From assembly GCA_963695855.1 (NCBI GenBank), contig CAVOHZ010000008.1, forward strand, positions 384,001-448,000: 64,000 nt of DNA, given 5' to 3'. Below, piece after piece: positions 1-64,000 of the stretch. The translations under genes were made by a program, and so were the position numbers. Under the pieces are notes generated by a model. It made no database searches and was not told the DNA's origin. It saw only the letters and a program-made list of their open reading frames with translations. The DNA comes from an uncultured Nitrososphaerales archaeon. Lineage in GTDB: Archaea > Thermoproteota > Nitrososphaeria > Nitrososphaerales > Nitrososphaeraceae. Position 1 is the first letter of the stretch, and every line of letters starts with the position of its first letter.

Positions 1-297
1 AAAAAAGCAGATATATCAAAGACATATATAATATTTTCATGTCGTAAAACAGAAGCAGTTGATGCCATAAATTTAGTTTTAATTATATTTTCGTATAAAC
101 TTACTGATAAATATATTGATATAGAGGACAAGATTAGCCTTCAAAAAATATCTTTAGATTTAATTAGAAAATGGTATACTAATAAATTTATTAAAAATAT
201 AATAAATCGAATTATACTTAGGTCTATAGGGAAGGTAAATATTGATTATACATTTAAGTATCTTAAAAATTGGATATGCTGCCAATTATTTGAATAA
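1..297 (+). CDS. 3' end of a CDS truncated by the window edge (hypothetical protein)
   Basis: Frame 1 is open for 98 codons up to TAA at 295-297 (KKADISK...ILRSIGKVNIDYTFKYLKNWICCQLFE*), which is unlikely by chance in DNA this AT-rich. Function not identified. Confidence 0.5.
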   Translation, partial: KKADISKTYIIFSCRKTEAVDAINLVLIIFSYKLTDKYIDIEDKISLQKISLDLIRKWYTNKFIKNIINRIILRSIGKVNIDYTFKYLKNWICCQLFE

Positions 298-614
298 AGT
301 ATGGAACATTATTAATTAAAATTGATTCTGCGAGTAGATTTCATTGGCTGTATTTGTTTAGTTTAATACCACTCTTGGGATGCAATGTATGGGAACATGC
401 ATACTATCTCAAATATCAAAATAAGTGACTTGATTACATTTTTCCTTGGTAGAATGTTATAGACTGGGAAAACGTTTCACAACGTTTCAATAAAATCACT
501 AAATAAATTTTTTTATCGAAATATCTAATCTAGATAGTAATTTACATATTTCCTATAAAATGGACAAAAAAGTAAAAATATGATACAACAATACAAGATT
601 TCAAGTTAAGCATC

Positions 615-2078
615 ATGAATAGTGAAAGTGTATTCGATTTAATAGTTATAGGAACAGGATCAGCTGCATCAGCAGCTGCTCATGAATGTCGTTCAAAAGG
701 ATGGAGTGTATCTATAATAGATTCATTACCCTTTGGAGGCACATGTACATTACGTGGATGCGATCCAAAGAAGGTGTTAGTGGAAGCAGCCAAGATTATC
801 GACTCAAACCAGAGACATCAGAATAAAGGTATAACTGGTTCACAGGGAATAAATATAAAATGGTCAGATTTGATACGTTTCAAACGCACTTTTACTGAAC
901 CTTTTCCTGAACATAGAGAAAATGGCTACATCAAAGCTGGAATCAACGTATTTCATGGTCATGCTAAATTCATTGACAGAAATAACATTCAAGTTGAAGA
1001 AAATAATAATAATAATAATAATGATAATAAAAAGAAAACCACTGTTCTTAATAGTAGATATATTCTAATAGCAACCGGGGCAAAACCTATGAATCTGAAT
1101 ATTCTTGGGTCAGAGAATATTATTACGAGCGATGATTTCCTAGAGTTTAGTGAAGATCGTTTACCTGATAGAATTGTATTTGTAGGAGGTGGATATATCT
1201 CATTTGAATTTGCGCATATTGCTGCTCGTGCAGGAGTAAAGAAGATTACTATTCTACATCGAGGCAAACAACCATTAGAGCACTTCGATCCAGACCTTGT
1301 GAATCAATTGGTCCTACGGTCTCGAGATATCGGGATAAACGTGCAGGTTGGAAGAACTGTCAAGAAAATCGAAAAGCTGTCTGACGATAAATTACTAGTT
1401 ATACATTCAAGTAGTAATGTTTCAGACACTTCTATAACTACTACAGAGGAGAAAATGATTTCAGACGAGCAAATAGACGAAGCTGACTTGGTAGTACATG
1501 GAGCAGGCAGGATACCAAATATTGAAGGACTAAATCTAATTGCAGGCAATATAGAACATACTGACGGTAGAGGTATAAAAGTAAATGAATATCTCCAAAG
1601 TGTTTCAAATCCATCTGTATATGCAGCAGGCGATGTTGCAGACAGTGGAGGTCTACCATTAACTCCGGTAGCAAGTTATGAAGGTGTTATTGTAGCAAAT
1701 AATTTAATCAATGGAAATACTCTTAAATCAAACTATACTGGCTTGCCAAGTGTTGTATTTACTATTCCTCCTCTAACGTCAGTAGGTATGCAAGAAAAAG
1801 AAGCCAAACAAAGTGGATTACAATTTAGAACCAAATACGAAAAAACTGACAGCTGGGCATCATCAAAAAGAGTAGGCGAGACTTGTTCAGGATTTAAGGT
1901 ATTAATTGAGAAAGATACTGATCGAATTTTAGGCGCTCACATACTGGGTCCACATGCTGAAGAAGTCATTAACATTTTCTCTTTAGCTATTCGATTAGGA
2001 CTATCTGCGAAGGATCTTAAGGATCCTTTATTGTATACCTATCCGACTAACTCATCGGATGTTGTATATATGTTATAA
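615..2078 (+). CDS. Class I pyridine nucleotide-disulfide oxidoreductase (glutathione reductase/dihydrolipoamide dehydrogenase-like)
   Basis: FAD motif GTGSAA, redox-active GGTCTLRGCDPKK, ATG motif, GGGYISFEFA, VYAAGD and C-terminal YPT. No MerA C-terminal CC pair. Confidence 0.9.
   Translation: MNSESVFDLIVIGTGSAASAAAHECRSKGWSVSIIDSLPFGGTCTLRGCDPKKVLVEAAKIIDSNQRHQNKGITGSQGINIKWSDLIRFKRTFTEPFPEHRENGYIKAGINVFHGHAKFIDRNNIQVEENNNNNNNDNKKKTTVLNSRYILIATGAKPMNLNILGSENIITSDDFLEFSEDRLPDRIVFVGGGYISFEFAHIAARAGVKKITILHRGKQPLEHFDPDLVNQLVLRSRDIGINVQVGRTVKKIEKLSDDKLLVIHSSSNVSDTSITTTEEKMISDEQIDEADLVVHGAGRIPNIEGLNLIAGNIEHTDGRGIKVNEYLQSVSNPSVYAAGDVADSGGLPLTPVASYEGVIVANNLINGNTLKSNYTGLPSVVFTIPPLTSVGMQEKEAKQSGLQFRTKYEKTDSWASSKRVGETCSGFKVLIEKDTDRILGAHILGPHAEEVINIFSLAIRLGLSAKDLKDPLLYTYPTNSSDVVYML
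1002..1022 (+). repeat. (AAT)7 microsatellite encoding poly-Asn inside the oxidoreductase
   Basis: Read directly from the sequence. Confidence 0.9.
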
Positions 2079-3039
2079 TCAATTGTTATCTACATATTTT
2101 TCTAACTAAATTAAATAAGATCCAAAAAACTGCGATTATTCTTATCACAATAAAATTAATATATTTTATAAACTCTGACCAAGAAACTAAATGTAACGCA
2201 TAGGTAGCGACCGTGCTATGTTCGATTTCTTTGAAACAGAAGTATGGACATTAGAATAGAAATAGAACATTCATAGCTAAATCGAGACAGTTAAATTAAT
2301 GCGTAATAGCTTTAACATGACGTTCATTCTATTTTTATTTTTTATAATATTGAAAGCCAATTACCTTCAATGTATCGCAATAATTCTATAGTCAAAAACT
2401 AATCTAGACTGTTAGTAAAAATTAAAAAAATTGTTAAAATAATACATATCTATTCATGTGTCAGAATAACAATTTGTTTCTGACGATCTTCATATTATTT
2501 AATATAGCTAGCTTTATAATTATGTAACCTTAATTTCATGTTACTCAAATAAACCTGTATGATAATGATTTAAATAGAAAGAGTATTTACTACTAATCTA
2601 TATATTTTATTTATCATGTACATTGAATTTCTTATTTATGAAGATGCTAAAACTACAGGAGAATCAAATAAATCCAAAAAATGATTGAATTATATTAGAG
2701 CAATGTTGTTTATATGAATATACACTTATAATTCTAATTTGACGTTACTTATAATATCAATTTCCAAAGAATTTTAAGATTCTTTATATTTTTATAGGAA
2801 CTTGAAAAGAATGTCATATCAAGTGTCCATGAAATCGATTTATTTAAATTGAAAAAATACTTTTTATAAACTTAATTAAATTAAATTAAATTCAAAATAT
2901 AGCTAATATGTTGCGCAAAAGTTGATATTCATATTCCAAGTAGAATCAACAAATGTGTTATTGCTCTAGTCATTTATAAAATTTTCCCTAAACTCAAAAA
3001 TATAATTTATTAGTAACCCATCATATCAATAGATCACAA

Positions 3040-3501
3040 ATGCCCGTTCCAAATTCAGTTTATTCCTATGGTCTAATGATCGCTGGATCAGTTTTTATTG
3101 CTGTAGCAATATATTCAGTAATATATTCTAACACTTCTGTGAAAGTCGATCTCGATGGAGTTATTAAGCCTGGTTCACAAGATATACTTACTCCAAATAT
3201 GGAAATTGGAAGAAATACTGTATTAGAGGTATCAGGATCGCTCTTTAATGTATCTATAACATTTCCTAATAAAACATCCTACCTACTGATAAATAATGCT
3301 TCTAACTTTGAATATGATATTGAAGCTAAACAAAATGGAGAGCATATAATAAAAATCTTTAATTTTGGAAATTCTGAAGTTCTTATTGACGGATATGCTT
3401 ATACTAAGGGAAATCAAATTGCTCTAGTTGGTCAATTAATGTTACTGGCTACAGGGATAGTAATTCTGTGGATGGGTATAAGAATTAGAAGAAGAAATTA
3501 A
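3040..3501 (+). CDS. Hypothetical membrane protein (N- and C-terminal TM helices flanking a beta-rich domain)
   Basis: 153-aa ORF with two hydrophobic segments. Confidence 0.75.
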   Translation: MPVPNSVYSYGLMIAGSVFIAVAIYSVIYSNTSVKVDLDGVIKPGSQDILTPNMEIGRNTVLEVSGSLFNVSITFPNKTSYLLINNASNFEYDIEAKQNGEHIIKIFNFGNSEVLIDGYAYTKGNQIALVGQLMLLATGIVILWMGIRIRRRN

Positions 3502-4322
3502 AATATTCCTTTTTTATAGGAACCTAATAATTTATAAAATTTTGATTTCTTTTTTATATTCTCTAAAGTTCTTTTTATCTTTTGATCCATATAATGTCCT
3601 TCCAAATCAACATAAAAATAATATTCCCACGGAGTCTCCTTGGTTGGACGGGATTCAATTTTAGTTAGATTGATACTCTCTTTGGCAAATTCATTTAATA
3701 CCTTAAATAATGATCCCGGACTATGTTCTAAGCCAAATATTATTGATGTTCTATCATTACCTGTTGACTTTGTTGTTATTTTTTTTGAAATTACAAAAAA
3801 CCTAGTAAAATTATTCTTTCTATCCTCTATTCCTTCATCAATGATTTTCATCTCATATAATTCTGCAGCCCATTTACTTGCAATTGCTGCTGAATCTGTC
3901 ATATTGTCTTCTTTGACCATTTTTACCGCTCCTGCAGTATCGTATGAAGGAATAGGTTCTAGTTTTTTTTGGTAGATATATTCTCTGCATTGAGCAAGAG
4001 CCTGAGGATGTGAAAATACTCTTAATATTTTTTCATCATGTCGCTGATTAACGATTAAACAATGATGAATCCTTTGGAAAATTTCGCCAACTATTTGTAT
4101 TCTATTTTTTAATAGTAAATCATAATTTTCATTCACACTACCCTCTATAGAGTTTTCTATTGGGACGACTGCAAGATCATTTTCGCTTCTTACGACCGAA
4201 TCAAAGACTTGTTGAAAAGATCTCATGGGTACTGTAATAGAGTCTGGAAAAAGTGTCAAAACTGCCATTTCACTATAAGCTCCATTTTCTCCTTGAAAAG
4301 CGACTTTATGTTTAATTTCCAA
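3498..4322 (-). CDS. pheA: Prephenate dehydratase
   Basis: VAFQGENGAYS, VPIENSIEGSV, SHPQALAQC, NFTRF and ACT-domain NLTKIESRP motifs. Confidence 0.96.
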   Translation of the reverse strand: MEIKHKVAFQGENGAYSEMAVLTLFPDSITVPMRSFQQVFDSVVRSENDLAVVPIENSIEGSVNENYDLLLKNRIQIVGEIFQRIHHCLIVNQRHDEKILRVFSHPQALAQCREYIYQKKLEPIPSYDTAGAVKMVKEDNMTDSAAIASKWAAELYEMKIIDEGIEDRKNNFTRFFVISKKITTKSTGNDRTSIIFGLEHSPGSLFKVLNEFAKESINLTKIESRPTKETPWEYYFYVDLEGHYMDQKIKRTLENIKKKSKFYKLLGSYKKGIF

Positions 4323-4452
4323 TTTTAATATTATAACAGAAACGGATCTTTTATGTTTGATGCATCATTTTTTTATTTTAGTTTATTTTAAATTATATTA
4401 TATTATATTGAAACATTTCAATATTTTCTAGATTTAAATTAACTTGAGACAT

Positions 4453-6276
4453 CTAATTTGTTTTAAATAGCTTGATTTCTGTTGATGTCAAAATAGCGTT
4501 TAAAAGTTTTTTTCCATATTCTGATCTCTTGTCAATTTTTATCCTAGCTTTTTTCCCAATTTGAGAACTAAACAAAAATTCATTATCGACATAAATCCCA
4601 ACATTTGCACCTATTTCTTTGTTGTTAATTATGAATAATATTGATGAACCAGATTCATTAATTTGATAATCTACATTATTTCCAAGGACAGGAGTCTTTG
4701 CTTCAATATCAATTTTCATTCCTATTATTTCTTCTAATTCTGTAACAGTAGCTCCACCTTTTCCTATTATTCTCGGAATGAATTCCTTGTCTACCTTTAT
4801 TCTTACTTTGTTATTGGATACTATTTCTATTTCAGCATTAGGATCGAATCTTCTTACCACATCTTTGATTTTGGATTCTGCTATTTTCTTAAGTTTATTA
4901 TTTGACTCTTTGTTTGATGATATTTCTCTTACAGGCACTACAATATTTTCCTCACCGTAGGTATAAATCTCATATTCTAATTGACCTGTTTCATAGTCAA
5001 AAATTTCAACTAAAGGTCTAGCAAGATCTTCTTCAACCATTCCTGAAGGAACCTTAACGGTTAATCTAAGATCATAGACCTTGTTTATTAAACCGTCTTT
5101 TAAAAATATTATTGTATCCAAAATATGGGGAATCATTCCCATCTCTATTTTACCAATAAATCTCTGAACCGCATCTATAGGACTATTAGCATGAATAATT
5201 CCAATCATTCCAACTCCTGAAAGTCTCATGTCTGCGAATACGTTAAAATCTCTAATCCTTCTGATCTCATCAAAAATAGTGTAATCTGGTCTAACCAGTA
5301 GTAATATATCAACCGATTTTTCAAAACTTCCTTCTAGTGGGCTATATTGTGTAACTTCTTTTGGTACCTGCAAATCTCTTGGTGATTCAAACGTTTTTAC
5401 TATTTTACCTTTTTTTGTATAATATTCTGCGAGACTACTGGCTAATGTACTCTTTCCTGAACCCGGGGGTCCAGCTATAACGATTCCTTCTGCTTTTTCA
5501 TCTAAACGTTTCAAAAGTTTTTCACTTAATTTGTAGTCATCCAATGAAAGATGAACTATTGGTCTAACAATGGTAATTTCGATGGCATCTGAAAATGGAG
5601 GTCGAGTTATGGTTATTCTATATGTACCAAATTGAATAACATTAGCTCCTTCTCGATTTATTTCATATAATTTGTTAGCGTTAGGTGGATTAAATTCATA
5701 GATCTCTTTGATTAACTCCTTCAGAAAGTCGCTGTTTATCGCTTTTTCATCTAATCTTACTAGCTGAAAATTTCCTGGACGTCCAATCTTAGCATACGGA
5801 CAAACCCCATCTTTTAAGTGAACACTCATCGTTTGTTCGGAAAAGAATTTTTCAAATTTGAATTCTTTAATTTTATTATTTGGTTTTATGAGAATGGATT
5901 CAATTCCTTGTGCTAAAGCTGCAATATGTTGAACGTAATCCGCAGTAATGATAATTCCCTCTTCTTCTAATGCAATTTGATTGATAATGGCATCAATCCT
6001 TCCATGTTTTGCTAATAGTATGTCATCATAATCTGGTCTTTTTCCCGAAAAACTTAATTTAATTGTTCTTTTTCGACATTCTTCCCTTATCTCTTTAATT
6101 TCTTGTAAACCCACAAAACCATGTTCTCTATTTGTTGATGCCTGTGCTTGTAGTTCATCCAAAACTGCATGAGGAATTATTATTTCATCATTTTCGTTTA
6201 TTTTACCTGAATACAACATTTTGGTTATTTCTTTATCGATTACTATACTTGTGTCTAAGACAAACTTTTTCCCCAA
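4453..6276 (-). CDS. PINc/VapC-family ATPase with KH domain (PINA)
   Basis: N-terminal PIN (VLDTS), Walker A GPPGSGKST, FDEIR, and KH motif IIGKGG. Confidence 0.92.
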   Translation of the reverse strand: MGKKFVLDTSIVIDKEITKMLYSGKINENDEIIIPHAVLDELQAQASTNREHGFVGLQEIKEIREECRKRTIKLSFSGKRPDYDDILLAKHGRIDAIINQIALEEEGIIITADYVQHIAALAQGIESILIKPNNKIKEFKFEKFFSEQTMSVHLKDGVCPYAKIGRPGNFQLVRLDEKAINSDFLKELIKEIYEFNPPNANKLYEINREGANVIQFGTYRITITRPPFSDAIEITIVRPIVHLSLDDYKLSEKLLKRLDEKAEGIVIAGPPGSGKSTLASSLAEYYTKKGKIVKTFESPRDLQVPKEVTQYSPLEGSFEKSVDILLLVRPDYTIFDEIRRIRDFNVFADMRLSGVGMIGIIHANSPIDAVQRFIGKIEMGMIPHILDTIIFLKDGLINKVYDLRLTVKVPSGMVEEDLARPLVEIFDYETGQLEYEIYTYGEENIVVPVREISSNKESNNKLKKIAESKIKDVVRRFDPNAEIEIVSNNKVRIKVDKEFIPRIIGKGGATVTELEEIIGMKIDIEAKTPVLGNNVDYQINESGSSILFIINNKEIGANVGIYVDNEFLFSSQIGKKARIKIDKRSEYGKKLLNAILTSTEIKLFKTN

Positions 6277-6472
6277 TTAATTCATATTTGTATTTCATCT
6301 AGCGTAATTAAGATTTATTCTCTTGTTGCGAAACATTTATTCATTTATCTCCTTTATTGTGTGGTTTACATTTGACAGACATTGGATAATGGTTAGCTAG
6401 CTTTTAGAATGTTAATTACCAAAAATATTGAACACCCTTTGATTTAAAAAGAAATCAACTATTATTTTTGAG

Positions 6473-6988
6473 ATGGTTATACTATCAAAGGAAAATAATA
6501 AACTAAGGCTGGAGGAATTTCGTATATTGTTAAAATATATGCCTTTTTTACAAAAAAATGGATTTTCTGATTGTGGGCGTGGTCAAATTATAGGTCAAAT
6601 GTTCCTATTACAAGAATTTCTTAATGAAAACCAAATAAATAATGAAGTTGTAAATATACAACAAGAGAATTCTGTTTTAAATGATAGTTTACAAGATAAT
6701 ACTTCCAATACGGAATCTCCTCCACCACAATATTACGAAACTGTTCAACCTACGGAGTCCAAATCATCTAACACCGAACCCAAAAATAAAACCTTTGACT
6801 TGAACAGTCTAATTTTAGAAGACGAAAATACGACAGATGAGGAAAATAAACTTGGTTCTCGTTGGTTGCGACCTTTTAAAACTGATGACAATGTAAAGAA
6901 AAAACCACTAGACTATTTTGAGAAGAATGAGATTACACAATCTTGGAAAGAAAAAATAAGGAAAATGACTCAAACCGATATACTCTAA
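6473..6988 (+). CDS. Hypothetical protein
   Basis: 171-aa ORF with a low-complexity acidic middle region. Confidence 0.65.
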   Translation: MVILSKENNKLRLEEFRILLKYMPFLQKNGFSDCGRGQIIGQMFLLQEFLNENQINNEVVNIQQENSVLNDSLQDNTSNTESPPPQYYETVQPTESKSSNTEPKNKTFDLNSLILEDENTTDEENKLGSRWLRPFKTDDNVKKKPLDYFEKNEITQSWKEKIRKMTQTDIL

Positions 6989-7000
6989 TTTTTAATGTAT

Positions 7001-8146
7001 TTATTTTTCATCAATCAGCATTCTCAATGCTGATTTAAATTCATCATTTGATAGCAGTGGAATTTCTGCTATTTTGATATTTTCCTTAACATGTTCCATT
7101 TTTTTCTGACCTAAAAGTGGAGCTATTATCCCTGGAGTCGATCTTATTATCTGAACTAATTTCAAAATTTGGTTGGTGATATTTTCTGCATAATCGGGAA
7201 TATTGGTATTTAATAATCTTCCCTGAAAAAGTGGAACACTAGAGAATACTCCAATCTGTAATTTCATGGCAGCATCTAGTATTGTTAGATTTTTCTCTTG
7301 GTCAATAGCTTGGTTCTTCAGAAAAAGAGCTTCACTGTATGCTAAATTATATGGAAGTTGAATGAAACGAAACCCATGTTCTTTTCCACCAACATTCCGA
7401 GCTAAATTATGTATCTCCTCAAGTGATAAATAATCTTTATTATCTTCATTTACACGAAAACATGTCCAAGTAGCCATTCCATAATACCTTATTCTCTTCT
7501 CGTTTCGGAATTTCTCATAAACTTCAAATACTTTATATAACATTTCTAAAAATTCTTTTTTGCTAACATCTTGATTCCAACTTTCAAAAGGATTATGGAT
7601 ATAAAGAAGATCCACTGTTTTCAATTTTAGATTGCATATAGATCTTTCAATACATTTTGATATGTAATTTGGGTTGAGAACATTATATCCTGAACTTATG
7701 TCTGCTGCTTTAATAACTCCAGTGGCTATGTACATTTTTTGCATATATTGTAACACATCAATTTGAGGAAAATCTCCATCATTTGTAATATATCCATTCT
7801 TTGTACTAATAAATATCTCATCTCGTGTGATTATTCCATCTTTTACTAATCTTTGCAATGCTCTTCCTATGCTTTTTTCCGATTTCATTGCCCTGTAGTT
7901 AATTGCAGTATCTATAACATTAATTGCGCCGGCTTTTACAGATTCATAAAGTGCATCTTCTATCTCTTTATCTTCATGTGCAGATAGATTTCCTAAATAA
8001 GTACCCATTCCAATACTTGATAGATATAAATCGTCAAATTTTTTGAAATGAGATTCTGCATTACCTTTTTTTAGTGAATTTTCCTTGAATCTTTTTGTTC
8101 CTTCAGTTGAAGCAAATCCTTCCAAATAAGAATTTTCATTTGACAA
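7001..8146 (-). CDS. Aldo/keto reductase family protein
   Basis: SSIGMGTY, DTAINYR, ISTKNG, DLLYIHNP and IQLPYN motifs. Confidence 0.9.
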   Translation of the reverse strand: MSNENSYLEGFASTEGTKRFKENSLKKGNAESHFKKFDDLYLSSIGMGTYLGNLSAHEDKEIEDALYESVKAGAINVIDTAINYRAMKSEKSIGRALQRLVKDGIITRDEIFISTKNGYITNDGDFPQIDVLQYMQKMYIATGVIKAADISSGYNVLNPNYISKCIERSICNLKLKTVDLLYIHNPFESWNQDVSKKEFLEMLYKVFEVYEKFRNEKRIRYYGMATWTCFRVNEDNKDYLSLEEIHNLARNVGGKEHGFRFIQLPYNLAYSEALFLKNQAIDQEKNLTILDAAMKLQIGVFSSVPLFQGRLLNTNIPDYAENITNQILKLVQIIRSTPGIIAPLLGQKKMEHVKENIKIAEIPLLSNDEFKSALRMLIDEK

Positions 8147-8240
8147 TAAAGTAAGTAGTTTTTATCTTCATATATTTTTAGTTGTTTTTTTTTATTTTCG
8201 CAAACAAAGGTGTATATGTAGTCGTTTCAAAATACTTGAC

Positions 8241-10541
8241 GTGAATAATAATTTGCCGGGTAGTAGTGTTAGTAGTGGTAGTGGTGGTTCCGGTACTGGC
8301 AGTATAGGTGGTAATAACAATAATAATAATAATAATAATAATAGCACAAGTGGTCCAGGTGCAGGAATATCTGATCACAACGCTTCTCTTAAAGTACTAG
8401 AGGCATACACACGTGATGTAGGTCGCGGAATTGCTCGAATTGATTATGACACTATGGATTCTTTAGCTGTTTCTACTGGTGATGTTGTAGAAATCAGAGG
8501 AAAGCGAAGAACCACTGCAAAATGTCTACCACTTTATCCTTCAGATGAAGGAAAAGGTATCATCAGAATTGATGGTCTTGTAAGAAATAATTCTGGAATT
8601 GCGATAGGTGATAGTGTTATAGTAAGAAAGATAAAAGCAGTTCCAGCTGAAAAAGCAATAGTGGCTCCTCTTGAAGCCATTCCTCCAATAGATGAACGTT
8701 ATCTTGCAGATGCACTGGAAAGTGTCCCAATTATCAAGGGAGATAACGTCATGGTTCCATACTTTGGAGGACGTCTAACATTTCAAGTTATTGGTGTTAC
8801 ACCTGCCAATGCAGATGCTGTACTTGTAACGCAGAAAACCATATTCCACATAGCAGAAAAAGGCGAGACTCTACGTGGAGTGCCACAAGTTACATATGAA
8901 GATATAGGTGGATTACGAGAAGAGATACAAAAAGTACGAGAAATGATTGAACTCCCATTAAGACATCCAGAAATATTTGAGAAATTGGGAATAGAGGCTC
9001 CAAAAGGTGTTCTTTTACATGGACCACCTGGAACAGGTAAAACTCTGCTTGCCAAAGCAGTTGCCAATGAAAGTAATTCTCATTTCATAAGCATTTCTGG
9101 TCCAGAAATCATGAGCAAGTTTTATGGAGAGTCTGAAGCCCGTCTTAGGGAAATATTCAAAGAAGCAAAAGAAAAGGCTCCCTCCATAATGTTTGTTGAC
9201 GAGATAGATTCAATCGCTCCAAAAAGAGAGGAAGTAACAGGCGAGGTGGAAAGAAGAGTTGTATCACAATTATTATCGTTAATGGATGGTCTTGAAGCAA
9301 GAGGTAAAGTTATAGTAATAGCCGCAACAAACAGACCAAATGCACTAGATCAAGCACTACGAAGACCGGGTCGTTTTGATAGAGAAATAGAGATCAAAGT
9401 CCCTGATAAACGTGGGAGATTGGAGATTTTACAGATTCATACCCGTAACATGCCACTTGATACAGATGTAGATCAAGACAAGATAGCAGCAATTACTCAT
9501 GGATTTGTTGGAGCTGATCTGGAATATCTATGTAAAGAAGCAGCAATGAAATGTCTTAGACGTCTTCTGCCAGAACTAAATCTAGAAGATGAAAAACTAG
9601 CACCAGAAGTATTGAACAAATTAATCATAACCATGAGCGATTTTAATCATGCTATAAAAGATGTAACGCCATCAGCAATGAGAGAAGTCTATCTGGAACC
9701 ACCAGAAGTACATTGGCCTGATATAGGTGGACTGGAAGAAGTTAAACATGAACTGCAAGAGGCAGTAGAATGGCCAATGCGTTTTCCAGATATGTACAAT
9801 AAACTAGGACATACCATACCAAAAGGTGTACTGTTATATGGTCCATCTGGAACAGGCAAGACCATGCTAGCTAAGGCCGTTGCAACAGAATCTGAAGCCA
9901 ATTTTATCAGTGTTAAAGGACCTGAACTGCTATCAAAATGGGTTGGTGAATCTGAAAAAGGCATTCGTGAAATCTTTAGACGCGCACGACAGGCCTCACC
10001 ATGTGTGATATTTTTTGATGAAATAGATTCTATAGCTCCTATCAGAGGGATGGAAGGGTCTGGTCATGCCAGTACAGAAAGGATGGTGTCCCAATTACTA
10101 ACAGAAATGGATGGTATTCAAGCTCTTTCTGGTGTAGTGGTTCTTGCTGCCACCAACCGTGCTGATATGATTGACCCTGCATTACTAAGACCAGGTAGAT
10201 TTGACAAGATAGTCTATGTGCCAAATCCCGACGTCAAGACAAGACAAAGAATACTGGATCTCAATATACAGGGAAAACCTGTCGGCAACGATCTGGACCT
10301 AGTACGCATAGCAGAGATAACAGACAGCTTTAGTGGAGCAGATGTTGCCGCCGTTGTGAATACTGCAATATCTCTTGTATTGCATGAATACATAGCAAAA
10401 TATCCTACACCTGAAGAAGCATCAAAACACACCATGGAAGCCAAGGTCACAATGCGTCACTTTGAAGACGCAGTAAGAAAGGTAAAGAATCAAAGAGAGA
10501 TGAAACCTGGAACAAAGAGTGGACATGTACAATACGGATAA
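8241..10541 (+). CDS. cdc48: CDC48/VCP family AAA+ ATPase
   Basis: Two AAA modules (GPPGTGKT and [18 protein letters not shown]), N-domain [11 protein letters not shown]-terminal QYG. Confidence 0.97.
8313..8342 (+). repeat. AAT-rich repeat encoding Asn10 in the CDC48 N-terminal extension
   Basis: Read directly from the sequence. Confidence 0.9.
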
Positions 10542-10597
10542 CACGTCTAAATCAAAGCAAATAATTATCGATATTTTTTATTTTAAATGATTTTTTT

Positions 10598-10693
10598 TAT
10601 ATTTCAAGTTAAATTCTAATATATTTGAGTATATTTCAAGTTAAATTCTAATATATTTGAGTATATTTCAAGTTAAATTCTAATATATTTGAG
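10598..10693. repeat. Perfect 3 x 32-bp tandem repeat (TATATTTCAAGTTAAATTCTAATATATTTGAG)
   Basis: Identical units at 10598-10629, 10630-10661 and 10662-10693, with no spacers. Confidence 0.95.
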
Positions 10694-10791
10694 TTTTTTT
10701 ATTACTTACCTAATCACCTTATTATTTATATAATTATCTTTATATATTAAGAGAATTTAGATCAATCGATTTATAGGAAGATAGATAGATT

Positions 10792-12498
10792 ATGGAATTA
10801 ATACAGATATCTAATGTTACGAAAAAGGTTTCAACAACTAAAAAAACCATCAGATATACCCAAAGTATATGTCCAGATTGTAATATGATCTTAGATGCAG
10901 AAGTATTTGAAAGGGATGGTAAAGTCTTCATGACAAAGACGTGTGCATCACATGGTGAATGCGAAGAATTGTACTTTGGTTCTGTCGATATGTACAAAAA
11001 GTTTAGTACTTATTGGAAAGATGGTAAAGGTGCACATGCTCCCAATGTTATGGTAGATAAATGTGCATGTCCAACAAATTGTGGATTATGTACCAATCAT
11101 TTATCACATTCTGGATTATCTAACATGATAGTCACCAACAGATGTGATTTGACATGTTGGTATTGTTTCTTTTATGTAAAAAAGGGCCTTGAAGGTGCAT
11201 ATCTCTATGAACCTAACTATGAACAAATTAGAGCCATGATGAAAACCCTTAAAGCAGAAAGACCAATAGCAGGAAATTCAATTCAAATCACTGGTGGTGA
11301 ACCAATGTTACGCGATGATCTAACCGAAGTAATAAAAATTATGAAGGAAGAAGGAGTAGATCATGTTCAATTAAATACTAATGGTATCAAGTTAGCAATG
11401 TCTCCAGAAACAATGCGTCAAGTAAGAACAGCTGGTGTAAGCAATCTTTATCTTTCTTTTGATGGTGTTACTCCTCGAACTAATCCTAAAAACCATTGGG
11501 AGATACCATATACTCTTGAATCTGCACGAAAGTGTGGAATGACCGTAGTTTTTGTCCCAACTGTAATAAAATCTATAAACGATCACGAATTAGGAGGAAT
11601 AATTAGGTATGCTCAGAAGAACATGGATGTTGTTCATGCAGTCAACTTCCAACCTGTATCACTGACTGGTAGAATGGGCAAAAAGGAACGAGAAAAATAT
11701 AGGATAACAATCCCTGATTGTATTGAACGAATCGAAGAACAAACCAATGGTGAAATTTCAACAGATTCTTGGTTCCCAGTTCCATCTTGTATGCCAATGA
11801 CTGATGTAATTGAAGCATTCAGTAAAAAACCAAAATACGAGTTATCTATTCACTTTGCTTGTGGTGCAGGTACATATGTATTCGAAGATGTCCAAACTAA
11901 AAAATTAACTCCACTAACCTCTTTTGTAGATATTAAGGGCTTACTGGAATACTTTGAAGAAAAGGCAGACGAAATACGTTCCGGTGCTAATAGATACTGG
12001 CAAACGCTAGAAGTTGTACGTAAATTAAATCAATTTGTAGATAAAACAAAGCAACCTCATGGATTGGATTTAGCGAAGATGTTTTCTAGCATATTATTAA
12101 AACGTAATTTTGATGCAGTGGGTTCATGGCATGTTAGATCGCTTTTCCTTGGAATGATGCATTTCCAAGATAAATATAATGAAGATTTAGAAAGATTACA
12201 AAGATGCGATATTCATTATTTGACACCAGATCTTAGAATAGTACCTTTCTGTGCATTCAATGTTATTCCAGAGTGGTATAGAGATAGAATTCAAAAGAAA
12301 TATAGTATTCCAGTTGAAGAGTGGGAAAAAGCTCACGGTCAAACGTTAGAAGCTGGACTGTATCGAGGATTAATGCGACGTGGTAAACCAGAGGCACAAA
12401 TGGGTTGCGCATTATCTGAAATGCACAAGGCCGCTGCAGAAAGTGAAATAGAAGATCATAAGGCGGTAGAATTAAGAAGCGGTATGGCCGGAGCATAA
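10792..12498 (+). CDS. tes: Tetraether lipid synthase (radical SAM, GDGT macrocyclase)
   Basis: N-terminal TQSICPDC/CASHG, CPTNCGLC, radical SAM TNRCDLTCWYCF, TGGEP, HFACG and RCDIHY/PFCAFN, which is the MJ0619/Tes architecture. Confidence 0.9.
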   Translation: MELIQISNVTKKVSTTKKTIRYTQSICPDCNMILDAEVFERDGKVFMTKTCASHGECEELYFGSVDMYKKFSTYWKDGKGAHAPNVMVDKCACPTNCGLCTNHLSHSGLSNMIVTNRCDLTCWYCFFYVKKGLEGAYLYEPNYEQIRAMMKTLKAERPIAGNSIQITGGEPMLRDDLTEVIKIMKEEGVDHVQLNTNGIKLAMSPETMRQVRTAGVSNLYLSFDGVTPRTNPKNHWEIPYTLESARKCGMTVVFVPTVIKSINDHELGGIIRYAQKNMDVVHAVNFQPVSLTGRMGKKEREKYRITIPDCIERIEEQTNGEISTDSWFPVPSCMPMTDVIEAFSKKPKYELSIHFACGAGTYVFEDVQTKKLTPLTSFVDIKGLLEYFEEKADEIRSGANRYWQTLEVVRKLNQFVDKTKQPHGLDLAKMFSSILLKRNFDAVGSWHVRSLFLGMMHFQDKYNEDLERLQRCDIHYLTPDLRIVPFCAFNVIPEWYRDRIQKKYSIPVEEWEKAHGQTLEAGLYRGLMRRGKPEAQMGCALSEMHKAAAESEIEDHKAVELRSGMAGA

Positions 12499-12628
12499 TA
12501 TCATTTTAATCATTTTTTTGAAGATTATTTCACAGCTATTGATTTTGTACGCTTGATTCTCTAATTTATTTAATTTAATCATTTTTTATTCAATACCTTT
12601 AATTTATGTATGATAATCGAATAATATT

Positions 12629-13492
12629 ATGTCTACCATGAAATATGTTCTTCTGGAACCTATGGGTGAAATTGCAGTTATAAAGATCAACAGACCTGAT
12701 GCATTAAATGCCATGAATTTTGATGTATTATGGGAATTATCTAAAACTATTGATATTGTTGGGGCAGATGAATCTATTAAGGCAGTTATTATAACAGGCT
12801 CTGGCGAAAGATCATTTTGTGCTGGAGCCGATATCGCTTATATGGTTAATATCAATCCTGTAGAGGCAGAAAAGTACGCATCTTCTGCTCAATCAGTGTT
12901 GAACAAGATTGAAAAATTAGAAAAACCAGTAATTGCTGCTGTAAATGGTTTTGCTTTGGGTGGCGGATGTGAGTTAGCTCTCGTTTGTGATATTCGAATC
13001 GCGTCATCTAACGCAAAAATAGGACAACCAGAAGTATCAATAGGCATACCCCCTGGCTGGGGTGGTACGCAAAGATTACTAAGAATAGTGGGACCATCCA
13101 AAGCGAAAGAATTGATTTTTACTGGAAAAATGATTAGTGCAGAAGAGGCTTATGAAATAGGATTAGTAAACATTTTAGTCAAATTAACTCATGAAGACAC
13201 TATCCCAGATGAAGTATCTCAAGATGATGTAGTTAAGGTAAAGGAAAGAGAAAAAGAAATCGCAAAAGTTCTAAATACCAAGTTACTTAACCAAGCTATT
13301 TCTCTAACAAAGGAAATCACAAAGAACAGTTATAATGCTGTCAAAGCTAGCAAGTTGCTAATTAACAAGGGTATGGACATGGATATTGATTCGGGCCTAA
13401 GAATGGAAATATATGCATGGGCGCTATGTTTTGCGCATGAAGATAGACAAAAACTTATGTCAGAATTTTTAAATAAAAGTAAAAAGAAGTAA
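12629..13492 (+). CDS. Enoyl-CoA hydratase, probably the crotonyl-CoA hydratase/3-hydroxypropionyl-CoA dehydratase of the 3HP/4HB cycle
   Basis: INRPDALNA, FCAGADI, ALGGGCEL, GQPEV and PGWGGTQRL motifs. Pathway role inferred from the AOA context. Confidence 0.85.
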   Translation: MSTMKYVLLEPMGEIAVIKINRPDALNAMNFDVLWELSKTIDIVGADESIKAVIITGSGERSFCAGADIAYMVNINPVEAEKYASSAQSVLNKIEKLEKPVIAAVNGFALGGGCELALVCDIRIASSNAKIGQPEVSIGIPPGWGGTQRLLRIVGPSKAKELIFTGKMISAEEAYEIGLVNILVKLTHEDTIPDEVSQDDVVKVKEREKEIAKVLNTKLLNQAISLTKEITKNSYNAVKASKLLINKGMDMDIDSGLRMEIYAWALCFAHEDRQKLMSEFLNKSKKK

Positions 13493-13561
13493 AATTAGAA
13501 CTAATGAATGATTGGCGATAATAATCACTAATAAAAGATTCTAAATACAAAATAATCACTA

Positions 13562-14527
13562 TCAATATTCATTTGTTTGTATAACCTTTGCACCATCACT
13601 TGGTTTACATAGGTAAACCTCGTTGTTTATATTTGAATCATTAAATCCTTTTTCAATCGCATTAATGATCTTATCTGAATATTTGTCCGTTTTTAGTATT
13701 GCTACAATTGATGGACCTGCACCACTAATGGTGAAAGCTAATGCACCTGCATTAAGAGCATATTTTTTCACAACATCATATCCTGGAATCATTTTCTTTC
13801 TCACAGGCTCTACTATCATATCTTCCATACCTCTAGAAATCATTTCTACATCTTTTAAAGCAAATCCCGCAACTATGGTGCTAGCATTAGCTATGTTTTT
13901 AATAACATTTTCTAATGGCACACTATGTGGAAGTATATTTCTTGCAGCTTCTGTCTTTTTTTTTGGTACTGGTATCTTTGGTATTCCTACTATAATATTG
14001 AGATCATTCGGTGGTTCGATTTTTATTAAATCAATTTTTGGAAAAGTTCTTACTATTACAAATCCCCCTAGCAATGAGCATGCAACATTGTCATAATGCT
14101 TGGTACCTGCAGAAGCGATCTCTCCTTCGGCTGCATACTCCACCAACCTCTTCTTGTCAAGTTGTAGCGCAAATAATTCATTAAATGCATACGCCGCGGC
14201 AACTGAAGAAGCAGCACTACTACCAATTCCATAACCTGCTGGCACACATTTTTTAATCTCTATTTCTATATCATTTTGTATCCTAAAATCTTCTGCCATT
14301 TTTTTAACTACAATGCTAGAAGAATTATGTTCTATTTCTATGGGAATTTTTGGTTCTGATTGTATAATTTTATTTATTATAATTTTCTGATTCTTTGATT
14401 GTTTCTTTATCACTTTAACCTCATCTTCAAATAGGTTTAGGGCCAATCCAAAAGTATCAAATCCAGGACCAAGATTAGCTGTGGAAGAAGGTGCAGTAGC
14501 AATACAGAAACTTTCTGTCATGATCAA
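13562..14527 (-). CDS. thrB: Homoserine kinase
   Basis: APSSTANLGPGFD, PAGYGIGSSAAS, HYDNV and ISGAGPS motifs. Confidence 0.96.
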   Translation of the reverse strand: MIMTESFCIATAPSSTANLGPGFDTFGLALNLFEDEVKVIKKQSKNQKIIINKIIQSEPKIPIEIEHNSSSIVVKKMAEDFRIQNDIEIEIKKCVPAGYGIGSSAASSVAAAYAFNELFALQLDKKRLVEYAAEGEIASAGTKHYDNVACSLLGGFVIVRTFPKIDLIKIEPPNDLNIIVGIPKIPVPKKKTEAARNILPHSVPLENVIKNIANASTIVAGFALKDVEMISRGMEDMIVEPVRKKMIPGYDVVKKYALNAGALAFTISGAGPSIVAILKTDKYSDKIINAIEKGFNDSNINNEVYLCKPSDGAKVIQTNEY

Positions 14528-15282
14528 TATTGAATTTCTTCCCCTTGATTAAGTATTCTTGATAATGTGGCAGATAGATCTATAAATCCATTCATGGTTA
14601 AATTTGAGACTCCAATCAATTCATTGCCTAGAGCATTTTCAGAAAGATTTCTAATAATATCCTTGCTAAGTAATGAAAACTCATAATCATTTTCTTTATC
14701 TAATGCTTCCCTTAGAGCTGAATCAGAAGACGACCATTCTAAAATATTCTCTAAATCATTCAAAATCAAATCTTTTTTTGATAATACGTTAATCTGAGGT
14801 GTTCTTAATCTTAGATTAATTGATGCAGATAAAAGTGATAGCGATACAAAATTTATTGGTGAGGAAACCAAAACCCCATCCATCAAAAATATTGTTGCCT
14901 TATTTTCTGAATTAATATTAGCAACAATATAAGGTCCACTGGATCGATAGGAAAAAAGTTCGATTTGACCAGGAGTATCGACTAATACGTAATCTGGACT
15001 TAATCTGTCTATCTCTGTTTGTATCTCTCCGATCTTTGTCGCAATCAAATCATATGCCATGATTATCGAACCATTTGGTCCCAAACTATATGTCTCTTTT
15101 AGCTCATTGATATCTATGTAATCTCGAATGTCTATATCTGGATTGTATGGTAAATTTTCTACTGCTGGATCCAAATTCAGTGTAATCGATAAATTGTCAC
15201 GATCTTTATACCATTGGTCAAGTCTAGAAGTTAATAATGACTTTCCAGAGCCAGCAGTTCCAGTAATAAAAATCGTATTCAT
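14524..15282 (-). CDS. GPN-loop GTPase
   Basis: GTAGSGKS, NLDPA, LGPNG and DTPGQIE motifs. Overlaps the thrB start by 4 nt. Confidence 0.93.
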   Translation of the reverse strand: MNTIFITGTAGSGKSLLTSRLDQWYKDRDNLSITLNLDPAVENLPYNPDIDIRDYIDINELKETYSLGPNGSIIMAYDLIATKIGEIQTEIDRLSPDYVLVDTPGQIELFSYRSSGPYIVANINSENKATIFLMDGVLVSSPINFVSLSLLSASINLRLRTPQINVLSKKDLILNDLENILEWSSSDSALREALDKENDYEFSLLSKDIIRNLSENALGNELIGVSNLTMNGFIDLSATLSRILNQGEEIQY

Positions 15283-15438
15283 ATGAAATTATTCTTTAAT
15301 TTTCAAATATTAGGATTTTAATTAATATCTTCCTATAGGCTATATGTATGATGTCATCGTAAAATCAATTAATCAAAAAATTATATTATTAAATTGATTG
15401 ATTATTATATACCTAAATTAGTTTACTGATTAGAGATA

Positions 15439-16476
15439 TTGAACTGGCGGTTCATAGCGATTATTGTTAGTCTTCTTCCTATCCTTTTATTGTTCATTTT
15501 CTCTCCGATATCAATAAGTGATATCTTTAGTGTTGGATTGTTTCCTTTTATCCTTTCGGTCATCTTTAGCTTAGGGAAGATATTTTTACAATCATATAGG
15601 TTTAAATATTTTGTAGACAATTTTTTAGGATATAAAATCTCTTCTACCTCCAAACTCATGTCAATAAGAGTAGGCAGTGAATTCGTTACCAACACAACTC
15701 CTTCATATGTTGGTGGAGAAATTATTAGAATTGCTTGGTTGACTCGAAATAATGTTCCTGCTGGTATATCTGCATGGATTGCTACAATGGAAATAATTGC
15801 TGATGTATTTGTTGGAACGACTCTTGCATTGATTGCAGGAATCATCGCCCTTTATCATGGGGCAACGTTGATAGGTATTATCACAATTTTGGTCTCTCTT
15901 TTGGTTTTAGGTTTTTGGTTACTGGTAATTATTTTTTCAGCCAAATATAACATTCAATTGCCTAATTTTGTTACAAAATTAATTAAAAGGTTTTTGTCTA
16001 AGGAAAGATCATATAAAATTATCAATTACACAAATTCTGCTATCGGCGACCTCTGTACTATGAGCAAAGAAAATTTTAACTCCTCAAAAACATTCAAGAT
16101 TTTCTTTGTTGGTATTTTTCTTACATTTTTAGCATTTGTATGCCATGGAGCGTCCTTTTTAATTTTAGGGGAATTGGTAGAATCCAATTTGGGATTATTT
16201 GATTCAATACTAGCGACTGCTGCTTCGACCCAGCTAGGCAGTTTACCAATAACTATTGGAGGTTCAGGGATAACAGAACTGGGTCTTTGGGCGTATGTTT
16301 CTGGTCTCAATCATATACCATCATTAAATGATGTTTTAGGAGATTCGCATTTAAAAGTAATAATATCTTGGAGGATTGCCTCTTATCATATTCCATTGAT
16401 TATAATGTGGATTGTCTTGATGAGAATAACAGTCGATAAAGGGATTACTTCTAAAAAGAAGAAATTATCTGAATAA
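15439..16476 (+). CDS. Lysylphosphatidylglycerol-synthase TM/flippase-like membrane protein
   Basis: Multi-TM protein with TPSYVGGE, PITIGGSGITE and SWRIASY motifs. Confidence 0.85.
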   Translation: MNWRFIAIIVSLLPILLLFIFSPISISDIFSVGLFPFILSVIFSLGKIFLQSYRFKYFVDNFLGYKISSTSKLMSIRVGSEFVTNTTPSYVGGEIIRIAWLTRNNVPAGISAWIATMEIIADVFVGTTLALIAGIIALYHGATLIGIITILVSLLVLGFWLLVIIFSAKYNIQLPNFVTKLIKRFLSKERSYKIINYTNSAIGDLCTMSKENFNSSKTFKIFFVGIFLTFLAFVCHGASFLILGELVESNLGLFDSILATAASTQLGSLPITIGGSGITELGLWAYVSGLNHIPSLNDVLGDSHLKVIISWRIASYHIPLIIMWIVLMRITVDKGITSKKKKLSE

Positions 16477-16597
16477 GTATTAAACTAGGAAAATAGTTTC
16501 TAGTTTCAAGTAAAAGAAAATGAAAAAAACAAAATTTGAAATACCAAATAATTTTAAGTATTGAATTTTATATATTTGTATGGAACTATTATGTTCC

Positions 16598-17041
16598 CTA
16601 CGCTTCATCATCAACATCAACATCTGTAGGCCCTTTAATTGCTTCTTCAGATTCAACATCCATCAGTTGTAATTCAATTAATTCAAATTGATAAATGTGA
16701 TCCATTTCTAACATGTATTGCATCTTGAGAAATTCTCTAGTTTTTTCACTAAGTTTTCCCTTTGACATTTTTATCTTAAATTCATAAACAAATCCCTTCA
16801 TACAATTGGAAATATCTTGAGATTTTGGAATCTCAATTCCCTCTATAATGGTTCGACCATCAGGTATTGATTCATATAATTGTATGTCTAATTTATTATC
16901 ATTGTAATATGTTTCTAGTATATATCCAGTCCTATTTAGTATTTCAGATTCAGCTAATTCGATAGATCTTATTTCATCCTCCACCCATTGAGGAATTCCT
17001 TCTCTTTCTGATGTTTTGCTTGAGCTTTTGGTTCTCGGCAT
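16598..17041 (-). CDS. Hypothetical protein with acidic C-terminus
   Basis: 147-aa ATG-initiated ORF with an AT-rich TATA-like element upstream. Confidence 0.75.
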   Translation of the reverse strand: MPRTKSSSKTSEREGIPQWVEDEIRSIELAESEILNRTGYILETYYNDNKLDIQLYESIPDGRTIIEGIEIPKSQDISNCMKGFVYEFKIKMSKGKLSEKTREFLKMQYMLEMDHIYQFELIELQLMDVESEEAIKGPTDVDVDDEA

Positions 17042-17794
17042 TTTATTTATTATTAGAATATTTAACTAGATAAAAGTTTTCCATATCATAATCAAGTTTC
17101 TAGAGCGTCAATCTTAGAATATTTTTCTAATAGCCTATTTTCTTATATTTTGCTAATATATCTAAATTTAATCTTGATCTTGTCTAATAAAAATAATTGC
17201 CTTTTAGTCGCGAAATATGGTTCAATTTTTTTCATAAATATATCATAATTCTTGTCTAAGAAATTCACTTATGTTATTGGTGCGAAATCATCTGACCATC
17301 TATTTATTTCTCTGTAAATTCATTTTAAATTCAGATTTTCAAATTCCTCTAATTTACTACATTTTTCATAGAAGATTCTAAATTTTTCAGATCCAGCTTC
17401 ATATTTTCCAATCAACTGATTACTGATTAGTTGAGAGTCTCATCGGATTCATGTGAATGTTTTTTCCCATTTTTTCTTTAGCATAAGTGTACTAATTTTA
17501 CCACTCGTGTATACTCTTCAACATTATTGAAGCCTTTGAAATATATTCGTAAGCAATGTGCACTGTCTCATAAACAATAGAAAATTTTTATCATTTTTTA
17601 GCATTATAAAACCATACCAATATGTCTGTTCGGAGATATAAGGATTGCACCTCCCATCAAAATCGTCTACAAAAGACTCGATCAGATCCATAGAACAACA
17701 CATGGAAAATTTTCAACGATAGTTTTCAATGATAAATAAATATTTCATTTTTAAAAACTTCCTTGAACAAACGCATATTATCTTTTGCTGATTC

Positions 17795-18358
17795 TTAATT
17801 CTTGTTTACAATTTCGGCTAAATGCTTAATATCACTTTCAAAATCCAAAATCAGATTTCTATTGTAAATTGTAGCTGCAGGATGGTATGTTATAAAATAA
17901 TCTATCCCATTCTTTCTTAAAATCTTTCCTCTATGTTGACTTATTGATTTGATATCTAGAATATAAGAGCCCGCAACGTTTCCCAATATACATATTATTT
18001 TTGGTTTTAAAAGGTTGATTTGTCTAGCAAGATAATTTGAACATGTATCTTTCTCATGATTCTTAGGTTGTCTGTTGTTTGGAGGTTTACATTTTACAAT
18101 ATTTGTAATAAATACATCTTCAATATCAATACCACATTTAATTAATGTTTTTCTCAAGATCATTCCTGCCGTACCCACAAATGGTCTTCCACTTTGATCT
18201 TCATTAAATCCCGGAGCTTCCCCTATGATCATTAACTTTTTTCTAAATTCTCCTTCGCCAGGTACTGCATTCTTTCTAGTATCTGAAAGTGCACATAAGG
18301 TACATATTCTAATCTCATTTGCTATTTTATCCATTGTCTCCGTATTAACATAATCCAT
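17795..18358 (-). CDS. udg: Family 4 uracil-DNA glycosylase
   Basis: CTLC Fe-S ligands, IGEAPG, GRPFVG, NIVKCKPPNNR and TYHPA motifs. Confidence 0.95.
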   Translation of the reverse strand: MDYVNTETMDKIANEIRICTLCALSDTRKNAVPGEGEFRKKLMIIGEAPGFNEDQSGRPFVGTAGMILRKTLIKCGIDIEDVFITNIVKCKPPNNRQPKNHEKDTCSNYLARQINLLKPKIICILGNVAGSYILDIKSISQHRGKILRKNGIDYFITYHPAATIYNRNLILDFESDIKHLAEIVNKN

Positions 18359-18709
18359 TTTATCTTTTAGAAATTAGAATATCTCTTTAATGTTATATTA
18401 AATATTCTTTTTTACTATCTTTTAAATTTATATGAAAATCGAAAACCATTAGACATGTAATTCCTTATGTTACAGAACCTGGACAAATGTCGATCTTGAT
18501 AATATGGGATTATTTTAGCACAGATATTTTTGTAATGTATTATTAAGATTTATTATTAGATGTGTAATAGATAAATCGATCATAATCATATTTAAACCAC
18601 GTCAATAAATAGAATGTTTTGTACACAGTCACGTGAATGTTACATAAATATTATTCTTATTTGCATATACCAATTTCAGAATCTTTCGCAATGGATATAA
18701 AGACTCAAA

Positions 18710-19405
18710 TTGGTTCGAGAGTTACATCGAAATGTGAATATAGATAATTGTTTTTTTCCAGATAATCTTCTCTATGATATGGAAAATTTTGTCTGGGTTG
18801 ATATTTCTAATAAAAACTCCATTAAGTTAGGTATAACACCAATAATGTCGTCTATATCTGGCAGAGTGTTCTCTGTTAAATTAAAAGAAAAAAATATCAT
18901 TATTGCAAAGGGAAAAAGTGTCGGATCAATTGAAAGTTTAAAATATTTTGGAATAATAAGATCTCCAATTTCTGGCAAAATAGAAACTGAGAATAACAGA
19001 ATCATTGAAAAACCGAATTTGGTAAATGATAGTCCTTACGAACAAGGTTGGTTTGTAATAATTTATCCTACAAATTTAGAAAATGAATTAAAATATCTAA
19101 AGAACGCAAACGATTGTCGTGAACAATTGAAAATAATAATAAAAGATCTGAATGTTCGTTGTTTCAAGTATTTTCCAGACTACGAATTATATGAAATCGG
19201 ATCAGAATGCGTTGCGACACTGATGAAATTAGATGATTTGTTATCAACAATTAAGGTTGGTGAAATAGTATATTTAGTTTCAGATGATGTGACAGCAGAT
19301 ATTGAGCTTGAAAGATGGTCATTGGAGAATTCACAATCCGTTGTTGACATCAGAAAAGAGAAAAATCTTTTTCATTTTTTGATACGAAAAGAAAAAGATA
19401 TTTAA
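18710..19405 (+). CDS. Lipoyl-carrier (GcvH/LbpA-like) domain fused to a TusA/SirA-like sulfur-carrier domain
   Basis: CFFPDNLLYD, LGIT, GSIESLK (lipoyl-Lys position), SPISG and NDSPYEQGW in the N-terminal part. C-terminal ~75 aa has GSEC, VSDD, DIELERW and FHFLIRK. Confidence 0.85.
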   Translation: MVRELHRNVNIDNCFFPDNLLYDMENFVWVDISNKNSIKLGITPIMSSISGRVFSVKLKEKNIIIAKGKSVGSIESLKYFGIIRSPISGKIETENNRIIEKPNLVNDSPYEQGWFVIIYPTNLENELKYLKNANDCREQLKIIIKDLNVRCFKYFPDYELYEIGSECVATLMKLDDLLSTIKVGEIVYLVSDDVTADIELERWSLENSQSVVDIRKEKNLFHFLIRKEKDI

Positions 19406-19419
19406 AACTTCTATTGTAT

Positions 19420-20262
19420 TTATTTTTCTATTGGATTTGCTATCATATTTCCCCATTCTGTCCAAGACCCGTCATAATTCTTTACATCTTTATAACCTAA
19501 CAAATGTCTTAAAACAAACCATGTATGAGATGAACGTTCTCCTATTCTGCAGTATGTAATTACCTCTTTGTCCGGCGTAATTCCAGCTGATTCATATAGA
19601 TTTAAAAGATCATCGGCAGATTTGAATGTTCCATCCTCGTTTACTGCCTTAGACCATGGAATATTTACAGCACCGGGGATATGACCTCCTCTTTGTGCAT
19701 GTTCAGTTGGGTATTCGGGAGGTGCAGTGATCTGACCAGTAAATTCTGCTGGACTCCTTACATCAATTCTTACAGTCTTTTCAGATTGTAAAGAGTCTCT
19801 AACCTGATTTAAAAAAGACCTTAAATTTAAGTCTGGTTCACCAGGGAGTATATTTCCAGTAGTAAATGCAGGTATCTCTTTTGAAATTGGTCGGTCTTCT
19901 TCTAGCCATTTTTTCCTGCCTCCATTCATTATTTTAATGTTTTTCAAACCATAATATTCAAACACCCAAAAAGCGAAAGCAGCGAACCAATTGTTAAAAT
20001 CACCGTATAAAACTAAAGTGGTATCGTCATTTATTCCAGCTTTTTGTAGCAAGTTCAAACAATCATCCTTTGAAATAATATTTCTTGTAACCGGATCATT
20101 GATATCATTCTTCCAATCGAATATTACAGAATTTGGTATGTGGCCAAGAAAATAATTTGTCTTTGGATCATAATCCACCTCAGCTATACGTACTTTGTCA
20201 TCATTAAGGTGTTCTTCTACCCACTTTGTATCTACAAGTACATTAGGATTAGAGTACTCCAT
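19420..20262 (-). CDS. Tandem-domain rhodanese/thiosulfate sulfurtransferase (CysA/SseA type)
   Basis: GHIPNS, DVRSPAEF, GHIPGA, active loop YCRIGERS and YDGSWTEW. Confidence 0.95.
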   Translation of the reverse strand: MEYSNPNVLVDTKWVEEHLNDDKVRIAEVDYDPKTNYFLGHIPNSVIFDWKNDINDPVTRNIISKDDCLNLLQKAGINDDTTLVLYGDFNNWFAAFAFWVFEYYGLKNIKIMNGGRKKWLEEDRPISKEIPAFTTGNILPGEPDLNLRSFLNQVRDSLQSEKTVRIDVRSPAEFTGQITAPPEYPTEHAQRGGHIPGAVNIPWSKAVNEDGTFKSADDLLNLYESAGITPDKEVITYCRIGERSSHTWFVLRHLLGYKDVKNYDGSWTEWGNMIANPIEK

Positions 20263-20359
20263 TAGTAATATAATTAAAACGCCGTTATAAAAATTAAATC
20301 TTCTAAAAATCCTTTATGCTTTTAAATTAAATTAAATATCTGAAATTTACATTTACAAT

Positions 20360-20689
20360 ATGGATAAATTAGATTATATTTTTCAAATGCAAAAGGATTT
20401 AGAAAAATATGTTACTACTTCTCGATATCCCGAAAAGCTAGAGGATAGAATTTCAGCTTTGTCTGTAGCAATAATTCATGAAGCAGTAGAGCTCCAAAGA
20501 TTAACAAATTGGAAGTGGTGGAAAACACCAGTAGATTTTGATCTTAAACTTGCAAAAGAGGAATTGATAGATATCCTACATTTCATTATACAAGTTTCAA
20601 TAGAACTAGGAATGAGTCCTTCCGAAATATTACAAGAATTTTCAAATAAACATTCTGTAAATATGAACAGACAAAAAACTAACTACTAG
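20360..20689 (+). CDS. All-alpha (dimeric-type) dUTP diphosphatase / NTP pyrophosphatase
   Basis: HEAVEL, WKWWK, EELIDILHF and NMNRQ motifs. Confidence 0.85.
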   Translation: MDKLDYIFQMQKDLEKYVTTSRYPEKLEDRISALSVAIIHEAVELQRLTNWKWWKTPVDFDLKLAKEELIDILHFIIQVSIELGMSPSEILQEFSNKHSVNMNRQKTNY

Positions 20690-21180
20690 CTACTATCGAT
20701 TTTATTTTTCTTAAGTCTGTTAATCCGATTTTGTCTACTAATTCTATTTTATTTCTGAAATTTTCGATCTGTTCTTCTGTGCAGGATAAAATAGGATATG
20801 GACCTTTAGCACCAATTATTCTCTTTTCTCTACTAATTCCATTTTTTTTCAGAGAAATCAGAGCCTGACCTGAGAAATGTCCTCTAACATCTTTACCACA
20901 CATTAAAATAGTGTGTATTTTTTTATTTTCTTCTGTAAATTTTATGATCTGATCTATTCCTCTATTCTCCGAAAGTAGTCTACCGACTATCGATATTTTA
21001 TTCATAATTTCGCGATCTTTTCCAATTTTTTCTAGTAGTTTCAAACTAGATAAAGTACAAATTGCAATGTGACTCCCGTCTCCAAGAAAATACTGTTTTT
21101 TAATTGGAATTAAATAATAACAACAAATTCCAAGTATTTTGTCGAATTCAGATCTTATTGAGGATTCTTTTTTTATTCAT
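20679..21180 (-). CDS. Soluble MtrA-like (corrinoid-binding) protein; true start uncertain (ATA at 21176, or ATG at 21180 with a 1-nt frameshift in an A7 run)
   Basis: IAICTLSS, ENRGIDQII, CGKDVRGHFSGQAL and IIGAKGPYP motifs. The frame stays open upstream of the called start at 21044. Confidence 0.8.
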
Positions 21181-21209
21181 ATTTTCAGAGTTTGTGTCGC
21201 ATGAAATTA

Positions 21210-22175
21210 TTAATTGTTCTTGATTTCCTGCTTTCTTCTTTTTGATTGAATTATTCCCATCAACTGAAAACCATATTCTATGTTATGTTTAACATGATTT
21301 ATACCATGTTTTCCTTTAGGGGCAAAACCTCCATCTAATACATTTTCCAAGTATAATTTTGTTTTCTTTATAGAATTGGCAGCGTGTTGTAATTGACTTT
21401 CGGACAGTTTTCTTCCTGCTTCTCTTTCAATAGCATCACTAAATTTCTCTGTTTCAATTAATTTACTGAACTCCTGAATCTTTTGATAGTTATTGCATAA
21501 CTCCACTACTTTTTTCTGGTCAGATTCTTGTAAATTTGAATATAAATTCTGTAAATCCTTTTCATTTCTTCCAGTTACTAGTTCTAATATTTTGATTATT
21601 TGATTCTCAATAGAAACACCACGGGCACCTTGTAAATCAAACGACCTTATTTTCAGGAGTTGTTGTTCCAAGTTAAACTTTGAATTTTGATAATAGTTAT
21701 TTATTGAAAATAAATTGACAGAATTTCCTTCTATATCTTTTCCATATTTAATAATGTGCATAAGATTTACAATAATTACAGGGAAAATTAGTTTTAGATT
21801 TTCATCAAGTTTATAATGATTCTCCATAACATCTCTATAAACATTAAAAGTTACAGTATTTACAACATCCTTCTTCTTCTCATCACTTATCCTTGAGAAT
21901 ATTGTTAACAAGTCATAAATTTGTGATTGCGAAAAAGTGAAATTATTATTAACAGAATATATTGATATTATCTTTAGAGCATCAAACCATTTGTCAGATG
22001 GATTAGACTTTTGATTATTTCTTAGTATTTCTGTAATTTCGCTTTTAATATTATTATCGTGAAAATTGAGCAAGTTAAATATATTGGTAATTATATCAGT
22101 CATCAAGACCTTTTCGTCATTCCAATTTTGTAAAATTACATGTTTATTCTGCATTGGTAGAGAATCACTGTTCAT
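21210..22175 (-). CDS. Hypothetical protein
   Basis: 321-aa helical-looking ORF with a C-terminal GKHGINHVKHN motif. Confidence 0.75.
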   Translation of the reverse strand: MNSDSLPMQNKHVILQNWNDEKVLMTDIITNIFNLLNFHDNNIKSEITEILRNNQKSNPSDKWFDALKIISIYSVNNNFTFSQSQIYDLLTIFSRISDEKKKDVVNTVTFNVYRDVMENHYKLDENLKLIFPVIIVNLMHIIKYGKDIEGNSVNLFSINNYYQNSKFNLEQQLLKIRSFDLQGARGVSIENQIIKILELVTGRNEKDLQNLYSNLQESDQKKVVELCNNYQKIQEFSKLIETEKFSDAIEREAGRKLSESQLQHAANSIKKTKLYLENVLDGGFAPKGKHGINHVKHNIEYGFQLMGIIQSKRRKQEIKNN

Positions 22176-22322
22176 AATAATCCTTAAGATCTACCTTTTT
22201 ATACTAAAGATTTCTTTAAAAACCTATTGGAAATTTTGAGATAATCTAGAAAAAAAGTATTAATCTGAATCAACACCATAATTATATACTAATATTTCGA
22301 TAGATCATACGATATCCTCAAA

Positions 22323-22856
22323 ATGAAAACAGATGGACTTGTATTGATTTATACTGGAAAAGGCAAAGGAAAAACTACTGCTGCATTAGGAATAGTATTA
22401 AGAGCTCTAGGACATGGTTTGAAAGTATTAATGGTTCAATTTATTAAAGGAGAGTGGTATTATGGCGAGCTTTCTAGTTCTAAAAGACTGGAACCAGAAT
22501 TCGAGCTAATAGCAGCTGGGCGAGGATTTATAGGCATATTGGATGATGATCATGAATTTGAAGAGCACAAAAGGGCTGCGACAGACGCAATCCGTCTAGC
22601 CAAGGAAAAGATATTGTCGAGAGCATTCGATATAGTTATCCTTGATGAAATCAATTATGCCATTAAACTGAATCTCATAACAATTGATGAGGTTCTGGAA
22701 CTCATCGATGTAAAACCCAAAGAGACTTCACTAGTTTTGACAGGTAATTATGCTCCCAAGGAAATTATACAAGTAGCAGATTTGGTTACTGAAATGAAAG
22801 AAATAAAACATCCATATAGATTAGGTGTAAAGGCTAAGGAAGGGATAGATTACTAA
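22323..22856 (+). CDS. cobO: Cob(I)yrinic acid a,c-diamide adenosyltransferase (CobA/CobO/BtuR type)
   Basis: YTGKGKGKTTAALG, QFIKG, ILDEINYA, LTGN and ADLVTEM..IKHPY motifs. Confidence 0.95.
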   Translation: MKTDGLVLIYTGKGKGKTTAALGIVLRALGHGLKVLMVQFIKGEWYYGELSSSKRLEPEFELIAAGRGFIGILDDDHEFEEHKRAATDAIRLAKEKILSRAFDIVILDEINYAIKLNLITIDEVLELIDVKPKETSLVLTGNYAPKEIIQVADLVTEMKEIKHPYRLGVKAKEGIDY

Positions 22857-24377
22857 ATATTATTAATCCGTCATTTTTAAAATGTCAAGTTCTATCATAA
22901 TTTTTGTATTTTCATAGAGATCGTCTATTGGAGTATAATATTTGTGAAAACTTATTAGTAAACTGATTAGCACAAAATATAACTCACTATGCGTTCAACT
23001 GCAAAACAAGAACATCCCTAGTTTGATGATGAAAGTAATTTTACCTATATTTATGATAATTAGTAACATATACTGTAATTAAAAGTGGAATTTAAGTCTA
23101 GTTTTGTAATTAGCATTAATGTTTATTCTTGTTTAATGGAACTAGTCAATTTGTACTTGATCTAGTTTGAAACTACTAGAAAAAATTGGTTTTATTCCTG
23201 TCATCAGAAATTGACAATATAAAAAAATGACTGTTTAGCTGGAAATGTTTTTCAAGAATTATGATTTACTGCTTTTGTAGTAAATAACTGTATGACAGAG
23301 CGACACCAAGGATAGTAATACTTTCGGTCATACATGAATCTGCATTATCCAACTGGTTTTCTCCAAGAAAAAGGAGATAAATGAATTCATCATCACAATT
23401 GCATTATTTTTGTCGTCGTAGTTGTCGTCGTTTGTATCCAAAACAATATGTTTTATCGCCGTTTTTAAAAAATATCATGTCAATCGATCAATCAAAACTG
23501 AAGAAAAAAGCAGTTCTGACTTATCACATTTTATCTCAAATTTTAATAAGAATTCCTCGCTACCTATTATAATCATCACTTTTTCTTAAAAAAATGATGA
23601 TTTGCAAATATCTGCTCTACTCTCTAGAATGACAAAATACTTTCAAATACCGTAAAAATACTGTGTTTCATTTAGTTTGACTTTTTAACTAAATAATAAA
23701 TTTAAATTTTACTATATTCATTGAGTAGAAGTTAGCTTTATTCATGTTTTAGTCAATAACTATAGGATCAAAATTTGTTTGTTTATGTATTTTCAAAAAG
23801 AAAGATCAAAAATTAAGTTCAACCAGATTATCGTAGAATCATATATTAAGCAAGACAGCATATATGGCAAAATTATCTATTTTATATGAATATACAGCAA
23901 AATAAGAGTTTTCTAACTTTTTTTGCTAATTTGATGACAAAATAAAACAAATTAAACCAAATACAAGAAAATCAAGACTGTGCTAGTATAAAAAGTTTGA
24001 TTATCTCAAATCATAATTTTTTTGTAACAAATATCTTTATTTTGCAGGATTCTAGAAGAAGTGTAGAGTATACAAATATGATATTAAAATAATTATTGTT
24101 TAAATTTCTATTAAATAGACTGTCATTGCTTTTAATATGTAAACGGACTTTTTAGCAGTTTTTTTTGAGAATATGAGGTTTATATTTGAAGTACCACGAG
24201 TTGCCCTATTTGATATCTATATTATAAGTACAAAACTAACAGAATAATTCGACTAATGAAATTCAAATATATGTTAGATTTTGAATTGCATTATAATAGT
24301 AGTATTCATTCACTGACTTATGACCCGGCCCAAAGTAAGTACATAATTAATATGTCGTTTGTTAGGGTTAATAAAAG

Positions 24378-25187
24378 ATGGAAGAATTAAAAAATATCCC
24401 AGAAGAGGGCGATATAGTTTTTGCTAACGTTAAACAAGTTACTAACCATGGTGCCTATGTTTCCTTAGAAGAATACGGCAATATGACCGGATTTTTACAT
24501 ATTTCTGAGATCGCAACAGGATGGATTAGAAATATCGAAAGATACGTTAGACCTAACCAAAAGATCGTTTTAAAGGTAATTCGAGTAAACAAGACAAGAT
24601 CTGAAGTTGACTTGTCCCTAAAACAAGTTTCGGGGGAGGAAAAGAAGTCCAAGATTATTGAAGTGAAGAAAAATGAGAAAGCAAATGCTTTCATGAAAAT
24701 AATCCAAGATAAGGCCAATCTATCAGAGGAGCAAATAAGACAAATTGAAGACAAAATATTGACTAAATACGATTATGTTTACGACCTTTTTGAAACAGTC
24801 GCAAAAAAAGGAATAGAAATACTTACACCATTTGAATTATCTGAAGAAATTATTAAAACGATCGAGGAAGAAAGCAATAAAATCTCCATCCCGCACGTTG
24901 AAATTAGAGGTATAGTAGAAATTTCCTCTCAGAAACCGAACGGAGTGGAAATCGTCAAATCGATCTTGAGTAGCGTGGAAACTACTAAAGGAAGTGTCAA
25001 GATATTGATCAGTTATATTGCTGCCCCAAAGTATAGACTTGTTGTAGCTGCGGATAATTTCAAGTTGGCTGAAAAAGCTCTTAATACCTGTATAGAAAAA
25101 ATAAAATCAGCTGTGGAAATTGATGACGGTCACTTTAATTTTACTAGACAAGAGTCTAAAAAAACTCAACAACAATTAATACATTAA
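24378..25187 (+). CDS. eif2a: Translation initiation factor aIF2 alpha subunit
   Basis: S1 domain (PEEGDIV, HISEI, DLSLK) and APKYRL. Followed by nop10, the usual archaeal arrangement. Confidence 0.95.
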   Translation: MEELKNIPEEGDIVFANVKQVTNHGAYVSLEEYGNMTGFLHISEIATGWIRNIERYVRPNQKIVLKVIRVNKTRSEVDLSLKQVSGEEKKSKIIEVKKNEKANAFMKIIQDKANLSEEQIRQIEDKILTKYDYVYDLFETVAKKGIEILTPFELSEEIIKTIEEESNKISIPHVEIRGIVEISSQKPNGVEIVKSILSSVETTKGSVKILISYIAAPKYRLVVAADNFKLAEKALNTCIEKIKSAVEIDDGHFNFTRQESKKTQQQLIH

Positions 25188-25188
25188 G

Positions 25189-25350
25189 ATGAAACATATT
25201 CTTAGGAAATGTATAGCGTGTAATCGTTATTCTCTAAAAATTCAATGTCCTTTATGCTCAAATCCTACAATTGATCCAAATCCACCAAAGTTCTCTCCAG
25301 ATGATAAATATTTAAAATACAGAGTTTCATCTTATCATTCAGAAAATTGA
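25189..25350 (+). CDS. nop10: H/ACA RNP protein Nop10 (53 aa; not in ORF track)
   Basis: Manual translation MKHILRKCIACNRYSLKIQCPLCSNPTIDPNPPKFSPDDKYLKYRVSSYHSEN shows a zinc ribbon plus PPKFSPDDKY. Confidence 0.93.
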   Translation: MKHILRKCIACNRYSLKIQCPLCSNPTIDPNPPKFSPDDKYLKYRVSSYHSEN

Positions 25351-25557
25351 TTCTATCTAAACCTTGATTTTCTTATTTTTTTTAATAAACTATCAATGTT
25401 TTCTTGACAAATTATTAGAAGTAATAATGGATAAATATTTTCCAATTTATTTTTAATGTTTGTTTGGTAGGTTTGTTTGCAAATTCACTGTAAATTCTAA
25501 CTTTTAAGCGAATAATTTTTAAACTAACTCAAAAAAAAGGATTGGATGTATTTTATT

Positions 25558-26391
25558 TTATTTTCCGATGCATATACCACTTGGGTTAGATGTCATACAA
25601 TTGTTTTGATCGTATTGGTTGTTATTAGTGTTGACTGGTAAGCCATTAGCATTGTTTACATCGATGGTGTTCATTAGGACGTTGTTAAAGAATACGAAGT
25701 TATCGTTACTTTGATTATCTACGTAGATTCCATTTTGTGATTCCGTTATAGAATTCAATGATATGCGCGCATTATCTGAGTTCACTAATGTTATTCCTGC
25801 TAAATCATTGTTGAACACGATGTTGTTAGCAATTTCGCTTTGTTGCGTAGAGTGTCCTGCAAAACCTATTTGGTTATTCATTATTGTTGACAGTTTTGTT
25901 TTAATTACTGAGGCACCAGTACTGAATATTCCTATTTGATTGTCCTTTGAAGTTATTTCAGATATTTCGAGATTCTGACATCCTGTACATAACACACCTG
26001 CTTGGAATCCTTGGATTGTACCATCTGCAATCTGTACATTGTTGTGATTAGGAACCATAATACCGACTTTACTAGAATCCTTTACTGCTGGTGTTGTTGC
26101 ATCCTCTGGTGTTACGTCTGGTCCTGTAATTGTATGTCCATTAAGGTCTATTTTAATAGAATCAGCTCCTACTATAATACCATCGGTTTCAGTACAAATC
26201 AAGTTTGATGTTAAAACTACATTTGTTGTAACTACCTGACCACATGAAGGACTTGTTGCTAAGGGTGCTGTTTGTTGTGGGGTAACTGATTGGGTCTGAG
26301 CACTCAAAGGTATTGGCTGCATTGTTATTCCTGCTACTGCAGAAAAAGAGACTATCGCTGCCAACATATATGCCATTAGTGTTCTATTCAT
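25558..26391 (-). CDS. Secreted right-handed parallel beta-helix (NosD-like) protein
   Basis: Signal-peptide-like N-terminus, IDLNGHTITG and repeated NNxxGI turns. Confidence 0.85.
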   Translation of the reverse strand: MNRTLMAYMLAAIVSFSAVAGITMQPIPLSAQTQSVTPQQTAPLATSPSCGQVVTTNVVLTSNLICTETDGIIVGADSIKIDLNGHTITGPDVTPEDATTPAVKDSSKVGIMVPNHNNVQIADGTIQGFQAGVLCTGCQNLEISEITSKDNQIGIFSTGASVIKTKLSTIMNNQIGFAGHSTQQSEIANNIVFNNDLAGITLVNSDNARISLNSITESQNGIYVDNQSNDNFVFFNNVLMNTIDVNNANGLPVNTNNNQYDQNNCMTSNPSGICIGK

Positions 26392-26740
26392 TTAGTAGAT
26401 GGTTTGGTATTGAGATATTTATGTTAATCTATTATTTATATTATAACTAAGTAAGTACGATATTTAATGTAACTATTTATTAGTACAATTGTTACTTATT
26501 ATATAACAAAATTACATTGAGATATGATATATACGTATATATTTACATTTTTAAAATAAAAATTATAATGCATTATTTTTTAGTAAACCATAATAAAAAA
26601 CCTTTAAAGATTGTGAAGTCAATTCTTTTTGATATCTTAGATAATTATCTTGTAGATCAGAATCTGAATATTTTTATTTCCTCTTTAGAACTTAATGCAA
26701 TTCAAAGAATTATAAGCAAAAATAAGGCTACCGATATCAT

Positions 26741-27772
26741 ATGAAAATAGCCATTGCTGGTGCAGGTGTAGCTGGAAGCTATGTGGGGTTCTCATTGCAG
26801 AAAAAAGGACATGATGTTACTATTTTCGAATCATCAAAAAAAGAAAATCATTGGGCAGTATGTGCCTGGGGCGCATCAAAAAACGTTCTCGGAATTTTTT
26901 CAGAGAAAGTTGGGTTAAACTTTGACGACTATATTTTTCATATAGGAAAAAAATTACGTATGGATTTGCCTAATAACAAAACAGAATTTTTAGAACTTGA
27001 TGGACTTGTTACTTACAATAAACAAAAATGGGAACAAGATATTTTAAAAAGAATGAATGTAATATATGATCATAAATGTATACTATCATCTTTTCCTTTA
27101 TCAAGTTATGATTATGTTCTAGACTGTACAGGAATACATCGATCCTTGTTGCCAAAATCTAAAGAAGACTTTATTATACCTGCATATGAATATCTAGTGG
27201 AAAATATCGAGAGCGATGATGAGTTCTATGTTATAGGTTATGAGGGAGCTAGAGGTTACTTTTGGTATTTTCCTCTAGAGAAGGGTAAAGGTTTTGTTGG
27301 AGCCGGAGACATTGATAGAAAATATTATGGAATAAAGGAATTTTTTCAACGTAACCCTTCGGCAAGAATATTGAAAAAGATAGGAAGACCAATTCGTTTG
27401 TCTCCACCAAAACGAATGGAACCTTTTTTTCAAAGCAATGTGATTGGAATAGGTGAATCAATTGGATGTGTTTTTCCAATGTTGGGCGAAGGGATTATTC
27501 CATCGTTGTTTTGTTGCGAAATATTTCTTGATGTTTTTAATAAGGACCCAGTTAAATTCAATTATAATTCCTACAGGCATCTAGTCTTAAAGAAATTTGA
27601 CTACTATGATAGCGTATACAGGATTGTCAGACTAAAAATGGATAATAAATTAAGTACAATTAAACATTTTCATTTAATGATGAAAATGTATAAACATATG
27701 AAAAAGGATGAGAAAAGATTTGGATTCGAGATAAATCTTGATAAAATGAATAAACTAGTCAACGCCCTTTAG
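26741..27772 (+). CDS. FAD-dependent oxidoreductase, geranylgeranyl reductase family
   Basis: IAGAGVAGS, CAWG, DCTG, GYFWYFP and GESIGCVFPMLGEGI motifs. Confidence 0.85.
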   Translation: MKIAIAGAGVAGSYVGFSLQKKGHDVTIFESSKKENHWAVCAWGASKNVLGIFSEKVGLNFDDYIFHIGKKLRMDLPNNKTEFLELDGLVTYNKQKWEQDILKRMNVIYDHKCILSSFPLSSYDYVLDCTGIHRSLLPKSKEDFIIPAYEYLVENIESDDEFYVIGYEGARGYFWYFPLEKGKGFVGAGDIDRKYYGIKEFFQRNPSARILKKIGRPIRLSPPKRMEPFFQSNVIGIGESIGCVFPMLGEGIIPSLFCCEIFLDVFNKDPVKFNYNSYRHLVLKKFDYYDSVYRIVRLKMDNKLSTIKHFHLMMKMYKHMKKDEKRFGFEINLDKMNKLVNAL

Positions 27773-28019
27773 GTTCATGCAATTTAGCTTTGCTTAAATT
27801 ATCTTTGAATAAATATACTTTTTATTATTATAGTTTTAAAGTTTTATATTGAATTGGTTACTAATATATTGGTCAATATTAAGTTCTGAAAAGATAGATA
27901 TTTCCAAAAATTTGAACTCTTCCAAGAATATTTCTAATACAGATACTGGCTAACATAAATTCATAATGTTATCTAATTGTTTTTACTACAACTAATTAAG
28001 CTGGGTAATTTACAGTCTG

Positions 28020-29010
28020 TTTTATTGTGTCCCTAACCTCTCTTAAACGACGAGTATATAAAAGAAAAAGATCCAAGTGTAAAGGAAGAATCTTGTTCGC
28101 AACAAGTGTTATAAAAGAAGTGTTATAAAAGAAGGAAAAGCGTTTTAGGTGGCAGAAAATGAATTAAACAAGTGAAGATGACGAGCTTGAAAGTGGTTCC
28201 TTAGATTTGATGAAGATGGACCAGGTTGATTGAGAGATTATCCAAGGAGTGGTAAACCTCCATCATTACCAAAGAATGTAATTGAAGATAAAAAAAGAAT
28301 TAGACGAGAGTAACATCAGAATGGATTTCAGACAGCTAATGGATCAAATATCCAAAAAGAACACATATATCGACTATTAAACAATGAGGTTTTAGTCCAA
28401 AAGTACAACAGAAAAATTTGTCAATATTGCATCAAAGAAGAACAAAATGAAATTCAAAAAGGAGTAAAAAGATTCTGAATTTAAAATCGCACTGCACTAT
28501 CCATGTATAGGATGAATTAATATTTCTATAAGATTGTGTGGGTAAAAGAATGAAGAAATGGAATTCCAAAAAATACCTATACTAACGATAACAAGCTCAT
28601 GCAAAATAACAATTATGTTTGGTTATCTATCAATAGATGGTAGGGGCTATTCAAACAATGCGACGAATTCAATAGTATTACATTTATAGATCATCTAAAA
28701 CAGATACAAACAGAAGGATTTAGTAAATTTGTAATGTTTGTTGATAGAGTAACTTCCCACTGCTCTAAAATCATTAGAAAGTTCCTTGATGAAAATAAAC
28801 ATGTTATTAAACTGGATTACTTTCCAGTAGGATCACTGCAGTTTAATGGTGTAGAAGGATGGTGAACGAAAGGAAAATAGAATACACCTCTTCTACTTAT
28901 TATCCTGTATATGATAATAGCAAAATTGCTATTTCTATCTATTACAGAACTAAAAGATTCAATCTGGATATAGCAAAATAATTCCTGACAACTATAGACT
29001 AGCAAATTTA
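28020..29010 (+). mobile_element. Degraded IS630-family transposase remnant
   Basis: Fragments YIKEKDPSVKE and FVDRVTSHCSKIIRKFLDENKHVIKLDYFPVGSLQFNGVEGW* resemble the IS630 DDE C-terminal motif. Many stops and frameshifts; ends approximate. Confidence 0.75.
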
Positions 29011-29246
29011 TAATGTTTAGTATAAGTATTTTCTATGTGCTAAAAAAAGTATGATAGTTTAAACATAAAGATATTAAGGGAGCAAAATATAAATTAAGGC
29101 TAGATTTTATTTTTTTAAATATGTTCAAATAATTGGTATTATAAATAAAAAATTATTACAAATTTATTAGGAAGAAATAAATTTGTATTTTATTTTTTGA
29201 AAACAAAAAATTTTTTAATGCTTTCTTAGAATATTGTATGTAACTA

Positions 29247-30078
29247 TTGACAAATGGAACCCGATATAAAATCTCAACCATAATTCCTGCTAGAAATGAA
29301 GAAAAATTCATTGGTGAGACTCTTTCATCTTTACTTAAACAGGATATAATAGAAAATAGAATCATAGTAGTTAATGATGGGTCTGAAGATAACACCAAAA
29401 AAATTGTTTCAAGCTTCAATCAAGTTGAAATTGTAGATATTAAAAACAGAGGATTTAACGCCCAGGGAACACCAATTCTTGCAAAAGTAATTAATACTGG
29501 ATTAGATAAATTACGAGGCGACACCAGTGAATATGTTATGATTTTGGGAGCAGACCATATTTTGCCTCCCAATTATATATCTATAATACTGAAATACATG
29601 GATAAAGATAATGAATTAGCTATTTGCTCTGGACAAATTAGAAGTGAAAATAGTGTTGTTCCACGGGGGTCGGGAAGAAATAGTACGTCTTGATTTCTGG
29701 AGTAAAATAGGATTACAATATCCGACCAATTATGGTTTTGAAACTTATTTGTTAATAAAAGCTCAACAACTAGGGTACAAAATTCAAATATTAAACAATT
29801 TAATAAGCTCTACTAATAGACCAACTAGAACATCTTATAAAAAAGAAAATTATATTTCCTATGGAAAATCACTTAAAGCCTTAGGATATAGCACATTATA
29901 TTCATTGGCTAGGATAGGTTTGATATCATTAAAAAACCCCAAAGGCGCCTTCTATATGGTTCAAGGTTATGGAAGCAAAGATTTAAACTTGTATGAAGAT
30001 GATTTTAGGGAATTTCTAAAGACATTACAACATAAAAGAATAAAGAGATACCTAAAACTAATGATTAGAAATAATTGA
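29247..30078 (+). pseudogene. Family 2 glycosyltransferase split by a 1-nt frameshift
   Basis: IIPARNEE, VVNDGSED and LGADH in the first ORF. Removing one A at 29678-29680 joins the frames as PRGSGR-IVRLDFW. Confidence 0.8.
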
Positions 30079-30145
30079 ATGGATCATTTTTCAATATTCA
30101 ATCATGGATATATTTAATATTTTTTAACATTTTAGGGATTTACGT

Positions 30146-30960
30146 ATGAATATATTACATGTGTGGGATCAAGCTGGTGTAGCTTGTATATTATCGAAGT
30201 TCCAAAGAAGGATAGGGGTCATAATATTTCAATATTAAAAAAGGACAGGTTATGATCCATTCAAAATTTTTTCATTTAATGATGAACCATTGATGGATCT
30301 AGATGGTAAGAAATTTATTGATTTTGTTCTTGAGGAATGCACCCAATATGATATAATTCACTTTCATTCCTTATATAAAATTGTGCCTCTAATAGGGAAA
30401 AAAAATAAAAACAAATTTATTATTTTACATTATCATGGGTCAGAATTACATAATGGGGCTTCTAACATGTCTTAAAAAGTAATATTAAGATCTGAGAATA
30501 ATTCAAATCTGATACTTGTTTCTACTCCTGATCTATTAAAATATTCTCCGAGGGCAATTTATTTAAACAATCCAATTGATCGTGAACACTTCAAACCTGT
30601 TAGATATAGAAAGTAATAATATCTATCTTATCATGAAAACAGATAACCTGGATATTGGTTTATTAAAAAATTATTTAAAATCAAATAATCTTGAATTTAT
30701 TTTAAATTCATGATAGAACAGCTAATCCCATTTTCTACAATGACATGCCATATTTTCTTAATAAATTTGATACCTATGTGGATATTCGTTTTATTAATAA
30801 TCGTTTGCTTGAAAATTTGAGGAAAACAGCATTGGAATGTCTTGCTTGAAACCTCAAAGTTTTAACCTATGATTTAAAAATAATTAATAATTTTCCTCAG
30901 ACACATGACGGATATGGAATAACAGCAAAACTTATGTTCATAATAAAATCTAATTCTTAA
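30146..30960 (+). pseudogene. Decayed GT4-like glycosyltransferase
   Basis: Fragments MNILHVWDQAGVACILSK, DIIHFHS, ILHYHGSE, VSTPDLL, NPIDREHF and TALECLA* lie in different frames with internal stops. Confidence 0.7.
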
Positions 30961-31019
30961 GGTATTATTTTATTTACTACACTTTACTCAACGGGAATAT
31001 ATTTATACTTAAATACTGA

Positions 31020-31645
31020 ATGTTAATAAGTTTCTTACAATCCCTTCGACTATTGGAAAGACCGTGGAAAGATATATAAAAAATTTTAGTTACGATAAAT
31101 ATAAAATTTTACAAGAATTTCTTCTAGATCACCTTGACGTCCTCGATAACTTTCATTCTGTATTGGAGTTGGGATGTGGATTTGGTCGAATCACCAAATT
31201 ATTGTTAACTAGGTATTCTGAAATTCAAGAATATTTGGCAGTAGATCTATCTGCCCATCAAATAGAAAATGCGAAAACTTATTTAGATTCAATAATTTTC
31301 TTGCACAAAGGACTTGAATTTCAAGTATCTAATATACAGTCATTTAAATCTGAAAAGAAATATGATTGAGTAATTCTTTCTGAATTATTGATGCATATAT
31401 TACCTTCTGAAATAGAGTCGGTAATAGGAAAATTCGTACCTTTCAAATAAACACATAATCAATATTGATTGGTTCGAGGAAACACTACCACAAAAAATTG
31501 CTCCACATAATTTTATTCATCCTTATGAACTACTGTATAAGAAATATTCTGAGGTGTCATCGGTTCAACGGATTCCTATTAGACGAAAAAAAATATTCGG
31601 ATCCACGATACCAGACAATCAATTTTCCACGTTAGATTAGATTAA
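31020..31645 (+). pseudogene. Decayed class I SAM-dependent methyltransferase
   Basis: DYWKDRGK then a frameshift, VLELGCGFGR, AVDLS, and premature TGA at 31367-31369 followed by VILSELLMHI. Confidence 0.75.
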
Positions 31646-31681
31646 TATATTAAATCTTCTTGCATAAATTATCTTTCCTTT

Positions 31682-32119
31682 TTAATTGTCATCATTATCT
31701 TTTTTTTCATCTTTTTTCCTTTCTTTTCCTTTGGTTATTTTTAGTAACATTTCTCTCATTTCCTTTTTTTCTTGGTCTGTAACTTTACCATCAATTAGAT
31801 CAATTACAAATAACCACATAGTAGCTCCGATTTTATTTTCTTTGAATAATGCCTCAGCTTCTATCTTCCATTGACTTTTTCTATGCCAATAGCCTATTAG
31901 TATTCCTATTGGTACATACAAAGCAACGAACACTATTGCGAATCCAATAATGTTACCCCCTGTAATTACGTCTACAGAAGGAATTTTATCCAACAGTAAT
32001 TTGTATTGGATCGTTATAAAATTTGCGAAAGTCATAATAAAAATTAAATATATACTGTGTCCTTGCCTAAAATCTAACCAACGTCTTCTAAACCAACTAT
32101 TACCTTTTTTATATTTCAA
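31682..32119 (-). CDS. Hypothetical membrane protein
   Basis: 145 aa with two TM segments and a WFRRRWLDFRQGH motif. Confidence 0.8.
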   Translation of the reverse strand: MKYKKGNSWFRRRWLDFRQGHSIYLIFIMTFANFITIQYKLLLDKIPSVDVITGGNIIGFAIVFVALYVPIGILIGYWHRKSQWKIEAEALFKENKIGATMWLFVIDLIDGKVTDQEKKEMREMLLKITKGKERKKDEKKDNDDN

Positions 32120-32168
32120 TACTGTTGTTATTATTTCATTTTAGTTAAATTGTTTACGTTGTTTCAAA

Positions 32169-33614
32169 CTATTGATTCAATATAATGGCGAAATTTCCTT
32201 TTGAGAATAAGATTGTAAAGGATTGATTAATATCCATAATCTCATCATGATTACCAATGTAAATACCTTTTTTCATCCACATGTGGTTTTTAAAATCAAA
32301 AGTCCTGTTGTCTTTTAATAAAATTTTCATCCAGCCAGTCAAGTAAACATTCCCATATATTTTGGCGTCTGGATGTGTGTTTTTATTTATCCATTCCGTT
32401 GTGACTATCAAGTCTTTGTTGTCTTTTATATCAATCGAATTAAATTGCATTGAGGGAGGTATAAAGAAGTCAGTATGCTCTCTGAATATGCCATATATGG
32501 GAAGTGGTTGGTCATAAGGTAGTATCATATATCCTAATCCTATTATCACAAAGAATGAAAGCACAATACCAAAAATCAAATTATTTCTATTTATATGTCT
32601 ATATTGATATACTAAATAGTTCATACCGGCAAAAGAAAAGATCGAAATAAAAATACCAGAAAGTATAATCCATCTATCCGGAAGTAATAGGTTGGTATTA
32701 GGTAAAACAATCCAACTAAAAGATCCGATCAGTACCAATATTGTGGGAATATATAGGATATTTGTTTTAAGATATCTTAATCCGAACATAAAGGTTGGAA
32801 GAATTAATATGTTAACCTTTAAAAATAACAATAGCATATTAATTTGACTGTACCTCTGGTCAATTGTAATATTACCTTCAAGTAATTTAATAATATTACT
32901 TACTATTGGATAATTATCGATTGTATTAATAGTAGAGAATGTAATTAATATTATTATTCCAGTTGCTATTAGCGAGTATAAGTATTTCCAGTTTCTCTTT
33001 ATCGCAAAATATAATATTAAAGAGAGAAAAGCCAGGAAAGATAACATTATATCAACAAAAAAAATAAGGGTTAATAAAGAAAAAATTAAAAATATTTGAA
33101 ACTTTCTATATCCTTTTTTACCATCAACTATATAAAATATAACAAAAAATAAGATTAAACCAAGTACGTCCTTATGTAAATCCCATCCTGTTCTCAATAC
33201 TGATATTTGGAATATAATAAATAAAGTCATACAAAGTCCTTTAGTTTGGGAAAGTTGATATTTTTGAGACCATAAGTAAATAACTATAGAGAAAATACCA
33301 TAACATATAACCGATAAAAGAATAACAGAATTATGGGGGTTTAAACCGAAAGTAGTATGAATAAAGTGGAGTAGAATTGGATAAATTTGCAATTTTTGGA
33401 TATACAAATTATTTTCAATGTCATAAATCGAAGGAATATAGTAATTTATTGTATCATATCCTATAGGAAAAGGATATGAAATGAATTCAGGGACAATTCT
33501 AGTTACAACTCCAATAAAAAATATGTAAAAAATAATCTGGTCTCTCTTTATGATTTGGAGAAAATTAATAGAATTCACTTGAATGATTATAATAATATTT
33601 TTCGCTATACGCAA
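32169..33614 (-). CDS. Multi-pass membrane protein, GT-C glycosyltransferase-like
   Basis: About 10-12 TM segments, early PIGYDT loop motif and a soluble C-terminal domain. Confidence 0.65.
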   Translation of the reverse strand: MRIAKNIIIIIQVNSINFLQIIKRDQIIFYIFFIGVVTRIVPEFISYPFPIGYDTINYYIPSIYDIENNLYIQKLQIYPILLHFIHTTFGLNPHNSVILLSVICYGIFSIVIYLWSQKYQLSQTKGLCMTLFIIFQISVLRTGWDLHKDVLGLILFFVIFYIVDGKKGYRKFQIFLIFSLLTLIFFVDIMLSFLAFLSLILYFAIKRNWKYLYSLIATGIIILITFSTINTIDNYPIVSNIIKLLEGNITIDQRYSQINMLLLFLKVNILILPTFMFGLRYLKTNILYIPTILVLIGSFSWIVLPNTNLLLPDRWIILSGIFISIFSFAGMNYLVYQYRHINRNNLIFGIVLSFFVIIGLGYMILPYDQPLPIYGIFREHTDFFIPPSMQFNSIDIKDNKDLIVTTEWINKNTHPDAKIYGNVYLTGWMKILLKDNRTFDFKNHMWMKKGIYIGNHDEIMDINQSFTILFSKGNFAIILNQ

Positions 33615-33616
33615 TT

Positions 33617-34952
33617 TTATAATATTCTAGATTCAACAATTGATCTGGTAGCATCAACTAAATTTGTTGCATCAGTTTTATTATGTACGTATGATATCGC
33701 TCCCATTTTATTAGGTAAAAAGAATATTTTGTATTTTGCCATTAAGGCAAAATGAAAATTTTCAAGCATCTCTCTATTACATAAAGCAACATCACTGGCG
33801 TTTCTTATCTTTATATCCTTGTCACCCAAAAAATGTATATGAAATAATGATCCCATTCCAGTAACAATCGCTTTTACCTTATTCTCATAGAAAACCTTCT
33901 GAATTTCAGTTCGTATATAATTGCCTAACTCATTTATTTTTCTATAAACATTTATTTCATTTCTCTTTAGAAATTTTAATGTCTGTAAACCTGAAACCAT
34001 GGTAACAGGATTTGAAGAAAAGGTTCCTCCCCCAATTGAACAATAAGGTTCTCTATTCAATTTCCTTGTAGGGCTAGCCATTGATAAGATTTCACTTTCA
34101 CCACAAACTATTCCAATAGGCATACCTCCTCCAGCTATTTTTCCTAATGTGAACAAATTTGGTTCCAATTTAAACATCTTATAGGCTCCATGGATTGATA
34201 CTCTGAAGCCAGTAACAATTTCATCTAATATGAAAATAATATCATTCTTCTTAGCGAATTCCTGCAGGCCTAGCAAATAGTCATGTTCTGGCATTATACA
34301 TCCAGCTCCTGCAAGAATTGGTTCCACGATAATACAAGCTGAGATCATTCTTTAGAGGAGTTAAAATTTTTAAGGAATTTTCAAGATCATTAAATGGTAT
34401 CGATTTGATGTATTTTTCTTCAGGATTAAATCCAATTCCTTCTTTTGAGCCAAATGGATAATTTACACTTTTTAAAAGAGTTGAATTAAAACCATGCCAT
34501 CCACCAATAATTTTTGCTACAAATTTCTTCATAGTCTTTGCACGAGCCAACCGGACAGCATACATTGTAGCCTCAGAGCCAGTTGAAGCAAATCTCATCT
34601 TTTCTGCTCTTGGCATTAATTTTTGAATCATTTCAGCTAATTCAACACTTACATTATTTACGGTTCCAAATAACGTTCCATTCTTCACTTGATTTATCAC
34701 TGACCTTGAGACGGCATCATGTGAATGCCCCAATATTAACGCCCAATGGCCCATCCAATAATCTACATAGATATTATTGTCTACATCTGTGAGAATTTTT
34801 CCCTTAGCTTTTTTTACAAAAAAAGGATAGGGAGCGAAAAACCTAATATTATGACTAATTCCCCCAGGAAAAATTTTATCAGATTTTTTATAAAGATAAT
34901 CTGACTTTATAGTATTTCTTTGATATATTCGCTGATATTCAGGTAATTGCAT
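33617..34952 (-). pseudogene. Class III PLP aminotransferase (glutamate-1-semialdehyde aminomutase-like), split by a 1-nt frameshift near 34340-34345
   Basis: PGGISHNIR, DYWMGH and STGSEA in the 5' ORF; VEPI, DEIVTGFR, TLGKIAGGGMPIG and GTFSSNP in the 3' ORF. Could be a sequencing error. Confidence 0.8.
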
Positions 34953-35054
34953 TATTGAGATGATGAAAAGAAATAAAGAACTAATTTATATGTTATCGGA
35001 AAAAATCCTTAAATTTTTTTAAAATCCATACAAAAAAATATCAAATTTATAGAC

Positions 35055-35070
35055 CGAAGATTTATATGAT
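35055..35070 (+). promoter_or_regulatory. Putative BRE/TATA promoter of the rRNA operon
   Basis: CCGAAGA-TTTATATG about 210 nt upstream of the 16S gene. Confidence 0.45.
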
Positions 35071-35231
35071 ATAGTGGAAGATGGAATTTAGAACGCAAGG
35101 CTTAGGCGGCATCAATAATGATGTTGGTCATGGACCAAAAAGTGACTTATTGATCTCCATTTGCGCTCATATTATGAGGATTTAATAAATCTGATTAAAT
35201 CTGATATGGTTACAAACCTGCACAATTCATA

Positions 35232-36763
<1,532 letters not shown>

Positions 36764-36850
36764 CTGTGTAAAGGGTTTGTAACCAACTAAATGCAATTCC
36801 CAAGAACAATCTTAGGAATGAAGGATGTAGTAAACGTGAGTTTACAATGA

Positions 36851-40028
<3,178 letters not shown>

Positions 40029-40060
40029 ATTTTTTTTCTTTAATTTTTTAAATCGATCTC

Positions 40061-41014
40061 TTAATTCCAGAATTTAGAAAGTATCCTATAGATGGTCTGC
40101 GTTGCCAATGTTCCTTCTCTATAATCACCATTTTTCATTGCAACTTCTACAATATCCAAGCCTATCAATTTTGAGGACTTGTTTATCGAATTTATTATTT
40201 CCAATATCTGGAATGGATTCAAACCAAATGGTTCAGGTGTTCCGGTACAAGGTACATAGCATATGTCATATACATCGATATCAAATGAAATGTAGATCTT
40301 TTTCCTTTTGGTAATTTTTTCGATTTTTTTTTGAATAGATTTCAAATCGTTATGAATTTGCCACGCATCAAAGGTTATAACCCCGTTCCTTTTAGCTATG
40401 TCATTTTCTTCTTTATCTGTTTGTCTTATTCCAATCTGAATCAAATTCGATCCTTTAATAAAGCCGTCATTAATTAGATGGTAAAATGGAGTCGTATGAC
40501 AAAGTTTAATGCCTTCGTAACTCGGTTTCATGTCTCTGTGGGCGTCAAAATGTAATATGATAGGATCTTCATTTGCTATGGATTTGACGCTAAAATAAGA
40601 AATGGTATGTTCTCCACCTAATATAATGGGAATTTTATTCTCTTTTCTAATACATGAATTTATTTTGTGAATGTCTGAAGAAATCTTCTTAAATACGTCT
40701 TCTATCTCTTTCTTTTTTGTTTTTCTATTAGGTAAAATCAAATCGCCTATATCAAAAATTTTTATTTTTTCATAAATTTCTGTATTCTTCTCAAAAATGA
40801 ATGATTCGATTTGTTTAGCAGATGTTCTTCGAATTGAATGGGGGCCAAATCTGGTTCCCTTCCCGAAACTGGTTGTTATATCTAACGGAATTCCATATAG
40901 TATTGCGTTTGCATCATGAAAAGAAATTATGATTGGTGCATCCATAAAACTGTATTCTGCAGAGGTCTGTTCCGGCGGGATAAATAAATTCTCCAGGGAG
41001 TCTAGCATATTCAA
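40061..41014 (-). CDS. Agmatinase/ureohydrolase family protein
   Basis: GKGTRFGP, GGEHT, HFDAHRD, SFDIDVYD, GTPEPFG and DIVEV motifs. Confidence 0.9.
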   Translation of the reverse strand: MNMLDSLENLFIPPEQTSAEYSFMDAPIIISFHDANAILYGIPLDITTSFGKGTRFGPHSIRRTSAKQIESFIFEKNTEIYEKIKIFDIGDLILPNRKTKKKEIEDVFKKISSDIHKINSCIRKENKIPIILGGEHTISYFSVKSIANEDPIILHFDAHRDMKPSYEGIKLCHTTPFYHLINDGFIKGSNLIQIGIRQTDKEENDIAKRNGVITFDAWQIHNDLKSIQKKIEKITKRKKIYISFDIDVYDICYVPCTGTPEPFGLNPFQILEIINSINKSSKLIGLDIVEVAMKNGDYREGTLATQTIYRILSKFWN

Positions 41015-41041
41015 TTAATATGAAATCTAATTATTTTTTTC

Positions 41042-43834
41042 TTACCAAAAGAGTTCATCCAAATTTGCTTGTCTGTCTTTACCTAATATGGATTTAAAAT
41101 TGAATTTTAAAGAAGCTAATATTTGATCGAACGTTGATTCCATAGCTTCAAGATATTTTTCGACATCAATTTCATTAAAATTGTTAACCAATTCTATAGG
41201 TTTAACACCATCACTAGTTTTCGTTTTGACATATGAAATTATATCTCCGGCTCTTACCTCTTTACCCGACTGATGTAATAACATTGCTGCTTTGATGTGT
41301 TGAGGTAATCCTTTATATGTTATATAGTCTATGTTTTTGCCATCAATTGACCTAACTTTAGAATTATTTGTTTTTTCCCCGTATCTATCAGGGGATTTAT
41401 TTACCATTACATTAAAACTTAAATCTCGAGGATTTATATTTCCAGTTTCAAGATTAGTTGCGTACTCTTTAATTATTTTTTTAATCTTTTCCTTGGCATT
41501 TTCAAACTCATTTTCGGAACGTACCTCTCTCAAAATATCTAATATTTTGTGGAATGCTTTGCGTATAAACGGAGGTGTATGCGATTTTTTTCCAGTTAGA
41601 CCCTTAACATCAACTGTACCATCGTGTAATACTCCAAGATAGTTCTTCTTCAAGTCACTAAAAACTACATATCTATAGGTTTTATCTATTTCTAGATCTA
41701 TCCCTAGATTTGTTTTAGCCCATGTTGAGATCTTCTCTACATTTATTGATGAAGGATTTTTTAAAAATAATGAATCTGTATCCCCATATATGACTTCTAT
41801 TCCTATATTCTTGCACTTTTCAATTGTTTTTGTTGTCGTATCTCTCCCAATTGCAGCGGTTGCATCAGCTACTGGCAAACAATATAATGGAAATATTTCT
41901 GCACCCATTACTCCGTAACTCGCATTGAGGATGACCTTGATAGCTTGACTTATAACTTCATACGTTTGACGTTCTTCCGTTTCTATCGATTTATTCTTTG
42001 AAAGAAGTTTATAATAATTAACCCTTAGATCTCTCAGTGATCCAATCAGAAGCGACGTGAGTCCTCTCTTTCTTTTACAAATCCAATGGCTAGTTTCCGT
42101 AATCTGTTGTTTTGGATCATTTTTGCATGATGGGTGTGAACAATTTACAGTTTCGTATGATAAATTATGAACTTTGATTATACTAGGATACAATGAAGCA
42201 AAATCTACAACGACTACATTAAAGTGGATTCCTAATTTTGGTTCGACCACCAGACCTCCCCTATATTTTTTTTCTTTTATTATGGCAGTAGTTGAAGAAG
42301 AGCCTTTCGATATTAATTCGTCTCGTCTTGGTATCAATGCATTTTTTTGCCTGTGTTCATAATATAACATCCCTCTTATCCATTGATTTACACCAAATCT
42401 AGAAACGTCATCTACCGGAAGATGTCCTATCCTTGAAATAATCATAAGTAATTTTATTAGAAGATTCTCATTAAAAGTAGTCAATCTTAAAGTTAGATCT
42501 GCATCTTTCAAACAATATTCAGCTAACTTATCTACAGGCAAGCGGGTTATATCTACATCAATTTCTAATTTATGGTCATTTAATAATGCCTCCGATATTG
42601 CATTTAGAGTGAATTCGGAATATTTGTGATTAAATGCATAAATTTGAATAGATCGATTTTGAAATGTTCGAAATAAATCCAGATGTATTCCGTGTTTAAT
42701 TTGTACTGGTTCTGCTTGCATTCCTCTTTTTATGAAAGATTCCTTTTTTAATATTATTGGAATTTCATTCTTCTCTATTCCTTTTTTTTTATCTCGATCT
42801 ATTCGCGAATCTTGTGATCTTGTGTATAAATATGGTAGATCAAAATCATCTCCATTAAAAGTAAGAATTATGGGATATGATTTAAGAACTTTGAAAGCTG
42901 CAGAAATCAAATCCTTCTCATTTTCAAAAATCTCAGCTTCTGGGATCATTTTTTTCTTGTCATTTTTAGATCCATTTTGGTAGTCATAATTAAGAACATA
43001 TACTTTTTTAAATCCGTCATTTCCAACCATTCCAATAGCAATAATTTTTTTATCATGATCCCTTGGATTTGGAATCCTTCCCTCTTCAGCTTCTACCTCT
43101 ATATCTATTGCAATTCTTTTCAATTCGGGAATTGGTTGATTTAAGAGGTTTATCCATTGCGAAATATACTTGTTATATTCATCTGTGTTGTTTTCTAAGT
43201 CGCCAGCTTTGTCCCATAATAATCCATACAATTTTCCTTCTGTTTGTTTAGTCAACTCGTATTTATATTCAAGAATTTGGTTGCCTACTCTGTAATAATA
43301 TGTACCTGGGATAAGAGAATTATCATATAAATAGTTCTCATGATACTTAATATCTGCTTCCCATGACGTTATTTTTTCTCTTACACTTTCATCAGTACCC
43401 CCTATTGATAAAGGGTCTGGTGCAAGAATTTTTACTACATCTATTTCTTTATCTGCTATTAAATCAATTTTTTTATCATATCGTAATTCGTATTTCGGTT
43501 CCTTTTTCGCAATTTCTTTTGCTTTTTCTCTGAACTGAGACTTGGTGTAACAATACGGCTTATGGTTAGTTTGATCCTTCCAGAAATATATTACCTCTAA
43601 CTCAGGATCATAAAATTTTAATAAAACTTTGTGTTCTTCACCAGAATAAATTGAAGAGAGTAAAATTACTTTTTTATTTTCAGGTAAATCCAACGTATTA
43701 TCAAACGTTTTTTTTCCCAATATCTTAGAATATTCTGGATTCAATATTGATTTGAATAAAATATAATTATCAAATTTTAATCTTTTCCGTATTCTTTTTT
43801 TAGCTATGAAATGAATATGAACGTTTAAAAACAA
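41042..43834 (-). CDS. polB: Family B DNA polymerase (PolB1 type); true start probably somewhat downstream
   Basis: Exonuclease motifs DIEV and FNGDDFD; polymerase motifs DFASLYPS, KVILNASYG, YGDTDS and KKNY. Confidence 0.97.
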   Translation of the reverse strand: MFLNVHIHFIAKKRIRKRLKFDNYILFKSILNPEYSKILGKKTFDNTLDLPENKKVILLSSIYSGEEHKVLLKFYDPELEVIYFWKDQTNHKPYCYTKSQFREKAKEIAKKEPKYELRYDKKIDLIADKEIDVVKILAPDPLSIGGTDESVREKITSWEADIKYHENYLYDNSLIPGTYYYRVGNQILEYKYELTKQTEGKLYGLLWDKAGDLENNTDEYNKYISQWINLLNQPIPELKRIAIDIEVEAEEGRIPNPRDHDKKIIAIGMVGNDGFKKVYVLNYDYQNGSKNDKKKMIPEAEIFENEKDLISAAFKVLKSYPIILTFNGDDFDLPYLYTRSQDSRIDRDKKKGIEKNEIPIILKKESFIKRGMQAEPVQIKHGIHLDLFRTFQNRSIQIYAFNHKYSEFTLNAISEALLNDHKLEIDVDITRLPVDKLAEYCLKDADLTLRLTTFNENLLIKLLMIISRIGHLPVDDVSRFGVNQWIRGMLYYEHRQKNALIPRRDELISKGSSSTTAIIKEKKYRGGLVVEPKLGIHFNVVVVDFASLYPSIIKVHNLSYETVNCSHPSCKNDPKQQITETSHWICKRKRGLTSLLIGSLRDLRVNYYKLLSKNKSIETEERQTYEVISQAIKVILNASYGVMGAEIFPLYCLPVADATAAIGRDTTTKTIEKCKNIGIEVIYGDTDSLFLKNPSSINVEKISTWAKTNLGIDLEIDKTYRYVVFSDLKKNYLGVLHDGTVDVKGLTGKKSHTPPFIRKAFHKILDILREVRSENEFENAKEKIKKIIKEYATNLETGNINPRDLSFNVMVNKSPDRYGEKTNNSKVRSIDGKNIDYITYKGLPQHIKAAMLLHQSGKEVRAGDIISYVKTKTSDGVKPIELVNNFNEIDVEKYLEAMESTFDQILASLKFNFKSILGKDRQANLDELFW

Positions 43835-44074
43835 CAGTCATGCAAGAAACTTCATATTTGTATTTTTCATCCATCAATAATAAGGACTAAAATTATGATT
43901 TGTGTATAGAATAAATGCAATATATTTGTAAATTAAACAAAGTATCCGATATGTATTGTTAATATTGTTATTATATTTTATTTATCCAATTAAAGGGATT
44001 TACTGATTATCCTTTGATTAAATTCTATGCTTTCAATTTAATCCAAGAAATTCATAACATACACTCATTTGAAA

Positions 44075-44893
44075 TTACTTCTTTCTAGACGTTATTCTTA
44101 CAATAAATACTCCTGAAATATATAATAATATCATTGGGCCTGAAATAAACCACATAGTAACTCCACTACCATCAGGTGTGATTATGGCACCAAAAATAAC
44201 TAAAATTATTACTGAATATCTGAAATTTCTTTTCCAAAAATCATATTCTATTATACCAGTTAATGAAATAATATACATAATTACGGGAAGTTCAAAAGTT
44301 ACACCAAATCCAAGAAGAAATTGAAGCACAAATGAAATAAAATCATTTATGTTGAGAAAAGTTTCTACACCAATAGATTCTCCGTATTTATACAAAAAAT
44401 CAAGGGTGAACGGAATTACAACTAAAAATGAAAAAACGATTCCTGAAATAAATAAACCAATAGTGGGAATCAGTATTTTTAATAACTTTATTTTCTTTTT
44501 TGCCTTCTCTTCAATTGCAGGACTTAAGAATTCATAAGCCTCCTTTATTATTAGTGGAACCGAAAATATTATTCCTATTAATGCCGCGACATAAATTTGG
44601 GCTACAAATGCTTGTCCTGGTGCTGTTTGAATAAGGTCTACTTCAGCTGGAAGCAACATATCTTTCATAAATGTAGTAATTTGTATGGCTAAGTTGTTAA
44701 ACGGGTCAGGATAAATGAATGGAAATTTAATAATATTGTCCAATCCGTTTGGGGAATTATTCAAATTAAATGAATAATATTGTATTCCAAATGTTACACA
44801 AAAAATGATAACTATAATGATAGAAATAGAAACTCTTAATATTCTAGACCTCAATTCATAAAAATGTTCTTTAACAGACATTCCTGAAGACAA
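44075..44893 (-). CDS. tatC: Twin-arginine translocase subunit TatC
   Basis: EHFYELRSR, FLSPA, GVTFELP and AIITPD motifs; six TM segments. Confidence 0.95.
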   Translation of the reverse strand: MSSGMSVKEHFYELRSRILRVSISIIIVIIFCVTFGIQYYSFNLNNSPNGLDNIIKFPFIYPDPFNNLAIQITTFMKDMLLPAEVDLIQTAPGQAFVAQIYVAALIGIIFSVPLIIKEAYEFLSPAIEEKAKKKIKLLKILIPTIGLFISGIVFSFLVVIPFTLDFLYKYGESIGVETFLNINDFISFVLQFLLGFGVTFELPVIMYIISLTGIIEYDFWKRNFRYSVIILVIFGAIITPDGSGVTMWFISGPMILLYISGVFIVRITSRKK

Positions 44894-45364
44894 TTCTATT
44901 GCTGTTTGTATTTTATAATCATGATATATAATTGGTGGTCTTTACCATCAGAAAATCTTTTACATATTGTGTTATATTTATTTGCCTTCAAGCAGGACAT
45001 TTGACTATGTTATAAATTACCTAAATCACCAAATCTAGATAACTTTTTGTTTTTCTTTATTTTTTATTTTTAAACTTGCAAGGAACAAACTTTACACATT
45101 TTCTAGTTGTCCTGGTACAACAGCTTCGGGTCTTGCTTTAACCCCATGCATGTTCATATGAGCTACGTTAATCTTAGAGATCATCTTATCCGCAGTTTGA
45201 AAAGGTATAAATAAATAATCGCATCTAGGAAGGGCCTAATTTTTTAATTATTTAATTCTATAATATTGGTCACCTGGTCATAGGACAATTTTTTCAATGC
45301 AAATTGGCAAATCTTTTTCCCCTTGAAAATTATTTAATTTAATTATCAAATTTGAGAATTAGTT

Positions 45365-45730
45365 ATGACTAGAGTCAATAAATATACATTTTCTAAAACA
45401 TTTGATATAATGGCCATTCATGAATTCTTACTTCCAGATGAAAATATTAAATTTCAAAGCAAAACAGAGGTCAAGTATGCAGAAAAAAAATATAATTTCT
45501 TAATTACAGATATGAGAATAATTCTTTATGCAAAAAGGGGACGCTTTTTAAAATCAGATGATATTATAAGCGAACGTCTGGATAAATTACATGAAATAAA
45601 ATATTGTGAAAAAGGCTTAATATTCAGAACTGCCAAGATAACTATTCAATCCAATATAAATATGGATATTTTTGGTTCCTGTTCTGAACTAAAACAGCTA
45701 TTCAACAACTTACAGGTTATTGTATTTTAA
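45365..45730 (+). CDS. PH-like domain protein
   Basis: LLPDENI...LITDMRIILY...G pattern typical of bacterial PH-like domains. Confidence 0.6.
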   Translation: MTRVNKYTFSKTFDIMAIHEFLLPDENIKFQSKTEVKYAEKKYNFLITDMRIILYAKRGRFLKSDDIISERLDKLHEIKYCEKGLIFRTAKITIQSNINMDIFGSCSELKQLFNNLQVIVF

Positions 45731-46065
45731 CTGAATTTCAATATAATTTTATATTGTCACTAAGCAATGTTGGTTTGAAAAGGTTATTATTCATTTATCC
45801 GTTTTGTAAAACTCTATTAATCATTATATATTAATTTACGATTAATATTATTTTAACAGTTCAGCAATTTGAATGAATATGGTTAAACATAAATCCAAAA
45901 ATCACGTTATATTTAATGTATTTACTTAGCTACTAAAATTCTCGTCCTTTTTCCAACCCAAGCAAAAGAATACCAGGATCGATCCTTAATTGATTATTCG
46001 TTTTGTATACTTAAAAGGAATAACTTGAAACAATAAATAAATATACTCTTATATTCACCATTTTT

Positions 46066-46527
46066 ATGTTGCAACGTTTAAAATACTGTTTCCTACTCTT
46101 TATCGTCATATCCATAACAAGTTATTCCGTTGTGATAAATTACGAAAAAGTTTATTCTATTTCGGAAATAGATTCAACCATAGTATCCGAAACTAATGGA
46201 AAATCTCTGGATATTAAAATTTCACCATCAGTTAGTCCAATCAAATCACAAGATGAAATAAAATTTAAGATAACCTTTCTTCAACCAAATAGCGATAAAG
46301 TACAGGTTCACGTAGATTATGATTTCAACGTACTCCATGACGGTGATGAAATATTCTCTGCATCCAAGCAAACAGGACAACCTCTCTTACATACATCTGA
46401 GGGAACGGTTACTATACCGTATTCATTTCTGTCTTCTGGTTTGTACATGGTGAAAATTTCAGTGTTGGGCATAAACTTTGTTCCAATAAATCCTGAATCG
46501 GCAGACTTTACTTTTCAAGTTAATTAA
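46066..46527 (+). CDS. Exported beta-sandwich hypothetical protein
   Basis: Signal-peptide-like N-terminus, QVHVDYDF and LHTSEGTVTIPY motifs. Confidence 0.7.
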   Translation: MLQRLKYCFLLFIVISITSYSVVINYEKVYSISEIDSTIVSETNGKSLDIKISPSVSPIKSQDEIKFKITFLQPNSDKVQVHVDYDFNVLHDGDEIFSASKQTGQPLLHTSEGTVTIPYSFLSSGLYMVKISVLGINFVPINPESADFTFQVN

Positions 46528-46879
46528 TTGAAAAATTTTATCATAATAATTTCTATTTTTTATTGATTTAATTTGTTCAAAATGTCTTTATACAATAGTA
46601 AGTTAAAATTTGGAATTTGCTTAGACCTATGTGTAGAGAATTAGATGAACTAAAAATATGGAAGTCAACTTTTTATCTGTAAGTTATAACTAATAGACTG
46701 GTCATATAAAATATTATTAGAATCGAGTAAATTTCGTTTTTCTTTAAGAGCATTGCTCAGTAGTATTGTAGACATTCAGTATATTGATAAACATATTAGA
46801 GTTGTATTTGGTATTGATAAAATCCCTATATAATAATCGAATTGAACTAGAAAAATAGGAATCATAAGATACTCTATTT

Positions 46880-47236
46880 CTATTCATTTTTTGTAGTTGT
46901 TATCTCTTGGAATTTTTGTAGATGTGTTACCAGGTCTTTTAATACTTCTATTTTTCGTTTAGGATTGTTTGCAAAATTAATTACCTCTTTAATAAATTCA
47001 CCAATATCAATTACCTCTTCTCCAAGGACTTCAACACCCTTTACAGTTATTAAATATGATTTTAGTGGAACTCCATATTGAATCCCAGACAAAAAATATG
47101 TTTCATTTTGCCTTAAACGCGTACTGTATTTCTTGTATTCTGTTATTATTTTTTCGGCCTGAATTTGTATTTCTTTTTCAATTTCGTCTATTTTTAAATT
47201 TAAACTATTAATACAATCAAAAAAATCCGAGATCAC
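46880..47236 (-). CDS. Hypothetical protein
   Basis: 118-aa ORF with a normal globular composition. Confidence 0.7.
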   Translation of the reverse strand: MISDFFDCINSLNLKIDEIEKEIQIQAEKIITEYKKYSTRLRQNETYFLSGIQYGVPLKSYLITVKGVEVLGEEVIDIGEFIKEVINFANNPKRKIEVLKDLVTHLQKFQEITTTKNE

Positions 47237-47389
47237 AATTTTAGTTAGATATTTATCTTTTTAAGTATTTGGAATTTATGAAGTTGTGATTCTTACCGGT
47301 TCTTACGACATGAAAGTCTTTATTGGCTACTATACTAGTTCCATTTGTATTCAGACTAGGTTCAAAATTAACATACTCTATAGCAGTAA

Positions 47390-47960
47390 GGTTCTGACAG
47401 CCCTTCTGACAGGCTAGAAGTTGTAAGAATGTTTGCCGCCTGCAAGCCGAAAAAATAAAAATGAATGAAAAAGAAAAGTAACATGTCTGTTTGCAATTGA
47501 ATACAAACGTTGAGTCCTATTTCATCTATAAAAGAAAGAAAAATAGTAACAGCCTTTAATTAAAGACGAAACTGTTATTCAAATTGGCGGTCAACGATTT
47601 TGGCTATGGTTTTGTATAGAACCAGTTGAAAAGTCTGCACTTGAAATTAACATTTTAGAAGAGGAACATGTTTGTTGCTGAAAAAAATCATTAGATCTTT
47701 GGTACAAAGAGAAGCAAAACATTTGGTATATACAGATGCTGGTATATGGTATGATGAAGCATAAAACATAATTGGACTGAAACACCATTTGCATTGTGCT
47801 TGAGAAAAAACTAATGGCAAGTATCGATCGGTATTTCTTGGATGGAATGGAGAGTTTGATCACTATTATGCATGTGTGAAAAGGAGAAAGACAGGAGAAC
47901 CTTTAAATTTATTCATTTACGTAGCTGGATACAATTCGTTATTTCAGGGTATAATTACAC
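47390..47960 (+). mobile_element. Degraded IS6-family (DDE) transposase remnant
   Basis: Fragments DETVIQIGGQRFWLWFCIEPV, NMFVAE, IRSLV and VYTDAGIWYDEA* with stops and frameshifts. GGTTCTGACAG at 47390 resembles an IS6 terminal repeat; right end not found. Confidence 0.8.
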
Positions 47961-48035
47961 AATGAGAAATAATAATAATTTCGACTAAGGAGCTGAATAC
48001 TATCTTAAATTAAGAGTAAGAGCATTTTAGGCGAA

Positions 48036-48527
48036 TTACTTCGTTTCTTGTTCTTGATCCTCAATTTTTTTGAGTTCTGTTTTGAGAAATTCCTTATATT
48101 TTTCTCGTTCTTGTTCTGTCATCTTGTCAAGATTTGCACTTAAAGTTGATCCTACAGACGATACTCTATCTATCAAATCCATAGCCACAAACTTACCAAT
48201 ATTTCCTAATCTAAACATTACATCCAATTGTTTTTGTAGAGTTTTTTGAACCGATTGAATATCATCTGCAATACCCAGGCCTTTATGGGTTATTTTATAT
48301 TTTCCATTTTCTATCTCAGTAATTAAACCTTCTTCTAGCAATCTACCTAGCATGGGATAAATTAAACCAGGAGAAGGTTTCCATTTGCCTTCACTTTGAT
48401 ATATTGCATAATCAATGATTTCTTTCCCAGTCATTGGTTTTTCCTTTAATAAGTTTAAAATGTAGTGCCTTGAAAATCCTCTAGGAATCACACTATTTAC
48501 TCTAGAAAACCAATGAGATATCATCAA
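48036..48527 (-). CDS. PadR-family transcriptional regulator
   Basis: PRGFSRHYIL, PMTGKEI, WKPSPGLIYP and YKITHKG motifs. Confidence 0.92.
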   Translation of the reverse strand: MMISHWFSRVNSVIPRGFSRHYILNLLKEKPMTGKEIIDYAIYQSEGKWKPSPGLIYPMLGRLLEEGLITEIENGKYKITHKGLGIADDIQSVQKTLQKQLDVMFRLGNIGKFVAMDLIDRVSSVGSTLSANLDKMTEQEREKYKEFLKTELKKIEDQEQETK

Positions 48528-48665
48528 ACTTGGTATATCGCTAGCGATTTATTAAGATTTCTTTGTTACTAAAAACACTATAATTTTTTTAATTGACATG
48601 CAAATTATCATGATTTGAATTCTTTTCTTTAAAAACATATATCTAGTTTTTATTCTAAATGTTTA

Positions 48666-48827
48666 ATGACAATGAAATGTCCTATCTGTGGGTCGCTTAT
48701 GATTTGGTTAAATGGATCTATCAGTCATGATCCTCCAATAAAGTATTATACATGTAGAGGTTGTAAAATTGGAGTTTCAAGATATTCGGAAACTAGCTAC
48801 GATGTGTACGAAACAGAAAAAAATTGA
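48666..48827 (+). CDS. Small zinc-ribbon protein (53 aa; not in ORF track)
   Basis: MTMKCPICGSLMIWLNGSISHDPPIKYYTCRGCKIGVSRYSETSYDVYETEKN contains CPxCG and CxxC. Divergent from padR. Confidence 0.75.
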   Translation: MTMKCPICGSLMIWLNGSISHDPPIKYYTCRGCKIGVSRYSETSYDVYETEKN

Positions 48828-48923
48828 TTACCTTAAACTAAATATCTAAATTAAATCCAAATTTTTTCGATTTTTATAATAAATAATCTAAAATTAATAA
48901 GCTTGTTTAATCAGTAAAATTCT

Positions 48924-49793
48924 ATGAAAAAATTCGAAGTAATTTCTCTAAAAGAACGCCTTGAAAAAAAAGATGAAATCATTGTTCTTCCAGGAGTCTA
49001 TGATGCATTAAGTGCAAGGATAGCTCAAAATGTGGGATTTAATGCTGCTTTTCAAACCGGTTATGGTACATCAGCAACACTACTCGGGATGCCAGATTTT
49101 GGGTTTCTGAATGCAGGAGAAACAGTAGATAATGCTAGAAGGATTATTAATTCTGTAGATATTCCAATTCTGGTTGACATAGATACCGGATACGGGAATC
49201 CTCTAAATGTATGGAGAACGGTAACCGACATTGAGAAATTGGGTGCAGGTGGTATTTTTCTTGAAGATCAAGTTTGGCCTAAAAGATGTGGTCATATGAA
49301 GGGTAAATCAGTTATATCAAAGGAGGATTACGTTCAAAAGTTGAAAGCAGCAATAGATGCAAGGAAAAGCAAAGATTTCATCATTGTTGCAAGAACGGAT
49401 TCTTTGGCTCAATACGGCATAGATGAAGCCATAGAAAGAGGAAAGGAATTTCAAAAAATAGGCGCAGATGTTATATTTATTGAAGCTCCAAAAACTCTAG
49501 AAGAAATGAAAAAAATTACTGCTGAAATTGATGCACCTCTTTTAGCCAATATGATTGAAGAAGGTGTAACACCGAATCTTCCTGCAAAGGATTTGGAAAA
49601 ACTTGGCTTCAGTATGGTAGTTTTTCCACTATCTGGATTATATTCGTCTACATATGCAATTAAGAATGTCTTTCTTTCTCTCCACAAGACAGGGATGACA
49701 AAAAACTTAAAAAAGAAAATGATTACCTTTAAAGAATTTAATGATTTTGTAAATCTTCCTAAATATAATCAGTTAGAAAAAAAATATTCGTAA
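48924..49793 (+). CDS. prpB: Isocitrate lyase/PEP mutase family protein (2-methylisocitrate lyase-like)
   Basis: DIDTGYG, EDQVWPKRCGH, ARTD and FIEA motifs. Confidence 0.85.
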   Translation: MKKFEVISLKERLEKKDEIIVLPGVYDALSARIAQNVGFNAAFQTGYGTSATLLGMPDFGFLNAGETVDNARRIINSVDIPILVDIDTGYGNPLNVWRTVTDIEKLGAGGIFLEDQVWPKRCGHMKGKSVISKEDYVQKLKAAIDARKSKDFIIVARTDSLAQYGIDEAIERGKEFQKIGADVIFIEAPKTLEEMKKITAEIDAPLLANMIEEGVTPNLPAKDLEKLGFSMVVFPLSGLYSSTYAIKNVFLSLHKTGMTKNLKKKMITFKEFNDFVNLPKYNQLEKKYS

Positions 49794-49879
49794 TAATTTT
49801 TCATTTTTATAATTCTATTTCAAAGTTATATGAATTAATAATTATATAATACCTAATATTGTTACCAATGTAGTATAGT

Positions 49880-51307
49880 TTGAATATAATTAAAACAAAT
49901 CTTATTGAATCTATATCGCTTATTAAGAAGAATGAATCAGTTATAGATCAAAAAACAAATCTTTATTCTAACAGTCTATATACAAGAAAATTTATTTGCA
50001 ACAATCAGATCGCACACGGCAATTCAAAAAATATATGGATTCAGGCTTATGGATGTTCTGCAAATTTTGCAGATTCTGAAATAATAAGTGGATTGTTACA
50101 AAAACATGGATATAAAATTGTAAGTGAAGAATGTAAATCCGATCTTAATATTATAGTAACTTGCTCAGTTAAAGATTCTACTGAACACAAAATTCTTCAT
50201 CAGATAGGCAATTTGACAAAGTCAAAGAAACCATTATTGGTAGCAGGATGTCTTCCAAAAACTGAAAGAAAAAAAATAGAAGAAATTAACCCTAACGCTA
50301 GTCTACTAGGCCCAAATTCATTAGATAAAACCCTGGAATTAGTCGAATTAACAAAATATAATAAAAAGGGTGTATTTCTTGCTGATTCTGATATCGAAAA
50401 GATCAATTTACCGAGAATTAGAATAAATAAAGCTATTAGCATGGTACAAATAGCTACTGGCTGTTTGAGTCAATGTTCTTTTTGTCAGACAAAAATTGCG
50501 AAGGGCGGGCTCAAAAGTTATCGTCTCGGATCAATCATTAGGCAGGTACAAAATGATATTTCAGAAGGATATAAGGAAATATGGCTAACCTCTACTGATA
50601 ACGGATGTTATGGAAAAGATATTAATTCAACTCTCGTTGAATTATTGGAATCATGTGCTTCAATTTCTGGAAATTATAAAATAAGAGTAGGGATGATGAA
50701 TCCCATGCATCTGACTGATCTACTAGATGGGTTAATAAGAATTTATAAAGAGTCTGACAAAATTTTCAAATTTATACATATCCCTGTTCAAAGTGGAAGT
50801 CAAAGAATTTTAAAGAAAATGTTTCGCAGTGATGATATTAATTCCTTCAAAAACATTATATCTAAATTTAGGAAAGAAATTCCAGAGGTAACAATTGCTA
50901 CTGATATTATAGTAGGGTTTCCTGGAGAATCGGATGCTGATTTCAATTCAACAAAAGATTTGATTCGCGAGACAAAACCAGATATTGTAAATATCTCAAA
51001 ATACAGTTCCAGATATGGTACGCAATCTTCAAAATTAAAAAAAATAAGGTCAGACATTGTTAAAAATCGCACCACTGTCTTGCATACACTCTGTCGTTCT
51101 ATATCTAAAGAAAGAAATTCTCTGTGGAAAAATTGGCAAGGTGACATTTTTCTTGATGAAATAAATAATAATATTATTCAAGGCAGAAATTATGCATACA
51201 AATCTGTAATCATACAAGGCGATAGATTGAAGTTAGCTATTGGAGACACAGTCACAGTAAAAATCTCGAACTATTCTACTTATTCTCTATTCTGCAAATT
51301 GATATGA
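49880..51307 (+). CDS. tRNA t6A37 methylthiotransferase (archaeal MtaB/MiaB-like radical SAM)
   Basis: YGCSAN, TCSVK, AGCLP, GCLSQCSFC, PVQSGS, TDIIVGFPGE and a C-terminal TRAM-like domain. Confidence 0.9.
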   Translation: MNIIKTNLIESISLIKKNESVIDQKTNLYSNSLYTRKFICNNQIAHGNSKNIWIQAYGCSANFADSEIISGLLQKHGYKIVSEECKSDLNIIVTCSVKDSTEHKILHQIGNLTKSKKPLLVAGCLPKTERKKIEEINPNASLLGPNSLDKTLELVELTKYNKKGVFLADSDIEKINLPRIRINKAISMVQIATGCLSQCSFCQTKIAKGGLKSYRLGSIIRQVQNDISEGYKEIWLTSTDNGCYGKDINSTLVELLESCASISGNYKIRVGMMNPMHLTDLLDGLIRIYKESDKIFKFIHIPVQSGSQRILKKMFRSDDINSFKNIISKFRKEIPEVTIATDIIVGFPGESDADFNSTKDLIRETKPDIVNISKYSSRYGTQSSKLKKIRSDIVKNRTTVLHTLCRSISKERNSLWKNWQGDIFLDEINNNIIQGRNYAYKSVIIQGDRLKLAIGDTVTVKISNYSTYSLFCKLI

Positions 51308-51427
51308 ATTTACAAATTCAGTTTTTTTATTCTAAGACTACTTCCTCTCCTTGGCAACATTGGATAACACAATAAATTTAAAGTCATTGTTGAGCCTTAT
51401 AATATTCAAAAATATGAAAGTTACAAA

Positions 51428-51757
51428 TTAGTTTTCTTTGGTTATTTCTTCATCTGATACTTTTTTTTCTGTTTTAGAATCTTTTAAGATATCCTGATAT
51501 GACGATACTAATATGGAATTATCTTCTGTTGTCATTTTTACACGAATCTTTCTCGGTGGATTCGTTTTTCCTCGTCTCCATATTTCTTCGTTCAATTCCT
51601 GATCTATTTTTACATTCTCATTTTTCATATGTCGTTTAGTAAATTCTTTTATCATGTTAATTACTCTATCAGTTCTTCTATATCGTGGGGTTAACCATGC
51701 CTTGCTAAGATTTATAGTATAAACATGAGTTGCACCTTCATCAGATTTTGACATCAC
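51428..51757 (-). CDS. rpl31e: 50S ribosomal protein L31e
   Basis: YTINL, LNEEIWRRG and PPRKIRV motifs. Confidence 0.95.
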   Translation of the reverse strand: MMSKSDEGATHVYTINLSKAWLTPRYRRTDRVINMIKEFTKRHMKNENVKIDQELNEEIWRRGKTNPPRKIRVKMTTEDNSILVSSYQDILKDSKTEKKVSDEEITKEN

Positions 51758-51772
51758 TCATACCTCGCATTT

Positions 51773-51931
51773 CTATCCTATATTTACATCAGATCTTCTC
51801 CAAGATCTTCTTTTTGGGTTTGTTCTGACTTGTCTGTGGGTTCTTATAATGACCCAGGCTGGCACCGGCCTATTTTGCCTCATTTTTTTGATTAATCTTT
51901 TTTTTCTGGATGTATTTTTTCGGGCAGCCAT
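51773..51931 (-). CDS. rpl39e: 50S ribosomal protein L39e (not in ORF track)
   Basis: Manual translation [52 protein letters not shown]; lies upstream of rpl31e. Confidence 0.96.
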
Positions 51932-52223
51932 TCTCATAAATAAATATTTTTCCGCCTTTTAAGTGTTGGTGTGTATAAGTCTGAACGAAGACTTTATAAC
52001 AAATTATTCTTTCATAAGACAATAATCAAACTTAATAAAACATTTTAACCTAATAAAATTTTATTAAAATGATTGAGCTCTGTGAAATATGCTATGATTT
52101 TATGAAAACTATTGGAAATAAAGACAAAATCAAAATAACCGTTGTTGAAAAAAAACAGTGTAAGGGAATATATCATAAAAAATTAGTGGATAGTTTCAAA
52201 ACATAATAGATTTGTTTCACTGA

Positions 52224-52400
52224 TTATTTTTTGAAATTACAATGTCTGCATGAATCATAAACATCACCATCAAGGTGGTTAAAATGAGTTCCACAAGTCT
52301 TGCAAGTATGATGAACCTCATCGAATCCATCGTTTGCTATGAATTCAAAATAATTCAAATCTGAACTCTTGCATTTAATACATCTACATCTACAAAACAT
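52224..52400 (-). CDS. Small Cys/His-rich metal-binding protein (58 aa; not in ORF track)
   Basis: MFCRCRCIKCKSSDLNYFEFIANDGFDEVHHTCKTCGTHFNHLDGDVYDSCRHCNFKK has 8 Cys (three CxxC) and 5 His. Confidence 0.8.
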   Translation of the reverse strand: MFCRCRCIKCKSSDLNYFEFIANDGFDEVHHTCKTCGTHFNHLDGDVYDSCRHCNFKK

Positions 52401-52485
52401 TAGTAAATTTACATTTTTTCCAGTATAATATAGTTTTTCTTAACTTTTAAAAAAATTTATTTCACTATGTTCTTGAATTATGTTC

Positions 52486-53532
52486 ATGCCAAAAGCTGTT
52501 CGCTTCCATAAAGTTGATAAACCACTTAAAATAGAAGTAGATTTTCATAAAATAGGTTCCAATGTAGTCCTAAAAATTCAGGCCTCGTCGTTATGCTACA
52601 GTGATGTACACGTTACTACTTGAGTTATTCCTGTGAAAGACCTATTACTCTTGGTCACCAAATATGTGGAGAAATCGAGCAACTTGGAAAATCGAGCAAC
52701 TTGGAGATAATATAATCGATTTTAAAAAAGGCGACAAAACTGTTGTTTACTTTATATCTTCTTGTGGTGAATGTGATCAATGTGTAGTTGGTAATTTGAG
52801 CACTTGTAATCATATTTACGAATCATCAATGTATGGTTTTTCAACAATCGGTGGGTTTGCAGAATACATGAAAGTCAATGCAAAAAATCTCGTTAAGGTT
52901 ACTGGTAACATTCCTCCAGAATTTCTTGCAAATTTAGGCTGTGCTGGAATAACTGCTCTTCATGCAGTAAATTTTCTTAGTCAGGTAAATTTGGGTGACA
53001 CAATTGCTGTCTATGGAACAGGGGCAGTTGGAATGTATGTTTTACAACTAGCGAAGTTATCTGGAGCAAAAAACTGCAATAGCTATTGGAAGATCGGAAA
53101 AAAAATTACAGCTTGCTAGAAGATGCTCTTTTGCAGATGAAACAGTAAATCTCAATGAAAATCTTTCAGACAGAATCAAAGAAATAACCGATGGTTTGGG
53201 TGTCGAATACGTGTTCGATATCGTTGTATCTGGTGAGTTTAAACAAATCTTCTAAAATTATCTCTAATAATGGCAAGACAATCTTGGTTGGAATAGGCAG
53301 TGAACCAATTTCAGTCAATCCCAAAAGACTTACCTTTAAGGAAAACTGTATTATAGGTTCTAATGTAGGCACTAAGAGTGAATTGAAGCTTCTTATAGGC
53401 CTTGCCTAGAAAAATATTCTAAAATCTGCTTCAAATACCAAGTATAGATTGGATGAAGCAAACCATGTCTTTAATTTATTTAGGGATGGAAAAATTAGAG
53501 GTAGAGCATTCTTTGATCCCACATCACGATAA
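52486..53532 (+). pseudogene. Zinc-dependent alcohol dehydrogenase (MDR family) pseudogene
   Basis: MPKAVRFH, LCYSDVH then TGA, LGHQICG, CGECDQC..C, GTGAVG and GKIRGRA. Several stops and frameshifts. Confidence 0.9.
52672..52705 (+). repeat. 17-bp tandem duplication AAATCGAGCAACTTGGA x2 disrupting the ADH frame
   Basis: Read directly from the sequence. Confidence 0.9.
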
Positions 53533-53604
53533 TGACATTTCAATCGAAATAATTAACATTGAAGAAAATTGAAAAATTATTTATTTGTTAATGATTCACT
53601 CTCA

Positions 53605-53913
53605 TCATTGAGGACTTTCTCTAAAAGCCTGTGATTGATCATTCTCTTCTGGCTCAATCCTATATTTTCTTACCATCAAAAGTAAAATCAAACTAAATAA
53701 GGCCAATGCTATTGCAAGACCCTGGGCACCGCCATTTGGAATATAAAAATAGTATATGATTGCAAACACAATACATGTTATGGCCTGTGTTAGATATTGC
53801 AAAGATTTTTTAATACATTTTTTCTTCGAAATAAATGCGGTTCCAAATATTGCGATAGCTGGATATATCGTTAACAAAATAAATTGATCAATTTCTATAC
53901 CGTTATGTGTCAA
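53605..53913 (-). CDS. Small hypothetical membrane protein (three TM segments)
   Basis: Hydrophobic 102-aa ORF. Confidence 0.7.
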   Translation of the reverse strand: MTHNGIEIDQFILLTIYPAIAIFGTAFISKKKCIKKSLQYLTQAITCIVFAIIYYFYIPNGGAQGLAIALALFSLILLLMVRKYRIEPEENDQSQAFRESPQ

Positions 53914-53984
53914 CTTTTAATCTAATATCTTTTCATAATATCTTTCTTTCTTCATTCATTTTTATGTCACTATGTATTGTTATT

Positions 53985-54569
53985 TTAATCAAAACTGGCA
54001 AAAATCTCAGTAGCTATTTTATTGTTTATTAAGGAAATTGCATTTTCGAGAGGTAAATTCGCAACGTCCTCGCAATTAAAAGGTCCATATTTTGCCATGT
54101 CAACACCAACAAATTGTTCCATAGGTTTCATAAATCTAATGAGTACTTTTTTCCTTTTAATTCTTTCACAAATCTTTTCCAAAACCTTCGGCTGTCCATT
54201 ATTTATTAAAGAAAATATCTCATCCAATCTCTTTCTTGATTGATGTTCTCCATCTAGAATGTATTTTTCTTCATCGGATATTTTAGAGTAATCTATCTCA
54301 AAAACTTTTTGAGTCTTCTCCAACTCATGAATTTTTTCCAATCTTATTTGTAAAAGAAGACTAGAAATATCTGAAAACATTTCACTCATCTTTATTACTA
54401 TTATTTTTTCTTGTGTTTCATATTCATTTATTTTTAGGTTGTTTATACTTCCTGCTATTTTTTGATAAATGTCATAAGGAATTTCCTGCAAAGTAGCATT
54501 TTGAAACTCTTTTAATAGGATATTGTAAGCTATTTCTAGACTTAAATTATCTGTAGTATTATTGGACAT
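53985..54569 (-). CDS. DNA replication GINS complex subunit (Gins15/Gins51 type)
   Basis: Helical A-domain with IRLEKI and C-terminal B-domain FVGVDMAKYGPF..EDVANLP..NA..LI. Confidence 0.85.
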   Translation of the reverse strand: MSNNTTDNLSLEIAYNILLKEFQNATLQEIPYDIYQKIAGSINNLKINEYETQEKIIVIKMSEMFSDISSLLLQIRLEKIHELEKTQKVFEIDYSKISDEEKYILDGEHQSRKRLDEIFSLINNGQPKVLEKICERIKRKKVLIRFMKPMEQFVGVDMAKYGPFNCEDVANLPLENAISLINNKIATEIFASFD

Positions 54570-54679
54570 TAAATTATCATATTCAGGTAATTATGATAAT
54601 TTATAAATAATTCTTTTTTTCTTTAATACTCGTTTTTCTAAAAGCTTTATTATTAGATCTTCACCAATATTGAACTAAA

Positions 54680-55460
54680 TTGCCGTATAAGATTTTTGAG
54701 GGTAATATAGAACCCCTAACTTTTACGACCGAAGATGTAATGGACAAGATAAGAAATGATAATATAAAGTTCATTGGTTTGCAATTTACTAGTCTCTTTG
54801 GAAGGTTTCATCACATTACAATCCCTTCTAATATGTTCAAGAAAGGAGATTTTGAAAGCGGGTTGCCAAAGATTGATGGATCTTCTATTCATGGATTTAC
54901 AGAAATACATGAATCTGATCTAATCGTTCGTCCTGATCCTTCTACATATGCTACGATCCCTTGGATTTCAGAATATCCTACTGCCAGATTAATTTGTGAT
55001 ATATTAAGTGGTGGTTCAAAACGAAACCAATTTCCAAGAGATCCACGAGGTATCGCAAAGAAAGCCGAACAGCAGGTACATGATAACGGATACGAGTTAT
55101 CGTACTGGGGCCCAGAAATTGAATTTTTTGTATTTGATAAACTAATGGTAGATACATTAACACCATATCGTAGCCAAAGCTACGAAATAATTTCTAGGGA
55201 AGCACCATGGTCGTCAGATGGATCCGATTAATGAGGATATTTTCAAGATGAGTTCTAAAAGAAGAACGGAATTAAAGATTAAGCAATTGCCATCCAGTTT
55301 GCTTGAGGCTGCAGAGGCTCTTGAAAGTGATCGAGAATTTTTGAAGCCAATTTTCGATGATGAAATTATATATAAAATAATTGAACATGGTTTAAAAGAA
55401 TACTGAGAAGTTACTCTGAGACCGCATCTACATGAATTTTCACTTTATGCTGATGTATAA
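54680..55460 (+). pseudogene. glnA: Type I glutamine synthetase pseudogene with a large internal deletion
   Basis: The N-terminal part (LQFTSLFG, IDGSSIHGF, PRDPR, GPEIEFF) is joined out of frame to the C-terminal tail (QLPSSLLEA, RPH..EF.LY.DV). Extra TGA at 55404-55406. Only about 780 bp remain. Confidence 0.9.
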
Positions 55461-55501
55461 TTTTTACAATAAGTATATCATCAAATGAGTTTGAACAATT
55501 C

Positions 55502-55789
55502 TCATCTTAATTTGTCGATAATTTCAGCCAACTTGAAATCCTGATCACTAATTCCATTGATGTCATGTGTAAAAAGCAATATTCTCACTTTGTTATAGAC
55601 ATTATATAATTCTGGATGGTGGTTTATTTTTTCTGCTTCGATTGCTATCTTTGATATAAATCCAAAAGCCTGAGTAAAATTCTGAAATTCAAACATTTTG
55701 TTTAGTTTGCCGTCTTTTATACTCCAACCATCCATCTCGTCTAACCTATGGTTTATCTCCTCTGTGGAAAGTATTGGATGTTTATTCAA
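55502..55789 (-). CDS. Pterin-4-alpha-carbinolamine dehydratase
   Basis: AEKINHHPE and THD..GIS..D..LA motifs. Confidence 0.93.
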   Translation of the reverse strand: MNKHPILSTEEINHRLDEMDGWSIKDGKLNKMFEFQNFTQAFGFISKIAIEAEKINHHPELYNVYNKVRILLFTHDINGISDQDFKLAEIIDKLR

Positions 55790-55950
55790 TTATTAATAAT
55801 TTTTGTTCTTCCCATATATTGTTATATCTATTATTTCTAAGCGGAAACTAAATACCTAGAAATTTGTATTAGATTTGTTTTATTAATTTCTCATTATTAT
55901 TCACAAATGATAACGAAATATAAATAAAGCTGATAAATACTCTTCCGTGT

Positions 55951-57258
55951 ATGAGCTCAAGCAAAAAACCACACATGAATCTAGTGGTTACAGGACATGT
56001 AGATAATGGTAAATCTACTATAGTTGGTCATTTAATGGTTGATCTAGGGGTTATTGATCAAAGAACTATAGACCAATTTGCAAAAGAATCAGAAGCTACT
56101 GGTAAAGGGGATACTTTCAAGTATGCCTGGGTTTTAGATAGTATTAAGGATGAACGAGATCGGGGCATTACTATTGATTTAGCATTTCAAAAATTTGAAA
56201 CTCAAAAATTCTTCTTTACTTTGATTGATGCACCCGGACATAGGGATTTTATAAAAAATATGATAACCGGTGCTTCCGAAGCAGATGTAGCCATACTTGT
56301 AGTTTCCACAAAACCAGGAGAGACTGAAGCTGCTACGGAGCCGGGGGGACAGGCTAGAGAACACGCATTTTTATGTAGGACATTAGGTGTAGGACAGGTA
56401 GTTGTGGCATTGAATAAAATGGATGACTCTAAATATTCAGAAGCTCGCTATAATGAAGTTAAAGGGGTAGTAGAAAAAATGTTAAAAATGGTAGGATATA
56501 ATACAGCCAAAGTAAATTTTGTCCCAGTTTCAGGCTGGAAAGGTGATAACTTGGTTAAAAAATCTGATAATATGGCTTGGTACAAAGGGCCATCTCTTCT
56601 TGAAGCTTTAGACTCCTTTGATCCACCAGAAAAACCAATTGGTAAATCATTGAGAATTCCTATACAAGACGTATATACTATAACAGGTGTTGGAACAGTA
56701 CCAGTTGGCAGAGTTGAAACAGGAGTAGTAAGAGCTAATGATAAAGTTATAGTAATGCCAGCAGGAGTTACAGGTGAGGTAAAGTCTATAGAAACCCATC
56801 ACACACAAATGGAATCTGCAGAAGCTGGTGATAATATAGGTTTTAACTTAAGAGGAATTGACAAGAAATCGATTCACCGGGGAGATGTAATAGGAAGCGC
56901 TGATAGTCCTCCAAACGTTGCTAAAGAATTTGAAGCACAAATTATAGTAATTCATCATCCTACAGCTATGGCTCCTGGATATACTCCAGTTTTACATGCC
57001 CATACTGCACAGGTTGCTGCTACTCTTTCCGAGTTTGTTGCAAAAATTGATCCAAAGACAGGTGGCGTATTAGAAGACAAACCTAAATTTTTAAAGACCG
57101 GAGATGCAGCAATTGTCAAAATTAGACCAGTTAGACCTCTCGCAATCGAAACATTTAAGGAATTTCCAGAAATCGGTAGATTTGCACTTAGAGACATGGG
57201 TACTACAATAGCAGCTGGTGTAGTGAAAACTATCACTGAAAAACAAGATAAAAAATAA
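55951..57258 (+). CDS. tuf: Elongation factor 1-alpha
   Basis: GHVDNGKST, ERDRGITID, DAPGHRDF, NKMD and GRFALRDMG motifs. Confidence 0.98.
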   Translation: MSSSKKPHMNLVVTGHVDNGKSTIVGHLMVDLGVIDQRTIDQFAKESEATGKGDTFKYAWVLDSIKDERDRGITIDLAFQKFETQKFFFTLIDAPGHRDFIKNMITGASEADVAILVVSTKPGETEAATEPGGQAREHAFLCRTLGVGQVVVALNKMDDSKYSEARYNEVKGVVEKMLKMVGYNTAKVNFVPVSGWKGDNLVKKSDNMAWYKGPSLLEALDSFDPPEKPIGKSLRIPIQDVYTITGVGTVPVGRVETGVVRANDKVIVMPAGVTGEVKSIETHHTQMESAEAGDNIGFNLRGIDKKSIHRGDVIGSADSPPNVAKEFEAQIIVIHHPTAMAPGYTPVLHAHTAQVAATLSEFVAKIDPKTGGVLEDKPKFLKTGDAAIVKIRPVRPLAIETFKEFPEIGRFALRDMGTTIAAGVVKTITEKQDKK

Positions 57259-57271
57259 GTGAAACTATGCA

Positions 57272-57580
57272 ATGCCTCAGGAAGCACGAATTAAACTGAC
57301 AAGTACTAATCTTTCGACATTGGATGGTGTCTGCTCGGAAATCAAAGGTATAGGAGAGAAAAGTGGGATTAATTTGAAAGGTCCATATCCTCTTCCAACA
57401 AAAAAAATGAAGATTGTTACTAGGAAATCTCCATGTGGACAAGGCACTAACACTTGGGACAAATATGAATTGAGAATTCATCGCAGAGTAATAGACATGG
57501 GAGCAGATGATAAGGCAATTAGACAATTAATGCGCTTGCGAATTCCTGATGACGTATATATCGAAGTATCTCTGACATGA
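57272..57580 (+). CDS. rpsJ: 30S ribosomal protein S10
   Basis: GPYPLPTK, TRKSPCGQG and RIHRR motifs; downstream of tuf. Confidence 0.97.
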   Translation: MPQEARIKLTSTNLSTLDGVCSEIKGIGEKSGINLKGPYPLPTKKMKIVTRKSPCGQGTNTWDKYELRIHRRVIDMGADDKAIRQLMRLRIPDDVYIEVSLT

Positions 57581-57739
57581 TTTTATTACTTTGATTTCGA
57601 TAATATAGTACATAGAAGAATTCTAACAAACTCTAAATCACTTGCTATTTCATTTTGTCATTTATGACTGTAATGATGATTTTGTTATTTATATTTTAGA
57701 GAAAAGATATATTTTCCAAAACAAATCAATGATACTCTA

Positions 57740-58312
57740 ATGAAAGTTAACGTTTTTTTATTGTACACAATAATTGTTGCAATTCTTCTCTTTGTATGCA
57801 TTGAAATGAGTTATATGGGATCTTACGCAGAAACTCAAAAATTCAAACTCTATAAAAATCAAGATCTTAATTTTAATATTTTATATCCAATTGATTGGAA
57901 GATAGTAGAATTTTCTGATGATATTACAGATGAAGGTCTCCAAATAATCTCTAGTTTTATTTCTCCTTTGGACAATTCTATTGATGGATTCCAAGAATTT
58001 TTTACTATAAAGACAAAGTCAATAAATGATACTGATAATAAAGATCTTGTTGTCTGGGATTATTTTAATGATTATTTCTATAAAATTCAAGAGTCTAAAT
58101 CGGTAGGAAGTAGCAAGGTGAATATTTACACAAATTCATCGATAAAAACTCTTGATTATACTTTCACTCCACAACCGGGATTAATTTTGAACAAGAAAGA
58201 GGCTATATTTTTAAAGAACGACAGGATTTTTCATATTGAATTTACTTTAACAAATGATACCGCAAATTCATTTACTCCAATGATTAAAGAAATTCTTTAT
58301 TCATTTAAGTGA
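57740..58312 (+). CDS. Exported PsbP-like domain protein
   Basis: N-terminal TM/signal, F..Y.N...F.I.YP.DW pattern and C-terminal ILYSFK. Confidence 0.7.
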   Translation: MKVNVFLLYTIIVAILLFVCIEMSYMGSYAETQKFKLYKNQDLNFNILYPIDWKIVEFSDDITDEGLQIISSFISPLDNSIDGFQEFFTIKTKSINDTDNKDLVVWDYFNDYFYKIQESKSVGSSKVNIYTNSSIKTLDYTFTPQPGLILNKKEAIFLKNDRIFHIEFTLTNDTANSFTPMIKEILYSFK

Positions 58313-58505
58313 CTTTTAAATCTAAAAATAATTGTATTAATTATATTTTCTTAAAATCTTTTATCATTTTTTAAAGAATACAATTGGATCTAATAGTATA
58401 TTCACATAACTACATAACTAAATGACTCTGCCACAAATTATTATCAGATTTCAGTATCGTCAAAAAATAAAATGGTTATTTCTCTAATCAGTCTTGACAG
58501 AACTT

Positions 58506-59126
58506 TTAAGATACTCCGTTAAATCGCTGAGCGACATCATCCCAATTTATTACGTTCCACCAGTTAGATACATATTCTGGTCTTCTGTTCTGATACTTCA
58601 GGTAATATGCATGTTCCCAAACATCGCATCCTAAGAGAGGTATCAAACCTTCTGTTCTTGGGCTTGTTTGATTCGGCATTGATTTGTACTCCACTTTTTT
58701 ATTTACTGGATTATATACAAGCCAGCCCCACCCGCTACCTTGAATCAATACCGTAGTGGACGAAAATTTTTCTTTAAATTCAGAAAAACCTCCAAATGAA
58801 GAATTTATCGCATCAGCTAATGAACCTCCTGGTTCACCTCCACCATTTGGTTTCATGTTATTCCAAAATATTCGATGGTTGTCATATCCTCCTCCATTAA
58901 AGTTTATCGCGCTCTTTTGATTATCCGGGACTAAATCAAGATTTGATAGTATTTCAACAATATCCTTTTCTTGAATTTCAGTAGAACAGCTTTCCAATGC
59001 TGCATTGAACTTATCTGTGTATGTCTGATGGTGTTTTGTATAATGTATTTCCATAGTACGTGCATCAATATGCGGTTCTAGTGAATCATAATTATATGGT
59101 AATGACGGTAATTCATATTTTTTCAT
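58506..59126 (-). CDS. sod: Fe/Mn superoxide dismutase (start at MKKYELP preferred to the longer ORF call)
   Basis: LPYNYDSLEP, HYTKHH, NHRIFW, GSGWGWL and DVWEHAYY motifs. Confidence 0.96.
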   Translation of the reverse strand: MKKYELPSLPYNYDSLEPHIDARTMEIHYTKHHQTYTDKFNAALESCSTEIQEKDIVEILSNLDLVPDNQKSAINFNGGGYDNHRIFWNNMKPNGGGEPGGSLADAINSSFGGFSEFKEKFSSTTVLIQGSGWGWLVYNPVNKKVEYKSMPNQTSPRTEGLIPLLGCDVWEHAYYLKYQNRRPEYVSNWWNVINWDDVAQRFNGVS

Positions 59127-59268
59127 ATCAACTATTTCTCGCAATACATTATTATTCTTTGTGATACACCCCGAAATTTTTACCATAAATTTAATTTAAA
59201 TGTCTGTCGTATTTAGAGTGGGGAAAGATATTTATTGAAAATTGTAAATTAATCTAAACTGCTTACTC

Positions 59269-59697
59269 ATGGTAATCAATAAAGAACTGCTGGAAAAGAG
59301 AAGAAAAGTATCAGAACATAGACCAAAATTCGTTAGACAAGAAAGTTGGAGGTATGATAGACTTGCGGAGAATTGGAGAAAACCAAAAGGTAAGGATAAC
59401 AAGATGAGGAGACAAGTTTCAGGTGTACCACCTTTAGTAAAGGTTGGTTATAGAGGACCTAAAATTTCTCGGGGACTTCATCCTTCTGGGTATTTAGATA
59501 AATTAGTATATAATATTCATGATCTTGAAAAATTAAATCCAAAAAATGACGCTGCTCGCATTTCTAGTACAGTGGGAAAACTGAAAAGAAAAGAAATCAT
59601 ATCGAGATCAATACAATTGGATATCAAGATTTTAAATCCAGGAAAGCCTCATACTAGATTAAAAAAATCACCTGAACCGAAGAAGAAGGAGAGCTAA
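59269..59697 (+). CDS. rpl32e: 50S ribosomal protein L32e
   Basis: RPKFVRQES, WRKPKGKDNKMR and RGLHPSG motifs. Confidence 0.96.
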   Translation: MVINKELLEKRRKVSEHRPKFVRQESWRYDRLAENWRKPKGKDNKMRRQVSGVPPLVKVGYRGPKISRGLHPSGYLDKLVYNIHDLEKLNPKNDAARISSTVGKLKRKEIISRSIQLDIKILNPGKPHTRLKKSPEPKKKES

Positions 59698-59700
59698 AAA

Positions 59701-60150
59701 ATGGTTGTAAATCTCAAAAAGAAAAGAGAATTGGTGGCTAGAATGCTTAATGTAGGATCAAATCGTGTTCGATTTGAACCTGACAAGTTAGATGATATTG
59801 CAGATTCTATCACTAGAGAAGATATACGATCTTTAATTAAGAACGGTGTGATTTGGACAGCAAAAACAAAAGGTACATCAAGGGCAGGAGCAAAAGCGAA
59901 ATTACAAGTGAAGAAAAAACGTGGTACCGGGCCTGGATCTAAAAAAGGAAAGAAAGGTGCTAGAATTGGTAAGAAAGAAAGTTATGTGAAGAAAATGCGA
60001 ACTATGAGATATCATTTGAAAATACTCAAAAGTAGAAACGATATTAATCGTAACATATTCTGGTCATTATACAAAAAAGTAAATGGTGGTCAGATAAGGT
60101 CCTTATCTCACCTACGAGAAAATATAAGAGAAATTAAATCACAACAATAA
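59701..60150 (+). CDS. rpl19e: 50S ribosomal protein L19e
   Basis: TREDIRSLI, GPGSKKG and LYKKVNGG motifs. Confidence 0.96.
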   Translation: MVVNLKKKRELVARMLNVGSNRVRFEPDKLDDIADSITREDIRSLIKNGVIWTAKTKGTSRAGAKAKLQVKKKRGTGPGSKKGKKGARIGKKESYVKKMRTMRYHLKILKSRNDINRNIFWSLYKKVNGGQIRSLSHLRENIREIKSQQ

Positions 60151-60201
60151 ACGATAACATAGATTTTCCATTCTTTTAGCGTTTTCATTAATGTGTATGA
60201 A

Positions 60202-60399
60202 TCAATTAAAATCATTTATTATAGAGCTAGTTATGTTGATCAATCTATCTCTTAGATTTATGACACCAGATCGTTTTTCTCCGTCTAGATTTGTTTGAAG
60301 TAAAGTTTCCAATCCTTCAACTAAGTATTTGATGTTGGGCAAGGTAAGAATTTCAGAATTTTCAGAATCTTCAGATCCACTTTCTACCCGCTTATTCAT
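60202..60399 (-). CDS. Small hypothetical protein
   Basis: 65-aa ATG-initiated ORF filling an intergenic gap. Confidence 0.55.
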   Translation of the reverse strand: MNKRVESGSEDSENSEILTLPNIKYLVEGLETLLQTNLDGEKRSGVINLRDRLINITSSIINDFN

Positions 60400-60534
60400 A
60401 TTTAAAATTATTTATTGTTAATGTTAAACGTTATGGTACCATTTTATTTTTTGTTAATAATAATATATTACACAAATAAAAGATTAGATTTCAAACAATA
60501 TTAACAATATTATTATCCAAAAAAAATTGTTATT

Positions 60535-61347
60535 ATGATGTCTATTACTTTAGTAGTTTCCGAATCTGATCCTGCCAGTAAATCAATGAGTATATATTTA
60601 GAAAAGGAGAAAAAATTCGTGCCAACACAACAAAATGATATACTTTTTTCAAATTTGTACAAGAACATTTTATTGTATAAATCAAAGAATTCATTGCTTT
60701 TTACTAATAATCTTGACAACAAATTTCCGAATTCTGATGTCTTTATTTTTCTCTCTAAACATCAATCAAATAGTAAATTTCCATCATTGACATGTCATTT
60801 TACAGGTAACTTTGAAAATAATCCATATGGTGGTAATTCGTATGAATTGGGGATTTCATATCCATCTTTGCAAAAAATCTATTTACAACATCTTGATGAA
60901 ATTAAAGAAAAATTACACCCATTTGCAATCACAATCGAGGCAACACATCACGGTCCTACTTCGATAAAAAAACCAATAATGTTTGTAGAGATCGGTTCTA
61001 CAGAAAAAGAATGGGGTAACGTCACTATTGCATCTTTAGTTTGTGATTGTATATTATCCGTTATTTCAAATCCAATAAATCATCAAAAAAAAATAGGAAT
61101 TGGTATTGGAGGAACTCACTATGGATCAAAATTTAATAATATAATAATAAATTCTGATATAGCAATGGGTCATATTTCCTCAAAATATAACCTATGCAAT
61201 GTTAATGAATACTTGCTGAATCAGATGATTACAAAATGTCATGAAAAAATAACTCATATAATATTAGATAATAAAGGATTAGGCAATGAAAAACAAAGAA
61301 TTTTTGATTTAATCAAAGATACTGGTCTAGATATTCTAAAAATATAG
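60535..61347 (+). CDS. dtdA: D-aminoacyl-tRNA deacylase (archaeal DTD2)
   Basis: DPAS, FLSKH, LTCHFTGN, EATHHGPT, FVEIGS and GGTHY motifs. Confidence 0.93.
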   Translation: MMSITLVVSESDPASKSMSIYLEKEKKFVPTQQNDILFSNLYKNILLYKSKNSLLFTNNLDNKFPNSDVFIFLSKHQSNSKFPSLTCHFTGNFENNPYGGNSYELGISYPSLQKIYLQHLDEIKEKLHPFAITIEATHHGPTSIKKPIMFVEIGSTEKEWGNVTIASLVCDCILSVISNPINHQKKIGIGIGGTHYGSKFNNIIINSDIAMGHISSKYNLCNVNEYLLNQMITKCHEKITHIILDNKGLGNEKQRIFDLIKDTGLDILKI

Positions 61348-61404
61348 TTTAAAAACTTGTGAATTAATAAATAGCTTTTTTTATCACTGTATTGGTGTTC
61401 AGAG

Positions 61405-61815
61405 ATATCTTCAGCACATGATGTAGTCACCGTTTTTTTATATCATGAAAAAAAGATCCTGTTATTGAAGAGAAGTAACATCGTAAAAACTATGAAGAAT
61501 AAATGGGCCGGAATAAGTGGGTTTATAGAAAACGAGGACCCCCTATCTTGCGCATATCGAGAAATTTTCGAGGAAACAGGTATAGAAAAAAAATTCCTCA
61601 CACCATTACAACAAGGAGAAACATTGTCTCTATTTTTATCTGATAACCAGATAAAACTAATTATCCATCCTTTTCTTTTTTTATCCATGACAAACGTCAT
61701 AAAACTTAATTGGGAAAATTCAGAATACATGTGGATACGGCCACAGGATATAGATTTTTTTGATTCTGTTCCAAAACTTAAGAATGTGTTGTCTAGTGTT
61801 TATCATAATTTTTGA
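61405..61815 (+). CDS. NUDIX hydrolase; the frame extends upstream of the called TTG start (possible ATA start at 61405)
   Basis: VVTVFLYHEKKILLLKRS, Nudix box GFIENEDPLSCAYREIFEETG and LNWEN. Confidence 0.88.
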   Translation: MSSAHDVVTVFLYHEKKILLLKRSNIVKTMKNKWAGISGFIENEDPLSCAYREIFEETGIEKKFLTPLQQGETLSLFLSDNQIKLIIHPFLFLSMTNVIKLNWENSEYMWIRPQDIDFFDSVPKLKNVLSSVYHNF

Positions 61816-62547
61816 ATTCTAGTTGTAGATAACTCTATTCAACAAATATACCCAGGAGAAAAAACTTGATTTATTATATAATTCACTTTCATTAAAAAAA
61901 CAGAAATTACAGTTTAAATTGTTCAGTTCAAAAAATATCTTGCATTTCAAGAATTTGTTTATGGATAATGTTATTCAATTTTTTATGATTTTGTATTTGA
62001 TGTTTTTTGCTATTATTTTTATTATCCATCAAACATTTGACATAATGTTATCTTTGGAGTTGTAGAATTGTATACTAGATTAACAAAAAAATTTTACTCT
62101 CAAAACCATTCTTTGGAATATTAATGTAATCTTAGTTGATTGCGTATTTGATATTCAATGATCAAATTAAACTCTGAGAATTCTAAAAAATAACACATAA
62201 AAATTCTCCTACGTTATTTTTATATGTTTTCAACTTTCTTAAACCTATTGGCTAGATTTACGGACAAATCTTTCCACAATGATAATATCTCGATTTTGTT
62301 TTGATTTTGAAAAAGAAAAAAATGAGTTATATATCAGAATTGGAATTAGTTGTAGGAGGAAAGACTGAATAAGAAGTTTCCTCAAACACTAATGCTTTTG
62401 GATATATTTTATATAAAAACTGAATACTAGACAATATATTATATGGCTATAAATTGTTTAAACAATATTTTTTCTTAATATTAATCTTTCATCTACTTAA
62501 TTGATAACTATTAATATAAGTTTAAAACTTGAAAATATGTTTAATTT

Positions 62548-64000
62548 ATGGTATTACCAGAAGAACGTCGTCTAGGTAGGTGGAGGTTAAACGACCTTAT
62601 TGATAATAAAAAAAATACATCACAAATTTATTTAGAACAGATAAATAATGATGTTAAGAAATTTGAAAAATCCAAGAAATTTCTAAACAATTCAATTACA
62701 ATACAAAAATTTTCAGAAATCATAAATCAAGTAGAAAATATTTCAGAAAAACTTAATAGAGTAATGGGGCACGCACATTTACAATATTGTACTGATACTA
62801 ACTCAAATAAATATTCTGCTTTAGTTACCGAAATGGAATTATTGGGAACAGATGTCTCTAATAAATTGCTCATTTTTGATATCTGGTTTAAAAATATATT
62901 GAATGAAAATGTGGCTAAAAAATTGATCCAAAATATTGATCCTGTTTATAGAGAATTTCTTCAACATAAAAGACTAATGGGCAAATATACTTTATCTGAA
63001 AAAGAAGAAAAACTCATAAATATTTTTGACGTTACGGGACCGGGTGCTCTTGTAAAAATCTATGATAGAATGACAAATGATTTTGAATTTGTAACTATAA
63101 TTAAGAAAAATGATAGAATTCAAAAAAAAAAATATGATAATAAAGAAAAACTAATGTCTCTTGTTAGAAGTGAAAAATCTGAGGAAAGAGAAGCAGCATA
63201 TAAGGCATTATTTGCAGTATACAAAAAATATAGTGGAATTCTCGGAGAAATTTATACCAATCTGATAATTCAATGGCATGATGAAAACATCAAAATGAGG
63301 GGATTTGATTCAGCGATCTCGGTCAGGAATATGTATAACGATATTGGTGACAAGATCATAAATACTTTACTAAATACATGTAAACAAAATACACTCATAT
63401 TTCACAAATATTTCAAATTAAAAGCAAGAATGTTGGGAATGAATAAATTAACCAGATATCATCTTTACGCTCCGCTTGTTATAAATACAAAGGTCAAAAA
63501 ATATACATATGAACAGGCTATTAATCTAGTTCTAAATGTATTCGAATCATTCGATGCTAGATTTCGTGAGTATGCTACACTGCTGCTTACTAATAACCAT
63601 GTAGATTCAGAAATAAGAAAAGGAAAAATGGGAGGCGCATTTTGTTCTACTATCACGCCAAACATAACTCCTTATGTATTGTTGAATTTTGATGGTCGTT
63701 CACGTGACGTTTCAACAATGGCTCATGAATTCGGTCATGCTATACACAGTATTTGCTCTAAAAATTTGCCCATAACTGTATCTCATGCCCCATTACCATT
63801 AGCTGAAACTGCTTCTGTATTTGCTGAAATGCTTTTGAATGAAAAATTAGTAGCAGAGGCGGAATATTCCGAAAAAAGCATCTTGTTAGCAGAACAAATA
63901 GATGACATGTATGCCACCATTATGCGTCAATCATTTTTTACAATTTTTGAAATAGAAGCGCATAACAGTGTAACCAAAAATAATTCAACTATAGACGAGC
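62548..64000 (+). CDS. pepF: M3 family oligoendopeptidase F (runs off the window end)
   Basis: ATG at 62548 (MVLPEERRLGRWRLNDL), KGKMGGAFC, TMAHEFGHAIH zinc motif, LAETASVFAE. Confidence 0.93.
   Translation, partial: MVLPEERRLGRWRLNDLIDNKKNTSQIYLEQINNDVKKFEKSKKFLNNSITIQKFSEIINQVENISEKLNRVMGHAHLQYCTDTNSNKYSALVTEMELLGTDVSNKLLIFDIWFKNILNENVAKKLIQNIDPVYREFLQHKRLMGKYTLSEKEEKLINIFDVTGPGALVKIYDRMTNDFEFVTIIKKNDRIQKKKYDNKEKLMSLVRSEKSEEREAAYKALFAVYKKYSGILGEIYTNLIIQWHDENIKMRGFDSAISVRNMYNDIGDKIINTLLNTCKQNTLIFHKYFKLKARMLGMNKLTRYHLYAPLVINTKVKKYTYEQAINLVLNVFESFDARFREYATLLLTNNHVDSEIRKGKMGGAFCSTITPNITPYVLLNFDGRSRDVSTMAHEFGHAIHSICSKNLPITVSHAPLPLAETASVFAEMLLNEKLVAEAEYSEKSILLAEQIDDMYATIMRQSFFTIFEIEAHNSVTKNNSTIDE

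Follow-up and report, generated by a model that had tools for sequence, protein, structure and literature searches.

The fusion protein encoded in this window, in which an LbpA-like domain of the GcvH fold is followed by a TusA-like domain, is reasonably likely to act as a lipoate-independent, cysteine-based acceptor of sulfane sulfur that serves a dedicated rhodanese. The window, a 64,000-nucleotide stretch from an uncultured Nitrososphaerales archaeon that is a soil ammonia oxidiser, carries the fusion and the rhodanese as convergent genes (Table 1), and the pair probably relays sulfur via three cysteines, without the lipoic acid of its ancestry. The evidence lies in the identities of the domains, in the lipoylation, glycine-cleavage and sHdr genes that are missing from the genome, in the conservation of the cysteines over the lipoyl lysine, and in the pairing of the genes. 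Full-text literature searches returned no description of such a fusion.

The fusion frame is open over 231 aa and begins with TTG. Translation confirmed the four residues that the preliminary description of this DNA had singled out, namely Cys14 (NCFFPDNLLYD), Lys78 (IESLK), Cys151 (LNVRC) and Cys167 (GSECVAT), and the tail-to-tail arrangement with only 14 bp between the two genes was found as described. Homologues of the fusion are mostly 223 aa long, beginning at the position of Val9 (GTG 18734), and residues 1–5 have a pLDDT below 50 in the AlphaFold2 model. The true start is therefore probably GTG 18734, giving 223 aa, rather than TTG 18710; counted from there, the four residues become Cys6, Lys70, Cys143 and Cys159. 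A Pfam scan identified the genes flanking the pair as UDG, dUTPase-like and MtrA-like. Contigs from four rhizosphere RNA libraries of two studies match positions 18869–20240 with an identity of 95–99% or more, and the spacer is spanned by two of these contigs; cover begins at 18869, leaving 18400–18868, including the 5′ end of the fusion, bare. Since strand, start and level are not readable from these contigs and RNA libraries can contain DNA, they are a weak sign that the locus is expressed in close relatives.

Table 1. Features of the fusion/rhodanese locus (positions in the window; residues in the 231-aa numbering)
Feature	Position	Strand	Basis or remark
Fusion gene, LbpA-like (GcvH-fold) and TusA-like domains	18710..19405	+	ORF, Pfam, AF2, Foldseek
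LbpA-like H-domain, residues 9–150, including Cys14 and the former lipoyl hairpin E75–I82	18734..19159	+	
Cys14 codon	18749–18751	+	
Lys78 codon	18941–18943	+	
Cys151 codon, linker 3′ of the H-domain C-terminal helix	19160..19162	+	aligns with the LbpA C-terminal Cys
TusA-like domain, residues 153–231	19166..19402	+	Pfam TusA, Foldseek 3lvj_C
Cys167 codon	19208–19210	+	
14-bp spacer separating the two convergent stop codons	19406..19419		
Two-domain rhodanese/thiosulfate sulfurtransferase, 280 aa	19420..20262	-	Pfam Rhodanese 5.8e-35
Rhodanese catalytic Cys238 codon	19549–19551	-	within YCRIGERS

Both domains are recognised by profile and by fold. Pfam GCV_H matches residues 22–141 of the fusion (E = 1.2e-26). 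TusA (PF01206) matches residues 164–227 with an E value of 4.5e-6 and 26.9 bits against a cut-off of 28.6 in hmmscan; the same stretch reaches 29.3 bits, above the cut-off, in a six-frame search of the genome, and the TusA domain of the fusion orthologue in L035 scores 34.7 bits. Foldseek searches with the AlphaFold2 model (pLDDT 92.4, pTM 0.83) placed the H-domain with the H-protein 1htp (E = 9.2e-12, TM of target 0.92) and the TusA-like domain with 3lvj_C (E = 2.5e-5, TM of target 0.87). The latter domain shares with E. coli TusA/YhhP (PDB 3lvj, 1dcj) a two-layer α/β fold and an invariant cysteine with which helix 1 begins; in the model Cys167 opens this helix (residues 167–178), which is the active-site position of TusA. 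The motif CPxP around the active cysteine is typical of TusA. Unlike TusA, the fusion has GSECVAT at this site and a borderline Pfam score, and its TusA-like domain is fused behind an H-like one. CPGP is kept only in two distant family members, P0121 and P0136, and a separate canonical TusA with CPEP is encoded elsewhere in the same genome. Pfam, Foldseek and the HMM search thus bear out the earlier view of a lipoyl-carrier-type domain joined to a TusA-like domain that lacks CPxP. Databases automatically name the homologues ‘glycine cleavage system H protein’ (many entries at JGI and NCBI) or ‘TusA family’; for the fusion, the former name is misleading.

Terminal cysteines, profile score and tree position agree with the earlier proposal that the H-like domain belongs with LbpA and is not a working GcvH. 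On the GcvH equivalog model TIGR00527 the fusion reaches 68.3 bits against a cut-off of 115.85, compared with 134.7–164.3 bits for six true GcvH proteins from the same class. NCBIfam holds no LbpA model, and the fusion falls far under the cut-offs of its ‘GcvH_rel_desulf’ and ‘not_gcvH’ models. In a tree built by a ‘quick’ method from 148 columns, with support of 85–93, under the star threshold, for the deeper branches, 34 fusion domains and one single-domain row form one clade (SH-aLRT 98). This clade is nested in an LbpA-like group of 77 rows that includes all 17 LbpA proteins of sHdr clusters, and 10 canonical GcvH rows fall outside the group. The best single-domain match to the fusion, P0164, is encoded in a tusA-dsrE-hdrC1B1A-hdrC2B2-lbpA-radical SAM cluster, and Cys14 and Cys151 of the fusion align with cysteines of this sHdr-cluster LbpA. 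A P0167-type group (Thioalkalivibrio locus L085) was rejected as an LbpA reference; ORF clustering places it outside shdr clusters, and the LbpA identity was therefore confirmed on the P0164 group instead.

The fusion resembles LbpA in its GcvH fold, its N-terminal cysteine, the cysteine after the C-terminal helix and its nesting within the LbpA-like radiation. N- and C-terminal cysteines are named as the hallmark of LbpA in an excerpt of Cao et al. (2018, PMC6067878), and excerpts of that paper and of a preprint (bioRxiv 10.64898/2026.10.01.755906) describe the lipoyl lysine of LbpA as strictly conserved. The preprint excerpt adds that the cysteine pair of LbpA lies near enough for a disulfide in structural models. 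A further excerpt (PMC11094781) reports that LbpA works beside TusA and rhodanese-type sulfur transferases, and that TusA co-purified with LbpA in Aquifex; the fusion, for its part, is paired with a rhodanese.

The genome is 99.87% complete and carries amoA, and the fusion gene is its sole GCV_H. Genome-wide searches for GcvP and GcvT (PF02347 and PF01571) gave no match, and control searches with the two models found matches in 10 and 11 of 14 genomes, respectively. Neither LipA (TIGR00510) nor a lipoate ligase or octanoyltransferase of the known families (TIGR00545 likewise without match) was found in the whole genome; the search covered these families and LipA. The only PF03099/PF21948 match is BirA (TIGR00121, 153 bits; cut-off 83.1). 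Of 41 genomes sampled in the family, the majority contain just one PF03099 match, and those from genera g1 and g2 (4 and 3 genomes sampled, G000 included) show a BirA-type match only. No CCG-domain (HdrB-type) protein and no DsrE is encoded anywhere in the genome, and with both searched genome-wide the fusion lies neither in nor beside an shdr cluster. The lack of glycine cleavage P/T and sHdr genes that had been noted for the window thus extends to the entire genome. In lacking sHdr, DsrE, lipoate ligase and LipA, the genome of the fusion differs from the setting of LbpA. The archaea that bear the fusion, unlike the hosts of LbpA, are not known sulfur oxidisers.

All 90 sequences of close relatives contain Cys14, Cys151 and Cys167, and 87 of the 90 contain Lys78; this leaves room for a lysine-specific role in that lineage. 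Across 34 representatives, defined as full-length family members at 50% identity, Cys14 is kept in 32, Cys151 in 32 and Cys167 in 33. Position 78 is arginine in 19 of them, lysine in 11, valine, threonine or serine in three and a gap in one, so that the lysine is replaced, mainly by arginine, in 22 and the lipoyl lysine is not strictly conserved. The expectation that Cys167 and Lys78 would both be conserved in orthologues therefore holds for the cysteine but, beyond the close relatives, not for the lysine. Judged from these alignments, the family can do without the lipoyl lysine but keeps the three cysteines. This and the attached TusA-like domain set the fusion apart from LbpA. The preliminary description had called the relay ‘lipoate-linked’ and Lys78 its lipoyl site; with ligase, octanoyltransferase and LipA missing and the lysine so often replaced, that part of it is not supported.

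Of 301 genomes of the class that were searched, 40 carry the fusion, and 39 of these have a convergent rhodanese near it, which is not chance; in the remaining genome the fusion lies at the edge of its contig. In 31 genomes the rhodanese is no more than about 250 bp away, and in eight it lies 3.5–4.4 kb off. The pair is spread over five family codes, in which the identity of the fusion falls as low as 36%, and no other neighbour is conserved across lineages. In family code f3, a PhaC-like gene and an ADP-forming acyl-CoA synthetase intervene between fusion and rhodanese; these, and the AmmeMemoRadiSam radical SAM, MshC-like ligase and GNAT genes near the fusion in f7, were rejected as extra partners because none of them recurs across lineages. 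The linked clade also contains two rhodaneses from genomes L230 and L231 of genus g61, where the fusion query returned GcvH-like matches only. Since the linked rhodaneses of the 301 genomes cannot be cleanly parted from the general ones by an E-value threshold, the co-occurrence rests on 40 sequences placed in a tree. Moreover, convergent genes are not co-transcribed, and the synteny is therefore weaker evidence than an operon would be.

The partner on the opposite strand is the CRIGER-type rhodanese that had been described, with Cys238 in YCRIGERS. PF00581 matches it in two stretches (E = 5.8e-35). It has an inactive N-domain and a catalytic domain with CR-x-GER, and all 25 linked orthologues contain CRIGER. 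The catalytic loop of two-domain rhodaneses is given as CRxGx[R/T] in an excerpt of PMC11094781. By its sequence the protein qualifies as a two-domain thiosulfate sulfurtransferase, with activity predicted. It resembles known enzymes of this type, its nearest solved structure being Thermus thermophilus 1uar (full-length, E = 2.6e-104), alongside the M. tuberculosis CysA2 type (3aax/3hwi). The linked clade has surface residues of its own at positions 34–36, 120 and 123 (WLEED), where the general archaeal clade has WELEK.

Modelling the fusion with this rhodanese yielded a complex with a score of 0.68, compared with 0.04 for the best of three controls. Solved complexes attain this mark in 58 of 80 cases and mismatched pairs in 2 of 110, a rough guide given that the alignments used here were custom-made. 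The runs share at least 91% of contacts, and the partner has a pLDDT of at least 87. On the fusion side, the predicted interface is formed by residues 75–82 of the former lipoyl hairpin; on the rhodanese side it comprises residues 34–35, 88, 116–117, 120–121, 123 and 181–184. The model places this hairpin, rather than Cys167, at the rhodanese, and its confident contacts include neither the fusion cysteines nor Cys238. Only 15 of the 280 rhodanese positions have no residue common to the 25 linked orthologues and 10 rhodaneses of the other clade; these include four of the 12 contact positions, namely 34, 35, 120 and 123 (Fisher one-sided p = 0.002, which is indicative only, as the rows are related). 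Positions 36, 126, 130 and 186 adjoin predicted contacts. The molecule names of 27 solved rhodanese relatives were checked and include only rhodanese or sulfurtransferase, with no sign of such a complex. A physical complex of fusion and rhodanese, and its interface, are thus supported by modelling. Together with the pairing across genomes, a complex model that passes its controls indicates that the suspected link between the two proteins is real.

We propose that the two convergent genes would make up one functional module. Cys238 of the rhodanese would pick up sulfane sulfur from a donor, e.g. thiosulfate, and the loaded enzyme may then bind the fusion via the former lipoyl-lysine hairpin of the H-like domain, as the complex model suggests. 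The sulfur would be accepted and carried on cysteines of the fusion without lipoate. Candidate acceptor sites are Cys167, as in TusA, and Cys14/Cys151, a pair as in LbpA that could resolve a persulfide in the manner of a dithiol. The direction of transfer, the cysteine that would be loaded first and the sulfur donor are inferred, as is the end use: the sulfur may be assimilated from thiosulfate or another sulfane source, detoxified, or supplied to cofactor or tRNA thiolation. The proposed logic, from an enzyme persulfide to a resolving dithiol, resembles the in vitro transfer of sulfane sulfur from rhodanese to dihydrolipoate (as cited in an excerpt of Cao et al., PMC6067878). Unlike in that case, the dithiol here would consist of protein cysteines on an LbpA scaffold. 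DsrC-type proteins are two-cysteine sulfur acceptors, to which the fusion is likened by this logic. A bolder version, possible but doubtful in our view, is that the family is a protein-only substitute for the lipoyl arm: the Cys14/Cys151 pair, together with Cys167, would serve as the dithiol acceptor of a dedicated rhodanese on a delipoylated LbpA scaffold whose hairpin is kept purely for docking, giving a couple that reduces thiosulfate or sulfane sulfur.

Other readings of the fusion have to be weighed against a cysteine-based acceptor. An ordinary H-protein of glycine cleavage with an incidental C-terminal extension is scarcely conceivable. It shares the fold and the ES-x-K hairpin motif with GcvH, and the Pfam GCV_H match and the JGI and NCBI naming of many homologues point the same way; however, the genome encodes no T- or P-protein and none of the lipoylation genes searched for, the TIGR00527 score lies below the equivalog cut-off and the range of same-class GcvH, and the domain stands apart from canonical GcvH in the tree. 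The genome content refutes this reading, as far as a genome can show. We also see very little probability in a shuttle in which Lys78 is lipoylated and sulfur passes from the rhodanese over the TusA cysteine to a dihydrolipoyl arm. Such a shuttle could draw on the near-constant Lys78 of the close relatives, on the LbpA-like nature of the domain, on a model that docks the arm-bearing hairpin onto the rhodanese, and on the acceptance of dihydrolipoate by rhodanese in vitro (as cited in an excerpt of PMC6067878). Against it stand a genome without LipA or any lipoate ligase or octanoyltransferase of a known family, the BirA-type matches alone in the sampled g1 and g2 genomes, and the R, V, T or S at position 78 in 22 of 34 representatives where the cysteines stay.

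Rather improbable, too, is a fusion that passes no sulfur on and instead serves the rhodanese as a subunit with a regulatory or structural role, for instance as a cap that senses redox state and gates the active-site cleft via a Cys14–Cys151 disulfide. This would suit a predicted interface of hairpin and rhodanese inter-domain region away from the TusA cysteine, the disulfide that the LbpA pair can form in models (bioRxiv 10.64898/2026.10.01.755906, excerpt) and the degenerate TusA motif. Yet Cys167 occupies exactly the TusA active-site position in 33 of 34 representatives, the full CPGP persists in distant members, and a third invariant cysteine, set in the fold of a sulfur carrier, would be superfluous in a pure regulator. 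Little probability attaches to the view that the pairing is merely inherited gene order and that the fusion acts elsewhere, e.g. with a cysteine desulfurase in Moco, thiamine or tRNA thiolation, like canonical TusA. TusA proteins do serve several pathways (PMC11094781, excerpt), the genes are convergent and hence not co-transcribed, and two unrelated genes separate the pair in f3. However, the pair endures to 36% fusion identity as all other neighbours change, the complex model passes where controls score at most 0.04, clade-specific rhodanese residues lie at the predicted interface, and the genome already has its CPEP TusA.

LbpA, TusA and rhodaneses have established roles in sulfur trafficking, but so far as individual proteins in dissimilatory sulfur oxidisers, with LbpA lipoylated. 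Here they make up a fixed module of two genes in archaea without sHdr or detected lipoate genes, both ammonia-oxidising and other. The module points to an unstudied part of sulfur metabolism in soil nitrifiers and offers a testable protein pair with predicted interface residues. It also provides a natural experiment on the as yet unexplained pair of cysteines in LbpA. If the protein-only substitute for the lipoyl arm were correct, the role of that conserved pair in bona fide LbpA would be revealed, and soil ammonia oxidisers and other archaea could draw biosynthetic sulfide from thiosulfate.

The window lies in a genome of 3.55 Mb that is 99.87% complete. Given that it encodes an archaeal AmoA (E 1.4e-117) and that the nearest protein relatives carry Nitrososphaeraceae names, the host is an ammonia-oxidising archaeon, as the preliminary description had assumed. 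The fusion gene and the rhodanese gene are separated by 14 bp, and the residues singled out in that description all stand at their positions in the translation (numbered here from TTG 18710). Most homologues begin eight residues downstream of this codon, so that a GTG is probably the true start (see table). An AlphaFold2 model of the fusion, built with 90 relatives, is confident (pLDDT 92.4, pTM 0.83), and Foldseek matched its first half to H-proteins and its second half to TusA.

Positions of the features discussed (G, C and L numbers denote genomes, contigs and loci, G000 being the window's own genome; f and g codes denote families and genera)
Feature	Position	Strand	Remark
Fusion ORF	window 18710-19405	+	Pfam GCV_H 1.2e-26; TusA match at borderline score
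Probable GTG start of the fusion	window 18734	+	
Rhodanese ORF	window 19420-20262	-	two-domain; Cys238 in YCRIGERS
RNA-library contigs, extent covered	window 18869-20240		95-99% or more identity
RNA-library contigs across the spacer	window 19157-19585		
dUTPase_2/MazG-like and MtrA-matching proteins	window 20360-21044		ends overlapping
Rhodanese paralogue (L226)	G000:C8:203203-204042		
Rhodanese paralogue (L227)	G000:C10:365152-365988		
Tandem-repeat ORF	L002:2036-3334		G000 contig C10, adjoining birA
Split fusion matches, genus g23	G134:C4:90812-91537; G277:C15:22076-22804; G168:C2:11420-12145		
Genes between fusion and rhodanese, f3	L035:4872-9062; L036:4929-8349		
Fusion flanks, f7	L037:1092-5445		also L038, L041
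P0167-type locus	L085:8871-11534		matching stretches in L046, L061, L069, L072, L074, L088, L100, L116

The locus is matched by contigs of four rhizosphere RNA libraries, drawn from two studies, and two of these contigs, from different studies, cross the spacer and both gene ends. These contigs are a weak sign of expression, as they carry neither strand nor level and the libraries may contain DNA. If the spacer-spanning contigs derive from RNA, the two convergent genes have transcripts with overlapping 3' ends. Elsewhere in the window lies a dUTPase_2/MazG-like protein of 109 aa (E 5.2e-16), whose end overlaps a protein of 121 aa. The latter matches PF04208 (MtrA, methanogen methyltransferase subunit A; E 1.3e-22), an unexpected find in an ammonia oxidiser. 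A further 432-aa ORF of this genome repeats a ~27-residue unit (…DVNSCPAVPEICNNGLDDDRDGFKDAE…) six times in tandem, in near-identical copies, ahead of another domain.

The H-like domain of the fusion scores 68.3 bits against the GcvH equivalog TIGR00527 (cut-off 115.85 bits), where six GcvH of the same class reach 134.7-164.3 bits and P0164, an LbpA from a cluster of the sulfur-oxidising sHdr pathway, 85.1 bits. P0164 is also the top single-domain match of the family profile, and its relatives reside in clusters of the order tusA-dsrE-dsrE-hdrC1-hdrB1-hdrA-hyp-hdrC2-hdrB2-(dsrE)-lbpA-radical SAM (Aquificota, Thioalkalivibrio and others). Cys14 and Cys151 correspond in the alignment to the N- and C-terminal cysteines of P0164-type LbpA, which a passage of Cao et al. 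(PMC6067878) gives as the mark of LbpA and which part of a 2026 preprint (bioRxiv 10.64898/2026.10.01.755906) places near enough for a disulfide. In a tree of H domains (100 rows, 148 columns, 'quick' method), 34 fusion domains and one single-domain row form one clade (SH-aLRT 98), nested in a group that contains all 17 sHdr-cluster LbpA, with ten canonical GcvH rows on the opposite side (support 85). Judged by sequence features and descent, the domain is thus LbpA-like. Unlike LbpA, however, the fusion lacks the defining context of sHdr and lipoylation as well as a conserved lysine. A further LbpA-like/rhodanese pairing outside sHdr is found in two-cysteine H-like proteins of the P0167 type (Acidithiobacillus, Thioalkalivibrio, Acidiferrobacter), whose neighbours include HHE/hemerythrin-like proteins, a Crp-like regulator (hemerythrin and Crp labels by sequence reading), a Thioredoxin_3-domain membrane protein and a single-domain rhodanese.

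The fusion carries the sole GCV_H domain of the genome, in which we found no T-protein, P-protein, LipA, LplA-type ligase (by TIGR00545), CCG-domain (HdrB) protein or DsrE; as positive controls, the same searches gave matches in between 8 and 12 of the 14 reference genomes. Within the ligase superfamily, the one match (to PF03099, and weakly, below threshold, to PF21948) is a biotin ligase, scoring 153 bits against TIGR00121 (cut-off 83.1), and most genomes in a sample of 41 from the host's family (including the unpublished G321) likewise have one PF03099 match only. The organism therefore has no known means of lipoylation and no known lipoate-dependent enzyme.

All 90 close relatives retain Cys14, Cys151 and Cys167, and position 78 is K in 87 and R in 3. 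A profile search of 1.84 billion representative sequences returned 50 proteins with E values of 1e-30 or below, of which 33 are full-length two-domain representatives and 17, being fragments or single-domain pieces, were left out of the residue count. With the window's protein these make 34 rows, in which cysteine is kept at positions 14 (32), 151 (32) and 167 (33), while position 78 varies (R 19, K 11, V 1, T 1, S 1, gap 1). This pattern indicates that the function of the family depends on the three cysteines and not on the lipoyl-lysine. The exceptions are P0147 (gap at 14, L at both 151 and 167) and P0136 (D at 14, F at 151). The latter, a distant fusion of 220 aa, reverses the usual pattern, in that it retains the lysine, with CPGP as its canonical TusA motif, but has neither Cys14 nor Cys151, which hints that lysine and cysteine pair may be alternatives. 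As CPGP persists in the distant members P0121 and P0136, the second domain is a true but diverged TusA; a separate canonical TusA with CPEP is also encoded in the window's genome. The named members of the family trace to Thermoprotei, Bathyarchaeia, Methanomassiliicoccales and Caldarchaeum MAGs. Fusion matches of genus g23 are split by ~70 bases between query residues 35 and 36, which, given the 250-aa ORF in L035, look like an insertion in the loop that follows the first strands.

Full-length fusion matches (E 1e-45 or better) occur in 40 of 301 genomes of the class, including the unpublished G132: 25/40 in the host's own family f1, 8/9 in f3, 1/3 in f4, 5/9 in f7 and 1/1 in f9, and 0/180 in f2, the largest family. 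Merging the fusion and rhodanese search coordinates by hand (with the unpublished G231 and G283 also included in the rhodanese search), we found the rhodanese tail to tail with the fusion within ~250 bp in 31 genomes and at 3.5-4.4 kb in eight f3 genomes; in one genome the fusion lies at a contig end. The genes inserted in f3 encode a PhaC-like alpha/beta hydrolase and an ADP-forming acyl-CoA synthetase, the latter with a C-terminal GNAT domain in L035. No other neighbour is common across lineages. The f7 flanks hold a radical SAM enzyme of the AmmeMemoRadiSam type (TIGR04337, 332.9 bits), together with a GNAT protein and a short cysteine ligase resembling CysS/MshC, with homologues elsewhere on C10 in the window's genome.

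The rhodanese tree resolves two clades (SH-aLRT 100 each). One comprises all 25 fusion-linked copies and five others; the other, general clade numbers ten and includes sequences of fusion-free genomes as well as second copies of fusion-bearing ones, to which the window's own genome contributes one. That genome yields five rhodanese matches (E up to 1e-20), among them a long-branched paralogue in the linked clade with CGIGER instead of CRIGER.

Modelling the fusion and rhodanese as a complex gave a score of 0.68, against 0.04 for the best of three controls, passing a mark reached by 58/80 solved complexes and 2/110 mismatched pairs, a calibration that is approximate since our own alignments were supplied. 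Contact agreement between runs was at least 91% and partner pLDDT at least 87. The confident contacts are predicted at fusion residues 49, 57, 69-70, 73, 75-82 (the former lipoyl hairpin, Lys78 included), 146-148 and 158-159, and at rhodanese residues 34-35, 88, 116-117, 120-121, 123 and 181-184. Such a pass could reflect memory of a solved structure; this is less likely, as the molecule names of 27 solved rhodanese relatives, rhodanese or sulfurtransferase only, give no sign of such a complex. The 25 linked and 10 general-clade rhodaneses have no residue in common at only 15 of 280 positions, four of which (34, 35, 120, 123) are among the 12 predicted contact positions (Fisher p 0.002, indicative only as the rows are related), and four more (36, 126, 130, 186) adjoin them. 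The modelled interface fits a docking function for the hairpin and its basic tip residue (K or R), as does the difference between WLEED in the linked clade and WELEK in the general clade.

We propose that Cys238 of the rhodanese would be loaded with sulfur, that the rhodanese would dock to the fusion via the old lipoyl hairpin, and that the sulfur would then be received by the fusion's cysteines, the TusA-type Cys167 and the LbpA-type pair Cys14/Cys151 being its sole invariant reactive residues. The pair could resolve the persulfide much as dihydrolipoate does with rhodanese in vitro, in work cited in a passage of PMC6067878. The sulfur donor, transfer order and end use are inferred.

Full-text literature searches returned work on LbpA, TusA and lipoylation and no description of the fusion or of a lipoate-free LbpA relative; databases automatically name the fusion 'glycine cleavage system H protein' or 'TusA family'. 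The parts of the module are familiar and its chemistry plausible. Its novelty lies in the host, which was unexpected, in the loss of the cofactor and in a partner whose interface is predicted and can be tested.
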